Assembly: GCA_965198115.1 (NCBI GenBank)
Contig: OZ240241.1
Location: forward strand, 3,488,001 to 3,552,000
DNA from: Candidatus Latescibacterota bacterium
GTDB lineage: Bacteria > Latescibacterota > UBA2968
Length of the DNA stretch: 64,000 nt
Direction: 5' to 3'
The position numbers and the translations under genes were made by a program. This document shows positions 1 through 64,000 of this stretch, piece by piece. The notes under the pieces were generated by a model. It did not search any database, was not told where the DNA came from, and worked only from the letters and a program-made list of their open reading frames with translations. Each line of letters begins with the position of its first letter. Positions within the stretch are counted from its first letter, which is position 1.

Positions 1-1117
1 GGGTTCATCGCATCGTATGACCAGGCACCCCCAAGCATCATTCTCGATATCGACGACACGGATGACCCAACGCACGGTGCGCAACAATTTTCACTCTTCA
101 ACGCGTATTACAATGAACACTGCTATATGCCGCTACATATCTATGAAGGCCAAAGCGGCAAGCTCATTACGACGATCTTGAGACCCGGGCATCCGACGAA
201 CGGTAAACAGGTCGTTTCTATTCTCAAGCGCTTGGTGGAACACCTACGCGGATCTTGGCCAAACGTGGAGATCATCGTTCGCGCAGACTCAAAGTTCAGC
301 TCACCAGAGATGCACGATTTCTGCGAAGACAACGGTATCTACTACGTTCTGGGCCAGGGCGCCAACTCCAAGCTCAAAGCGGCTGGACAAAACCTGATGG
401 ACCAAGCGCTACGTCTGAGCGAGCATAAGGAGACGATTCGCTTGTTCTCATCCTTCTCATATCAGGCTGGCACCTACCGGCAGCCTCGCCGGATCATTCA
501 CAAGGCTGAAGTCACAAACGGCGAAGCAAATCCAAGATACCGCGTGACCAATTTACAGAGTAATCGAGACGGCTTTATCTATGATCGTATCTACTGCGCA
601 AGGGGACGCACGGAAGGCTTCATCAAGGACCACAAAACATTCCTTCACTCCGATCGAACATCGTGCCACAAGTTTGAAGCCAACCAGTTCCGACTCTTTC
701 TACACAGTGCTGCATACGCCTTGCTTCACGCACTCCGATCACAGGGACTCAAGGGCACCGCGTGGACCAAACCTCAGGTCAACACGATACAGAACCGTTT
801 CCTCAAAATCGGCGCGAGAGTCATTGAAAGCGCACGAAGAATCCGATTCCATTTTCCAACATCGTATCCACTCAAAAACGTCTTGGTGTCAATCATCACC
901 AGGCTCGAAACGAACACGCAGTAACAACGCCGATCTATACCGGGGACAGCTATGTACACGTCGCAAAACAACACCTGTTCCGGACGAAAATCGTGACTCT
1001 TGCGACTCGTAGAGACCGCTTACGGGACCTTGGACATCCGAAGAAGCCGAGAACAAATCCTGTGCGTGATCACATCACTCCAAAACAACCTAAACTCAAA
1101 TTCATGCATGATTCAGG
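1..1117 (+). mobile_element. IS1380-family element, 5' part outside window; transposase <1..924
   Basis: Frame 1 reads IILDIDDTDDPTHGAQQFSLFNAYYNEHCYMPL, VRADS, YCARGRTEGFIKDHK, FEANQFRL. Right IR ttcatgcatgattcagg ends at 1117, followed by ctag. Near-identical 3' copy at 39135-40131. Confidence 0.9.
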
Positions 1118-1145
1118 CTAGCAAGCCACAGCACATAAATTCAAG

Positions 1146-2519
1146 GAGCTATAATCAAAAGGTGTGGAAAAAGAGAAAGGGCGACCCTACCCTTCCCGTG
1201 AGATAGTTGATTCACACAAAACCGGGTGAGAGGCCCGGTTGGGAAGGAGGATCGCCGTGAAGGAACATACGCATAGAGCCCCATTGAAGTCCATGCCGAC
1301 GTGGGAGACGGTTGACGATTGGATCCGTGAAGAGATCCAGGGCCGGTTCCAGTCCATTCTGGAGGAGGAGGCGACCGCGTTCTTGGGCCGGTCGTGGTAT
1401 GAGCGCCGAGCCGAGGTCGATAGCTCCAGGGGCTACAGGAACGGCTACGGCAAGCCCCGGCGTCTCTCGACGAGCTGCGGAACGATCAAGGTCCGGCGTC
1501 CCCGGGTTCGTGGTCTGGAAGAGCGGTTTGAAAGCCGCATCCTCCCCCTGTTCGCCCGGAGAACCAGGGCCATTGGAGATCTGCTTCCCGACCTTTATCT
1601 CCACGGTCTCTCCCAGGGCGACTTCGAGTTGTCTTTGCGTGCGCTGCTCGGTGATGGCGCGCCGCTTTCGCCGACCTCGATCGCTCGTCTTCGAGGGAAG
1701 TGGGAGGTCGACTTCCAGGACTGGAAAGAAAGGCGTCTGGATAATCGCGAACTGGTCTACGCCTGGGCTGATGGCATCTACGTCAAAGCCGGGCTCGAGC
1801 GCGAGAAGGCGTGTCTGCTGGTCGTGATCGGCGCGATGAGCGACGGCAGCAAGGAGATCCTGGCGATAGAACCCGGTTATCGAGAGTCTACAGAATCCTG
1901 GCTCACGGTGCTCCGGGATCTCCGGGATCGCGGGCTCGAACATCCTGTCCTGATCGCCGCGGACGGGAATATGGGCATCTGGGCGGCCGTTGATCAGGTC
2001 TGGCCAGAGAGCCGGCAACAACGGTGCTGGAACCACAAGATCCTCAACGTGCTCGACAAGGTCGCCAAGCGTGCACAGGCTGAAGCCCGCGCACTGCTCG
2101 TCCAGATCCCCTATGCCGGCACGAAAAAGGAGGCCGAGAAGCTCCGGAAACGCTTTGCCGCACGGTATCGCTCACAGTTCCCTGCCGCCGTGGAGACGCT
2201 CGAAAGAGACTGGGATCGGATGGTCACGTTCTACGACTTCCCGAAGGAACACTGGAAACACCTGAGAACCACGAACGTCGTCGAGAGCCCCTTTGCTTCC
2301 GTTCGGCTTCGCACAAACGCCGCCAGGCGATTCAAGAAAGTCAGGAACGCCACGACTCTCATCTGGCGTACGCTCAAGGTCGCAGAGAGCCGATTCAGGA
2401 AACTCACCGCGCCACACTTGCTACAACAAGTCTACGATCAGAAACACTCAACCGAACCGCAGGTCGAAGCCGGGAAGATGGCCGCCTGATTTCTTTTACA
2501 CACCTATTGACCTGAGCTC
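1146..2519 (+). mobile_element. IS256-family element copy 1; transposase ~1257..2489
   Basis: Motifs YRNGY, ADGIY, IAADG, QQRCWNH, RTTNVVES. IRs gagctataatcaaaaggtgtgg / cacacctattgacctgagctc. 8-bp TSD aattcaag at 1138-1145 and 2520-2527. Confidence 0.95.
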
Positions 2520-2536
2520 AATTCAAGCGGTACATT
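2507..2536 (+). promoter_or_regulatory. Candidate hybrid sigma70 promoter upstream of tRNA-Ile2
   Basis: TTGACC (2507-2512, inside the IS256 end), 18-bp spacer, TACATT (2531-2536, in flanking DNA). Confidence 0.4.
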
Positions 2537-2616
2537 TGTAGGCCGCAGGCCCATCGTTATCGTCTGTCCTCCGAAGTGGCGGAAATCTGTCTTCTGTGTT
2601 CTGTCATCTGGTAAAG

Positions 2617-2693
2617 GGGCCCATAGCTCAGCTGGTCAGAGCAGTCGACTCATAATCGATCGGTCGCAGGTTCGAATCCTGCTGGGCCCACCA
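2617..2693 (+). tRNA. tRNA with CAT anticodon, most likely tRNA-Ile2 (lysidine type)
   Basis: Acceptor stem GGGCCCA/TGGGCCC, D-arm AGCTCAGCTGGTCAGAGC, anticodon arm GTCGA-CTCATAA-TCGAT, GGTTCGAATCC, encoded CCA. Resembles Ile2 rather than Met tRNAs. Confidence 0.9.
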
Positions 2694-2695
2694 AC

Positions 2696-3898
2696 TTAAC
2701 TTGCTGTTACTACGTTGCTTACAGAGCCGTCCTCCGGGCGGCTTTCTGTGTTCTGAGACGTGTTTTGACCCCCGGTGTCCATCGAGTGTCCATCAGCCCC
2801 AGCCAACCACGAGCTCAGTTTCTCGGTCGCGTCCTGTAAGAAGCCGGGCGCAACGTGTGCATAACGAAGCGTCATCGCATACGACTTGTGTCCGAGGATC
2901 TTTCCTACCGTTCGCAGGTCCACACCCGCCATCACCAGTTGACTTGCCGCCGTGTGACGAAGGCCGTGCCAGGTGAAGTGCCGTTGGATACCTGCACGCC
3001 TGAGTGCAGTCCCGAACCGCTTTCTGAGGTCAGTGTAAGGCCGGCCGCTGGCGGGGTTGACAAACACGTGGGCGATGATTCTACCCCCCATTCGAACCTA
3101 GGTCTTCCGATGCTCGGCCAGGGCCTCGGCAAGCCGCTCGTTCATCGGAACGTGCCGAGTCTCGTGGTTCTTCGTATTTCGCAGGGTGATCTGACGAAGC
3201 CCGAAGTCTACGTCCTTCCATTGCAACTTCATCTGTTCCCCCCAACGCAACCCCGTGTTCACAGCCATCAGCACGGCCGGATAGAGCCGTTCGTCGCAAG
3301 CGGCCAGAAGCCTTCGCACTTCCTCAACTTCCAGATAATCGGCTTCCCGGACGACATCGCGCTCCTGCTTGATCCCGGCCGCTGGGCTGACCTCCAGGTA
3401 GCCCCATTCGACCGCTTTTCCCAGCATATGCTTGATCCGACATACCTCCCGGTTGACGCTGGCCTTCGTGAGCCTCCGGCCCTGCCACGGCCCTACCAGG
3501 CCGGCCTGACGCCTGACGAGGTAGCTCTCGAGGTCGTGGAGCGTGAGAGTGTGTAGGTAGCGACAGCCGAAGACGGGATTGAACCCCTTCTTGATCTTCG
3601 TCGTTTCCGCCGCCACGAAGGACGGACGACGCTTTGGCCCCCACCACCGGAGGTATTCCTCGGCGAAGTCAGCGAACGTGATCCGCTTCTGCTTCTCTCT
3701 TCGGATCTCGCCCTTCAGCCCATCGACCCTCGTTCGGTCCCGCCATTCTCGGGCGAGATCCAGCCGAGGAAAAGTTCGTCTCCGCCTTATTCGCTGTTCC
3801 GTCTCTACATCTCGAATGCTGACATCGACGAGGTAACCCTTCTTGCCAACGCACCGACAGATGCCGGCCTCGACACGTTCTCCCTTTTTACAAGGCAT
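2696..3898 (-). pseudogene. Tyrosine integrase with one in-frame TAG at 3098-3100
   Basis: ORFs 3098..3976 and 2696..3091 share a frame (AAG ACC TAG GTT CGA ATG). Catalytic motifs NTGLRWGE, NTKN, WHGLRH, ILGH, LRYAH. Directly abuts the tRNA 3' end. Confidence 0.9.
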
Positions 3899-4101
3899 GA
3901 AGTTCCTTTCCTTTCGCCGGTATTTCCGACGCCTTCCACGACCTGAATATAGGCTGGAAGGTGACGCGTTGGACACATTGACACGTTCCTGCTCAATTTC
4001 TCGCGATGGAATCCTATAGCCCAGAAAGCCCGAATTGGCGGAAATGCGTCCTGTATCTTTTGCAGGAGCCGTCCCAACTGATTACTGGTCAACAGGTTGG
4101 G

Positions 4102-6327
4102 CTATGGACGTGTTTCATCCAAGAGCCCTATGCCTTTTCGCTCCCAATTGCCACGAACCTTTGCTTTTGCAAAGCCTCGCTCCTCGAGCTTCATACCAAG
4201 CGACTTCTGTGTTAAAGGGCGCTCACCGTTTTCCTCACACCAGGACTTGTATGTCTCATACAGCGACCCAGAGCGAACGTTGTACGCCTCGCCAACAATG
4301 CAGCATTCGTTGATGAATGCTCCAAGGACATCCATATCTGAACGATAGGCTTGAGTGGCATCCCGAACGGCTTGTGGCGCGGCGAGCCCTTCGTCCTTCC
4401 ACATCAAGTAGCCTTTGTGGGCCCACGTGAGGATGCCCGAATGCTCAGCTCGTAGTTTGCCGCTGGGCCCTTTGAGGGTGGGGTCCTGCTCCCCTGGAGG
4501 AATCTGAGCCTGAAACGGGATAAGTCGAATTCGCCTCCAGATCGCGTCATCAGTCCCTCTCACGCTCGGCCTATGGTTGCAGCTCACCCACACCTTGAAT
4601 TCGGGAGTGAATTCAAAAAACTCTCTATGCAGGAAACGGGCAGTGACCCGATCCCCTCCAGTCATCGCTTTGACTTTGGACTCTGCGAGGCCTCTGTTCT
4701 CCTCGGTCTCAGCGGCAGATACAAACCGAGCACTGCGAAGCCGGGCCAGGTCGTTGGTAGGGGCATCGGGCCGGCGAGCCATCAGCGTCTCCGTGGGTGT
4801 CTGCAAGGCGTAGTCCCCAAGGAGTGCAGCGATCGTCTCGATGAAGGTGCTCTTTCCATTGGCACCAGTTCCGTGAAGGATGAAAAGACACTCCTCATCT
4901 GTTGATCCGCTCAGACTGTAGCCCACGGCTTTCTGTGCGAAGCGAATCAGCTCCCCGTCGCCCAGTAGAACACGATCAAGGAACGCCCTCCAGGTCGGAC
5001 ACTGGGCATTCGCGTCGAAGCTGACCGGGGCGACCATCGTGATCAGGTCTTCTCTTCGGTGCTCCTGCAGGTTCCCGGTACGTAGATCCAAAGTCCCATT
5101 GACCAAGTTGAGTTCGTCAGGATGTCGGTCGAAGTCTTCAATGACTGTGGGAAACGGCTCTTTCGTTTGTGCGCTGGCCACCATAGCCTTGATGCGAGCG
5201 TGGTTCAACGACCCCCTCGCCCAATTGAGGATGTGTTTAACCTGCTCAACGTCCACGATTTCGTGCGCTTCATCTGGGATCGCCCTCACTGTATCGACGG
5301 CAAGCTGCTGAACCTTCCCGCGTCGATCCAACTCCCAGTGCGTGCCCTGCCAAGACATCCATCCCTTTTCGAAACAGAAAAGGATTTGGCCGCCGTGGTG
5401 GTGTGCAAGCCTTTCGGCGTTTCCGTCGTCTGTCAGGGTGAACCGCTGAGGAACGGGAACCTTGGATTCCTGCCACAGGTCTGCCCCGGCGAGGATGCGC
5501 TCCACGGTTTCTCGTGTCGCGCCCTTAGCAATGAGATCAGCCACGTCGCCTTTCGGGGGCAATTCTTTGGGCGGCTCTACCACGGTGCTCTCGGAGGCGT
5601 AATCCCGAAGTGACCGTGCCACCGTTTCCATGTGACGCCGTCCCGTCTTGTCGTTGTCGGGCCACAAGATGACTTGTATTCCTTCGAAGTATGGTCCGTA
5701 TTCATCCTTCCACTTTCCTGCGCCGAATGGATTCGTGGTGGCGGGAATGCCAAGCTCCCAGAGAGCGTCGACGCACTTTTCTCCTTCAACGATGACGACG
5801 GTGTCCGCATCCCTGAATTCAGGCAGCCGATAGGGAACCAGCCTCACGCCGGCTTTCTTGTAGATCCATCCCCCGTCTGGCTTAGGTGCCCGAAAGATGA
5901 AGTCCTTCCCCCTGCCCTTCCTTCCGGGTTCTCGGCGCTGGATTTGGAAAAGATGCTTACTCTCCTCATCGGTGTAGTCGTATTGGGCGGTGACGACCGG
6001 TTTCACGGGGTGGTTGGCCGAAGTCCCAGACTCGCGCTTGAGAATATTCACGGCCTCTTGGAAGCTCACCGCTTCCATCTTCCTGACCAGGTCGATGATG
6101 TCGGCACCCTTTTCCCCGAAACAGCCCTGCGACCAACATCTGACCCGCTGATGTTCCTCGTCAATCTGAAGGGACGGATTCTTATCACCGTTGTTGTGGT
6201 TCTCGGGGAACGGGCAATGCCCCCACCCCCGCTCGTCGGTCTCGAGGCGGTATTGAGATTTCGCAAAGTCCGCGATGTCAAAGCGCCCCTTAAGTGCGGC
6301 AACGCCGGACCTGTCTGAACCACGCAT
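4102..6327 (-). CDS. P4/D5-family primase-helicase (CHC2 zinc finger, TOPRIM, D5_N, SF3 helicase)
   Basis: GHCPF..H...D..PSL and RCW..C; IVEGEKC and WPDND; TDDGNAERL; Walker A GTGANGKST; NDLARLRSARFV; DDAIWRRI. 741 aa, intact. Confidence 0.92.
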   Translation of the reverse strand: MRGSDRSGVAALKGRFDIADFAKSQYRLETDERGWGHCPFPENHNNGDKNPSLQIDEEHQRVRCWSQGCFGEKGADIIDLVRKMEAVSFQEAVNILKRESGTSANHPVKPVVTAQYDYTDEESKHLFQIQRREPGRKGRGKDFIFRAPKPDGGWIYKKAGVRLVPYRLPEFRDADTVVIVEGEKCVDALWELGIPATTNPFGAGKWKDEYGPYFEGIQVILWPDNDKTGRRHMETVARSLRDYASESTVVEPPKELPPKGDVADLIAKGATRETVERILAGADLWQESKVPVPQRFTLTDDGNAERLAHHHGGQILFCFEKGWMSWQGTHWELDRRGKVQQLAVDTVRAIPDEAHEIVDVEQVKHILNWARGSLNHARIKAMVASAQTKEPFPTVIEDFDRHPDELNLVNGTLDLRTGNLQEHRREDLITMVAPVSFDANAQCPTWRAFLDRVLLGDGELIRFAQKAVGYSLSGSTDEECLFILHGTGANGKSTFIETIAALLGDYALQTPTETLMARRPDAPTNDLARLRSARFVSAAETEENRGLAESKVKAMTGGDRVTARFLHREFFEFTPEFKVWVSCNHRPSVRGTDDAIWRRIRLIPFQAQIPPGEQDPTLKGPSGKLRAEHSGILTWAHKGYLMWKDEGLAAPQAVRDATQAYRSDMDVLGAFINECCIVGEAYNVRSGSLYETYKSWCEENGERPLTQKSLGMKLEERGFAKAKVRGNWERKGIGLLDETRP

Positions 6328-6330
6328 CGA

Positions 6331-6516
6331 TCACTTGCTTTCCGAGTCAACACGACAGCTCTCGATGTAAGCCTCGAGGTCGCTGGCCATGAAGAAAAGC
6401 CTGGAGCCAAGCTTGTATTTTGTGAGTATGCCCTCGGCCGAAAGCTTATAGATACGAGACAGACTACAGTGGAGGATGCGCCTGGCCTCTTCGGGTGACA
6501 CGAGTTGGCTATTCAT
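6331..6516 (-). CDS. Excisionase-like helix-turn-helix protein
   Basis: 61 aa, LVSPEEARRILHCSLSRIYKL...KLGSRLFF..DLEAYI. Ends 3 nt before the primase start. Confidence 0.85.
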   Translation of the reverse strand: MNSQLVSPEEARRILHCSLSRIYKLSAEGILTKYKLGSRLFFMASDLEAYIESCRVDSESK

Positions 6517-6577
6517 ACAGCTCTCCCTGGTAAGCTATGTTCTCCTCGATCTTCACACCTTATCGTAGGCCAGGGGG

Positions 6578-6619
6578 CAAAAAAATCGGGGGTAAGCGAT
6601 TGTGTTCCCGCTTACCCCC
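6578..6619 (-). terminator. Intrinsic terminator or operator upstream of the excisionase
   Basis: Perfect 11-bp IR gggggtaagcg (6588-6598) / cgcttaccccc (6609-6619), followed on the minus strand by a T run. Confidence 0.6.
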
Positions 6620-6668
6620 ATTCGTGTAACACGATGATTTTATTAAGGCTACATCACGACCAGTATTC

Positions 6669-8774
6669 TCATCTTTTCATGATTTTTCTCACTGTTTCAC
6701 TCGACAGCCCTCTTTGGGATGCAATGAACTCCATAGTGACGGCGCTGGGAGACTTCTCACGCAGGGCATCTACGATCCATTCGGCTCTTCCTCCGTCCGC
6801 CCCGACTCGGGTCGCCTCTGCGAGGAGCACGCGAAATTCATCCAATCCAGGCTCGAATTCCAAGTCTTTGGGCCACGCTTTACCCCAGAGAACCAGTTCT
6901 GCGACCTTAGTACTCCTGTTCGCAAATACGGTTACGTATTCTAAGCAGACTTTGCCAAGGGCGTATCGTAGAACCTGAGTTTGTCGATCATCTCCGCGAG
7001 ATCTGTTCGTGTGAACTTCCATTTGAAGGGTGTGGCGATACGTCCGTAGCGTTCCTGAAAACCGAGGATTCTTGCCTCAAGCTCTTCGAGCGATGCAAAT
7101 TCGATAGGTGTCAGAGCCTTGCGTTTGAGGATCGAGAAGTAGATCTCGATCTGATTGAGCCAGCTTGCGTGGATCGGAAGGTGAACGGGGTGGATGTTTG
7201 GCCACTTCCCCTGGATACGGTCGATGCATGTTTGCCCTCGGTGCGAGGAGCCATTATCCACGATGAGGTAGACTTTCTTTGCCGAGCAATAGGGTTTCCG
7301 GCTCATGATCAGGCTCAGGAGCCGGTTGAAGGGCTCGATACCCGAAGAAGACTCACAGAGACCGAAGATTCGACCATTGTGCACGTCGAGAGCAGCCAGA
7401 TAGGCCAGGGCTCCTTTCCGCTCGTATTCGTGTTTCAACGCGTGCCGCTCTGTTCGAGGCTGGCGGTAGGGTAACGTGCTTGCGAGCTCGTGCTTGAATA
7501 CTGGTCTTTTCGTCGGCAGAAAGTACATATTCCCTCGGCCCTAAAGGCTTTCCTTGCCATTGGCGGTGATACAGATCAAGGACTCTACCTGCTTTGGTTT
7601 GGAAGTCCGGGTCCCGTGGGAAAATCCAGGAGCGATGATACCAAGGACGAATCGCGTCCTCGTTCAACCAGCGCCAGACAGTGGCGCCGCTGATCTTGGC
7701 AACGAAGCCCCTTTGCACTGCCTCGGCGGCAATCTCGGAACAGCTGAACCGCGAGAGCGGTATCCCGCTCTCGCTCGGTAGTTCACACGCCAGCGCCTTG
7801 ATCTGAACGACCACCTGAGGGGGGAAAACCGGGCGGGCGCCCGGGACGAGATCTATCTTCGAGTCCCGAAAGACGCTCTTCGAAAAAGCGCTTACGCCAT
7901 TTGCTTACGATCGGACGCGGGACATCCAACCGTTGGGCGATAATCTTGTTGGATAATCCCTCGGCGGCGAGAAGCACGATTTTCGATCGGATCACTTGAT
8001 AATACGATAACGTATATTGTCCAGCCATTCGCTCGAGGTCGACCCGTTCCTTCTCAGACAGTAGCACCACATAAGGCGAACGTCTTGGCATTGTTCTCCT
8101 CCTTTTGAAGGAGAACATAAGCTACAAATAATGTTCAGGACATACGTAATAATATTTATGAACCCATGCACTTAGCGACATCCGGATCGACGAATGCCCT
8201 TGTTATGACTAGGTTTTCTTCTTAGGGCCTTCTTGAGCAGCTGAAAATTCGACAGTAGCTCATTGTATTCGGACCGAATTGACCATTCGTCGAGGGAAGT
8301 CGTCTTATTGGACCCTCCAACTGGCGCGGGATCAAGCGCCTTTCCGACTTCGCGAAGCCACGCTGAGTAGATCCTGCGCTGCGGCCCTTGTCGTGGTAGC
8401 TCGCGTGCCATTGTCACCAGTATCCGAGACTTGCTTGTATGGGGAGGCAGCACAACCACTCTGGACCGCCTCTCGATAGGAGTCCAGTAACGATCGCACA
8501 GGGAAGTGGTGCCACAAGATTCATTTCCAGCGAGTCAGCGTCGAATTTCTTCTCCGTGTAGTTGTCGATCGCCTCCCGAAAACACCCATCATCTCGATTT
8601 CGCGCGATCGCCGCATCCACGCTTTCCCAATCAAAGGCTCGCCCCTCAATGAGGTCTTCGGCCAGCCGGTAATCGTCATTGGGCGAAGCCTTGCTCGACA
8701 AAGGGGTCGTGTCGTCCCTTGTATCAAGGGCTTCCACCTTTGGTGACTCACGGTCTTTTCCTGGGCCGGGCTCA
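6669..8774 (-). pseudogene. Island hypothetical gene split by IS630 copy 1 and 5'-truncated by copy 2
   Basis: Removing IS630 copy 1 and one TAA repeat gives a continuous reading AFVDPDVAKVAELVLWGK. HTH-like C-terminus (IASQRGLSSETVRKIMKR). Further frameshifts upstream. Confidence 0.55.
6910..8171 (-). mobile_element. IS630-family element copy 1
   Basis: HTH (RSKIVLLAAEG..VSKWRKRF), ADEKT, IVDNGSSH, HLPIHASWLNQIEIYFS. TTA on both flanks (6907-6909, 8172-8174). Confidence 0.92.
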
Positions 8775-10037
8775 TTGCATGGTTTCATAAACATTATTAC
8801 GTATGTCCTGAACATTATTTGTAGCTTATGTTCTCCTTCAAAAGGAGGAGAACAATGCCAAGACGTTCGCCTTATGTGGTGCTACTGTCTGAGAAGGAAC
8901 GGGTCGACCTCGAGCGAATGGCTGGACAATATACGTTACCGTATTATCAAGTGATCCGATCGAAAATCGTGCTTCTCGCCGCCGAGGGATTATCCAACAA
9001 GATTATCGCCCAACGGTTGGATGTCCCGCGTCCGATCGTAAGCAAATGGCGTAAGCGCTTTTTCGAAGAGCGTCTTTCGGGACTCGAAGATAGATCTCGT
9101 CCCGGGCGCCCGCCCGGTTTTTCCCCCCTCAGGTGGTCGTTCAGATCAAGGCGCTGGCGTGTGAACTACCGAGCGAGAGCGGGATACCGCTCTCGCGGTT
9201 CAGCTGTTCCGAGATTGCCGCCGAGGCAGTGCAAAGGGGCTTCGTTGCCAAGATCAGCGGCGCCACTGTCTGGCGCTGGTTGAACGAGGACGCGATTCGT
9301 CCTTGGTATCATCGCTCCTGGATTTTCCCACGGGACCCGGACTTCCAAACCAAAGCAGGTAGAGTCCTTGATCTGTATCACCGCCAATGGCAAGGAAAGC
9401 CTTTAGGGCCGAGGGAATATGTACTTTCTGCCGACGAAAAGACCAGTATTCAAGCACGAGCTCGCAAGCACGTTACCCTACCGCCAGCCTCGAACAGAGC
9501 GGCACGCGTTGAAACACGAATACGAGCGGAAAGGAGCCCTGGCCTATCTGGCTGCTCTCGACGTGCACAATGGTCGAATCTTCGGTCTCTGTGAGTCTTC
9601 TTCGGGTATCGAGCCCTTCAACCGGCTCCTGAGCCTGATCATGAGCCGGAAACCCTATTGCTCGGCAAAGAAAGTCTACCTCATCGTGGATAATGGCTCC
9701 TCGCACCGAGGGCAAACATGCATCGACCGTATCCAGGGGAAGTGGCCAAACATCCACCCCGTTCACCTTCCGATCCACGCAAGCTGGCTCAATCAGATCG
9801 AGATCTACTTCTCGATCCTCAAACGCAAGGCTCTGACACCTATCGAATTTGCATCGCTCGAAGAGCTTGAGGCAAGAATCCTCGGTTTTCAGGAACGCTA
9901 CGGACGTATCGCCACACCCTTCAAATGGAAGTTCACACGAACAGATCTCGCGGAGATGATCGACAAACTCAGGTTCTACGATACGCCCTTGGCAAAGTCT
10001 GCTTAGAATACGTCACCGTATTTGAGAACAGGAGTAC
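8775..10037 (+). mobile_element. IS630-family element copy 2
   Basis: Near-identical inverted copy of 6910-8171. Flanks TCA/TAA do not match, suggesting an adjacent deletion. Confidence 0.92.
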
Positions 10038-10339
10038 TAAGGACCCCACCGGCCTCGGGGAGACCTTAGTTGCGATTTAGCCATAGAGTTTGGTCGCTTG
10101 AAGGTCCCAACCCCCCGTCGCGCCGCTTTACGCTTCGGCTTCTGACTTTCCCGCCCAATCTCCTGACGAACCTGACTCGGCTGCCAATCTTGGAACTTAC
10201 GATTGTCCCTCACGACGTAGTTCCGGCCGACTTTCTCGCCGTCGATCGCCTTCCGCTGAATTGCTTCAGCGATTGCCTGCCGCGAACAACCCTTCAGATC
10301 CGCTGCCGTCGTTGTGTTTATCATACTCGTTCGTGCCAT
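10038..10339 (-). CDS. Small HTH DNA-binding protein, 3' end at the IS630 junction
   Basis: INTTTAADLKGCSRQAIAEAIQRKAIDGEKVGRNYVV resembles excisionase-type HTH proteins. Confidence 0.55.
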
Positions 10340-10423
10340 ATGTCCGAATATAGTCACTTGACAGATCGCAAGCCAACTGCCTGTGTGCGAAGGGGAAGTC
10401 CACTTCAACAGAGGAGAGAAGAT

Positions 10424-11276
10424 CATGGGAGAGCTCCGCGACCGGATGATTCGGGACATGCAGATCAAGGGGTATAGCCCGTATACCCAAGCCGCCTATC
10501 TGAGAGGGGCCACCGAGTTTGTGCGCTACTTCCACCTCTCACCAGAGGATCTCGGACAGGAAGAGATCAGGACGTATCTCCACCATCTGGTCATCGATCG
10601 CAAAGTCTCGCAGAGTTACCTCGGTCAGGTCTACAGTGGACTGAAGTTCCTGTTCCAGACGACGATGCGGAGAGACTGGGTAGATTGGCGCATTCCTCGA
10701 GCCAGACGCGGCAAGACGTTGCCGGTGGTCCTCTCAAAGGAAGAGATTCGCGGGCTGTTTGATGTCACGACGAACCTGAAGCATCGCGCCTTGTTCAAGA
10801 CGATCTATTCCGGCGGTCTACGGGCTGCCGAGGCAGTCGCTCTGCAAGCCCGCCGACATCGACAGCGACCGGATGCTGATCGGGTCAGGGGGAAGGGAAG
10901 GCGGGAAAGGGATACGCTGCGGCCAGAGAAGCCCTGGACGCTCTGCGGGCCTATCAAGATCGCCACCAACCCGGAACCTGGCTGTTCCCCAGGGCAGAAG
11001 GAACGCTCACCGGTGGTCACCAACACCGTGGGCAAGGTCTTCGCAAAGGCGAAGCAGAAAGCGGAGATCCACAAGCCAGCGTCCGTCCACTCCCTCCGGC
11101 ACAGCTTTGCCACGCATCTGCTTGATGCCGGCGTGGATCTGTTCCATATCCAGAAGCTTCTGGGCCACAGCAGCGTCAAGACAACGACCATCTATCTGCA
11201 CGTATCCACTCGGGATCTTGAAAGGATACAAAGCCCGCTGGATCTGATGGAGGAACCGTCAAAGCCGATCTCGTAA
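10424..11276 (+). pseudogene. Tyrosine recombinase of the type usually paired with IS91-like transposases; compensating internal frameshifts
   Basis: LRDRMIRDMQIKGYSPYTQAAY, LPVVLS, YSGGLR, HSLRHSFATHLL, LLGH, TTIYLH. Segment ~10850-11000 reads out of frame. RBS gaggag upstream. Confidence 0.8.
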
Positions 11277-11279
11277 GGA

Positions 11280-11520
11280 GGTCAAGTCGCTTGCGCCTAC
11301 CTGCCAATCGTCTCCGAAGTCCGGGACGGCAAGCGGCCCATCAACCTCTCGAGCCGCTTCTTGTGCTGCCGTCATTCCAGGATTGCTGCCGTCCTTCTTG
11401 GTATCGTCGTCAGCGCAAATGATTAGTTGCAGGTCGGGATACTTCGCTCGCAGCAGCCGCGCTACCAACGGCAAACCACTAGCGCTGAAGGCCACCGCCA
11501 CGGCGTGGCCTGTGGCTTCG
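11280..11520 (-). pseudogene. TOPRIM primase fragment (P4 alpha/TraC-like)
   Basis: YEATGHAVAVAFSASGL..VA..LR.KYP...IICADDD...NPG..AA.EAA. Confidence 0.65.
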
Positions 11521-11859
11521 TAAATTAGTGGCGGCCGTGGCGAAGCCTTCCGCGAGGCACAGGATGCCGTCCGGCTGTCCGATCGGGAAGTAGCTTCGTC
11601 AGTGTCTGTTCTCAAGGGTCCACCGCCACGCAGATAAGGGGACGGAAAGTGAGGAATTGTGGTCTCCTCTTCCCTTCCGGTCGTTGCCGGGACAGGCGTC
11701 CACAATGAATGTTTCTGACGTACGGACGTTTGATCAGAAATATCCAGGCAGTGCGACGCCGGTTCCGTAGATCACCGGATTCCAAGTCCTTTGAGGTTCA
11801 TGACGTGAGTTTGGACGAACTCAGGCCGCGACGGGCTTGACCAAGTTCTTTTCGACGAA

Positions 11860-13493
11860 TGCCTCGAGGTCGGCCAGACGAAACCGAGCAGACCTACCGA
11901 TTTTCACGTGAGGCACGCGCCGGCGACTCAACCCAACACCGGAGCGTATTCTCCGTGCACTGGAGATACTCAGCGACTTCCGCGGGCTTCAGCAGGCGAT
12001 CTCCAACAACCCGTCGATCACGTGAAGGCACATACGCGCGGAGGAAAAACTCGGAGCTATAATCAAAAGGTGTGGAAAAAGAGAAAGGGCGACCCTACCC
12101 TTCCCGTGAGATAGTTGATTCACACAAAACCGGGTGAGAGGCCCGGTTGGGAAGGAGGATCGCCGTGAAGGAACATACGCATAGAGCCCCATTGAAGTCC
12201 ATGCCGACGTGGGAGACGGTTGACGATTGGATCCGTGAAGAGATCCAGGGCCGGTTCCAGTCCATTCTGGAGGAGGAGGCGACCGCGTTCTTGGGCCGGT
12301 CGTGGTATGAGCGCCGAGCCGAGGTCGATAGCTCCACGGGCTACAGGAACGGCTACGGCAAGCCCCGGCGTCTCTCGACGAGCTGCGGAACGATCAAGGT
12401 CCGGCGTCCCCGGGTTCGTGGTCTGGAAGAGCGGTTTGAAAGCCGCATCCTCCCCCTGTTCGCCCGGAGAACCAGGGCCATTGGAGATCTGCTTCCCGAC
12501 CTTTATCTCCACGGTCTCTCCCAGGGCGACTTCGAGTTGTCTTTGCGTGCACTGCTCGGTGATGGCGCGCCGCTTTCGCCGACCTCGATCGCTCGTCTTC
12601 GAGGGAAGTGGGAGGTCGACTTCCAGGACTGGAAAGAAAGGCGTCTGGATAATCGCGAACTGGTCTACGCCTGGGCTGATGGCATCTACGTCAAAGCCGG
12701 GCTCGAGCGCGAGAAGGCGTGTCTGCTGGTCGTGATCGGCGCGATGAGCGACGGCAGCAAGGAGATCCTGGCGATAGAACCCGGTTATCGAGAGTCTACA
12801 GAATCCTGGCTCACGGTGCTCCGGGATCTCCGGGATCGCGGGCTCGAACATCCTGTCCTGATCGCCGCGGACGGGAATATGGGCATCTGGGCGGCCGTTG
12901 ATCAGGTCTGGCCAGAGAGCCGGCAACAACGGTGCTGGAACCACAAGATCCTCAACGTGCTCGACAAGGTCGCCAAGCGTGCACAGGCTGAAGCCCGCGC
13001 ACTGCTCGTCCAAATCCCCTATGCCGGCACGAAAAAGGAGGCCGAGAAGCTCCGGAAACGCTTTGCCGCACGGTATCGCTCACAGTTCCCTGCCGCCGTG
13101 GAGACGCTCGAAAGAGACTGGGATCGGATGGTCACGTTCTACGACTTCCCGAAGGAACACTGGAAACACCTGAGAACCACGAACGTCGTCGAGAGCCCCT
13201 TTGCTTCCGTTCGGCTTCGCACAAACGCCGCCAGGCGATTCAAGAAAGTCAGGAACGCCACGGCTCTCATCTGGCGTACGCTCAAGGTCGCAGAGAGCCG
13301 ATTCAGGAAACTCACCGCGCCACACTTGCTACAACAAGTCTACGATCAGAAACACTCAACCGGACCGCAGGTCGAAACCGGGAAGATGGCCGCCTGATTT
13401 CTTTTACACACCTATTGACCTGAGCTCAAAACTCGGCTCGACAATGCGCAGCTGATGTGCCGCTCGTGCAACAGCCGAAAGGGCGGAGCTTAA
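11860..13493 (+). pseudogene. HNH endonuclease gene remnant interrupted by IS256 copy 2
   Basis: Excising the IS and one TSD gives VDHVKAHTRGGKTRLDNAQLMCRSCNSRKGGA*. Confidence 0.75.
12054..13427 (+). mobile_element. IS256-family element copy 2
   Basis: Near-identical to 1146-2519. 8-bp TSD aaaactcg at 12046-12053 and 13428-13435. Confidence 0.95.
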
Positions 13494-13806
13494 AGAGGGG
13501 TCGACCCGAAGCAGAATTTTCGTATCATGACGTTCAGGTCTGAAATTCGCGCCGGAAACAGCTTCTGACAGGCAGAAAGCAACCGGTGTAAAAAACCTGG
13601 GGTTTTCACAGTTCCAACCCTGCTTGGATGCCGATCCTCCCGGCGGAGCGCTTAAACGCGCGTCTGCCGGGCGGCTTTCGAACCAGACACGCCCCGTACT
13701 AAACCGGAGCCCCTCCTTCGCTTTTGTGAGGCGTCTGAAGAAGTAAATCCGCTGGCCGAACATCGCCACTACGTCGTCAGGGCCTGGATGGCTCCTCTAA
13801 CGGCCA

Positions 13807-13866
13807 CGTAAGGACGACATTGCGCGGCTGCGCGGAGCAAGGTTCGTGTCGGTCACGGAAGGCGTA
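13807..13866 (+). pseudogene. Tiny relic of a second D5/P4 primase-helicase
   Basis: Translates RKDDIARLRGARFVSVTEG, matching NDLARLRSARFVSAAET in the 4102..6327 protein. Confidence 0.5.
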
Positions 13867-14010
13867 GAAGACAGTCCTGGCCTCGCGCGGCTACGACGGT
13901 TTCGCCATATCGGTGCGACGGTTCAGGATGCTTTTCGGGATCGGGCTTTTTGTAGGTACGCCCTGCGATTCACGAGGGCTGATCTGTTGTGAGCGAACGG
14001 GCATTATCGC

Positions 14011-15627
14011 TTGACCTACGATTTTAAGACACTACGGGGAGATCTCTTCGGCGGCATCACTGCCACGGTGGTGGCGATACCGATCGCGCTGGGTCTCGGC
14101 GTCGCGTCGGGCATGGGGGCGGCTGCCGGCATATACGGTGCCATCGCGGTCGGCTTTTTCGCGTCAGTGATCGGTGGCACGCGGTCCCAGATATCCGGTC
14201 CCACAGGTCCAATGACCGTCGCCATGGCGGTTATTATCACTAGCCACGCGGCCAATCTCCTCGAAGCCTTGACTGTGGTGGTTCTGGGCGGTCTGCTGCA
14301 GGTGCTTCTGGGCATATCCAGGGTCGGCCGCTTTGTGGCCTACACTCCATACGTGGTTATATCTGGATTCATGTCTGGCATCGGCATCATCATCATGCTG
14401 ATTCAGACCTTGCCGTTCCTCGGGGCACCCACCGCACCGGGCGGACCTATGGGCGCGATTCGTGCGTTGCCGCAGGCGGTGGGCAATATCAACATCAGCG
14501 CCTTTGCGATCGCTAGTGTTACTCTCGCGGTTGGAGTCCTCTGGCCTCGCCGGCTGGCGAGACTCCTGCCCGCTCCCCTGGTAGCGCTGATGGCCGGCAC
14601 ACTGCTGAGCGTGCTGTGGTTGAAAGACTCGCCGCTCATCGGGCACGTGCCGACCGGCCTGCCGGGAGTGCAATTCGGGTTGCCTTCCGCCAGCTTCCTG
14701 GTGCACGCGATGGAACCAGCGCTCATTCTCGCCCTTCTCGGCTCCGTGGACAGTCTCCTCACCTCCGTGGTAGCCGATTCGTTGACCGGTACACGCCACA
14801 ACTCGGACCGGGAACTGATCGGACAGGGTATCGGCAACGTGGTGGCAGGACTCTTCGGAGGGCTTCCGGGTGCTGGGGCCACCATGGGCACCGTGACCAA
14901 CATACGAGCTGGCGGACGGACCCAGGTATCCGGCGTGTTGCGCGCGGTACTTCTGCTGGCCCTAGTTCTGGGCCTTGGTCGATACGTCGAGCCGATTCCT
15001 CTTGCCGCTCTTGCCGGTGTCCTGATGAAAGTCGGCTGGGACATCATCGACTGGCGTCTTCTCATCCGCGTCCACCGCATCCGGCGCGAACACCTTGTCG
15101 TCATGCTGATCACGTTGAGCCTTACGGTGTTCGTTGATTTGATAACCGCCGTAGCGATAGGACTGATCGCCGCGGGAATGACCCACGCGCGACAGTTGGA
15201 AAGCCTGGAACTCGACAGCGTGGTCTCGGTACCGCTGCTGGACCGGAAGTTCTTATCCGAGCAGGAGCACAAGGGTGTATCGGACCCATATGCGGCGCGG
15301 GTCGGTTTGGTGGCACTCCGGGGGACTCTCACCGTCGCCTCCTCCCGTAAGCTGGTCGGAGTGATCAGCGAGGACATCAAGGATCATGAGGTCGTCATCT
15401 TTGATTTCTCCGGCGCCACCTACCTCGACGACAGTGCGGCCATGGTAATCGAGCAACTCATCGACACTGCTAACAAAGCGCAGACCCAGTGCATCGTGAT
15501 GGGTCTCTCAGGCTCTGTTGAGAACACCCTTTACACGCTCGATATCTTGCGGCATGTACCGGAAGATCACATTGTCGAAACTCTGGGCGAGGCGCGAGCG
15601 GCCGCCAAAGCTCTCCTCAAAGATTGA
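14011..15627 (+). CDS. SulP/SLC26 anion transporter (BicA-like) with STAS domain
   Basis: GDLFGGITATVVAIPIALG.GVASG, ISGPTGPM, RELIGQGIGN, GGLPGAGATMGT; STAS motif VIFDFSGATYLDDSAA. Intact. Confidence 0.92.
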   Translation: MTYDFKTLRGDLFGGITATVVAIPIALGLGVASGMGAAAGIYGAIAVGFFASVIGGTRSQISGPTGPMTVAMAVIITSHAANLLEALTVVVLGGLLQVLLGISRVGRFVAYTPYVVISGFMSGIGIIIMLIQTLPFLGAPTAPGGPMGAIRALPQAVGNINISAFAIASVTLAVGVLWPRRLARLLPAPLVALMAGTLLSVLWLKDSPLIGHVPTGLPGVQFGLPSASFLVHAMEPALILALLGSVDSLLTSVVADSLTGTRHNSDRELIGQGIGNVVAGLFGGLPGAGATMGTVTNIRAGGRTQVSGVLRAVLLLALVLGLGRYVEPIPLAALAGVLMKVGWDIIDWRLLIRVHRIRREHLVVMLITLSLTVFVDLITAVAIGLIAAGMTHARQLESLELDSVVSVPLLDRKFLSEQEHKGVSDPYAARVGLVALRGTLTVASSRKLVGVISEDIKDHEVVIFDFSGATYLDDSAAMVIEQLIDTANKAQTQCIVMGLSGSVENTLYTLDILRHVPEDHIVETLGEARAAAKALLKD

Positions 15628-16304
15628 GGCGCAAGATACTGTACCGGGCGCTTCAGTTCCGCCTGTCCGCCATCGGCTACACACCTGCGATTACCCGGCG
15701 ACGACGGATCTTTCGCCATCGATGGAGTGGGCGCCCCTCCCTTTAACGTTACTCCCGATCACGGCCACCATGGCACCATTTTGCTGGAGGCGATCGTGGA
15801 GTTGGCGCCGACAGGGAGAGGAGTGTCCGTGGGGGGCGCGCCAAGTTCGAGCCGGAGTCCGCTTAGAACAAGCGGTCCACGGGGGAAATCGGATCAAAAT
15901 CAATGCGGTTGCTTCAAGCGGGACGTTTGGGGATTTGCGGTGTCCATCAGTGCCTCGGAACCCTCGAAGCCACGCGGTGCGCATTAGGGTGCCAATTCAA
16001 GGATGTAGTGCCTTTCTCCATCGGGACCAGGCACGTAAGACCTCATTACGTAGATGCCATCGAAGTGCCCGGGCCGCTGTAATTCGACACTATCGCGTCA
16101 AGGATATAAGCACCTCTGATTCGGTGGGAACTCCCTTCAAAACTCATAGCCTATGGAAAATGTGCTGAGAACTCCGAACGCTCTCGAATACTCCATACGC
16201 ACCGGAGCGTGGCGAACTCCGGATTTTAAAACTTTCTCCCAGGCTCGCGTAGCGCATCACCGGAGCCCGAGACAGATATTCAATTCCGGCCCCGACCTGA
16301 AACG

Positions 16305-16870
16305 TCAGACTCCTTCAAAGAATGTGACGCCCAGCGACGGTTGAAAACTGAATGACATGGCGACGCCCGAATTACTTAATTTCGAATCGGTGGACACGTC
16401 CACCGTCGGATCCCCCGACGACAGGAAAGTTCTCTGGCGTCCCTCGTATTCGGAATCAAGGTAATATCCCCCCCATTCGCCGTCTATCGTGAACTTCCAG
16501 CGATCTTCGAACGGAACGTCAAGGCGAATGCCGACAACGCCGCCGTAATACCAGGCGTTCAGATCCTCTTTCAGTGTCAGTTGGTTGACATTCGGTTCCC
16601 GGTTGGACTCATAGGCAAAAATGTCGAACTCCTGACGCAGCCTCTTGAAACTTGGACCGATATAAGGAGAGACTTTGCGCTGCCCTTCCAGGCCGAAGGA
16701 AATTCCGCTCACAAAATCGCCGTCCCAGAATTCCACGTTCCTTTCCGTCGTGATGCGTATGGGATCGCCCCAGGCGAAATTGGGCGTGCCGAAATCTATC
16801 GCTGCTCCATCTATGACTCCAATCCAACCCACGGAGCTAACGTGCGGATCGGTTTCTATCAACCGCGTCG
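16305..16870 (-). pseudogene. Fragment of a probable outer-membrane beta-barrel protein
   Basis: Amphipathic aromatic strands (AWYYGGVVGIRLDVPF, WKFTIDGEWGGYY). Both ends are abrupt junctions. Confidence 0.4.
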
Positions 16871-17520
16871 AAGGACTTTTCTGATCTGCCATCAGGCTGT
16901 ATGAGATCCGCGAAGGTGTTCGCGAAATCTGTAAGAGAGACTCCGTGAGGCCGAACGGGGCGCGCACCTTGTGGTAGGAGATCGATGTCACGGGCGCTGA
17001 ACCAAACCTGGACCGCATATCGTTCCGATCCATCTCCTGCGAGGTCGTGAAGTACGCGGAGGGCAAGAGAGGTCTTCCCTGTTCCCCCAGGTCCACTGAG
17101 GGTTACAATCGGGTGTCGATCCACCAAATTCAACTGCTCGGCCACCTGCGTTTCCAGAGTCTTTCTTCTGACGTATCCAGCGGGAGCTGTCGGCAGATTT
17201 GAGAACGTTACTCCCTCTACGGCAAGCGAATCCAAACCTTCAGTTGTGCTTCCCGGCAGTTGAGTCACGGGAGTCAGCCATCTCGTGGATTCAGATCGTT
17301 GCCTATCATTAGTGATGTATGAACCTCGTAGGACCTATCCCTGAAACTCCCATTTGCCAGCAGGAAGTCAGACGCGTCGGGGTTAGAAGAGGCCAGCTCG
17401 ACAGGGAGAAGCGACTCCCCGAAAGCTACGTGGATGCCATCACCAAGGTCGTGATGAGCTTGAATTTTGAGGTAGTCGAAAGCCCTGCAGTCTCCGCAGG
17501 GAGGAGTTACGCGGTAGATG
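16870..17520 (-). pseudogene. Internal fragment of an NB-ARC/STAND ATPase
   Basis: FSNLP....YVRR..LE, IVTLSGPGGTGKTSLAL, VWFSARDIDLL. Frameshift near 17270; both ends missing. Confidence 0.75.
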
Positions 17521-17672
17521 TCGAACTCCTCAAGGATCGCGGACAGGGCGGCATTGTCCCGCCGTACGGAAGAGCCGAGGAACTGAATGTTGAAGGAGCA
17601 GATGGCCAGGTCTTCCGCGGCCACTGACGTCGCCAGAACCAGGAACAGAGCAATGCGTGCGAACATCTTCAT
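17520..17672 (-). pseudogene. N-terminal fragment of a secreted endonuclease/exonuclease/phosphatase-family protein
   Basis: Signal peptide then LAICSFNIQFLG...LSAILEEFDI, breaking off before the conserved QE motif. Confidence 0.6.
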
Positions 17673-17705
17673 AGGAGCCACCATCCTGTGGAATGTGGGT
17701 TATGG

Positions 17706-17935
17706 CCAATGTCTTTTTCGCTGTTGAAATTGGACAGCGGCATGTGATGGTTTCAGGCGGCTGCAGCGCGTCCTTCAACGTTCCCGTCGAGAGCGGCATC
17801 GGGCGTCTGAAGAGCGACCACAAGCTTGGTCATCTGGCGGTAGCCCTTGAGTCGCCGGAAGCCCCGTTCGGCTTCCAAGGCACCGGCGGCGCTCCAGCGC
17901 AGGATCATGCGGCCGCTCTTCCATCGCTTGACGGC
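17706..17935 (-). mobile_element. IS256-family 3' remnant, second lineage
   Basis: Minus strand reads VKRWKSGRMILRWSAAGALEAERGFRRLKGY, then an IS256-like end (tttcaacagcgaaaaagacatt). Confidence 0.65.
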
Positions 17936-17989
17936 CGTGCAGGTGGCCTTGAGACCTCAAAGCGATCTACCAGTCCGCCACACTTCGTA

Positions 17990-18369
17990 AGGCCGAGAAC
18001 CAACTGGAGAAGTTCTCTGTGAAGTGGGACAACACCTACTCGATGATCGGTCGGTCCTGGCGTGAACACTGGGAGCACATCACCCCGTTCTTCGCCTACC
18101 CACCAGAGATCCGGAAGGTGATCTACACGACGAACGCCATCGAGTCAATGAACGCATCGCTCCGGAAAGTCACGAAGAACAGAGGCGCGTTCCCGAATGA
18201 TCAGGCCGCCATCAAACTCCTGTATCTGGCGATCCGAAACATCTCCAAACGATGGACCCGGCCACTGAACGATTGGAATGGGGCCATCAACCGGTTCGCC
18301 ATCATGTTCGAAGATCGTGTCCCGTTAAAGTAATCGTGTCACCAGTTACACAAATCTCTGGACACACCC
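17990..18369 (+). mobile_element. IS256-family 3' remnant, third lineage
   Basis: W...ITPFFAYPPEIRKVIYTTNAIESMN..RGAFP; right IR ttacacaaatctctggacacaccc. Confidence 0.85.
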
Positions 18370-19404
18370 GTGGTGGCGCTGGCAGTACAATCACATCAGA
18401 CCACACAGCTCATTGGGCTATCGCCCACCTGCACCTGAAGCGGTCACCAAACCGCTCACCGCAGCCATATCCTAACTCTGGATGTGGACACATAGATGGG
18501 GGCAGGTCATCACCAAGTCCGCACGTTCAAACGTCATCGTCCACATATCGTTCATTTCAACCTGTCAAACCATTACCAATCTCACTACAGCATACTTGCG
18601 GCGAGTGCGGCTCGCGTCAAGCACCGCATTGCGACCCTTCATCTTCCTCCCCGAGCTCGCACCACTAGCGCAAGGGGGAGAATGTTCGAGCACATCGTCT
18701 ATGCCCGCCTGAATCGAGTCATTATGGTCTGCCATTCCAGCCGGTGTCTCTTACACGAATTCACCTCATTCCCCAACCACCTGTCACGCGTCGTACACAA
18801 CGGAGTGCTGGAGCACCGTGGGAGGCAAAGACCCGAGGGTTGGCGTTGCGATGGTCGAACGGTGATTGGTTTCGTGGGGAGGCTCACAAGGCAGAAAGGG
18901 CTTCCACATCTGCTTCGAGCAATGGCGACACTGGTCGGCGCAAAATCGAATGTCCGCCTGGTCATCGTCGGCGACGGTCCCGACAGGGCTGAGCTCGAAA
19001 CTCAGGTCGCCTCCCTCAGAATCCAGGATTCGGTGTCCTTCGAAGGGTTTCGGCCCGACGCAAGAGATTGGATCGCCGGGTTCGATATCTTTGTACTACC
19101 CTCTATCTATGAGAGTTTTCCGATCTCTATTTTACAGGCCATGTCCGCCGGAGTACCCGTAGTGGCGTCCACGGTGGATGGTATCCCTGAGGCCGTAGAG
19201 GGCGGCGTGACCGGACTTCTGATTCCACCAGCGGATCACGGTGCTCTCGCAAGAGGGCTGCTTTCTTTGGTCGATTCTCCTGACACGAGAGCACGGCTGG
19301 GCTCAGCAGGCAAACAGCGATACGAGGAGCACTTTACTGCGGCCGGAATGATCGCGCAGACTCAAGACCTCTACAGTGAGATGGTGGCGAATCACGTGTC
19401 TTGA
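18370..19404 (+). pseudogene. GT4 glycosyltransferase, 5'-truncated at the IS256 remnant
   Basis: VVHNGV, FVGRLTRQKG, IVGDGP, DIFVLPSIYESFPISILQAM..GVPVV. Confidence 0.8.
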
Positions 19405-19688
19405 GACTTGAAATTGTAGGCACATCGAGACTGAAGTATCTTCCACCGGGCGTGTTTGTAAAAGGGAAGGATCGGATGTGTTGAAACGGTTCGTACACCG
19501 GGTTCTTGGTCGCCGACCGTCACCCTTGATCGACTCGACGGGCGACCACAACACCCGGGTGACCGCAATGGAAGTCTCGCGTCTCTTGCCGCGCTGTGGC
19601 GATTTCGATCGCCCTGCTACCACATCGTTGGCCTCTACGCGAGTGAATCGACGCGGCGTTGCAAACTGCGCCACCCCAGAGAAGGCCA

Positions 19689-20331
19689 GTGAATGACGGC
19701 CTGAATACCGAAAGCGTTGGTCGCCCGGACGCTTTCCTCGGCCCAATCACACAGGCCGTTCGCGATCTGGCTGTAAACCGATATGGCACGACCGAGGGCA
19801 GAACGCTCGATGCGGCGTGCGGGAATGGCCTATTCTTTGCGGCCCTCCCGCAAGGCCGATCCCGCCTGTTCGGCTCCGATTTAGCTCGGAGCTTGCTTCA
19901 GGAAAGCCGGTTGGTCTTTACCGACAACAACCTGACCGGTGTGGTGCTCTTGCAGGCGGATGCCGCACATCTCCCATATCACACAGAGACTTTCGACAGT
20001 GTTTTCTTTCTCAATACATTGGTCAATTTTGCTGACGACCGGATTGTGGTAGAGATCCTGGAAGAGCTCGGGCGCGTCTGCCGACCCGGAGGCCGTGTTT
20101 TCGTCGATTTAAGGAATGTTAAGGAACGGTCGGAATCTTCTGCTCCGACTTCGGTACTGGCTGCACAACCAATCCGCCGATTTCATTACGCGGGGATATG
20201 ATTTCAGGTCGATCGCCAGTAGATTTAGAACATTCGGATTCGATCCTGTCCTGGTCCACGTCGCTGCCCGGAGATTCCCAATCGGCCCTCTCGCCTACCT
20301 CGTCGAAGCCCAAAAACCTTCGCGGGTTTAA
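19689..20331 (+). pseudogene. Class I SAM-dependent methyltransferase, frameshifted
   Basis: LDAACGNG, QADAAHLPY..ETFD, RVCRPGG. A ~10-bp tandem duplication (ttaaggaatg/ttaaggaacg, ~20109-20128) shifts the frame. Confidence 0.8.
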
Positions 20332-20389
20332 TCTTGCCGGGCTTTGACCTACATTCAGACCACGTGCCAGCTACAAGGCGGGACTCCGC

Positions 20390-21604
20390 ATGCGCTTGAG
20401 AACACCATCGGCGGGAACCCCGATTGCCCTATCTGATCTGGTCGGTAGCCTGGTTTCCGGAGAACATTGTGAAGCATTCCGGGAAGATCTCGGGGATTTC
20501 CTGGGAGCTCCTCACTGTGCACTCTGTGGCTCAGGAACTTCCGCGTTCTACGCGACTCTTCTCGCACTGAGCAAGCGATCCGACGCCACCGAAGTCGTCC
20601 TACCGGCCTACACAGCGCCTTCGCTTGTTCTGCCCGTTCTCGAGGCCGGCTTGCGACCTGTCCTGGCTGAGACGTCTGTTCACACCCTGAACGCCGATGC
20701 CGACTCCCTTCTGAGTCGCTGCGGGCCTCGAACGCTCGCGGTCGTCCCGGTACATATGTACGGGTTGGCCACAGATGTGGCGTGTCTTCGCGACGGCCTT
20801 CCGTCCGAGACCTGGATCGTTGAAGATGCGTGTTCGTCGTTGGGAACGTGTGTCGGGGGAGAGCAGACAGGCACGACCGGACACATCGGCTTCTACAGCT
20901 TTAACCGGGGGAAGAATCTGACAACCCTCACCGGGGGAGCGATTTCCTCGAGGGACGAGGAGCTGATCGGGGCAGTCAACGAACAGATGACTTCCTTTCG
21001 CAAACCTGGCCGGGTCGAACGAGTGGAGAAAGTCGCCATGTCGGCGGCACTAGCCCTTGCCGTGCGGCCCTCCGTCTACACCGCCCTGTATCCTCTGATC
21101 GAGCGGCACAAATACAACGGCCTGCATACTGATTTCGACGCCTGCGGCTACACGCCATTTCGGGCCGCGCTGGGCAGGCGGATTCTGTCCCGCTTCGACG
21201 ACATCTGTGAGGCGCGTAGGACGAACGCTGGGCTGGCACGGCGAAACCTGTCGGACGTCGACGGGGTTGCTCTACCCACCGTTCAGGCGGGATCTGATCC
21301 GGTCATGAATCAGTTCCCCATTCTTCTGCCGAATCGGCAGGCGCGGGACCTGGTGCACGCTCGCATCCTCGAAACTGGCTTGGAAACGACACGCCTTTAC
21401 CCCGACCCGGTGCACCTCATTTACGACACGATTTGGGACGGCTTCGGGCCAGACCCCTATCCGCAGGCGACACAGATTTCGGAACGGCTAATCCTGCTTC
21501 CCGTTCACCCCCTGGTGTCGCGCGTTGTCCTGCAGAATGCGTTGGGTATACTCGTCGACGTGATGAGCGGCATGAAGACTCCCGAGGAGGCGTTGACCCC
21601 GTGA
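20390..21604 (+). CDS. DegT/DnrJ/EryC1/StrS PLP aminotransferase
   Basis: GSGTSA, VPVHMYG, IVEDAC, FYSFNRGKNLTTLTGG, LPVHP. Confidence 0.88.
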   Translation: MRLRTPSAGTPIALSDLVGSLVSGEHCEAFREDLGDFLGAPHCALCGSGTSAFYATLLALSKRSDATEVVLPAYTAPSLVLPVLEAGLRPVLAETSVHTLNADADSLLSRCGPRTLAVVPVHMYGLATDVACLRDGLPSETWIVEDACSSLGTCVGGEQTGTTGHIGFYSFNRGKNLTTLTGGAISSRDEELIGAVNEQMTSFRKPGRVERVEKVAMSAALALAVRPSVYTALYPLIERHKYNGLHTDFDACGYTPFRAALGRRILSRFDDICEARRTNAGLARRNLSDVDGVALPTVQAGSDPVMNQFPILLPNRQARDLVHARILETGLETTRLYPDPVHLIYDTIWDGFGPDPYPQATQISERLILLPVHPLVSRVVLQNALGILVDVMSGMKTPEEALTP

Positions 21605-22766
21605 TTGCCCGGAAAAACCTGCTTCGGAACATCGGCAAGGCCCTGACACAGCCACGCTACGCCACAACGACGGCATTCAAGCGACTCCGATCCACCGCCA
21701 GCTACCATCTTTCGACGGTTATAGCGGCCCGCCGGAAACGGTATCACTCTTCCTGACCTTCAAGTGCAACCTGACGTGCAGCATGTGCGGGCAATGGGGA
21801 GACAGCGGCGCTTTCAAGGCTTTTGACAACGAGGTCCTACGAAAGCAACTCACCATCGAAGAGATCCAACGTATCGTGGACGACCTGAGTGTCAGCAGAC
21901 CCAACGTGACGCTCTTTGGCGGCGAACCGATGATGTATAAGGATTGGACTGACGTTGTGTCCTACATCAAGAGCAAGCGCATGCGATGCAACATGGTCAC
22001 CAACGGAACGCTGATGTCAGTCTACGCCGAGCGGATCGTCGACTCGGGCATGGACGAGATCATCCTATCGCTCGACGGCACCGAAGAGGTCCACGATGTC
22101 ACCCGGGGAGAAAAGGGAACGTTTCGGAAACTCGTCGAAGGCGTCGGGGATGTAGCGAGACTTCGCGACGATCGTGGCCTGATCCATCCCGCGCTGAACA
22201 TCAACTGCACTCTGTACGAAACCAACTACAGTCGGCTTGACGAGATTGTCGAGATTGCCGAAGACATGGGTGCCGACAACATCAATTTCCACCATTTGCT
22301 GTTCATCAATCAGCCCATGTACGAAGACCACAACCGGATCTTCAAGCGTGAGCTCGGCCAGATCACACCGGACTGGGCCGGGTTCGTGTGGAAGGATTTA
22401 CCGGAGATGGATCCGGAGGTGGTCATCGAATCGATTCGCAGGATCGAACAATACCGGGGTCGTATGAACGTGTCCGTTTACCCCAACTATACGGACGATG
22501 AGATCAGGGCCTACTACTCCGGGTTCGAATTCGAGTCGACCAGCTACCCGAATCGGTGTCTGAGCCTATGGATGACGGCCTACATCATGCCAGACGGAGC
22601 CGTGCGGCCTTACCACACCATGAACTTCTCACCCGGCAACATCCGCGAGGCGTCGTTCAGCCAGATTTGGAACAACGACGTTTACCGCAACTACCGTCGC
22701 CTCGTGAAAAGACGAAAGCGCTTTCCCGTATGCGCCAAGGGTTGCACCGAGCTCTATCGCTACTGA
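21601..22766 (+). CDS. Radical SAM enzyme with SPASM/Twitch-like C-terminus; 1-nt frameshift near 21710
   Basis: CNLTCSMC (CxxxCxxC), GGEP, VTNGTL, SLDG..HD..RG, RC..LW..AYI.PDG.V, GNI....F..IWN, CAKGC. The shift sits in a T run and could be a sequencing error. Confidence 0.85.
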
Positions 22767-22768
22767 GC

Positions 22769-25509
22769 ATGTTCGCCCTCGTGGGTGTCGCAGCTGTCCA
22801 GCCCGTACGGGCCGATATGCCCTATCGACAGGCCAGGGGCGTTATCCACCTGGATTCGACCGTCAGCGGAGGCGACTATTCGCCTCAGGAGATGATTGAG
22901 TTCCTCCGCGAGCACGACGTCGAGGTCGCGCTCTTTTCCGACCACGACACGGTGCGCTGGGACTATGGCTTCTTTCCTTCGCGATGGATCATCGGACGGA
23001 TCACCGGATGGATCATCGGGAAGGCTTTTGGTCGGTCCGGATCTGTTCAATCGTACGGGCCGGAAGACTACGTGTCGCTGCTTGACGAGCTCGATGCCAC
23101 CTACGAGAACATACTCGTTATACCCGGTATCGAAGCGATACCCTTCTTCTATTGGGAGGGCTCGCTCCTCTTCAACACCCTGTCCATACACGACGTTTAC
23201 AAGCATCTACTGGCGTTCGGGTTGGAGGCGGAGGACTATGCCGAAGTCCCGTCTATCGGAGAAGGCTTCCACCGACGCATCGGCCTCTCGACGCTATTGA
23301 GCTTGTGGCCGATCGCGCTCCTCTACGTCGCCTACAAGCTCCACTCGCGCCCGGAAAGCATCGGACGCATTGCGGGCCGCAGTCTGGCCATCATCGCTCT
23401 CGTGTTCCTCCCCAGAACTTTCCCTTTGCTTATGGCACATACGACCAGTATCACGGGAATCAGGGTACGGCTCCCTATCAAGACTTCATCGATCACGTAT
23501 CGGATCGGGGAGGGTTGGTCTTCTGGGCGCATCCGGAAATCGAAGTCGATCGCGTCATTTCCAAGCCTCCACTCAAGGTCCGGATGCGCACGGATGCCTA
23601 CTACAATGATCTACTCTACACGAGCAACTACACTGGCTTCAGCGCATTTTACGAAGGCATGAAATACGTCATCCCTCCCGGTGGCATCTGGGATCGGGTA
23701 CTCGAGCAATATGCCACCGGGATCAGGCCTCATCCGGTCTGGGCAATCGCCGAGGGTGATGTCGAAGGGGATCACTTTTCACCGGAACTGAGTCAAACCG
23801 TCTTCCTCCTCGAATCATTCACCAGAGAGGATGCTCTCCTGGCCCTCGGAACCGGTCGTGTTTTCGCCATCGCAGGGCCAAATGGGCGGTACGCTTCGCT
23901 GAACAGCTTCGAAATGCGGTCGGGTGACGCCGTCGCATACATGGGTCAGACGCTCACGCATGACGGGCCGGTGACGCTCAAGGTTGAGGCCTCTCTCACA
24001 GGTCCGGTCGCGCAGTCACTTCTGACCGTCCAGGTCATAAAAACGGTCGGCTGCTCAAGAGCGAAGAAGGGAAGGGATCCGTAACGATTGAGTTGACCGA
24101 CGAAGACCTTAGGGTTCGCGAATAAATAAAAAACGGTCGATCTCAATGTTGAGCCATTGGCCGGATCGTGTAGTTCCAGTCGCCGTGGAAATCGTGCGGA
24201 GTGAGATCGATTTGGGTCATCTGTTCATCGGTCACCTTGACCCCGTTAGGGTAGGGTCGCTTGTCGATCTCGGAGCGTACTCGGAGACCGGCTTGAGTGG
24301 TTGTTCCGGCAATGAGATTCACGGTTGCAGCCAGGCTGACCAGGGGCTTGCCTCGCCAGTTCATAGCGATGAAGGAGAACAGGCGATGTTCGATCTTGTT
24401 CCACTTACTAGTGCCAGGAGGGTAGTGGCATACGGTGATCGTCAGGCCAGTGCGATTCGCAAAGCGCTGCAGCTCCCACTTCCACAGCCGCGTCTTGGCG
24501 CCGTTGCTGCCGCCTGCGTCCGCCGTGATTAGCAGATGCGTCGAAGTGCCGTAGGCGGGCCGTCCCATGTTCTTCCACCAACTTCGGATCGCATTCACGG
24601 CGAAGCTGGCCGTGTCGTGATCGATACCGACACTTACCCAGCCTTCATCACGGCTCAGATCATACACTCCATAAGGGATCGCCTTGCCCTGAGCAGGCAC
24701 TATGAAATCGTGTACCTTCACACGCTCCGGGTCTCCCTTGGGTCGCCATTCTCGGCCAGGATTCTTGAAGTCGCCGATCAACTCTTTCTTCTTGGTGTCC
24801 ACCGAGATAACGGGAAGGCCCTGCTGCTGCTGCTGGCTAATCCGATCATCGAGGTAAACGAACTGAGCGTCCCGATCCGGGTGTGCAGATCCCTCCCTTG
24901 TCTTCCGATTCGCCTGCAGCGTGTAATCGTGTTCGTGCAGGAGATTGGCAACGATCCTGGGGCTCACCGAATGCCCCATCGCTTGCAACTCGGCGGCCAG
25001 TTTGCGAGTGCTCTTCGATGTCCATCTCAGAGGATTGTCGTCAGGCGACCCCGCAGTCGTTGGCTCGACCAGATCATTCAGGTCCTGCCACAGCGTCGGG
25101 TCCGTGTCGGCCTTCCGCTTACGACCGCCGCCTGGACGCCGGATGCGAGCCGGGTCCAAAGGTTCGTCCGACCTCAACTCCTGAATGCCACGAAAGATCC
25201 GCTCTCTGGACATTCCTGTCGCCAGAGCCACAATCGCGATCCCACCGTGACCCAACGCTTCGGCTTCCGTGGCGGCCCACAGACGACGCGTGCGTTCCGT
25301 CAGCACCGGAGCCAAGGCTTCATACTTCGTTCGGAGAGTTTCGACGTCCACACTCCGAGCGTAAGATCATTACCTTGAAAAGTGCAGCACTTATTTCGTG
25401 GCAAACCCTAACCTCGGGCCGCCTCCACTTTTACCGTGTCGATGTCTACGCGCCCAAACAATCCCGGCTCCTAACGAACCCGATTTTCGTGGATCGCCGA
25501 TCGGGGTAA
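22769..25509 (+). pseudogene. Membrane-anchored PHP-domain protein, frameshifted and interrupted by ISAzo13
   Basis: GVIHLDS..S, FSDHD, IPGIE, GGLVFWAHPE. The C-terminus FYRVDV...LLTNPIFV lies beyond the IS. Confidence 0.72.
24112..25408 (-). mobile_element. ISAzo13-family element; transposase 24143..25351
   Basis: IRRPGGGRK, HPDRDAQF, ISVDTKKKELIG, ITADAGGSNG, PPGTSKWNKIEHRLF, FHGDWNYTI. IRs gggttcgcgaataaataa / ttatttcgtggcaaaccc; flanks TTA/TAA. Confidence 0.93.
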
Positions 25510-25511
25510 CA

Positions 25512-26669
25512 TTGCGTAAGCAACGCATTCTCAATGTCATCACGCGGCTGGAGCGGGGTGGTGCCCCGATGGCTCTTCTCCACACGCTGGAGAGGTACGA
25601 CCGAGGACAGTTCGAAATCCACCTGGCTGCAGGCCGGGCACACGATCGAGCCCTCGATCTGCTTGTCACCGGGCAACCCATTTCGGTACCTCTGAGTTTC
25701 ATCCCCAACCTGCAACGCAACATCCACCCGTTTCGGGATCTGCTGGCAACCCTCCATCTTTTCGTTCTGATTCGACGTGGCCGTTACGACCTCGTGCACA
25801 CCCACACATCGAAAGCTGGATTCCTGGGTCGATGGGCAGCTTGGGCGGCGGGGGTCCCAGCCATTCTGCACTCCTCACACGGAACAATCCTCGAGGGATA
25901 CTTCTCCCCGGCGGTCACCTGGCTTTTCGCAACGCTTGAGAGGCTTACCGCCCGCATTTCGAGTGCCATCATCTGCCTGACCCAGCTCGAGATCTCCCAG
26001 TATCTGCGAGCCCGGGTGGGGTCTCGCTCCCAGTATACCCACGTCTACAACGGCATCGACCTCGAGCGCTTCCGTCCCCGCTCGAGTGCTCGTCAGTCCG
26101 CGAGGAATCGTCTAGCGTGTGGACGCGACACAGTCGTCTACATGACGGTCGGTCGGCTGGTCCCTGTGAAGGGATACGACGATCTGCTTCAGGCTTTTCG
26201 CACAGTGGTGGAGCGGGTGCCCCAGTCAAAGCTGTTCATCATCGGCGAGGGGGAACGTCGTGCCCGACTCGAGCGGCAGGCCTGCACACTCGGTCTGGAA
26301 GAAGCGGTGGAATTCCTGGGTTGGCGAGAGGATGTCGATGACCTGCTCGATGCGTGCGATGTTTTTGTGTTGTCCTCGTTGAACGAGGGGCTTGGACTCG
26401 TAGTGGTTGAAGCCATGGCAAAGAAGCTGCCCGTAGTTGCGACGAGAGTCGGTGGCGTTCCGGAGGTGGTTGTGGAGGGTCGGACAGGCGTTTTGGTGAA
26501 ACCGTCGTCACCGAACGACATGGCCGAAGCGATGGTGGAGCTTGGGTCGAGCCCAGAGCTTCGATCGGCCTTCGGGTCTGCGGGAAGAAGGCGTGCCGAG
26601 AAGTATTTCTCAATTGAGTCGACGGTTCGCAGTACCGAGGCGATCTATGTTTCTCTGTCGAGGCCTTGA
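25512..26669 (+). CDS. GT4 glycosyltransferase
   Basis: ITRLERGGA, DLVHTHTSKAG, VGRLVPVKG, SSLNEGLGLVVVEAMA. Confidence 0.9.
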   Translation: MRKQRILNVITRLERGGAPMALLHTLERYDRGQFEIHLAAGRAHDRALDLLVTGQPISVPLSFIPNLQRNIHPFRDLLATLHLFVLIRRGRYDLVHTHTSKAGFLGRWAAWAAGVPAILHSSHGTILEGYFSPAVTWLFATLERLTARISSAIICLTQLEISQYLRARVGSRSQYTHVYNGIDLERFRPRSSARQSARNRLACGRDTVVYMTVGRLVPVKGYDDLLQAFRTVVERVPQSKLFIIGEGERRARLERQACTLGLEEAVEFLGWREDVDDLLDACDVFVLSSLNEGLGLVVVEAMAKKLPVVATRVGGVPEVVVEGRTGVLVKPSSPNDMAEAMVELGSSPELRSAFGSAGRRRAEKYFSIESTVRSTEAIYVSLSRP

Positions 26670-26671
26670 TC

Positions 26672-27361
26672 GTGATCGCCAGCATTCATCAACCTCAGTA
26701 CGCCCCGTGGCTTGGATACTTCGACAAGATGTTTCGCGCCGATGTGTTCATTCTTCTCGACACAGTGCAGTTCAAGAAGAACGAGTTCCAGAACAGAAAC
26801 AGGATCAAGACCGCCCAGGGGTGGCAATGGATTACTGTCCCGGTTCGATATAGATTCCCTCAACTCATTTCCGAAGTCACGATCAATAACGACGTAAACT
26901 GGCCCCACAAGCATACCCAAGCACTCTTCGCGAATTACACGAAGTCTCCTTTCTTCGAAACGTTGATGCCGGTTTTCGACGACTGGCTATCGAAGACTTG
27001 GTCTTCGATCTCAGATCTGAATAGCTGCACGGTCAAAGTGATCGCCGAGCAACTCGGCGTCCAGACCGAGGTTCGATCGACGGACGGGATGACGCTGTCT
27101 GAGGATCCGACGGGCCGCCTGATCGACATCTGTCGAGCGGTTGGCGCCACGACCTACCTTTCCGGCGCTGGTGGAAGCAGCTATTTGGACGAGCAGCAGT
27201 TCGAAACAGCCGATATCGAGCTTAGATACCAGAGGTATGAACATCCAACGTATGACCAGCTCTACGAAGGTTTCCTTCCCTGCATGTCCGCTCTCGACCT
27301 ATTGTTCAATCACGGCCCATCCAGCCTGGACATCCTTACCGGCCGTGGTGCGAGACCGTAG
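26672..27361 (+). CDS. WbqC-like protein
   Basis: IHQPQYAPWLGYFDK..AD.FILLD.VQF, QNRNRIK, YLSG.GG..Y, MSALDLLFN.G. Confidence 0.9.
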   Translation: MIASIHQPQYAPWLGYFDKMFRADVFILLDTVQFKKNEFQNRNRIKTAQGWQWITVPVRYRFPQLISEVTINNDVNWPHKHTQALFANYTKSPFFETLMPVFDDWLSKTWSSISDLNSCTVKVIAEQLGVQTEVRSTDGMTLSEDPTGRLIDICRAVGATTYLSGAGGSSYLDEQQFETADIELRYQRYEHPTYDQLYEGFLPCMSALDLLFNHGPSSLDILTGRGARP

Positions 27362-27459
27362 CCATCTGTTACGGGACATAGTCACCCTTTTTTGCGAACA
27401 ATTGGAATCGTTACGATCTTGGACTGCAGGGGATCGAACCCTATCACGCGGAGCTCTGA

Positions 27460-29528
27460 ATGAACCAAGCGGAACCGATGCGCATTCTGGCTATCGGGGC
27501 CCACCCCGACGACATCGAATACGGCTGCGCAGGAACGCTCGTCAAGTACCGCCAGCAGGGGCACCAAATCTTCTTGCTTGTCGTTACCGACGGAGCCTGC
27601 AAAGCCGATCCGGTGGTGCGACGAACCGAACAGGAGGAATCGGCTCACATCATTGGCGCCGAGGAAGTCATCTTCGGGGAATTCGCTGATACAGAACTGA
27701 CGTGCTCCCGCGATCTCATCATGTTCATCGAGAAGATCGCCCGCGAGGTACAGCCTGATTTCGGCTTCGTCCCCTATCCCGATGACACCCACCAGGATCA
27801 TCGTGCTCTTGCGCAGGCCGCGATTCCTGCCAGCCGATCGCTGATTAAAAGGCTCTATCCGGGTTTCTCAACGGTGAAACTATAGAATGACAAGGTCATA
27901 GATCGTTCCCTACGCTTGGTTGTGTGTGTAGGACAATCAAAGCGAAGGGGGTGCGACCTATGACCGGGAGCAGATTACTATCGAAACTGCTGAGATTCAA
28001 GGGGTTCCGTGTTGTCAGCTGGTGGTTTGAGGGGAGAAGCTGTTTCGTCATCGCCGTAAAGCCACATAAGAATGGTTGTTGTTGTCCGGAGTGCGGCCGT
28101 CGAGGTAAAATCGTCCGCACAATGCCCCATCCGCGTCGGTGGCGTGACATTCCGGTGTGCGGGTGGAGGGTCTGGCTTCTCTACCATCCTCGGGAGATTC
28201 GGTGTCCTACCCACGGTCGTGTGGTCGAGGAGATTCCGTGGGCGGAGCGGTTCTCTCGGGTGACGTATCGCTTCGAGTATGCCATGCTGCGCTACTGCCA
28301 GACCATGACGCAGAAGGCGGCGTCCGAGTTGCTGCGCATCTCTGCCTCGACGCTGTCGGATCTCCTTCACCGATCCATCACGCGGCTTCGTGAAGGTCAT
28401 CGTATCCGAGGGCTCAAAACCATCGGGATCGACGAGATCTCCTACGCCAAGCGTCACAGGTACGCCACGCTCGTTTACGATCTGGACCGCTCCTGCGTGG
28501 TGTGGGTTGGCCGCGGCAGGGCGCGTAAAACGATCGATCGGTTCTTCACAGAGGCTCTCAGTCCCTACCGGAGATCCAAGATCGAGTGGGCCTGCTGCGA
28601 CATGAGCGAAGCTTGAAGCTTACATCGGAGCCATCCAGGAACACTGTCCGAATGCCAAGCTGGTCCTCGATCGCTTTCACATCGTCAAGGCTCTCAATGC
28701 CGCCGTTGACGAGGTCCGTAAGGACCAGTGGCGTAAAGCTGCCCCGGATGAGCGCAAAGCCATGAAGGGCCTCCGATGGCTCCTCTACCGGCACTCAGCG
28801 ACACGCTCCAGAGGGGATACTCGGACACTCAAAGCACTGGAGAAGGCGAACTACCGAATCTATAGAGCCTGGAGACTCAAGGACGAGTTCGAGCAGTTCT
28901 GGGAATACAAAGCGCCCTGGGCTGCCGAACGCTTCCTGAAATGCTGGACGACGTCCGCACTCAGAAGTCGACTTGAACCCCTGCGAAAGTTCGTCAGGAC
29001 CCTGCGACAGCACTTCTTCGGCGTCCTCGCATTCGTGAACACGCGTCTTACCAACGCCATCGCCGAAGGCCTCAACCGAATCGTCCAAATCGTCAAGAAC
29101 CGAGCCAGCGGATTCCGCACACTCGACGCATTCAACGATATGATCTTCCTTACCGTCGGAGACATAAACATCCCTGAGCAGATTCCGAAGAGGTTCCGCA
29201 CACGCTAACCGCGCCCCCATGCCAGGAACCACGGCACCTTCACCCACTTCATCTCGTTGAGAGATCCGGATATAGCCGATTAAAAACGTGCTTTACTACG
29301 ACGGTCTCTCCACGCAGAACTTCATTCCTAGTTTATGTCGACATCGAAGATGTCTTCGAGACCAAACTCGCCTGTCTCGAGGCTCATCGCTCACAGGTCA
29401 TGAACACCTACATCAAGGACATGTCGATCGTCGACGTCGCACGATCCGCGAATCACTTTAGAGGCATTCAAGGCCGGGTGAAATACGCCGAGGCATTCTC
29501 ACCCCTCAGACTGTTCATCAACATCTGA
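27460..29528 (+). pseudogene. PIG-L/LmbE deacetylase interrupted by ISL3
   Basis: AIGAHPDDIE.G.AGTL, DTHQDH. After the IS: NVLYYD, TKLACLEAHRSQ, YAEAF. Confidence 0.85.
27851..29277 (+). mobile_element. ISL3-family element copy 1; transposase frameshifted
   Basis: CPECG zinc finger, IGIDEIS, CCDMS, LDRFH, TNAIAEGLN. IRs ggctctatccgg / ccggatatagcc; TSD gattaaaa. 7-bp duplication gaagctt near 28608-28621. Confidence 0.93.
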
Positions 29529-29535
29529 GCCAGGT

Positions 29536-30493
29536 ATGGCCATCCCACATTCACGACCTTGCCTCGGTCGCGAAGAAGAAGAGGCTGCGATCGCGGTCGT
29601 TCGATCCGGCCACCTGGCGCAAGGCACACAGGTCGAGGGGCTCGAGAGGGATCTTGCTCGCACTCGCCTGTGGTGCTTCCTCTCGCGTGGCCATCCCCTC
29701 CTACGTCTGCTCAGCCCTTCTTCACGCCGTTCGCTACACTGGTGCCGAACCTGTTCTCGTCGATCTGCCCGAATCGGGCTACAACATCGCCCCGTCAGAT
29801 GTGCCGACCAGTGTCGACGTCGTTATCCTTCCCCATACGTTCGGCGTGGCGGCCTCCTTGGGGTCGGGGTCAAAACGTCCGATCATCGAAGACTGTGCGA
29901 TGGCCCTGGGCGCCACGTCCGGTGGAAAAGCCCTGGGATCGCACGGACCCATCGGCGTCTTCTCGTTCTACGCGACCAAGATGATCTGTGCGGGCGAAGG
30001 CGGCGCCGTGACCACCTCCGACGTAGGCCTGGCAGAGGCGGTCAGGGACCTCCGCGACTATGATGGACGAACCGATGCACGGGTTCGACACAACTATAAA
30101 ATGACAGACCTTCAAGCAGCGATTGCGCGTGTGCAGTTGGGGAAACTCGACGCATTCGTGGCCAGACGTCGGGAACTCGCGCAGACCTACGCCGACCGTC
30201 TCTCCGACCTTCAGATCGACTTGCCCCACTTTGGTCCGGAGGACGTTGCCTACCGATATGTGGTTCGCGTGAACGACGATCCCATCCGGCTGGAGCACGC
30301 GTTCGATAGCGCGGGCGTCTCGGCCCGCCGCCCCGTTCCGACACCCATCCACCGGGTCCTCGGTGATCCGGATTCACGATATCCCAAAACTTCGAACGCG
30401 GTCGATCGCTCACTCTCATTACCTCTTTACCCTGACCTGTCGAGCGCCGAGGCCGATCGCGTGACCTCAGTTGCGAGGGACCTTCTGGCGTGA
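29536..30493 (+). pseudogene. DegT-family aminotransferase with internal deletion and frameshift near 29655
   Basis: IPHSRP, IIEDCA, FSFYATKMI..GEGG, NYKMTDLQAA, SLPLYP. The conserved SGTAAL segment is missing at the shift. Confidence 0.8.
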
Positions 30494-31665
30494 GTCGCCG
30501 AGCCTATGTCCTGCAAGCAGTCACAGCGGTGATCGTCCTCCTCATGCTCGTGGCCAACCTCAAGCGCTGGTTCCTCACGAATCAGCTGACCTGGGCCTAT
30601 ATCGGGATCCTCGCAACATCTCTTACCTTTACGCTCGTCCCGATCGTCCACGCGATCGCAGTGCGTCTCGGGGCCATCGACAACCCGGGTGGAAGAAAGA
30701 CCCACGATTCTCCCACCCCTTTAATGGGTGGCACGGCGATCTTCCTGGGCTACGCCCTCGTCATGATCCTGGGCAAGGACATCCTCAACTTGAGCATCGA
30801 ACTCAAGGCGGTCGCCTGGGGTGGGAGTCTCGTCTTCCTCGTCGGCATCCTGGACGACATCTGGGGGCTCACCGCGCGCATACGGTTGATCGCCCAGCTG
30901 CTCGCTGTCGGTATTCTCATCAAATATGGCGTCTTGCTTTCGTTCCTTCCCGACATCTGGTGGGGCGATCTCGGTGAGATCGCCATCACCATATTCTGGG
31001 TCGTCGGAATCACCAACGCGCTGAACTTCCTGGATGGCATGGATGGCCTGGCCTCGGGTTCGGCCATGATCAACGCTCTGTTCTTCGGACTCGTAGCGCT
31101 CCAGACGGACCAGAGTGTGATGATGCTCCTCTCCCTCGCCCTGGCCGGCAGCTGCCTGGGTTTCCTGCCGTTCAATTTTCGCCGGCTGACCCCTGCCAGA
31201 ATCTTCCTCGGTGACGGAGGAAGCAACCTTCTCGGCTTTACCCTCGCCGGGATTGGCATTTTGGGCAACTGGGGAACGGACAGCCTCGTCGGTCTTGCCG
31301 TTCCGATCCTGATTCTGGGTGTTCCGATCTTCGACACGACGCAGACGACGATCGTCCGCGTCACCTCCGGCAAAGTCAGGACCTTCGGGCAGTGGCTTCG
31401 TTACACCGGTCGCGATCACTTCCACCACCGACTGTCCGACCTCGGAATCGGAAATCGAAAGGCCGTTCTGGTCATCTACCTCGTGAGTATCTGGCTGGGG
31501 CTGGAGGCACTCGTGCTCAAGCACGCCCGGGGGATCGATGCTGTCTTCTCCATCATGCAAGTCGGCATCGTCTTTGCCCTGATCGGTCTCTTCATGGTGT
31601 TCGTGCAAAACCGATATGAGCGACTGGCGTCGGTCAGAGGTATCTCGTCGGACGAAAATGAGTGA
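30490..31665 (+). CDS. WecA/MraY-family polyprenyl-phosphate sugar-1-phosphate transferase
   Basis: RKTH..PTPLMGG, GILDD, NALNFLDGMDGLA, IFLGDGGS, HFHHRL; multiple TM segments. Confidence 0.92.
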   Translation: MSRRAYVLQAVTAVIVLLMLVANLKRWFLTNQLTWAYIGILATSLTFTLVPIVHAIAVRLGAIDNPGGRKTHDSPTPLMGGTAIFLGYALVMILGKDILNLSIELKAVAWGGSLVFLVGILDDIWGLTARIRLIAQLLAVGILIKYGVLLSFLPDIWWGDLGEIAITIFWVVGITNALNFLDGMDGLASGSAMINALFFGLVALQTDQSVMMLLSLALAGSCLGFLPFNFRRLTPARIFLGDGGSNLLGFTLAGIGILGNWGTDSLVGLAVPILILGVPIFDTTQTTIVRVTSGKVRTFGQWLRYTGRDHFHHRLSDLGIGNRKAVLVIYLVSIWLGLEALVLKHARGIDAVFSIMQVGIVFALIGLFMVFVQNRYERLASVRGISSDENE

Positions 31666-31738
31666 AATCTCTTTACAAAGCCTGCGATTCTCTTAGGTTT
31701 AAAGATCACCACTGAATAAAACCGCGATCGAGGGAGTT

Positions 31739-32029
31739 ATGAACAAGTACACGGGATTCGACAAGGATTACGACCAGGAAGTTGTGACGGACACCCAGAC
31801 GGGCGGCAATTTCATCGATTCGGATCGCGAGTATCCGATCGAAACTCGCTGCTGCATCACGGGCGAAGTAACCAAACACAGCTTCTGCCGGTATCCCGAT
31901 CCCGTACGGGGCACCATGATGGTCATGGCGCACGACGTCATGCTGGCCTACTCCCGCGAAGGAGAAAGCCTTACCGCCGGATTCGAGCGTGTGTTGGGGT
32001 CGAGGAGAAAGCTGGAGAGCAGGAAGTAG
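31739..32029 (+). CDS. Hypothetical protein (96 aa)
   Basis: RBS agggag upstream, plausible codon use, GC hairpin downstream (~32060-32085). No recognised family. Confidence 0.6.
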   Translation: MNKYTGFDKDYDQEVVTDTQTGGNFIDSDREYPIETRCCITGEVTKHSFCRYPDPVRGTMMVMAHDVMLAYSREGESLTAGFERVLGSRRKLESRK

Positions 32030-32091
32030 CCTCAACTGTCGCGTAGCCAACGAAACAGAGGGGGTGCGTCGATCCGCATCCCCCTTCGCTT

Positions 32092-32391
32092 ATGGGGCGA
32101 CACCTGGTGGACTGGGTTTTCGTAGGAATCATGGTCGGATCGATCGCCTACCTCGCGTTGATCGTCCTGGCATTCATAGAAAACTATCGCGAGAACAAGG
32201 CTAAGATCGAGCAGACGAGGACCGACGTCGATCGCGTCGACGAGCAACTGCGCGAGTCGGAACACGCGCGCAAGGAAGCCGAGGACCGAGCCAGCAAGCT
32301 CGAAGAAGAAGCGCTTATGTACGAGCAGCAAATCACCGAACTGCAGGGAAAGATTCGTGTGGCCATGCCCGACGGATCGGACATGAACTAA
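32092..32391 (+). CDS. Single-TM coiled-coil hypothetical protein
   Basis: N-terminal hydrophobic helix followed by a charged heptad-rich segment. Start uncertain. Confidence 0.6.
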   Translation: MGRHLVDWVFVGIMVGSIAYLALIVLAFIENYRENKAKIEQTRTDVDRVDEQLRESEHARKEAEDRASKLEEEALMYEQQITELQGKIRVAMPDGSDMN

Positions 32392-34507
32392 GGCTGTCCA
32401 CCCAGAATCATCGCAAAAGCGATGAGGTCCGTGAAATCGACCACCCCATCGCCGTTCAGATCGAACGCACTCCCAAAAACAGGTTCCCCCTCCGCACTCC
32501 CGAACGCATCCGCAAAACTATCCGCATCGCTCTGTCCGCCGACGACGTAGTCTCCATCCAGGTCCCCGGGCGGCGGCGCTTACAGCACGGTAACCTGAAC
32601 CTCACCCGTTACCTGCTCGCCTTTCGCATCTTCCAACACGTAGAAAAACGTGTCAACGCCCTCGAACGTCTCATTGGGGTCGTAAAGGATACCGTTCTGG
32701 ATGACCTGTGCGGTTCCGGATCCGGGCGGTCCTGCCGAAGCCACGAAAATGATGTCGCCATCCGGGTCACTGTCATTGGCGAGTACGTCGACGACGGTCG
32801 ATCGGTCGACGCCCGTCGTTGCGTGGTCGATCATCGCAACGGGTAACGAATTCTGAAAGACATCGACGAAGATCTGGCCGGCCGCGACGCCGCCTTTATC
32901 GTCTGCGAGAAGATAGCCGAAGACGTCCTGACCGATGAACTGTGCGTCAGCCACGTAACGAACGGTTCCGTCGTTCAGCAGCTCCGCGTTGCCCGCCATG
33001 TCACCCGAAGTTACTTCCCGGACCGACAGGATGTCGCCATTCGGATCCTCGTCATTCGCAAGAGCCGAAATCTCGACCGACCTGCCCGCGGAACCCTCGC
33101 CGTGTCGGGTCTGGCGATCGGGTCATCGTTCACGGCGACAATGACGACAACCAGACCCGTGTCGGTCACGGACGAGTCGTCGACGACCACGTATGTGAAC
33201 AGATCTTGCCCATCCATCTGCGCGGGTGGTGCATACTCCACAACGCCCAGCTGCTTGGCCACGACAACGTGACGCTCGCCAGATCCCCCCACTCCCGCCT
33301 ACCGCATCGTCCGCGGTCAGCGTTAGGGATTCCTGGTCGGCCGTAGCGTTGTAGATCAACGAAGTGAAGGCCGCGACCCTCAAACTCGCGTTGACCTGGT
33401 CGTTCGTGAATGATCCCGACGCCTAAGTCGTTATCGTAATGAGGTCGGTGACGTCCTGATCGACCGTGCCCGCCGCGTCTGTCGCCTCCACTTCAGGATG
33501 GGTCGTCAGAACCTGACCGTTGACCACAACGGCCGGTGCCTGCGAGAAAGCCAGCCGATCGGCAATCACGTCTGCGCTCAACGCGCCTGCTGTCGTTGTG
33601 GGAGTAAGGTCGGCCCCCTCCCGTAGCATCGTCGAATGTGACCGTCACCGTCTCACCGTCGGCCGTAGCGGCGTAAGAGAGATTCGTAAAGGTCCGCCAG
33701 AAGGTGTGATCGTCAGCGTGCCGCTGAGCGTGCCCGGACTCGCCGTGGCGTCGAAATCCTCACTGAAATCGATATCGATGTTGCCGTTGGCATCCCTCGC
33801 CGACACGATCGGCTGGGTGTCGAACGTGGTGCCACTCACGATTTCGTCGTTTGCCGTGTCGAACACATTAGCGTCGGCCGGCTCCGTGTCGACGACCAGC
33901 TGCGTAGCCACGATGTCGACGAGAACACTGTTCGCATCGTTCGCCGTGAAAGCCGTACCGAACCCACCACTGCCTGTGAAGGCCCCACCGGCGCCAAAGC
34001 TGAGACGGAAAGCGCGTCCGTCCGCAATCGTATTTTTCATCGTCCCGGTTACGAAGTAGTAGGTCAGCGCTGCGGGAACCTCGTCCGAAAAAGAGAAGCT
34101 GGAAGCGGCGTCGATACCGATCGATGTCTCGGGCAAGGTAGCGACGCTCACCTCATTGCCGTCGAGTGTCGGGCTGACTGGATTTCTGTAGAGTGTCAAC
34201 TGCTGGAAATCCGACTGGGCTATCGTTCCACCGGCGCTGAGATTCTCGATCGTGATGTTCAGGGCAAGGAACGCTGTCGTACATCGCCTGTGAAAGCGAT
34301 GGTCCATACGACCGATTCGCTGCCAGAGCCCACCGAAACGACTCCAGACACCGTTGCGGCATCGTTTGTCATCGTGACGACGGCAACCGATTCGCCTGTG
34401 ACGACAAATAGGAGAACGAGGGCCAACGAGACGAATCCAGGGATTCGCCGGTTGGCTACGGGACCGCCACACCCCGACGATGCGGCGGACAAGCAAGAAC
34501 CCGACAT
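32388..34507 (-). pseudogene. Secreted Ig-like (Big_9/cadherin-like) repeat protein with EF-hand/dockerin-like tail
   Basis: VNDDPIARPD, VDVLANDSDPDGD, Y.P...F.G.D.F.Y; tail GDLDGD...FDLNGDGVVDFTDL. In-frame TAA (32580-32582), in-frame TAG (33423-33425) and several frameshifts. Confidence 0.75.
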
Positions 34508-34528
34508 GGAGGAGAAAGTCCCGACAAT

Positions 34529-35491
34529 TCAGGAAGGATTGGGTGCTACAACATAGCCTTTCACTTTATCCACGACGTTCAGTAGCGGCTCTCCCGAACA
34601 GAACCGTCTGACATTCTCGACGATGACCGTATCTCTACGCTTCTGAATCTGGGGAGACGTTCCCGCAACGTGGGGCGTGATAAGACATTGCTCCAATGAC
34701 CAAAGGCGGTGATCCGGGGGCAGGGGTTCCTCCTCGAACACATCGAGACCCGCCCCGCGGAGCCGTCCGGATTCCAGGGCATCGGCCAGGGAGGACAGGT
34801 CGACGACCTTGCCTCGACCGATGTTCACGAGCACCGCATCCTGTTTCATCTGGAAGATGGCACGCTCGTCCATCATATACTCTGTCTCACCCGTATGGGG
34901 AACGCAGATAGCGACGAAATCCGATTGTTTGAGCATCTCCTGGAGGTCGGAGGGGTCGTAGATGGTTTCAACGTAATCGGGGCGATCCTTGGGTGCGGGA
35001 TCCACCCCAAAGACCCGCATGTCGAAGGCGTGTGCACGCTTGCACACCTCCAGCCCGATCCCACCCAGCCCGATCACACCCATCGTCGTGCCGCCCAGAT
35101 GTATCACGGGTGCGCCGCTTTCCCATCTTCCCTCGAGGCGACGCGCGTGATAGAGATGCATGCCTCGCGCAAACATCAGAACGAACGCGAAAACGTGGTC
35201 GGCGATCACGTCGCTGTAGATGCCGCGCAGGTTGGTCATCGTGACATCGCTCGCCCGAAGTTCGGAGAAGAAATAGTTATCGAGGCCGGCGCTCGTGGCC
35301 TGGATCCAGCGCAACTGCTTTCCGGCCGCCAGCAAGGGCGCCGTGATTCGGCCATAGAAGCAATCCGCGTCGACAATGGCTTCGACGGCCTCTTGATCTG
35401 ATTCCGGACCGCTAACTTCGACATCCAGGTCTCTGATCGCCGAGATGACGTGGTCAGCCAGAATGGGACGCATAACCATCTTCGTGGACAC
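34529..35491 (-). CDS. D-isomer-specific 2-hydroxyacid dehydrogenase
   Basis: WIQATSAGLD, VIGLGGIG, NIGRG, GAGLDVFEEEPL, ITPHVAG. GTG start after GGAG. Confidence 0.92.
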   Translation of the reverse strand: MSTKMVMRPILADHVISAIRDLDVEVSGPESDQEAVEAIVDADCFYGRITAPLLAAGKQLRWIQATSAGLDNYFFSELRASDVTMTNLRGIYSDVIADHVFAFVLMFARGMHLYHARRLEGRWESGAPVIHLGGTTMGVIGLGGIGLEVCKRAHAFDMRVFGVDPAPKDRPDYVETIYDPSDLQEMLKQSDFVAICVPHTGETEYMMDERAIFQMKQDAVLVNIGRGKVVDLSSLADALESGRLRGAGLDVFEEEPLPPDHRLWSLEQCLITPHVAGTSPQIQKRRDTVIVENVRRFCSGEPLLNVVDKVKGYVVAPNPS

Positions 35492-35534
35492 AACATCTCC
35501 TTTTGTAATCTCAAATCGATTGTGAGTATTTGCA

Positions 35535-35608
35535 TATTTAACAGCAAGATAGGCTAATGTCAACTTTTCGGGGCCCCGATTGACAGGCCTCATGGCCGGG
35601 AGTATCAT
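35535..35608. promoter_or_regulatory. Back-to-back sigma70-like promoters
   Basis: Plus: TTGACA (35580-35585), 17 bp, TATCAT (35603-35608). Minus: TTGACA (35563-35558), 16-17 bp, TTAAAT/TAAATA, facing the dehydrogenase. Confidence 0.55.
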
Positions 35609-36305
35609 TGCCTGGACGAGAACTACAGCATTCGACCAGGCACCATTAACACGATCGAGTTGTGGGAGGCTAGGGGCACCGAATCAACAAATGGGGATAC
35701 CCGAGAAGCCCAGCTACCTATGCCGACATTACGGTCAGAATGTCCGTCCACGGCGCCAAGGCTCAGGAACAGCGTTATCGGTGATTTCGCGATCGCACAC
35801 CGTGGCTTTCAGGCGCCCACATCGGGGGATTAAAGACCATGACCCATATCCCTCTGACTGGACAAGGCGATCCGCACATTCGATGCGACAAGGCTAATTA
35901 CGGCCGATCCGGCCCAGTCTACGACACAGAGTGGAACCCGTCGACTCAATGGTTTGACCGGGATGTGTCCGCCGTCGCTATCTTCGGCCTCATCGGAGGC
36001 CGCCTTCTATAATTTGCCTACACCCAAAAACCGTCTGCTCCGACAACGTTAAGCCTGGCGATAGTTTTCCCAATCGAAAAAACCTCGAGCAATGTCGCGT
36101 TCGATCTTGATCAAGAGATGGCGAGGTGCAAGTGTTTTTCCGTATGAAAACTGTCGAAGTATACCGCTCGCTTTGACAGCGGAGCGTCAATTGAGTGGAA
36201 TAGGTGCCCGGCATTAACAAGCTTTATAGATCCGGATAGTCCACGGCGTTCGGCGGCGAGAATGTCTTTCGAGTCTAGCAATTGACGTCAGGCGACCTAA
36301 AATAG

Positions 36306-37677
36306 GAGCTATAATCAAAAGTGTGGAAAAAGAGAAAGGGCGACCCTACCCTTCCCGTGAGATAGTTGATTCACACAAAACCGGGTGAGAGGCCCGGTTG
36401 GGAAGGAGGATCGCCGTGAAGGAACATACGCATAGAGCCCCATTGAAGTCCATGCCGACGTGGGAGACGGTTGACGATTGGATCCGTGAAGAGATCCAGG
36501 GCCGGTTCCAGTCCATTCTGGAGGAGGAGGCGACCGCGTTCTTGGGCCGGTCGTGGTATGAGCGCCGAGCCGAGGTTGATAGCTCCAGGGGCTACAGGAA
36601 CGGCTACGGCAAGCCCCGGCGTCTCTCGACGAGCTGCGGAACGATCAAGGTCCGGCGTCCCCGGGTTCGTGGTCTGGAAGAGCGGTTTGAAAGCCGCATC
36701 CTCCCCCTGTTCGCCCGGAGAACCAGGGCCATTGGAGATCTGCTTCCCGACCTTTATCTCCACGGTCTCTCCCAGGGCGACTTCGAGTTGTCTTTGCGTG
36801 CGCTGCTCGGTGATGGCGCGCCGCTTTCGCCGACCTCGATCGCTCGTCTTCGAGGGAAGTGGGAGGTCGACTTCCAGGACTGGAAAGAAAGGCGTCTGGA
36901 TAATCGCGAACTGGTCTACGCCTGGGCTGATGGCATCTACGTCAAAGCCGGGCTCGAGCGCGAGAAGGCGTGTCTGCTGGTCGTGATCGGCGCGATGAGC
37001 GACGGCAGCAAGGAGATCCTGGCGATAGAACCCGGTTATCGAGAGTCTACAGAATCCTGGCTCACGGTGCTCCGGGATCTCCGGGATCGCGGGCTCGAAC
37101 ATCCTGTCCTGATCGCCGCGGACGGGAATATGGGCATCTGGGCGGCCGTTGATCAGGTCTGGCCAGAGAGCCGGCAACAACGGTGCTGGAACCACAAGAT
37201 CCTCAACGTGCTCGACAAGGTCGCCAAGCGTGCACAGGCTGAAGCCCGCGCACTGCTCGTCCAGATCCCCTATGCCGGCACGAAAAAGGAGGCCGAGAAG
37301 CTCCGGAAACGCTTTGCCGCACGGTATCGCTCACAGTTCCCTGCCGCCGTGGAGACGCTCGAAAGAGACTGGGATCGGATGGTCACGTTCTACGACTTCC
37401 GAAGGAACACTGGAAACACCTGAGAACCACGAACGTCGTCGAGAGCCCCTTTGCTTCCGTTCGGCTTCGCACAAACGCCGCCAGGCGATTCAAGAAAGTC
37501 AGGAACGCCACGGCTCTCATCTGGCGTACGCTCAAGGTCGCAGAGAGCCGATTCAGGAAACTCACCGCGCCACACTTGCTACAACAAGTCTACGATCAGA
37601 AACACTCAACCGGACCGCAGGTCGAAGCCGGGAAGATGGCCGCCTGATTTCTTTTACACACCTATTGACCTGAGCTC
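36306..37677 (+). mobile_element. IS256-family element copy 3; 1-nt frameshift near 37400
   Basis: Near-identical to copies 1 and 2. TSD taaaatag at 36298-36305 and 37678-37685. Confidence 0.95.
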
Positions 37678-37700
37678 TAAAATAGATAGCGCCATGCTAA

Positions 37701-40131
37701 CCTGAATTATGCATAAAAAGGGCTCTATCCGGGTTTCTCAACGGTGAAACTATAGAATGACAAGGTCATAGATCGTTCCCTACGCTTGGTTGTGTGTGTA
37801 GGACAATCAAAGCGAAGGGGGTGCGACCTATGACCGGGAGCAGATTACTATCGAAACTGCTGAGATTCAAGGGGTTCCGTGTTGTCAGCTGGTGGTTTGA
37901 GGGGAGAAGCTGCTTCGTCATCGCCGTAAAGCCACATAAGAATGGTTGTTGTTGTCCGGAGTGCGGCCGTCGAGGTAAAATCGTCCGCACAATGCCCCAT
38001 CCGCGTCGGTGGCGTGACATTCCGGTGTGCGGGTGGAGGGTCTGGCTTCTCTACCATCCTCGGGAGATTCGGTGTCCTACCCACGGTCGTGTGGTCGAGG
38101 AGATTCCGTGGGCGGAGCGGTTCTCTCGGGTGACGTATCGCTTCGAGTATGCCATGCTGCGCTACTGCCAGACCATGACGCAGAAGGCGGCGTCCGAGTT
38201 GCTGCGCATCTCTGCCTCGACGCTGTCGGATCTCCTTCACCGATCCATCACGCGGCTTCGTGAAGGTCATCGTATCCGAGGGCTCAAAACCATCGGGATC
38301 GACGAGATCTCCTACGCCAAGCGTCACAGGTACGCCACGCTCGTTTACGATCTGGACCGCTCCTGCGTGGTGTGGGTTGGCCGCGGCAGGGCGCGTAAAA
38401 CGATCGATCGGTTCTTCACAGAGGCTCTCAGTCCCTACCGGAGATCCAAGATCGAGTGGGCCTGCTGCGACATGAGCGAAGCTTACATCGGAGCCATCCA
38501 GGAACACTGTGCCAAGCTGGTCCTCGATCGCTTTCACATCGTCAAGGCTCTCAATGCCGCCGTTGACGAGGTCCGTAAGGACCAGTGGCGTAAAGCTGCC
38601 CCGGATGAGCGCAAAGCCATGAAGGGCCTCCGATGGCTCCTCTACCGGCACTCAGCGACACGCTCCAGAGGGGATACTCGGACACTCAAAGCACTGGAGA
38701 AGGCGAACTACCGAATCTATAGAGCCTGGAGACTCAAGGACGAGTTCGAGCAGTTATGGGAATACAAAGCGCCCTGGGCTGCCGAACGCTTCCTGAAATG
38801 CTGGACGACGTCCGCACTCAGAAGTCGACTTGAACCCCTGCGAAAGTTCGTCAGGACCCTGCGACAGCACTTCTTCGGCGTCCTCGCATTCGTGAACACG
38901 CGTCTTACCAACGCCATCGCCGAAGGCCTCAACCGAATCGTCCAAATCGTCAAGAACCGAGCCAGCGGATTCCGCACACTCGACGCATTCAACGATATGA
39001 TCTTCCTTACCGTCGGAGACATAAACATCCCTGAGCAGATTCCGAAGAGGTTCCGCACACGCTAACCGCGCCCCCATGCCAGGAACCACGGCACCTTCAC
39101 CCACTTCATCTCGTTGAGAGATCCGGATATAGCCTGCTATATGCCGCTACATATCTATGAAGGCCAAAGCGGCAAGCTCATTACGACGATCTTGAGACCC
39201 GGGCATCCGACGAACGGTAAACAGGTCGTTTCTATTCTCAAGCGCTTGGTGGAACACCTACGCGGATCTTGGCCAAACGTGGAGATCATCGTTCGCGCAG
39301 ACTCAAAGTTCAGCTCACCAGAGATGCACGATTTCTGCGAAGACAACGGTATCTACTACGTTCTGGGCCAGGGCGCCAACTCCAAGCTCAAAGCGGCTGG
39401 ACAAAACCTGATGGACCAAGCGCTACGTCTGAGCGAGCATAAGGAGACGATTCGCTTGTTCTCATCCTTCTCATATCAGGCTGGCACCTGGCGGCAGCCT
39501 CGCCGGATCATTCGCAAGGCTGAAGTCACAAACGGCGAAGCAAATCCAAGATACCTCGTGACCAATTTACAGAGTAATCGAGACGGCTTTATCTATGATC
39601 GTATCTACTGCGCAAGGGGACGCACGGAAGGCTTCATCAAGGACCACAAAACATTCCTTCACTCCGATCGAACATCGTGCCACAAGTTTGAAGCCAACCA
39701 GTTCCGACTCTTTCTACACAGTGCTGCATACGCCTTGCTTCACGCACTCCGATCACAGGGACTCAAGGGCACCGCGTGGACCAAACCTCAGGTCAACACG
39801 ATACAGAACCGTTTCCTCAAAATCGGCGCGAGAGTCATTGAAAGCGCACGAAGAATCCGATTCCATTTTCCAACATCGTATCCACTCAAAAACGTCTTGG
39901 TGTCAATCATCACCAGGCTCGAAACGAACACGCAGTAACAACGCCGATCTATACCGGGGACAGCTATGTACACGTCGCAAAACAACACCTGTTCCGGACG
40001 AAAATCGTGACTCTTGCGACTCGTAGAGACCGCTTACGGGACCTTGGACATCCGAAGAAGCCGAGAACAAATCCTGTGCGTGATCACATCACTCCAAAAC
40101 AACCTAAACTCAAATTCATGCATGATTCAGG
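37701..40131 (+). mobile_element. IS1380 copy with nested ISL3 and loss of the transposase 5' part
   Basis: Left IR cctgaattatgcataa at 37701 matches the right IR ending at 40131. Sequence resumes at 39135 at the point equal to window position 121. Confidence 0.85.
37721..39134 (+). mobile_element. ISL3-family element copy 2; transposase ~37830..39065
   Basis: Near-identical to 27851-29277. Open frame with a 6-bp deletion; no TSD. Confidence 0.93.
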
Positions 40132-42270
40132 CTAGTTCACTTTTGACGTCGATTGAACCACCCAGCAACTCCGCAAATCGCTTGGTAATAGACAGCCCCA
40201 GCCCCGTGCCCTTTTGCACACTGCTCTCCGAGCCTTCGGCCTGACGATATTCGTCGAAGATTGTTGGGAGTTCGTCGGATGGAATGCCCTTTCCTGTGTC
40301 AGAGACGGCAATAACAAGTTCGGATGCCGACGAACCGTCGTCCGTTGGCCGTGAACCGTGAGCCGGGCTGTCGCCCAAGGGTTTCCTGGTCCCGGGTCCC
40401 GGTTCCCGGGTCACGCTGACAGTCACGCTCCCGCTGTCCGTGAACTTGATCGCATTGCTCACCAAATTGATAACCATCTGCTGCACCCTTGCCCAATCCG
40501 TGTTCGCCTCGCCAATGCTGTCATCCACCTCCTGACGCAACTCTACGCCCTCCTGAATGAGCGGACTGACCGTGTCGCACGCCGACGCAATCAGCTCCTT
40601 CACGTCGAACCGCTCGGGGTTCACATCCATCCGACCCGCTTCGATCTTCGACAGGTCGAGGAGGTCGTTGATCATCGCCATCAGGTGATCGCTGGCCTGG
40701 TCCACCTTTTCCAGATTGTCTTTTCCTCTATCCGAAAGGTTCTGCTCACGATGGGCAACAAGGTTCGTGAACCCCTTGATCGCGTTCATCGGCGTCCGAA
40801 GCTCGTGGCTCATCGAGGCAAGGAACGTGCTCTTGTTCTGGCTCGCGGCCGCGATCTCCTGATTCCGTTCCTCGAGCTCCGTGTAAGTACGAGCGACCCT
40901 ACGAGCGAGGTGAACGGACATCACCAGGATCAGCCACGGGATCCCGAGTTGGAGAACGGCGTCGTCTCGAGAGGCAAAAAACCAGAGGCAGCCAACGAGG
41001 TAGGGCAGAAATCCAACGCAAGCGATCAATGCGTCCCGATGTTTGCGTCTCAGGGCAACGGTGAGAACGTAGCCTGCCTCGACACTCGCCACAGCCAGGA
41101 CAGCCCGTGCTACAGAAGACTGCGACCACGGAAGGCGACCGAACAGATCAAGATCACTGAGACGATCGAGGGCCATTGCCAGTAAGGCGATTCCTGCCGC
41201 GGCGGACAGGGCCCAGAACCGCTTTGGCAGACGAAGATCGAACAGGAGTAAAGGAAACGAAGGATCAGGAAGGCGATGAGGCAGGCCGTTGTGACGAGAA
41301 AAAACCTGTACGACGCTCCGGGATAGAGATCCCGCAGAGAGCCAGTGTAGTACCACACGGCAATCATCACTACGAAGGCGGCGTAGTACAGATTCGATCG
41401 CACCGCGTGGTGGAAAACGAACAGGAAGAAGTGAAGAGCCGACGCAGCAGCGGCGAAACCAACGAGCAGGAACAGTTCGAGATCTCGCCGACGTTCGAAA
41501 TCAATGGTCGTGCGCAATCCTGCCTGGAAGCCCGCTTCAGCCGTTCGCAACGTGCTCTCGAGATTGTGGGGTGGCCTTGGTATGAGCAGATCGCCCCTAT
41601 TCCGCGGACGATCGGAGCTGACGCCAGGGCCCCAGCTTAACCACCGAGATGGATACGCGAGTCGGCCCCGTCGCGGCAATGGAAGCCCTTCTGCATCACG
41701 ATCCCGGACGTGCAGCTGAAGTGGCAGAACGATGTCGTCCGACAGGTCGATGCCAAGCCCGTCTATATCGATTGCGAATTCGTATCTGTGTCCTTTGTCC
41801 TGATGGGTACCCGCCAGTTGTACGTACCGAGGGAGATCTCCCACACCCGTGGGGTCCTCGTAGATGAGATCCTCACCACGCAACTGACACTCGAACAGTA
41901 CGCTCGCCACGTCATCGTGAGATCCACCTAGGGACAGCAGGATCCCGTCTGCCTCTTGCCAACCAGTTGTGGTTCCTTCTTTGTTTCGAATCACCACGAC
42001 GGATTGATCGGTCACATCCACCGCGACGTAGAGATGACCCTTGGACCGATCGATCCCAAGCCGCATCGTCGCACTCAGGTTCAGGCTGTCGGGCTCGTCC
42101 AGCCACTTTACCGTGTCAATCGGATGCCTAGGGAGTCCGTCCGGCCAATCGCTCAGATCACCGTCGCACACGATCCCTTCCACGGGCACAGCGACCGCCA
42201 TTTCGCCGTTGTGTGCGTCGGCGCCAACGGCCAGGAGGGCGAGGAGTAAACAGGCGGCGATGCTCCTCAA
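40127..42270 (-). pseudogene. Sensor histidine kinase (CBM9/DOMON-like domain, multi-TM, HisKA, HATPase); frameshifted and cut by IS1380
   Basis: DGDLSDWP, LYVAVDVTD; FLASMSHELRTPMN, NLVSNAIKFT, DTGKGI, GTGLGL. Ends at IDVKSEL against the IS end. Confidence 0.82.
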
Positions 42271-42491
42271 GCGGTACCTCTGTCCGTTGACGAGTCGTAG
42301 CCAGCTGGAATCGACACGGTAAACGTCGTCCCCTTCCCGACCTCGCTCTCCACGCTGATCGACCCACCCAGCAACTCTGCAAATCTCTTCGTGATCGATA
42401 ACCCCAGCCCCGTTCCCTTCTGTACGCTACTCTCCGAGCCTTCGGCCTGACGATATTCATCGAAGATCGTTGGCCACTCCTCGGCGGAAAT
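42267..42491 (-). pseudogene. C-terminal HATPase remnant of a paralogous kinase
   Basis: PTIFDEYRQAEGSESSVQKGTGLGLSITKRFAELLGGSI.VESEVGKGTTFTV, truncated upstream by the IS3 remnant. Confidence 0.75.
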
Positions 42492-42717
42492 TGACCTGCC
42501 CCCACTTTTGTGTCCACATCCAAAGTTAGGATGCGGCCGCGATGGGCAGTTTGACCACCGCCGGTGCGGGTGGTCTATAGCCTAACGCACTATGTGGTCG
42601 GACGTGATTGTAGTGCTGTCTCCACCAAGCGGTTAACACTCTGGCTTCCGGTACAGTTGTAAGGATCTCGCCGAGGTTCTTGTCGACCACAAAAGGTTCA
42701 AGGTTTGCGACGCTCAT
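42492..42717 (-). mobile_element. IS3-family 3' remnant
   Basis: EARVL...WRQHYNHVRPHSALGYRPPAP; terminal IR gggggcaggtca. Confidence 0.8.
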
Positions 42718-42754
42718 GTTCCCTCCCGAAATCTGAGGCCCGTGGGACCTTCCA

Positions 42755-43840
42755 CTAAGTCAGCCACCAGTGCAGGAGGTTCGTCATATATCCTTCGTAC
42801 GCGTGGGAAGCCTGGATCAGCAGGCGTTCCGGTGCACCGGGGCTGTGCACCCGTAAATTGTTCGAGTACGCGCCGGCGCGCGCCTCCTGCATCCGCAGGT
42901 AGCGTCCTGAGTCCCAGTGGATGCCGTCGTCCGACGTATACAGTACGAAATGTCCGCTCCCTTCTCCCTGGGCTCCGCTCCGTCCGTGAAGGACGTATCC
43001 GCCTTTGAAGCGGGCCATCTGCGGATTTCGGATCTGCTTCTCGAAAAACGCGGTTTGCACGTCGCTCCAGGTGTAGCCGCCGTCGTGACTGATGACGTAG
43101 TCCAGGTGCTTTTCGTCGGCCTTGTTGTAGACGTAGGCGATCAGTCCGCCGTCTTGCAGAATCGACAGGGCGCCGTAGCCCCGACACTGGATCTCGAGCG
43201 GCAGCTTGCTCCGCAGGGCGAAGCTGCGGCCGTGATCGGTGCTTGCGTAGAGCCCGTAGAAGTGCTCGGGAAGGTTGCCGTACCAATGGATCGAGCTGTC
43301 GTTGCACAGCTCGAGAACCAGGATGCTGCCGTCGTGAACCATCGCATCCCAGATGCGGCCGGGTTGATCGCCCATCGGTTCCGCAGGTCCCCACGTACGG
43401 CCGTCATCCGTGCTGCGAAGACACGTGGGAACGTCCAGCGGCGCCCACGCCCACTTCTCTTCGGCCGTGTTCCCGCACTCCAGGTTGAACAGGACGACCG
43501 CCCCGTCGTCGGCTCGCACGGCATTCTCACACATGACGGACTTTCCAGCGTTCCTGTCGTAGACCGCCTTGGAGTAGGCAAGCACTTCGCCGGCGCTCCA
43601 GGTTCGTCCCCCGTCTTCGGAACGCCGGTATTCCATCCACCCGTCCCCCGTGTGTCCGTCGTTCCTATCCGAGCAGTTGGGGTAGAACGCCAGGATTTTC
43701 CCCGGAGCATATTCAACGAGCGCGTGGCCCAGGTGGCCACTACGGCCCGATCGGGCGTGGTCTACGAACATGATGCCGTCGTTGGGTGGATCCGGTGGCT
43801 CGATCTCGAATACGGTGCTGACCGTGGGGTTTTCGTCCAT
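42755..43840 (-). CDS. BNR/Asp-box (sialidase-fold) protein
   Basis: Five Asp boxes: SEDGGRTW, STDDGRTW, STDHGRSF, SHDGGYTW, SDDGIHW. Confidence 0.85.
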   Translation of the reverse strand: MDENPTVSTVFEIEPPDPPNDGIMFVDHARSGRSGHLGHALVEYAPGKILAFYPNCSDRNDGHTGDGWMEYRRSEDGGRTWSAGEVLAYSKAVYDRNAGKSVMCENAVRADDGAVVLFNLECGNTAEEKWAWAPLDVPTCLRSTDDGRTWGPAEPMGDQPGRIWDAMVHDGSILVLELCNDSSIHWYGNLPEHFYGLYASTDHGRSFALRSKLPLEIQCRGYGALSILQDGGLIAYVYNKADEKHLDYVISHDGGYTWSDVQTAFFEKQIRNPQMARFKGGYVLHGRSGAQGEGSGHFVLYTSDDGIHWDSGRYLRMQEARAGAYSNNLRVHSPGAPERLLIQASHAYEGYMTNLLHWWLT

Positions 43841-44016
43841 GGCTGGGCTCGTCCTTTGGTTTTCCGCGAAGAGCAGTGGATAGCAAATGTGTCTTATGGA
43901 TGGTGTCGTGAGGGCGTGACCTGCGTCGCGGTTGGCGGTCCTGTCCTCTGACGCCTTTGCTGAACGAGCGCGATCTTCATCCGAGTTTCACCATTCCGCC
44001 GGTTCGTCGCCGAGAA

Positions 44017-46144
44017 CTATTGAAAGAGTTTCACGGCCCTGATCTTGTTGTTCCAGTGGTCGCTGACGAGCAGGACATCGTCGCCGTAAATGCGGAGAGA
44101 ATACGGGTAGTTGAGCCTGGCGGCAGTGGCGGGACCGCCGTCGCCGGAGTCGCCGCCGTCGTCACTGCCGGCGATGGTGCGCAGGACCCGATCCGGGCCC
44201 ACGGCACGCACCTGGAAATTCGCGGTGTCCGCCAGGTAAATGGTCTCGCCGTCCCGCGATACCTCGACACCGTGTGGCGAGCCGAGTCTGGCTTCTTCCG
44301 CGGGCGTGCCGTCCGGGGAGTGACCCGACTCGCCCTTGCCGACTACCGTGGTCACGGATGACACCTGTCTCGGCGTCGACGCGCCGCACAACGTTGCTGG
44401 CCATATCCGGGAAGTAGAGGTTGCCCTCGCCGTCGAAGCGGAGGGACATGGGCCTGCCGATGCGGGCGCTGGTCGCCGGGCCGCCGTCGCCGGTCAGGCC
44501 CACCAGTCCGTTGCCGACGACGGTCATGATAATGCCGGTTCTGGCATCCACCTTGCGGATTCGATGGGCTTCGGCGTCGGCGATGTACACGTCGCCGCTT
44601 GGCCCGTGCTCGACAGCGGTCGGATAGATCACGTTGGCGCTGATCGCCGGACCCCCGTCGCCCTTGTCCCACGGGAAAGCGGCGCCCGCGAAGTTGTGGA
44701 TGATTCCGTCTGTGTCGATCCGGCGCACGTGGCTGTGACGCGTGTCCGCCACGATGACGGTGCCGTCCCGCCCGACCGCGACGTCCCCCGGGTTGCCGAG
44801 AAAGGCTAGCGCGGCCGGGCCGCCGTCGCCGCCATAGGCCCGCGCCCCCTCGCCGGCAACGGTGCGAATCACCCCGGTGTCGGCGTCGATGGCGCGGACT
44901 CGCTGGTTCCAGCAATCGGCGAAATAGACATCTCCATCCTCTGCGATGGAGATGCCGTAGGGCCCTCGCAGAAACGCCTGCGTCGCGGGTTCGCCGTCAT
45001 GCACGGAGGTGCCCCCCAGGGCGGTCGTCACAACGCCGGTCTTCCCGTCGTACCTGCGCAGGCGGCCGGAGGAGTCGCCCCAGAATACAGTGCCGTCGGA
45101 ATCTGCCCACAGCCCGGCCTCGACTGAGTTGATGCGGCTGTCCGGGCCGGGCAGGCCCTCATCGCCCCAACCCGCCTGACCATTGCCCGCCAGGGTGGAA
45201 ACCAGGCCGGTATTGGCATCCAGGCGGCGCAGACGAAAACCGTACTTCTCGCCGACGTACATGTTGTCCTCGGCGTCGAAGCACAGAGCATCGGGCATCA
45301 GGATGGCGGCCTCAGTGCCGGCCTCGCCGTCACCGCTGGAGGCGCGCTGGCCGTTCCCGAGGACGGTGCTGACGATCCCCGTCTTCATGTCGATCTTGCG
45401 GATGCGGTCGTTGGAATTATCACAGACGTAGAGATCCCCCTTCGAGTCGAAGGCCAGGTGCTCGGGGTGGTGAAAGCCCGCTTTTTCCTTCGGACCGCCG
45501 TCGCCGGAGTACCCGCCGAGGCTCAGCCACGGACCAGAGAACGGTCTGCTGTTGCCGTTCTCCAGGTCGTAGTGGCGCGCCTCGGCCCCGGCGAAGTGCT
45601 CGATGATGCCGGTCGTGGCATCGATGCGGCGGATGACGTTCGACCACTCGCAGGAAAGAAAGACATTACCGTCGTCGTCGACGGCAATGCCCGAGTCATT
45701 GTCGATCTCGCACTCGAGAGCGGGTCCGCCGTTTCCGCCCCAGCCGACTTTACCGGAGCCGGCGACTCGCGTGATGACGCCGGAGACTGCGTCGATGCGA
45801 CGCACCGCGTGGTTTCCGAGGTCGGTGAGGTAGAGATTGTCGACCCTGTCTTTGGTCAAGTCGTGGGGGTCGTCGAGGCGGGCGTCTTTGGCGGGCCCGC
45901 CGTCGCCACGATCGCCCGGCACGCCGTCACCGGCGAAGGCGTGCAGGATGCCATCGGTATCGATGCGCCAGATGCGGTGCCCCCACATGTCGAGGACGAT
46001 CAGGTCGCCATTGGCTATGCGGACGACTCCCTGGGGTGTGCCCGCCGGGGCGTCGCGAGCAGGTACGCCGTCCATGTAGCCGACTCCAGCGACTGTGATA
46101 ATGATGCCGGGCTCGAGCACGGCGAGCTGCTCTTTCAGGCTCAT
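44017..46144 (-). pseudogene. NHL-repeat beta-propeller protein, frameshift near 44355
   Basis: About 12 repeats of GDGGPA..A.L..P..(LV)..D..G.LY.AD..N.RIR.ID..TG.I.TVAG. The last repeats are in another frame. Confidence 0.85.
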
Positions 46145-46369
46145 TCGAGTCGTTTTCTCAAGATCATGTTGCGTTCACGATGCGTGTAGAGTCCTATTAT
46201 AGGGGCGGTAGGCAGCGAGGTGCAACGAGCTCGGGGCCTGTTGCAATCATCCCTCCTTTCTGGTACAGCGGATAGGACGAATAAACGGTGTGTTTGGCGC
46301 CGGTGCGAGGTCCGTGGCGGTCCAGCGATGCGCCTGAGGCCTGTCCGGCGGGGTATCGCGTGCCGATAG

Positions 46370-46790
46370 CTCTACTCCTTGGTGAAGTATCGCGGCTCCG
46401 ACCGGGCGCGTGAGCTGGCCGAGGCCAGTATCCAGAGTGATCTTCGACTACTGGGTGCCGACCGAGCAGTGGGAGTTGGAGCGCATCGAAAAGGACCTGC
46501 CGGTCAAGATCATGCGAGAAGGGTACTGACCTACATCCAGCGTCTGGCCCGCTCCATAGGGCCGCTGGTGCTAAAGAAGAAGGCCATACGCGAGTTTTCA
46601 CAGAGGACGGTTCGTTCTCGACGGAGCTCTTCGGGACCCACGCCCATTCCACCACCTGCGTTATGTCGTCATGGCGCACCACGGAGACGCGCGCCCGCTT
46701 CCGGGGCGACCAGGTCATCGCCATGGTGAACTTCGGGACCGACCTGACCTTCTTCGACCCGATCGACTAGCTGGAGACCGAAGCTCTAAG
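46370..46790 (+). pseudogene. Heavily decayed gene relic of unknown family
   Basis: Protein-like text (VIFDYWVPTEQWELERIEKDLPVK, GDQVIAMVNFGTDLTFFDP) broken by several in-frame stops and shifts. Confidence 0.4.
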
Positions 46791-47892
46791 TCATGCCCTC
46801 GACCCAGTGGCGGAAGAGGCGCTGGACGTCCTCGGGCAACGAGTCGAACACGTCGCGGGGGACCGGCATCTGCATATTACGTTCCTTCGTGCCGTCCTCC
46901 GCGGTCATGTACTCCCGCTCCGGCCGGCCGGGTAGTATGACGTTGAGGTTCAGCCACCAAGGCGCGTAGCGGACGGTTACGCCGACCCTGATTTCGTCGG
47001 TCTTGTTCACTGGCAAACAGATCCCGCGGGAGCCGTGACCTGTATGTCTCCTGGGATCGGTGCTGAGACTACAATCCCATCAGCCGGTCCCCGGGGATTT
47101 CGGGGGTCCCTATGTGACCCAGGCACAACCCACGTGCCTCCCGAATCTTCGTCCACATCGGTGAGGTACCAGATCATCACGAGACACATCGTCACGTCCG
47201 GGAAGGGCTGGCGGACGCACCCCGCGTTCGTCTCCCCCGTAGGCCGCCAGGTCGTGGGGCCAGTCTGTGTGCCATCTGCGGGTGTTGGCCCTCCCATCAA
47301 ACTTGACCGACCCGAATCCGCCACTTGTGCCGTCGGAACTTTCGGATTCGATAATCCGTGGGTGCAACTGAGCGATGCGCAGGTGATCGTCAAGGACGCG
47401 ATGGGCGATCGCCGTGATGACTGGATTGGCCAAATGTCGCGCGTATCGTGGCATCCAGATGATGTCGTTAGGCGGCTTGGGTGGAAGCCCTACCCCACGC
47501 ACGGGTCGTAGCTCAAGGCCGTTTTCCCTCCCCGCCTCAAGAAGCGCTTGGCCTTCCAAGCCCTTCTGCTCTGACAGATCCTCGATGGCCTGGATGTTCC
47601 TGGCCGAGATGGCCTGCGCAGCCACGATTTCGTCGCGGATGGCATCTACTTCATTCTCAGGGATGACGTTGTCGACGACACAGAAACCGAACCGGCTTAG
47701 CGAATCGGCACAGCCCTCAATCGTCGTGACTTCAACTGGATCCGCGCTGGCGCTGAAGGAGTAGGCACGTTCACGTTTGAGTTCCGCCGTGAAAACTTCG
47801 GGGTCGTGGGTTGCCAGGGCGAGTTGATCGCGAGTCCTTTTAAGCTGTTGCTCGAGACGAGCGGCTTTGGCGTGAAGTTGGTTGACGTTCAC
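46790..47892 (-). pseudogene. PhyH-family Fe/2-oxoglutarate dioxygenase, frameshifted
   Basis: FGFCVVDNVI, WHTDWPHDL, MIWYLTDV...SGGTWVVPGSH, APAGSV, VRYAPWW spread across three frames. Confidence 0.8.
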
Positions 47893-48120
47893 AATGGGGC
47901 CTCAATTCAGGTGGTGCTGATCGATCGGGCGGCAGACTGTTCAAGTGACATGTGGCTTGGCCAGACGATTCCTGTAGCCCGTTTCACGCGGCAGCCTTGA
48001 TCAAGTTTAAGCTCGATTCGGACAATTGGGAGGGTGCTTTGTTCGGCGACTCCCCTCGGGAGCCGAACCCCCGTATCGTCTGGATCCGTTTTGGAAGTAA
48101 TCTTGAAGCAGAAGATACGA

Positions 48121-48153
48121 AAGAGGGGTTACGCCAAGAATGACGTAACCCCT
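48121..48153 (-). terminator. Terminator hairpin after tRNA-Leu
   Basis: IR aggggttacg (48124-48133) / cgtaacccct (48144-48153). Confidence 0.6.
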
Positions 48154-48162
48154 TGTTCTATT

Positions 48163-48249
48163 TGGTGCCGAAGAGGAGACTCGAACTCCTACGGGCTGAC
48201 GCCCACTACGCCCTCAACGTAGCGTGTCTACCAATTCCACCACTTCGGC
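48163..48249 (-). tRNA. tRNA-Leu(GAG)
   Basis: GCCGAAGTGGTGGAATTGGTAGACAC, anticodon arm CTACG-TTGAGGG-CGTAG, long variable arm, GTTCGAGTC, CCA. Typical position after secG. Confidence 0.95.
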
Positions 48250-48254
48250 AAAAT

Positions 48255-48641
48255 TCAGTTCGTCGAATCGGTCGAGGCCGGCGCAACATCCGTCGTCGTG
48301 CGCGACTCGATGGGCAGTGGCGATGCAGGCGGGCTGAGAGGCACCGGCGCGCCTTGCTGCTGCAACATCCTTTCCGCTGCCGTCTCGGGTGCCGAGTCAG
48401 TCGTGCGTGCCGTGTACCAGAGCCCGATACACGTGGCAAAGAAGAAAACGGCCGTGTAGGTCGTGACCTTCGTCAGAAATGTCGCGGCCCCTCCCCCACC
48501 AAACAGCTGACTGCCTCCACCACCGCCCATACCGCCGAACGCGCCACCGGCGAGACCACCACCGCGGCCGGCCTGCATGAGGATCGACACGATCATGACG
48601 ATACAGACCAGAATGTGAATACCGAGAAGAACGTAATACAT
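48255..48641 (-). CDS. secG: Preprotein translocase subunit SecG
   Basis: ILMQAGRGGGL, FGG, FLTKVT; lies between tpiA and tRNA-Leu. Confidence 0.92.
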   Translation of the reverse strand: MYYVLLGIHILVCIVMIVSILMQAGRGGGLAGGAFGGMGGGGGSQLFGGGGAATFLTKVTTYTAVFFFATCIGLWYTARTTDSAPETAAERMLQQQGAPVPLSPPASPLPIESRTTTDVAPASTDSTN

Positions 48642-48654
48642 ATTGAAGGTTGCC

Positions 48655-49419
48655 TCAGGACTGTGCTGCTTTGACGATGGCCGCGAACGAATCGGCTTCG
48701 AGCGACGCACCGCCGATCAGACCACCATCGATGTTGCGTCTCGAGAAAAGGTCTACCGCGTTGTCGGGTTTAACGGAGCCTCCGTATTGGATGCGCACAC
48801 CATCTGCCGTTGAAGGACCCGCCAGACCGATCAATTCCTCGCGAATGTGCGCGTGAACGTCCTCGGCCTGATCGGGAGTAGCCATCAGCCCTGTACCGAT
48901 CGCCCAGACCGGCTCGTAAGCCATCACCAGCTTCGCGATGTCACTCGCCCCGAACCCGTCGAGCGCGCCCTTGACCTGCGCACTCACGACACCCGTTGTC
49001 GCGCCGGCCTCTCGTTGACTCTGCGACTCACCGACACAAACAATCGGCGTCAGGCCGGCCTCCAGGGCCGCTCGCAAACGCCGATTCACTGTTTCGTCCG
49101 TTTCGCCAAAGAACTGCCGACGCTCGGAATGACCTAATATAACGTGGCTGCACCCGGCGGTCAACAACATGGCCGTCGAGACCTCGCCCGTGAAGGCACC
49201 TTCGCGCTCCCAATGGACGTTTTGACCACCCACTTTCACGTTGGACCCTGCGATCGCTTTCGAAACCCGATCGAGACCCGTAGAGGTCGGACAGATGACG
49301 ACATCGACCTCACGCACCCCATCCACCGCATCGACAACACCCTTCGCGAGCGCTTCAGACTCGTCGACCGTCTTGTTCATCTTCCAGTTTCCGGCTACGA
49401 TCGGTCGGCGATCACTCAT
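48655..49419 (-). CDS. tpiA: Triosephosphate isomerase
   Basis: AGNWKMN, GHSERR, AYEPVWAIGTG, YGGSV, GGASL. Confidence 0.98.
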   Translation of the reverse strand: MSDRRPIVAGNWKMNKTVDESEALAKGVVDAVDGVREVDVVICPTSTGLDRVSKAIAGSNVKVGGQNVHWEREGAFTGEVSTAMLLTAGCSHVILGHSERRQFFGETDETVNRRLRAALEAGLTPIVCVGESQSQREAGATTGVVSAQVKGALDGFGASDIAKLVMAYEPVWAIGTGLMATPDQAEDVHAHIREELIGLAGPSTADGVRIQYGGSVKPDNAVDLFSRRNIDGGLIGGASLEADSFAAIVKAAQS

Positions 49420-49520
49420 GCGAAACCTCGAAGGCACGGAAGAAGTGGGAAGGGAGTAGGCAGAAGGGGTTTCTGGTCAATGGTCATTGCCGCCTCATCG
49501 CTACCGCAGGCACGCGGCCC

Positions 49521-50714
49521 CTAACCATCCGAAAGTGCGGCAACCCCCGGCAACGTCTTGCCTTCCAAAAACTCCAGGGAAGCTCCGCCGCCCGTCGACA
49601 CGTGGCTGATCCGATCTTGGAGACCCAGTTGGACCACGGCCGCCGCCGTTTCCCCACCGCCGATGACAGTCGTCGCTCCGCCGTCGGTGACTTCAGCCAT
49701 TGCGCTGGCGATAGCCGCCGTTCCTGCCGCAAACGGTTTCATCTCGAAGACGCCCATCGGGCCATTCCAAACGACGGTCCGAGCCTTCGTAATTTGGCCC
49801 GCGAAACGGCTGCGCGTCTCAGGTCCGATGTCAACAGCCACTTGGTTGGGACCGATCGATGCTTGATCGACCACGGAAGTTTCCACCTCCACCGACAACT
49901 CTGACGCAACAACGTTGTCGACGGGCAATTCCAGAGCAATCCCATCGCTTTCCGCGCGGCCGAGAATCTCCTCTGCCACACCCATCCGATCTTCTTCCAA
50001 TAAGGAACGCCCGATCTCCAGACCCATTACCTTGTAGAAGGTGTATGCCATGCCGCCCCCGATCAGGAGCGCGTCGACCTTCGACATCAGATGGGTGATG
50101 ACATCGATCTTACCCGATATCTTCGCTCCCCCAAGCACCGCTACGAAGGGTCTCTCGGGCTCTGCCAGGGCCTTCCCCAGGTAGTCCAGCTCCTTCTCCA
50201 TCAGCAATCCGGCCGCGCACGTCGCAAAGTGATGCGTCAGCCCTTCTGTCGATGCGTGAGCCCTGTGGGCGGTTCCGAACGCGTCGTTTACGAACACATC
50301 GCCCAGCGCAGCGAACTGCGTGGCAAACACGGGATCGTTCTCTTCCTCTTCGGGATGGAACCGAAGGTTTTCGAGCAGCACCACTTCGTCGACCGCCTGG
50401 CCCTTGACCGCCGCCGTGGCGACGTCACCCACGCACGCCGGAACGAATCGGACTTTCTCGTCGAGGAAGCCGTCCAGTGCTTCGGCGACGGGCTCGAGCG
50501 AAAGCTCGGCCACGTGCTCACCACCGGGCCTTCCCAGATGTGAGATCAGGACGGGCCGACCACCGTGATCGAGAATGTGTTTGATCGTTGGAAGCGATGC
50601 GCGGAGCCGGGTGTCATCCTGCACGACACCGTCGTCCAGCGGAACGTTGAAATCCACCCGCACGAGGACTTGCACGTCCTCCAGGTCGACGTCTCTGATC
50701 GACAGCTTGGCCAC
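49521..50714 (-). CDS. pgk: Phosphoglycerate kinase
   Basis: [49 protein letters not shown]. Confidence 0.98.
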
Positions 50715-50730
50715 GGCTCAGCGACGCTCT

Positions 50731-51722
50731 CTATGCGATTCTCTTGGCCAGATCGACGCAACGATTGGAGTAGCCCCACTCGTTGTCGTACCAGCCGCAG
50801 ACCTGGACCATGTTACCCTGTACCACGTTCGTGGTCAGGCTGTCGAAGATGCAGGAGTAGGCATTACCTACGATGTCGGCAGAGACGATCGGGTCTTCGG
50901 TGTATTCCAGAATGCCCTTCAGATCCCCGTTGGCGTTGGCCTGGAAGGCAGTGTTGATCTCCTCGACCGTGGTCGACTTTTTCAACGTCGCGACGAATTC
51001 CGTAAACGAACCATCGGGCGTCGGAACACGGACGGCCATGCCGTCGAGCTTTCCGTTCAATTCGGGAATGACCTTGCCGACCGCGCTTGCGGCCCCGGTC
51101 GTGGTCGGAATCATCGACAGGGCCGCCGATCGGGCCCGACGAAGATCGGGGTGTGGCGCATCCAGAATCCGTTGGTCACCCGTGTAGGCGTGGGGATGGT
51201 CGTCATCAACCCCCGCTCTACACCGAACGCGTCGTTCAGCGTCTTGACCATCGGAGCGAGGCAGTTGGTCGTACAGGACGCGTTTGAGATCACGCGATCG
51301 TCGTCCGTCAACGTATCGTCGTTGATTCCCATCACCACCGTCGGGAGATCACCCTTCCCCGGCGCGGAAATGATCACGCGCTTTGCGCCGCCCTTCAGAT
51401 GTTGTGCGGCGCCTTCCTTGTCCGTGAAGAAGCCTGTCGCTTCGATCACGATGTCTGCGCCATCTTCGGACCAGGGAAGCTTGGAAGGATCGCGTTCCGA
51501 ATGGACCGTGAGCGTCCTGCCGTCGACGACGAGTGCGTGTTCTTTGTGCTCGACCTTACCCGGATACCGGCCGTGCGTGGAGTCGTATTTGAGCAGGTGG
51601 GCGAGTGTCGGTGCGTCTGTCAGATCGTTCACTGCGACGACATCCACACCACTTTGCGCCGCCGCCCTGAAAACCAGACGGCCTATACGACCGAATCCAT
51701 TGATCCCGATCCTGACTACCAT
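50731..51722 (-). CDS. gap: Glyceraldehyde-3-phosphate dehydrogenase, type I; apparent +2 frameshift near 51192
   Basis: GINGFGRIGR, SNASCTTNCLAP, IPTTTGAA, WYDNEWGYS. ATCCCCACG stands where ATCCACG would restore TTIHAYTGDQ. Confidence 0.95.
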
Positions 51723-51777
51723 CTCCCTCCTCCTCCGTAACGCACGCCCGTCATCACCTCACCCAATCGAACAGAAC

Positions 51778-52812
51778 CTACCCAAAGAATACCTTGGCGA
51801 TCTCATAAAGGTCCATATCCACCGTACGATTGTTTACTGCATCGCGAATGTCGACTGCCACGATCTCAGTCCCACGGAGCGCCACCATCTTCCCGAACTC
51901 ACTCTGGCCGACCAGGTCGATTGCCGCGATCCCGAATCGTGTACCCAGCACGCGATCGAAGGCAGTTGGACTTCCGCCGCGCTGGACGTGTCCGAGTACT
52001 GTGACGCGTGTTTCATAGCCTGTTCGTTCCTCGATCTGCTCGCCAAGCACGTTCCCTATTCCGCCGAGCCGCACGTGACCGAAAGCGTCCTTGTCTTCCG
52101 ACTGCAACACCATGCTGTCGTCAGCGAGTTTGGCGCCCTCCGCGACAACCACGATGCTGAACGTTTTACCTCTTTCGTGGCGCAGGCGGATGACGTCACA
52201 AACTTCCTCCAGCCGGAAGGGGGCCTCTGGGATAAGCACGACGTCGGCCCCTCCTGCGATCCCTGATTCGACAGCGATCCAGCCGGCGTGGCGTCCCATC
52301 ACTTCGCAAACAATCACACGGTTGTGAGACTCGGCCGTCGTGTGAAGCCGGTCGAGAGCCTCCATCACAATGTTGATGGCCGTGTCGAACCCGAACGTCT
52401 GGTCCGTGCCGTCCAGATCGTTGTCGATGGTCTTCGGGATACCCACAACCTTGACGCCTTCTTCGGACAGCTTTGCGGCGACGCCGATCGTGTCATCACC
52501 TCCGACGGCGATCAGGGCATCCAGCTCCAAACGAGCCATGTTGTCTTTAACGACAATCGCGCCATTCTCCTCGCTGAAGGGATTCGTCCGCGACGTACCC
52601 AGGATTGTACCCCCTTTGGGCAGAATCCCTGAGACTTCCTTGAGGTCGAGCGGTCTGTAGAGCCGCTCCATCATCCCCCGCCAACCTTCCATGACACCGA
52701 TGATCTCCATCCCATACACGTCGATTCCCTTACGGACGACTGCACGAATCACCGCATTGAGGCCAGGACAATCTCCTCCGCCGGTCAGAATCCCTACGCG
52801 TTGAACGGCCAT
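51778..52812 (-). CDS. pfkA: 6-phosphofructokinase
   Basis: TGGGDCPGLNAVIR, GGTILGTSR, PKTIDND, EVMGRHAG, LGHVQRGG. Confidence 0.95.
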   Translation of the reverse strand: MAVQRVGILTGGGDCPGLNAVIRAVVRKGIDVYGMEIIGVMEGWRGMMERLYRPLDLKEVSGILPKGGTILGTSRTNPFSEENGAIVVKDNMARLELDALIAVGGDDTIGVAAKLSEEGVKVVGIPKTIDNDLDGTDQTFGFDTAINIVMEALDRLHTTAESHNRVIVCEVMGRHAGWIAVESGIAGGADVVLIPEAPFRLEEVCDVIRLRHERGKTFSIVVVAEGAKLADDSMVLQSEDKDAFGHVRLGGIGNVLGEQIEERTGYETRVTVLGHVQRGGSPTAFDRVLGTRFGIAAIDLVGQSEFGKMVALRGTEIVAVDIRDAVNNRTVDMDLYEIAKVFFG

Positions 52813-53031
52813 AAATACCTCTCAATTTATTTATACGCAGGATTATCCCACCTTATACTCATGTAGGACGATTCCTGCTTTCCGCGCAGCGGCCAAGAAA
52901 TGTATACACCGGCCGATGACCTGTCAAGCCGACCCTCTCGCCCCAAGATACCCAACGTGCTGTTTCCCAAGCACTTTCGTCGACTCGGGCAAGATTGAGA
53001 GGCGTGTCGGACTCCACAGCGCGGGGGCCCG

Positions 53032-53800
53032 CTATGGCTGACACGAAACGCCCGATGGCCCCGATCCAATGGCAATGCTGGCATCGTGTGGGCTGGCCAG
53101 GGCCACCACGTCAACCGACGCGGCCCCTGCCGCCATCAGGGCATCTGCACACGCATTCACGGTCGCGCCCGTCGTCACCACATCATCCACGAGCCAGATT
53201 CTTGCCCCGTTGACCGTCGGCCGCGACACGAACGCCCCCACCACGTTTTCGCGTCTCGCCTCACGATCGAGTGCCGTCTGCGACGGCGTGGCTCGAGTCC
53301 GCTTCAAATCCTTCTCAGCAAGGCGTCCGAAACCTGCTCGGACGAGCGTACGAGCGATCAACGCACTCTGATTGTAGCCCCGTTCGCGTTCTCGGCTGCT
53401 ATGGAGCGGAACGGGGATCAGAAATCGGTCCGGATCGGGGGCGGACATTCAAAGATGCGAGGCGCTTTTGTAGCCCAGTGCCGAGCACACGAGCAACGGA
53501 TGTCCGGCCACGGTATTTCAAGTCGTGCAGAAGCCGCTGAATGTCCTCAGAAAACGAACTCGCCACGATCAGCCGTGAGAAGCGAAACGTCTTGTCCGCA
53601 CAATTGTAACAATCCGCAACACCGTTAACGCCGGGACAGCTGCATCGCGGACACCCCTGCTCGGCGATCAGATTCAGTCCCGGTAAGCAGGAATCGCAGA
53701 CCAGAAGGGGAGTTCGATCGATTCCTGCGCCACACAAGTGGCAGGCGGGTGGAAACAGAAACGCATCCAGCGCCTCGAAAATCGCCCCAAAACAGGAAAA
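53032..53800 (-). pseudogene. comF: ComF-family protein, frameshift near 53450
   Basis: LFPPAC..C zinc ribbons, LKY.G, PVPLH..R.RERGYNQS, LVDDVVTTGAT. Start uncertain. Confidence 0.88.
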
Positions 53801-53863
53801 AACCGCGACGTGATCTGGCTCACTCACCTTTTGCACACGGGAATGCATGTTTAGTCCAGGAAA

Positions 53864-54292
53864 ATGGCACGGAAAATACTCGTCATAGATGATGAACCCG
53901 AATTCCGGGTGACCCTCTCGGATGTCCTGGAGCGGGAAGGCTACACAGTCGATAATCCCCGCTATCTCGCGTCCTCGGTCGGCATCGGGCTAACGGGGGG
54001 CTACGATCTGATCACCCTCGACCTCAAAATGCCCGAGGTCGACGGGCTCGACGTGGCGCGTCTCTACGCTCGAATGCTGCCGAAAACGCCGATCCTCGTA
54101 ATCTCTGGCTATCTGGACGATGGCGCCGTGTCCACGCTCGAAGAAATCGGGATCAACCATCTTCTGGACAAGCCTGCCGGTGTTGGAGACCTCATCAAAG
54201 CGGTCGACAACGCACTCGCCACGCCGTTGGCCGATCGACCCACGCGAGCCGCCCACCGCAACGGCAACGGTCGTGCACATCGCAGAATCTGA
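53864..54292 (+). CDS. Single-domain response regulator
   Basis: ILVIDDE, DLITLDLKMPEVDG, ISG, KP. Confidence 0.9.
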   Translation: MARKILVIDDEPEFRVTLSDVLEREGYTVDNPRYLASSVGIGLTGGYDLITLDLKMPEVDGLDVARLYARMLPKTPILVISGYLDDGAVSTLEEIGINHLLDKPAGVGDLIKAVDNALATPLADRPTRAAHRNGNGRAHRRI

Positions 54293-54434
54293 CCCCTCGT
54301 AGACTTTCCCCGCCGAACGTCCTACATTGTAGCTCGCAGGGGCGTCCGCATCCTCTTTTCGTTCAATCCAGGTTCTACGCGCATCCCAGCGGCCTGCCAC
54401 AGACCGTTTCGGACATTCGCGCCCAACCGATCTC

Positions 54435-56390
54435 ATGAAAAACACGCGCGCCGTCATCTTCGACCTCGACGGCACTCTCTTCGATCTCGCACCTCTCGTA
54501 CAGGCCGCCCGCAACCGAGTGGCCGCCCTCCTGCACGAAGCGGGATTCTTCGCCTCCGCAGGCTACGCCCTCCGCCGCATCAACGAGCTCGAACGTCGTC
54601 ACGGCCCCTACTACTCCTCCTCGCCCTACTATTTTGCCTTTTTCGACATCGCCAAATCGATCTGTCGTGAAAAGCCAAAGCAATCGGCCGATTTTCTCAG
54701 GTCACACGGGCACAAAGACGGGGACCCGATCGAGCAATTCGTCGCGGTGCTCGAGCACGCCTACAACGCAGAGAACGTCGAAAGCATTCTCCCCTATCCC
54801 GACGCACTCCAGACCCTCGAGGAAGTAAGGGCTGCCGGCTGCCGGACCTTTCTCGTCTCGATCGGACGCCCGGGCCGCCAGCAGAACAAGATCGATCGTC
54901 TGGGCATCGCCCCTTTTTTCGACCGCATCGTCAACGAAGGCCCACCCTCTCACACCTACTGGTTCAGCGAGATCCTCAGCGACAATGGCTACAGCCCCGA
55001 CGAAGTGGTCGTCGTAGGAGATCGTGCTCAAGACGAAATCCGGGCAGGGAACCGCCTGGACCTCACGACCGTCTGGCTCAGACGGGGACGCTACGGCGAG
55101 GTCGAGCCGGGTGAAGGCGACCACCCCGACTACACGGTCGGGTTCCTGTCACAGGTCTCGACGCTGATCCACATGGCTCGGGCAGGCAAAGACCGCGAGC
55201 ATTTCAGGACGGTCGTCATCGGCGGCGGAACGGGTTTGCCGACCGTGCTCCGGGGTATCCGCACGTTCGATGAAAAACCGACCGCGATCGTGGCGGTCAC
55301 CGACACGGGCGCATCATCGGGCCGGATTCGGTGGAATCTGGGCGTTCAACCACCGGGCGACATCCGCAACGCATTGACCGCGTTGGCCGACCCCGACCTC
55401 GTTTCCCCCGGCCTGTTCCGGGTCTTTCAACACCGATTCCCGAACGACGAGGCCGAAGCAGGTATCTTCAAGAACGACCACATCGGGAACTTTCTCGTCG
55501 CGGCACTGACCCAGCAGCTCGGCAACTTCCAACACGCCATCCAGACCGCATCGGAGATGCTTCACGTGCGGGGAACCATCCTTCCCGCCAGTGTCGACAA
55601 CGTCGACATCTGTGCGGAACTCGAGAGCGGAGAGCATCGATATACCGAGTGGATGGTCAGAAAACCGGGAAAGCCGGCAATCCAAAAGGCTTATCTGGTT
55701 TCGAACGCGGAGATGCTATCTGAATTGGATCGGAAGAACGGGACGATCAAACGCGTGGAAGACCCTGTCACCGGGCAGGTCGAAGTCCACGGAAGGAAAG
55801 GGGCGACCTTTTCCCCCTCCCGCCGAACGCTTCAGGCTCCGCAGGAGGCGGTGACCGCAATCGAGGATGCCGATCTCGTCATCCTCGGACCGGGGAGTCT
55901 CTACACCAGCGTCATTACCAACCTCCTCGTTCCCGGGATTGGCAAAGCGCTTCTCTCGCGCTCGAACGGCAAAACGTGCTACGTCTGCAACATCACGACT
56001 CAGCCCGGGCAGTCCGACGGTTTCGCTGCTTCCGACCACGCCAAAGCCATCGCCAGGCATCTCAAGGAGGCAGCGGTTCGTAATGTCTTCGACTGCGTGC
56101 TCGTCCAGGACACGACCGTGTTCGAGTCCAAGAAAGGCAATGCCTGGACGCCCTTGCTCCGGCGCTACAAGAAAGACGACAAGGTGCTCGTCGAATCCGA
56201 TGAAGAAGAGTTGGATCGCATCGTGGACTGGACGAAAGCCGACTTCGTCGAGGAGTTCAGTCCCGATGTCATGGGCCGAGGCGTGGGAGACTTCATCAGC
56301 CACGATTCCAACAAGGTGGCGGATGCCCTTTGCCGTGTCTACTGCGGGCTTCCCATTCCCGACTATTGGGGTCTCCAGAACGGGGAATGA
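54435..56390 (+). CDS. Fusion of a HAD-superfamily domain and a YvcK/GlmR (CofD-like, UPF0052) domain
   Basis: N-terminal FDLDGTL, VVGDR..DE..AGN..L.TVW. C-terminal VVIGGGTGL, GASSG, PPGDIRN.L.AL, HIGN, GPGSLYTSVITNLL, YVCN..TQPG, SHD. One uninterrupted 651-aa frame. Confidence 0.88.
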   Translation: MKNTRAVIFDLDGTLFDLAPLVQAARNRVAALLHEAGFFASAGYALRRINELERRHGPYYSSSPYYFAFFDIAKSICREKPKQSADFLRSHGHKDGDPIEQFVAVLEHAYNAENVESILPYPDALQTLEEVRAAGCRTFLVSIGRPGRQQNKIDRLGIAPFFDRIVNEGPPSHTYWFSEILSDNGYSPDEVVVVGDRAQDEIRAGNRLDLTTVWLRRGRYGEVEPGEGDHPDYTVGFLSQVSTLIHMARAGKDREHFRTVVIGGGTGLPTVLRGIRTFDEKPTAIVAVTDTGASSGRIRWNLGVQPPGDIRNALTALADPDLVSPGLFRVFQHRFPNDEAEAGIFKNDHIGNFLVAALTQQLGNFQHAIQTASEMLHVRGTILPASVDNVDICAELESGEHRYTEWMVRKPGKPAIQKAYLVSNAEMLSELDRKNGTIKRVEDPVTGQVEVHGRKGATFSPSRRTLQAPQEAVTAIEDADLVILGPGSLYTSVITNLLVPGIGKALLSRSNGKTCYVCNITTQPGQSDGFAASDHAKAIARHLKEAAVRNVFDCVLVQDTTVFESKKGNAWTPLLRRYKKDDKVLVESDEEELDRIVDWTKADFVEEFSPDVMGRGVGDFISHDSNKVADALCRVYCGLPIPDYWGLQNGE

Positions 56391-57082
56391 CCCAGACCAC
56401 AACCGGCGGGGTCCTCTTCGACCTCGACGACACGCTCTTCGATTGCACCGGCCGCCTCACAGGGCCCGCCAGACGCAGAGCAGCCCGGATCCTCGCCCGG
56501 GGGGGCGAAAACCTCAGCGAGACGAAAGCCTTCCAGCTTCAGACAGAATGGTCTGAGGATATCGGGTCGACCGAAGCCATTCGGGAGATCGCCAGGACCC
56601 ACGCTTGCCAGGCGACGGTCCTGAACGAGGCGCTCGCCGCCTACAACGAGCCGCACGTACCGAACATCCAGCCGTTTCCTGACGCCCTTCCTACGATCGA
56701 GGCACTACAAAGGGCAGCTATCGCAGTGTCGTTGGTCACCTCGGGATCGCCTCCTCGACAGTGTGCCAAGATCGAGCGACTCGGTCTCGGGAATGTCTTC
56801 TCGGCGGACAAAGGCAACCTTTGCCTTCACGATCCAACGGAAGACGGGATCGACAAGGGCCCTCACCTGCGACAAGCAGCCCGGTGGATGGGATTGCCCC
56901 ATGACCGCATCGCGGTCGTGGGCGACAAGCTCGATAGCGAAATCGAAGCCGGAAACCGACTGGGCATGATGACCGTCCACGTCAGACACGGACGTCAGGG
57001 CCGGGCGACGCCCTGCGACGCCAGCCAGAAACCCGATTTCGAGATCGACACCTTGGCCGAGCTGACCGCACTCCTGTTGTAG
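56387..57082 (+). CDS. HAD-superfamily hydrolase
   Basis: FDLDDTL, LVTSG, DKG, VVGDKLDSEIEAGN. ATGA overlap with the upstream fusion. Confidence 0.88.
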   Translation: MTQTTTGGVLFDLDDTLFDCTGRLTGPARRRAARILARGGENLSETKAFQLQTEWSEDIGSTEAIREIARTHACQATVLNEALAAYNEPHVPNIQPFPDALPTIEALQRAAIAVSLVTSGSPPRQCAKIERLGLGNVFSADKGNLCLHDPTEDGIDKGPHLRQAARWMGLPHDRIAVVGDKLDSEIEAGNRLGMMTVHVRHGRQGRATPCDASQKPDFEIDTLAELTALLL

Positions 57083-57098
57083 CCCTACGGGTCCGGCA

Positions 57099-57884
57099 TC
57101 ACGGCTCCCTCTTCGATATCTCGACTCGATCACCCCGGCTGAGTGAAAGGGTCTCTGCCGCACGCCCACCGTTGATCGATATTTCTACCGTATCCTGACT
57201 GCCCATCAGCGCCAAGACCCCACCCGTCTCCACATCCGTGTAGGTTCGACTCATTCCCCGGATCCTCGTCGATCCCACGGACACTTCCACATCGCGTTCG
57301 GCCGGCAGGTCCGCTCGAGACAGGTTCGTGATGACATTCCCGAACCGATCGATATGGACGATCTGCCCCCGAACCCTCCCCTTGCCTCGCTCGATATCCC
57401 ACACATTCAGTCGGACGGGATCCTCGACGAGATCGCCAAACCGGGCGGGCGGCACCCCCAACGCCAGATGCGCGGCCGCCGGCGCGAACACGTCTCGTCC
57501 GTGGAAGGTCGAACTCACACGGGGCCGCACGAGCCCCATGTCGGTGATCTCCCTGACTTCGCGAACCTTCACGCCGTCAAAGACAGGAGTCAGCACCCCA
57601 TTATCTGGCGCCACGTAGGTTCCCGCCTCGGTGTCTACCACAATCGCACGCCGTGCGGAGCCCACGCCGGGATCGACGACGATGAGGTGAATCGTATCTT
57701 CCGGGAACAGGCCCAGGAGGGTTGACACCTGGTAGGATCCGCCGACCACATCCTGAGGCTCGATTTCGTGCGTCACGTCCAGAATCTGAACATCCGGTGC
57801 GTGGCTCAACACCACGCCTTTGACGGCCGCCACGTAGGTGTCACGCGTTCCGAAGTCCGTCGTCAATGTCAGGAATCGCCTCAC
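57099..57884 (-). CDS. SAM hydroxide adenosyltransferase / chlorinase-fluorinase family (DUF62)
   Basis: LTLTTDFG..D.YV, VVDPGVGS.RR, APDNG, SSTFHGRDVFAP, IDRFGN.ITN. Confidence 0.92.
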   Translation of the reverse strand: MRRFLTLTTDFGTRDTYVAAVKGVVLSHAPDVQILDVTHEIEPQDVVGGSYQVSTLLGLFPEDTIHLIVVDPGVGSARRAIVVDTEAGTYVAPDNGVLTPVFDGVKVREVREITDMGLVRPRVSSTFHGRDVFAPAAAHLALGVPPARFGDLVEDPVRLNVWDIERGKGRVRGQIVHIDRFGNVITNLSRADLPAERDVEVSVGSTRIRGMSRTYTDVETGGVLALMGSQDTVEISINGGRAAETLSLSRGDRVEISKREP

Positions 57885-57989
57885 TCCACCTCCTCGTAAC
57901 CCGTCCAAAACGTGACAGGCTCTCACCGGGATATCACATTCCGTGCGGGGCACCGCCCGATCGCCCACTTCATTCCACACAACACAAGT

Positions 57990-58620
57990 CATGACCTCCG
58001 GCAAAGCCGGAGGCTTGAAAACTTGTGAACCGCTCAAAGCGGTTGGAAACCAAGCGCCACCTAAAGGTGGCGATTACCTGAAAATGTTGAGCTGGTCGAG
58101 ACGCCGGTCCTCCCGCTCCTGGTTCTGGATATACTCCCGAACCGTCTGTTCATCCTTGCCAACGGTGGAGACCCAGTAGCCTCTTGCCCAGAAATGCTGC
58201 CCGGTGAAGTTCGACCTGCGTCCCAGATAGTTCCGAGCAATGTGAATCGCACTCTTTCCTTTGATGAACCCTACCGTCTGAGCTACTGAGTGCTTCGGCG
58301 GGATCGAAATCAGCATGTGCACATGGTCGGATCGCAGGTGACCCTCTTCCACACGGCATTCCTTCTGTGCGGCCAGATCCCGAATCACCTCGCCCAGATA
58401 GCGACGAATTTCACCATACAACACTTTTCTACGATACTTCCGAACCCAAACAACGTCATACTTGCACTCCCATACCGTGTGACGTAGACTCCTTACGTTG
58501 TTCATTAGAGAGCCTTCCTTCCGTGTGCTTTGAGCGGTCCACGGCAAGGGAGGCTCTTACATATTTCTGGAACTGTCAAACTCTGGGAGTCTCCCCGGCA
58601 GAGCCGGGGGCTTACCAAGG
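57990..58620 (-). mobile_element. tnpA: IS200-like element, tnpA only (58074..58505)
   Basis: HUH motif DHVHML, KYRRK, IKGKSA, FWARGY, YIQNQ. Subterminal hairpins cctccggcaaagccggagg and ccccggcagagccgggg. Exact ends uncertain. Confidence 0.9.
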
Positions 58621-58872
58621 TTTAGTTACATCTAACTTATTGCAGGACAGCGACCAACGATGACTCTGTTCTGCCGGCCCCCGATTGGCATACCCCTTGC
58701 ATTCAACATGAGTGCACTGCCAAGCGTGAGCTGCTCAGGTCGGGGCTGAAGCCGGAGATCCTCAGCCTTCCAGGAAGACACGATCCGTAATATTCGGGGG
58801 AATGGCACAGATTGTGTCTGATGCTGGTGAGGGCCTCCGGCTTCCCGGCCGAACCTCTTGTCGGGAATCACC

Positions 58873-59241
58873 GTGGCGCGCATCCTTATTATCGACGACG
58901 ACCCACAGCTTTGCGACGTTCTGGAGCTCCTTTTGAGCGAGCACGAGCATCAGGTCACGTCGGTCCAATCCCTCGGTGGATTCAACAAGGTCCTTTCCGG
59001 CGACCCGCCGGATGTCGTGCTCCTCGACCTGAATCTTCCAGACGTCAACGGGATCGAGCTCCTTCCTCGCATCAAGCTCACCTGGCCCTCCACCATCGTC
59101 GGCATCATCACCGGCATCAACGATTACCGTGTCGAGGACCTCCTCTTCGAAGCCGGCGCAGATCAATATTTCACAAAGCCATTCCACGCGGCCGACATCG
59201 CCGAATCGATCGAACGGTTTCTGGCCAAACGGGCGAGTTAG
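58873..59241 (+). CDS. Single-domain response regulator
   Basis: ILIIDDD, DVVLLDLNLPDVNG, ITG, TKPF. Confidence 0.9.
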   Translation: MARILIIDDDPQLCDVLELLLSEHEHQVTSVQSLGGFNKVLSGDPPDVVLLDLNLPDVNGIELLPRIKLTWPSTIVGIITGINDYRVEDLLFEAGADQYFTKPFHAADIAESIERFLAKRAS

Positions 59242-59310
59242 CGTCCTGCTCACAATAGGCCGACGAGCGTCATTGATCAACCGTCGACGAGTTAAGGGCT
59301 TCGCCACTTA

Positions 59311-60572
59311 GTACTCCTGTTCTCAAATACGGTGACGTATTCTAAGCAGACTTTGCCAAGGGCGTATCGTAGAACCTGAGTTTGTCGATCATCTCCGCGA
59401 GATCTGTTCGTGTGAACTTCCATTTGAAGGGTGTGGCGATACGTCCGTAGCGTTCCTGAAAACCGAGGATTCTTGCCTCAAGCTCTTCGAGCGATGCAAA
59501 TTCGATAGGTGTCAGAGCCTTGCGTTTGAGGATCGAGAAGTAGATCTCGATCTGATTGAGCCAGCTTGCGTGGATCGGAAGGTGAACGGGGTGGATGTTT
59601 GGCCACTTCCCCTGGATACGGTCGATGCATGTTTGCCCTCGGTGCGAGGAGCCATTATCCACGATGAGGTAGACTTTCTTTGCCGAGCAATAGGGTTTCC
59701 GGCTCATGATCAGGCTCAGGAGCCGGTTGAAGGGCTCGATACCCGAAGAAGACTCACAGAGACCGAAGATTCGACCATTGTGCACGTCGAGAGCAGCCAG
59801 ATAGGCCAGGGCTCCTTTCCGCTCGTATTCGTGTTTCAACGCGTGCCGCTCTGTTCGAGGCTGGCGGTAGGGTAACGTGCTTGCGAGCTCGTGCTTGAAT
59901 ACTGGTCTTTTCGTCGGCAGAAAGTACATATTCCCTCGGCCCTAAAGGCTTTCCTTGCCATTGGCGGTGATACAGATCAAGGACTCTACCTGCTTTGGTT
60001 TGGAAGTCCGGGTCCCGTGGGAAAATCCAGGAGCGATGATACCAAGGACGAATCGCGTCCTCGTTCAACCAGCGCCAGACAGTGGCGCCGCTGATCTTGG
60101 CAACGAAGCCCCTTTGCACTGCCTCGGCGGCAATCTCGGAACAGCTGAACCGCGAGAGCGGTATCCCGCTCTCGCTCGGTAGTTCACACGCCAGCGCCTT
60201 GATCTGAACGACCACCTGAGGGGGGAAAACCGGGCGGGCGCCCGGGACGAGATCTATCTTCGAGTCCCGAAAGACGCTCTTCGAAAAAGCGCTTACGCCA
60301 TTTGCTTACGATCGGACGCGGGACATCCAACCGTTGGGCGATAATCTTGTTGGATAATCCCTCGGCGGCGAGAAGCACGATTTTCGATCGGATCACTTGA
60401 TAATACGATAACGTATATTGTCCAGCCATTCGCTCGAGGTCGACCCGTTCCTTCTCAGACAGTAGCACCACATAAGGCGAACGTCTTGGCATTGTTCTCC
60501 TCCTTTTGAAGGAGAACATAAGCTACAAATAATGTTCAGAACATACGTAATAATATTTATGAAACCATGCAC
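59311..60572 (-). mobile_element. IS630-family element copy 3
   Basis: Near-identical to 6910-8171; flanks TTA/TAA. Confidence 0.92.
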
Positions 60573-60691
60573 TAAGTGTCCCTGTGCACAGCGTAAGGAC
60601 GAGAGGAAGCGCATTCTTTTTCATGAAAATAAAAACGTTACGCTCGCCCTCGTGCTCTGCACGAGGGCGCTTTTCTTCGCGTAAGACCCGC

Positions 60692-61386
60692 CTACAACAG
60701 CCCCACTTCTTTGAAGCTCGTGAATCGATCGGCTGCAAGAATCACGTGGTCGACGACCTCGATACCCATAATGTCGCCGGCCTGCACGAGCCGACGCGTG
60801 AGTTCGATGTCCTGACGGCTGGGGGTGACGTCACCGGAGGGATGGTTGTGAGCCAGAATCACGCTGGCTGCCGACGATCCAATCGCGGGAGCGAACACCT
60901 CACGCGGGTGGACGAGCGAGCCGTTCAGGCTCCCGACCGATACTTCCTCGCGGGCGATCACCTGGTTCCGAGCGTTTAAAAACAGTGCCATGAAGTGTTC
61001 CTTTCTCCGATCCCGAATATCGGCGATCAGAGCGACAACATCCTGGGGCCCGCGTATGCAAGGCGCCAGACCCATGCCTTTATCGAGACCACGACGAGCC
61101 AGCTCGAACGCCGCGAGCACCGAAGCGGTCTTCGCGCGTCCGATCCCTTTCACGCCGGTCAGCGTTCCGAAGTCCATGGTCAGCAGGTCCGCCGGTTCGT
61201 GTTGACGTAGGATCCGGCCGGCCACATCGAGCACACTGCGTCCTTCGTATCCCGTTCGTAGAAGGACGGCCAGCAATTCCTCGTCGCGCAGGCCCTCCGA
61301 CCCACGCGTTCGAGTTTCTCACGCGGAAGGTCCACGTCGGCGACGCCCTCGATCTTTTCTCTTCCGTTGCGTAGTCGGTCGGTCAC
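60692..61386 (-). CDS. radC: RadC (JAB domain) protein; 1-nt frameshift near 61300
   Basis: LPREKL, ELLAVLLRTG, GIG.AK, VHPREVF, LAHNHPSGD..PS..D, DHVI. The shift is in a G run. Confidence 0.9.
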
Positions 61387-61420
61387 GACGCATTCCCACG
61401 CAAACCCAATGCCGACGACG

Positions 61421-61459
61421 AAAAAGGGGCAGACGCCCGTGGTCACTGGCGTTGCCCCT
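61421..61459 (-). terminator. Intrinsic terminator after the HDOD operon
   Basis: aggggcagacgcc / ggcgttgcccct stem with a T run on the minus strand. Confidence 0.6.
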
Positions 61460-61518
61460 CGTCCTGCGGTCTTTCGAGTGGAACAGGCTATGCTATAACT
61501 GGATGCACTTGAAAAGAA

Positions 61519-62904
61519 TTATCGGGCGTGGATGTATCGCTCGACGCGCTCGGTCAGCAGCGTCACGGAGAAGGGTTTGGCGATGTAGTCGTTGGCGCCG
61601 CACTCGATGGCCTCGGTCACCATCCGCACGTCGGTCGTGGACGTGAGCATCACGATGGGGGTCGCGCGCAGCCTGACCTCGCTCCTGATGGACTTGAGTG
61701 CTTCGATTCCGTCCATCACGGGCATCATGATGTCCATCAGAATCAGGTCCGGCTGTTCCTGCCGCGCAAGGTCGATGGCTTCTTCCCCATTCAGCGCGAC
61801 GACCACATCGTAGCCCATCCGCTTGAGCATCGCGGAGATGGCCGTCCTGGTGGCCGCGGAGTCCTCGGCCACCAGAATGCGCTTGGACGACGACGCCTGT
61901 ATCCGTTGGCGTGCCTTCCGCAGCGAGGATCCGCACTCCTTGCAGAATTTGTGGCCCGGGCCGTTCTCCGTCGTGCACGCGGGACACGTCTCCTGATAAT
62001 CGGCGTCGGGGACCTCCTCGGTTTCCCCGGTCCTGAACAGCAGCCTCACCGATGCGATCTCCGCGGGCAGGTCGGACATCAGCCCATCCAGGGAGGCTTC
62101 GTCGAGTCCCAGCAGATCGCTAGCCCGCTCGGCCAGAAGCCCCCGCACCGGGTCATCTTCATCGGCGTAGTGGGCGTCGGACAGGAGGCTCGCCACGTTG
62201 AGAAGATGAATGGAGAGCGGTAACTCTCCGGCCGTCGCGGTCGAGTCAAGCTCGGCCCCCTGATCCAGGTAATGATGATACCGGATGGGAACCGTCATGT
62301 TCGGCGGGAGATTCCATCGTTCGGCCAGGCGGGCGCCGATCTCCGCGTGATCGGTCCCGAGTGAGGCGAGTTCGGCCTGGGAGATGTGGATGCCTCGCTC
62401 TGCGGCCGTCGCGAGCGCGTAACCGTGCAACACGGGCAGGTATCGCGCGAGGAGATACGTGCCGATGTTCTGTAGCAGAGAAATCGTGAAGATGCCGTGG
62501 GAGGCCTCGCGATTGACACGCGAGGTAATCATAACTGCGGCGACTGCGTTGGCGAGGGAACGTTCCCAGAACTGCTCGTAGTTGAAGCCGACCACGTCGA
62601 CCTTCGGCAGGCTGCTCATGGCGGCGAGGCCGAGAGCGATCGACCCAACCTGCTTGAAACCCATCAGGCTGACCGCTTCGCTGACGCTGCTGATCCCGCG
62701 TGAGAATCCGTAGAAAGGCGAGTTGATGATCTGGAGGACCTTGGCTGAAAGGGCCATGTCCTTCTCGATCAGCTCCGCGACCTCCTTGACCGTCGTCTCC
62801 GGTCCATCGGTCGCCTCGATCACTCGGGTCGCAACGATCGGGAGTGTCGGCAAGGCATCCTCGATCAGCCGAAGGACGTCACCATCCTAGATCTCTAATG
62901 CCAT
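61519..62904 (-). CDS. HDOD, zinc-ribbon and receiver domain protein; in-frame TAG at codon 6
   Basis: LPTLP, D.ALSAKVL..INSPFYG, DHAEIGA.LA..WNLP, YHH; CPAC...FCKECG; VAEDS, MDIMMP, KPF. ATG at 62904 after GGGGAG; TAG at 62887-62889; alternative TTG at 62853. Confidence 0.85.
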
Positions 62905-62970
62905 CCAGGCGCACTCCCCACCTTACGTGGCTCGCGTGTGGACTCCACCACCGAAGCACTCCCCCGAATC

Positions 62971-63345
62971 CTACGACCCCAGTGCTGCTCGAACACAGGC
63001 AATCAGCGCGTCTGGCTTGACCGGCTTTTGCAAAGTCGAGATCGCACCAAGTTGTTCGGCGAGCCGGAAGATGTCAAGCTTTTCCCGGAGATCGATGCCC
63101 GAAACGGCGATGACTTGGGCTTCCGAATCGAATTCCCGCAGCTTGCCGATCACGTCGAGACCCCCCTTTTCGGGCATGAAAAGGTCCGTGACCACGAGGT
63201 CGAAGGGCTCGGCCTTGTAGGCCTGGATTCCTTCCGCACTGTTCGTCGCCTCCGTAACGACGAAATCCGCCTTTTCGAGGATGTCCCGCAGGATGGCTCG
63301 AGAAACCGCGTCATCGTCGACGACGAGGATACGTGCCGGCATCAC
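62971..63345 (-). CDS. Single-domain response regulator
   Basis: ILVVDDD, DLVVTDLFMP..GG, VSG, KP. Overlaps the kinase stop. Confidence 0.9.
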   Translation of the reverse strand: MMPARILVVDDDAVSRAILRDILEKADFVVTEATNSAEGIQAYKAEPFDLVVTDLFMPEKGGLDVIGKLREFDSEAQVIAVSGIDLREKLDIFRLAEQLGAISTLQKPVKPDALIACVRAALGS

Positions 63346-64000
63346 ACTTCGTCCTCTGAATACTTCACAACCGGCCCCTCCACGGGGATTCGGATGGCGA
63401 ACGTCGTTCCGTCGACCGAGGACGAAGTCACGGCAATCGAGCCGTCGTGTGCCTCCACGAACAGCCTGGCGATCGTCGTTCCAAGACCAGTGCCCTTGTT
63501 GGCCCGCTTCGTCGTGTTGAATTTTTCGAAGATCGTGGCCAGACGGTCGGGCGGGATCGGCTCGCCGCCGTTCGTCACACGCACCTCGACCGCTTCCCCC
63601 TGGTCGAGCAACTGTATGACCACTTCACCCTCGTCGTGCTCGAGAGCGTTCTTGACGAGATTTGCGATCGCGCGTTGAAGAATCTGCGGATCGTGACGCA
63701 CGAGCAACGGATCAGGCCCGTTCCGCTCGACGCGAACCCGCGTGTCGCTGGCCCCCTCCACGCCCTGCACCGCATCCATCACGGACGTTTCGATCGTTTT
63801 GTAGATATCACCCTCGAGAGGCCGCAACGGAATCTCACCCCGTTCGTACTGCTGCACTTCACGGGTCATGTCCAGAAGACGTTCGAGACGCTTACCACCC
63901 TGCCAGATCGCGTCGAGATACTTGACGACCCGCTCGTCGCTCTGGATGTCTGGAAAGTCCTCGAGCAGCATCTGGGAAAACGCCAAAATGGGGGTCAACG
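63342..64000 (-). CDS. Histidine kinase C-terminal part; 5' end outside window
   Basis: LTPI (after H box), NLVKNALEH, NGGEPIP, IFEKF, GTGLG, GTTF. Confidence 0.88.
   Translation of the reverse strand, partial: LTPILAFSQMLLEDFPDIQSDERVVKYLDAIWQGGKRLERLLDMTREVQQYERGEIPLRPLEGDIYKTIETSVMDAVQGVEGASDTRVRVERNGPDPLLVRHDPQILQRAIANLVKNALEHDEGEVVIQLLDQGEAVEVRVTNGGEPIPPDRLATIFEKFNTTKRANKGTGLGTTIARLFVEAHDGSIAVTSSSVDGTTFAIRIPVEGPVVKYSEDEV

What the first reader, a model, noticed from the sequence alone, without database searches (positions are those of the whole stretch)
54435..57082. Intact HAD-YvcK/GlmR fusion coupled to a second HAD gene near the glycolysis operon
Seen: one 651-aa frame joins a ~245-aa HAD domain to a full YvcK/CofD-like domain, and its stop overlaps (ATGA) a paralogous stand-alone HAD. 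The YvcK DDGGSSG motif reads DTGASSG and there is a ~45-aa insert. The fused HAD has no obvious motif-III Lys (EGPPSH) whereas the partner has one (DKG). Both genes are lesion-free while many neighbours are broken. Known: YvcK/GlmR binds UDP-GlcNAc and links gluconeogenic growth to cell-wall precursors, usually as a stand-alone gene with rapZ and whiA; CofD is a phosphotransferase. Neither rapZ nor whiA is in this window. Inference: either a transferase-plus-phosphatase pathway for an unknown sugar-phosphate product, or a sensor in which a weakly catalytic HAD domain gates YvcK and pairs with the active HAD. I do not recall this architecture being characterised but cannot confirm novelty.
Basis: partly seen in the sequence, partly recalled or inferred. 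Interest (0 to 1): 0.72.

Follow-up and report, generated by a model that had tools for sequence, protein, structure and literature searches.

The report
YvcK-HAD pair in GlmM's place
A real fusion of a phosphatase-type (HAD) domain to the cell-wall protein YvcK/GlmR, paired with a second HAD gene, marks a whole bacterial order in which the standard enzyme GlmM was not found, and it likely supplies that missing step of UDP-GlcNAc synthesis by a predicted, untested two-step route.

Summary
In detail: one intact 651-aa HAD–YvcK frame overlaps (ATGA) a 231-aa paralogous HAD. It is the genome's only YvcK. All 53 genomes of the order carry a YvcK; the pair was intact or nearly so in 40 of 40 examined. 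A 557-aa form occurs in 114 of 121 genomes of the anammox class and in some Nanoarchaeota. No paper describing it was found (8 searches).

The main result is the link to GlmM. No GlmM-type mutase was found in the order (0 of 53; 103 of 108 other genomes of the phylum match). In 301 Nanoarchaeota, yvcK (72) and glmM (56) never co-occur, and yvcK–HAD takes glmM's place beside glmU/glmS.

Best reading (0.55): the pair converts glucosamine-6-P to glucosamine-1-P. YvcK would form the 1,6-bisphosphate and the Lys-bearing HAD would remove the 6-phosphate. No chemistry was shown. Against it: 38 of 96 anammox-class genomes keep glmM too, a phosphoglucomutase could moonlight, and GlmR has published uridylyltransferase activity. 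The scan noted the GlmM-slot idea before on archaeal DNA (e1-9972146).

The parts
54435..56390 (+). HAD-YvcK/GlmR fusion gene, 651 aa (P0001); the genome's only PF01933 match
   Evidence: AlphaFold2 model mean pLDDT 91, pTM 0.91
54435..55169 (+). Fused HAD-IA domain (res 1-245): motif I D10-x-D12, motif II S141, motif IV G195-D196...E201; about 25-30 extra residues in the cap, including an invariant HGPYYSSSP stretch
   Evidence: motif definitions recalled
54951..54953 (+). His173, at the position of the HAD motif-III lysine
   Evidence: no Lys in 77 of 77 order fusions; H173 at least 90% conserved in 48 aligned
55200..56354 (+). YvcK/GlmR (UPF0052) domain, res 256-640; keeps the equivalents of B. 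subtilis T14, D38, N218, Y265 and L. monocytogenes N198 (T266, D290, N519, Y578, N496)
   Evidence: Z 41.1, rmsd 1.7 A over 310 residues to 2hzb
55302..55322 (+). DTGASSG motif; the second Asp of GlmR D38/D39 is Thr291
55704..55823 (+). Order-specific 40-aa insert in the YvcK domain (bounds approximate)
56298..56300 (+). Ser622, at the position of GlmR Arg301 (UDP-GlcNAc binding, proposed feedback site)
   Evidence: S or G in 81 of 81 order sequences; PMC5482804 passages
56387..57082 (+). Stand-alone paralogous HAD-IA, 231 aa (P0002), with all four motifs including Lys157; starts in an ATGA overlap with the fusion's stop

Best explanation
The fusion is this lineage's only YvcK/GlmR, it sits in genomes where no GlmM-type mutase was found, and together with the partner HAD it likely carries out the GlmM step of UDP-GlcNAc synthesis (glucosamine-6-P to glucosamine-1-P) between GlmS and GlmU, by a predicted two-step route in which the YvcK domain would phosphorylate carbon 1 to give the 1,6-bisphosphate and the lysine-bearing HAD would remove the 6-phosphate. 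Shown: the genes, their motifs, their distribution and the gene-order swap with glmM in archaea. Inferred: the net reaction. Predicted and weakest: the bisphosphate intermediate, the phosphoryl donor (probably a nucleotide, by analogy with CofD chemistry, recalled), whether the sugar is already N-acetylated, and the role of the lysine-less fused HAD (a slow phosphatase or a sugar-phosphate binding and control module). The logic would parallel kinase plus bisphosphatase in ADP-heptose synthesis (HldE/GmhB, recalled). In bacteria that have YvcK and GlmM but no such HAD, the same YvcK product would be the activator that GlmM needs.
For: (1) Own genome: glmS beside an alternative glmU (TIGR03991 340 bits, over cut-off), and murA, are present. 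The single alpha-phosphohexomutase is a long PGM-type protein far under both GlmM cut-offs (81 and 120 bits). (2) Own phylum: PF01933 in 53 of 53 genomes of the order and 3 of 108 others; TIGR01455-like mutases (E<=1e-40) in 0 of 53 and 103 of 108. Of 10 GEGNGG-type mutases tested from the other genomes, 8 pass the TIGR03990 GlmM cut-off. (3) Nanoarchaeota sample, 301 genomes: yvcK in 72, glmM in 56, overlap 0 where 13.4 is expected (Fisher p 5e-8, not corrected for kinship). (4) Same slot: of 26 glmM loci fetched (of 56), 25 have a nucleotidyltransferase and 22 have glmS within 2.5 kb. Of 72 yvcK loci, 36 have a HAD fused or within 400 bp, 31 a nucleotidyltransferase and 7 glmS within 2.5 kb. 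The yvcK-linked HADs score 83-292 bits with a profile of the window's HAD subfamily. (5) The swap happened more than once: the label changes 4 times on a glmS tree (3 forced by starred branches), and L371 (glmS-HAD-yvcK-HAD-glmU) has a glmS sister to that of L422 (glmS-HAD-glmM-glmU), support 99 (FastTree). (6) 19 of 30 genomes with a yvcK-HAD-nucleotidyltransferase string have no PF02878 match at all. (7) Triple fusions YvcK-GlmU-like-HAD exist (L135, L290), which fits consecutive steps better than two uridylyltransferases. (8) Anammox class: 58 of 96 genomes with the fusion lack glmM; the other mutases sampled there are PMM/PGM type. (9) Literature: glmR pgcA synthetic lethality in B. subtilis is relieved by GlmM but not GlmS or GlmU overproduction (PMC6797236). 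GlcNAc-1-P falls rather than rises in a Listeria glmR mutant, and only the two GlmU reactions were assayed in the section read (PMC10128056). No source of glucosamine-1,6-bisphosphate is known (PMC9426568).
Against: No activity was measured. The contrast in the own phylum is one clade, so one evolutionary event. In this order the pair is not next to glmS or glmU. 38 of 96 anammox-class genomes have both the fusion and glmM, and in 6 of 6 such loci fetched they are neighbours. 36 anammox-class genomes have only the fusion, with neither partner HAD nor glmM, and the fused HAD there lacked the lysine in the loci read (35 of 37 class sequences); a strict two-step route then needs another phosphatase or residual activity. 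36 of 72 archaeal yvcK loci have no adjacent HAD, and L287 and L401 hold yvcK in the glm cluster without this HAD type. G170 and G174 lack the fusion, and both mutases found in each are PMM/PGM type, so some genomes may manage with PMM/PGM alone. B. subtilis PgcA has secondary GlmM activity, so the PGM of G000 could moonlight; glmM could not be deleted in B. subtilis, which has glmR. Purified GlmR proteins made UDP-GlcNAc from GlcNAc-1-P and UTP. GlcNAc feeding and GlmS overproduction also rescue glmR mutants, which the authors read as a GlmS defect (PMC6171935). The archaeal and anammox genomes are draft assemblies of untold completeness, so absences are soft. glmS in G000 is itself split over two frames, not checked against reads.
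Confidence: 0.55

Rival explanations
1. Same net step, different chemistry: the YvcK domain is itself a mutase of a new fold, or one HAD is the mutase and YvcK primes it; the second HAD is accessory. This shares the GlmM-replacement claim, and its probability is additional to the best explanation.
For: yvcK sits in the glm cluster without this HAD type in L287 and L401, and has no adjacent HAD in 36 of 72 archaeal loci. 36 anammox-class genomes have the fusion only. HAD-fold mutases exist; beta-phosphoglucomutase is among the distant matches.
Against: Many of the archaeal partner HADs are only about 150-165 aa and lack most of the cap, which argues against a HAD mutase (inference). glmM stays essential in B. 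subtilis despite glmR.
Confidence: 0.15
2. Regulatory reading: YvcK stimulates GlmS or a promiscuous phosphoglucomutase, or makes only catalytic amounts of activator. The HAD domains replace RapZ as the sugar-phosphate sensor or brake, and the loss of Arg301 removes UDP-GlcNAc feedback.
For: RapZ was found in 0 of 53 order genomes and 0 of 61 anammox-class genomes over cut-off, against 29 of 76 loci of unfused yvcK. The fused HAD lacks the lysine but is strongly conserved. GlmR-GlmS model (PMC6171935); PgcA moonlighting; G000 has one PGM.
Against: It does not explain why yvcK and glmM exclude each other in 301 archaeal genomes, nor the 19 of 30 operon-bearing genomes with no phosphohexomutase match. 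The GlmR-GlmS interaction was not seen for Listeria proteins.
Confidence: 0.17
3. Accessory uridylyltransferase as published for Firmicute GlmR; the HAD hydrolyses PPi or UMP to pull or clean up the reaction.
For: In vitro activity of three GlmR proteins, and loss of function in D40/D41/N198 and D38/D39 mutants (PMC10128056, PMC13046274). D290 and N496 are kept, and S. epidermidis YvcK has DN at the DD site, so D-to-T need not kill activity. Weak matches of the HAD to pyrimidine nucleotidase and PpaX models.
Against: A GlmU is already present in G000 and beside or fused to the archaeal yvcK genes. GlcNAc-1-P falls in the Listeria mutant. Native S. aureus GlmR does not cover the loss of NagU and GlmU (10.64898/2026.06.23.733835). 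It does not explain the exclusion with glmM.
Confidence: 0.08
4. A synthase-plus-phosphatase pathway for an unrelated sugar product or compatible solute, linked to glycolysis.
For: Conserved position beside pfk-gap-pgk-tpi in the order; the stand-alone HAD follows an alpha-glucan phosphorylase in 5 of 5 anammox loci where it lies apart from the fusion.
Against: The genes are on the opposite strand from the glycolytic operon; unfused yvcK also lies near gap/pgk in 5-6 of 76 loci; the glm-cluster context and exclusion with glmM point elsewhere.
Confidence: 0.05

Closest known systems
YvcK/GlmR/CuvA (UPF0052, TIGR01826; B. halodurans 2hzb/2o2z; B. subtilis and L. monocytogenes GlmR)
   Same: Over the family cut-off; Z 41, rmsd 1.7 A to 2hzb; T14, D38, N218, Y265 and N198 equivalents kept; sole copy in the genome; tied to UDP-GlcNAc supply.
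   Different: N-terminal HAD fusion plus a coupled HAD paralog; second Asp is Thr; Arg301 is Ser; 40-aa insert; no rapZ or whiA found; host lacks a GlmM-type mutase. HAD-fused YvcK domains fall on one side of a branch (support 99, FastTree; two fragments scored as unfused and one triple fusion lie among them).
Phosphoglucosamine mutase GlmM (TIGR01455, TIGR03990)
   Same: Same inferred net reaction and the same place beside glmS and glmU in archaeal clusters.
   Different: Unrelated fold and sequence. GlmM works through a phosphoserine; the pair is predicted to use a free bisphosphate and a separate phosphatase.
CofD/FbiA 2-phospho-L-lactate transferase (TIGR01819; 3c3e, 6uw3)
   Same: Same fold (Z 21-23, rmsd 3.6-3.9 A, about 16% identity); the precedent for phosphoryl-group transfer from a nucleotide donor to a hydroxyl (chemistry recalled).
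   Different: 32 bits against a cut-off of 257; much weaker structural match than YvcK; no F420 context.
HAD-IA phosphatases of the TIGR02253 group (PH1655 2hoq; N-acylneuraminate-9-phosphatase NANP; YfnB)
   Same: Closest HAD models and structures; motifs I, II and IV kept in both HADs, motif-III Lys in the partner; NANP acts on an amino-sugar phosphate.
   Different: Both HADs are under the TIGR02253 cut-off (100 and 83 vs 170 bits); the fused copy has His for Lys; substrate untested.
Kinase plus bisphosphatase sugar activation (HldE/HddA + GmhB in heptose synthesis; recalled, no call)
   Same: The predicted logic: add a 1-phosphate, remove the distal phosphate with a HAD, then nucleotidylate.
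   Different: Different kinase fold, HAD subclass and sugar; an analogy only.

Membership tests
YvcK/GlmR (TIGR01826) | Score over the curated cut-off | tested here: met
   243 bits vs 196
YvcK/GlmR (TIGR01826) | UPF0052 fold | tested here: met
   Predicted model: Z 41.1, rmsd 1.7 A, 310 residues to 2hzb
YvcK/GlmR (TIGR01826) | Proposed catalytic D38/D39/N198 | tested here: inconclusive
   D290 and N496 kept, T291 for the second Asp; the papers read mutated both Asp together; 2ppv has DN
YvcK/GlmR (TIGR01826) | UDP-GlcNAc-binding residues T14, N218, Y265, R301 | tested here: not met
   Three kept; R301 is Ser622 (S/G in 81 of 81 order sequences). R301 mutants still support growth, so this bears on feedback binding rather than family membership
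YvcK/GlmR (TIGR01826) | rapZ-yvcK-whiA gene context | tested here: not met
   rapZ 0 of 53 in the order, whiA none in G000; not universal anyway (29 and 21 of 76 unfused loci)
YvcK/GlmR (TIGR01826) | UDP-GlcNAc binding, uridylyltransferase activity, rescue of a glmR mutant | not testable with these tools
   needs bench work
CofD/FbiA (TIGR01819) | Score over cut-off | tested here: not met
   32 bits vs 257
GAK system CofD-like (TIGR04357) | Score over cut-off | tested here: not met
   97 bits vs 340
GlmM (alpha-phosphohexomutase) | Homology to the GlmM models or PF02878 | tested here: not met
   No such match for P0001 or P0002. It may work like GlmM but is not one
GlmM (alpha-phosphohexomutase) | Converts glucosamine-6-P to glucosamine-1-P | not testable with these tools
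   inferred from distribution and gene order only
Active HAD-IA phosphatase: partner P0002 | Motifs I (DxD), II (S/T), III (K), IV (GD...D/E); definitions recalled | tested here: met
   D12, D14, T118, K157, G179-D180 invariant in 29 aligned
Active HAD-IA phosphatase: fused domain | Motif-III lysine | tested here: not met
   His173; no Lys in 77 of 77; motifs I, II and IV kept
TIGR02253 HAD family | Score over cut-off | tested here: not met
   100 and 83 bits vs 170

The most novel reading that the evidence does not exclude
YvcK/GlmR proteins are sugar-6-phosphate 1-phosphotransferases that make glucosamine-1,6-bisphosphate. With a dedicated HAD they form a second, mutase-free route to UDP-GlcNAc, used by this Latescibacterota-like order, many anammox-class bacteria and many Nanoarchaeota. 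Without the HAD, as in Bacillus, Listeria and mycobacteria, they supply the missing activator of GlmM, which would explain why glmR is needed on gluconeogenic carbon sources.
Probability: 0.35. Interest if true: 0.92.

Novelty: new variant of a known kind. Interest (0 to 1): 0.78.

Why it matters
YvcK/GlmR is widespread and needed for cell-wall integrity and virulence in several Gram-positive bacteria, yet its biochemistry is unsettled: GlmS activator, uridylyltransferase, or something else. The source of the bisphosphate that activates GlmM is also open (PMC6797236, PMC9426568). This subfamily gives a natural experiment, because it occurs where GlmM was not found and takes glmM's place in gene clusters. 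That turns a vague 'metabolic checkpoint' role into one specific reaction, testable with two purified proteins or one complementation. It would also fill a gap in the cell-envelope precursor pathway of anammox-class bacteria and small archaea.

Tried and rejected
Complex prediction of the fusion with the partner HAD gave no verdict (score 0.00, mark 0.32); it is not used for or against binding. The profile search of protein representatives never ran, so the breadth of the fusion outside three lineages is not mapped. TIGR03990 in Nanoarchaeota did not separate GlmM from PMM/PGM (0 of 301 over cut-off) and was replaced by TIGR01455. The idea that the fusion is the missing main uridylyltransferase was dropped: canonical glmU is absent but an alternative glmU is present. 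The PF01704 search was uninformative because no control rang. Assembly artefact at the junction was rejected. A decaying fused HAD was rejected. An obligate fusion-partner pair was rejected as a general rule. The HAD tree (quick IQ-TREE) left the order among fused and stand-alone clades unresolved, with long branches, so no claim is made on when the duplication happened. A planned tree of archaeal HADs failed on a script error after printing its table and was not rerun. No RNA holder was listed. A sequence look-up among earlier scan findings returned nothing. Paper searches found no description of a HAD-YvcK fusion or of YvcK replacing GlmM; the library lacks most subscription journals and no supplements were read.
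Full report
Observation. The window holds one open frame at 54435-56390 (651 aa) whose stop overlaps the start of a 231-aa frame at 56387-57082. The first has a HAD domain (res 5-235) and a CofD/UPF0052 domain (260-593); it passes the YvcK model TIGR01826 (243 vs 196 bits) and fails the CofD and GAK models. The second is a HAD, 36% identical to the fused one. Contigs of two runs from one sample match the stretch letter for letter across the junction. About 50 full-length relatives at 61-85% identity share the architecture; source names among them say Candidatus Latescibacteria or Gemmatimonadetes, so I call the host a Latescibacterota-like order. An AlphaFold2 model is confident (pLDDT 91, pTM 0.91) and matches B. 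halodurans YvcK at Z 41, rmsd 1.7 A, CofD/FbiA at Z 21-23 and HAD-IA enzymes at Z 15-16. The insert is 40 aa. The pair faces away from comF-pfk-gap-pgk-tpi-secG.

Residues. I mapped B. halodurans numbering from the profile alignment and took residue roles from passages of PMC5482804, PMC10128056 and PMC13046274. T14, D38, N218, Y265 and Listeria N198 are kept. The second Asp is Thr, Ser or Asn in 81 of 81 order sequences, Ser or Cys in 37 of 37 anammox-class fusions, and Asp in 170 of 188 unfused YvcKs. Arg301 is Ser or Gly in 81 of 81 order sequences and Arg in 36 of 37 anammox-class ones (sequences are related, not independent). The motif-III lysine (motif definitions recalled) is missing in 77 of 77 order fusions, where His173 stands, and in 35 of 37 anammox-class fusions. 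It is present in 39 of 39 order partners, invariant in an 18-row alignment of stand-alone HADs from both lineages, and present in 5 of 5 archaeal fusions and 22 of 30 archaeal stand-alone HADs (8 not parsed). Across 18 order loci the fused HAD is 68% identical, YvcK 70% and the partner 55%.

Distribution. This is the only PF01933 match in G000. PF01933 is in 53 of 53 genomes of the order and 3 of 108 other genomes of the phylum; of those three, one is an ordinary YvcK, one a CofD-like::GT2 fusion and one a weak partial match. The partner HAD follows the fusion in 40 of 40 order genomes whose loci I read, of 53; one fusion is frameshifted and one partner is cut by a contig end. A 557-aa form at 31-38% identity occurs, whole or in part, in 114 of 121 genomes of the class holding Brocadiaceae; 66 of the 121 have the stand-alone paralog. 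It also occurs in 4 of 301 Nanoarchaeota. RapZ was found in 0 of 53 order genomes and 0 of 61 anammox-class genomes over cut-off; whiA was not found in G000. RapZ and WhiA lie beside 29 and 21 of 76 unfused yvcK loci. HAD-fused YvcK domains fall on one side of a branch with support 99 (FastTree, 124 rows after thinning).

The link to GlmM. G000 has glmS next to an alternative glmU, has murA, and lacks canonical glmU. It has one phosphohexomutase, a long PGM-type protein scoring 81 and 120 bits against GlmM cut-offs of 448 and 439. In the phylum, TIGR01455-like mutases at E<=1e-40 occur in 0 of 53 order genomes and 103 of 108 others. None passes that model's cut-off, but 8 of 10 of the GEGNGG-type copies tested pass TIGR03990; the second copy is PMM/PGM type. 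In 301 Nanoarchaeota, yvcK is in 72 and glmM in 56 (48 over cut-off), with no overlap where 13.4 is expected. The p value of 5e-8 ignores kinship. One genome of that sample, G528, is unpublished; it has neither gene and enters only the denominator. I read all 72 yvcK loci and 26 of the 56 glmM loci. glmM loci have a nucleotidyltransferase in 25 and glmS in 22 of 26. yvcK loci have a HAD fused or within 400 bp in 36, a nucleotidyltransferase in 31 and glmS in 7 of 72. Typical strings are glmS-glmM-glmU against glmS-yvcK-HAD-glmU. On a glmS tree of 32 rows the label changes 4 times (3 forced by starred branches); on a nucleotidyltransferase tree of 48 rows, 3 times (2 forced); L371 and L422 have sister glmS genes with yvcK-HAD or glmM in the same slot. 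Of 30 genomes with a yvcK-HAD-nucleotidyltransferase string, 19 have no PF02878 match. Triple fusions YvcK-GlmU-like-HAD occur (L135, L290). In the anammox class, 58 of 96 fusion genomes lack glmM and 38 have it.

Literature. Seen: PMC10128056 (passages, Results part 1 of 3, section 7); passages only of PMC13046274, PMC5482804, PMC6797236, PMC6171935 and PMC9426568; one passage of 10.64898/2026.06.23.733835; other papers as search listings only. No supplements were read; those of PMC10128056 (Fig. S6) could bear on which activities were assayed. In B. subtilis, glmR pgcA lethality is relieved by GlmM but not GlmS or GlmU overproduction, and the physiological activator of GlmM is called unresolved. 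In Listeria, GlcNAc-1-P falls in the glmR mutant while fructose-6-P is unchanged, and glucosamine phosphates could not be detected; the section read assayed only the two GlmU reactions. Native S. aureus GlmR does not cover loss of other uridylyltransferases. These fit a role at or before the GlmM step; the authors' GlmS-activator model fits them too. Eight searches found no description of the fusion or of YvcK replacing GlmM.

Mechanism. Shown: genes, motifs, distribution, gene order. Inferred: the pair supplies glucosamine-1-P (about 0.7 for the net step). Predicted: YvcK phosphorylates carbon 1 of the 6-phosphate and the lysine-bearing HAD removes the 6-phosphate (0.55), rather than a single-protein mutase (0.15). 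The short, nearly capless archaeal HADs (about 150-165 aa) favour a phosphatase over a HAD mutase, by inference. The lysine-less fused HAD would be a slow enzyme or a binding module. Donor and acetylation state are unknown.

Against. The own-phylum contrast is one clade, and there the pair is far from glmS and glmU. 38 anammox-class genomes keep both systems, side by side in 6 of 6 such loci fetched. 36 have neither partner HAD nor glmM. Half of the archaeal yvcK loci have no adjacent HAD. G170 and G174 lack the fusion and show only PMM/PGM-type mutases. PgcA moonlighting shows that a PGM can do some of this step, and glmM could not be deleted in B. subtilis. Purified GlmRs have uridylyltransferase activity. 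Most archaeal and anammox genomes are drafts. glmS in G000 is split over two frames. Rivals: regulatory module replacing RapZ (0.17), accessory uridylyltransferase with a clean-up HAD (0.08), unrelated product (0.05).

Earlier scan notes. I wrote down the GlmM idea before finding e1-9972146, which reports a YvcK-plus-phosphatase pair in GlmM's slot in one archaeon and warns about assembly breaks. It agrees but is not independent proof. Notes on more distant YvcK-like, HAD and nucleotidyltransferase cassettes prompted the look at sugar activation; I did not test them.

Verdict. A real, conserved and apparently undescribed HAD-coupled subfamily of YvcK/GlmR: a member of that family by score and fold, a variant by architecture, residues and context, and probably a functional stand-in for GlmM. 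New variant of a known kind; interest 0.78.

Noticed in passing
window 50731-51722 (-): gap is split over two frames near 51190; contigs of X1 and X2 carry the same letters, so it is not a consensus slip relative to those runs (one sample). A 38% identical paralog lies at G000:C1:4463653-4464666.
   Followed up: partly
window 53032-53848 (-): comF (double zinc ribbon plus PRTase) is split over two frames; the contigs agree with the window.
   Followed up: partly
G000:C1:5985242-5988479 (L365): glmS is split into 482- and 212-aa frames directly upstream of an intact alternative glmU; not checked against reads.
   Followed up: partly
window 44683: Contigs of X1 and X2 have one more base than the window here, inside a long repeat-rich gene (44162-46144, -); a likely assembly slip or strain variant.
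   Followed up: no
53 genomes of the order: Both of the roughly 450-aa mutases common in the rest of the phylum (GlmM-type and PMM/PGM-type) were not found, so the route to mannose-1-P is unclear as well.
   Followed up: partly
L237-L241 (anammox class): Where the stand-alone HAD lies apart from the fusion it directly follows an alpha-glucan phosphorylase (5 of 5 loci fetched), overlapping its end in L237.
   Followed up: partly
L331-L334, L336, L342, L345, L422, L424: 9 of 26 archaeal glmM clusters carry a different HAD type (D[ML]DG motif, 26-66 bits with the local profile) between or beside glmS, glmM and glmU.
   Followed up: no
L135:6043-8817, L290:5508-8294, L291:5848-7470, L367, L403: Other arrangements of the same parts: YvcK-nucleotidyltransferase-HAD, YvcK-HAD, short HAD-YvcK, and yvcK followed by a nucleotidyltransferase-plus-HAD fusion.
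   Followed up: partly
L129:2687-4696 (G089): A distant CofD-like domain fused to a GT2 domain next to a second GT2, in the same phylum.
   Followed up: no
G000:C1:534628-535964 (L253): A frameshifted archaeal-GlmU-like nucleotidyltransferase (137 bits, under cut-off) upstream of a probable GDP-mannose dehydratase, named by eye.
   Followed up: no
window 57099-57950 (-), 53864-54292 (+), 60692-61276 (-): A SAM hydroxide adenosyltransferase converges on the pair in 18 of 19 order loci plus the window; a lone response-regulator gene precedes the fusion in some; a radC-like gene (named by eye) follows in most.
   Followed up: partly
window 58074-58547 and 59342-60519 (-): Transposase-like frames, judged by eye from the translation; very high contig depth near 58000 suggests a multicopy element.
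   Followed up: no
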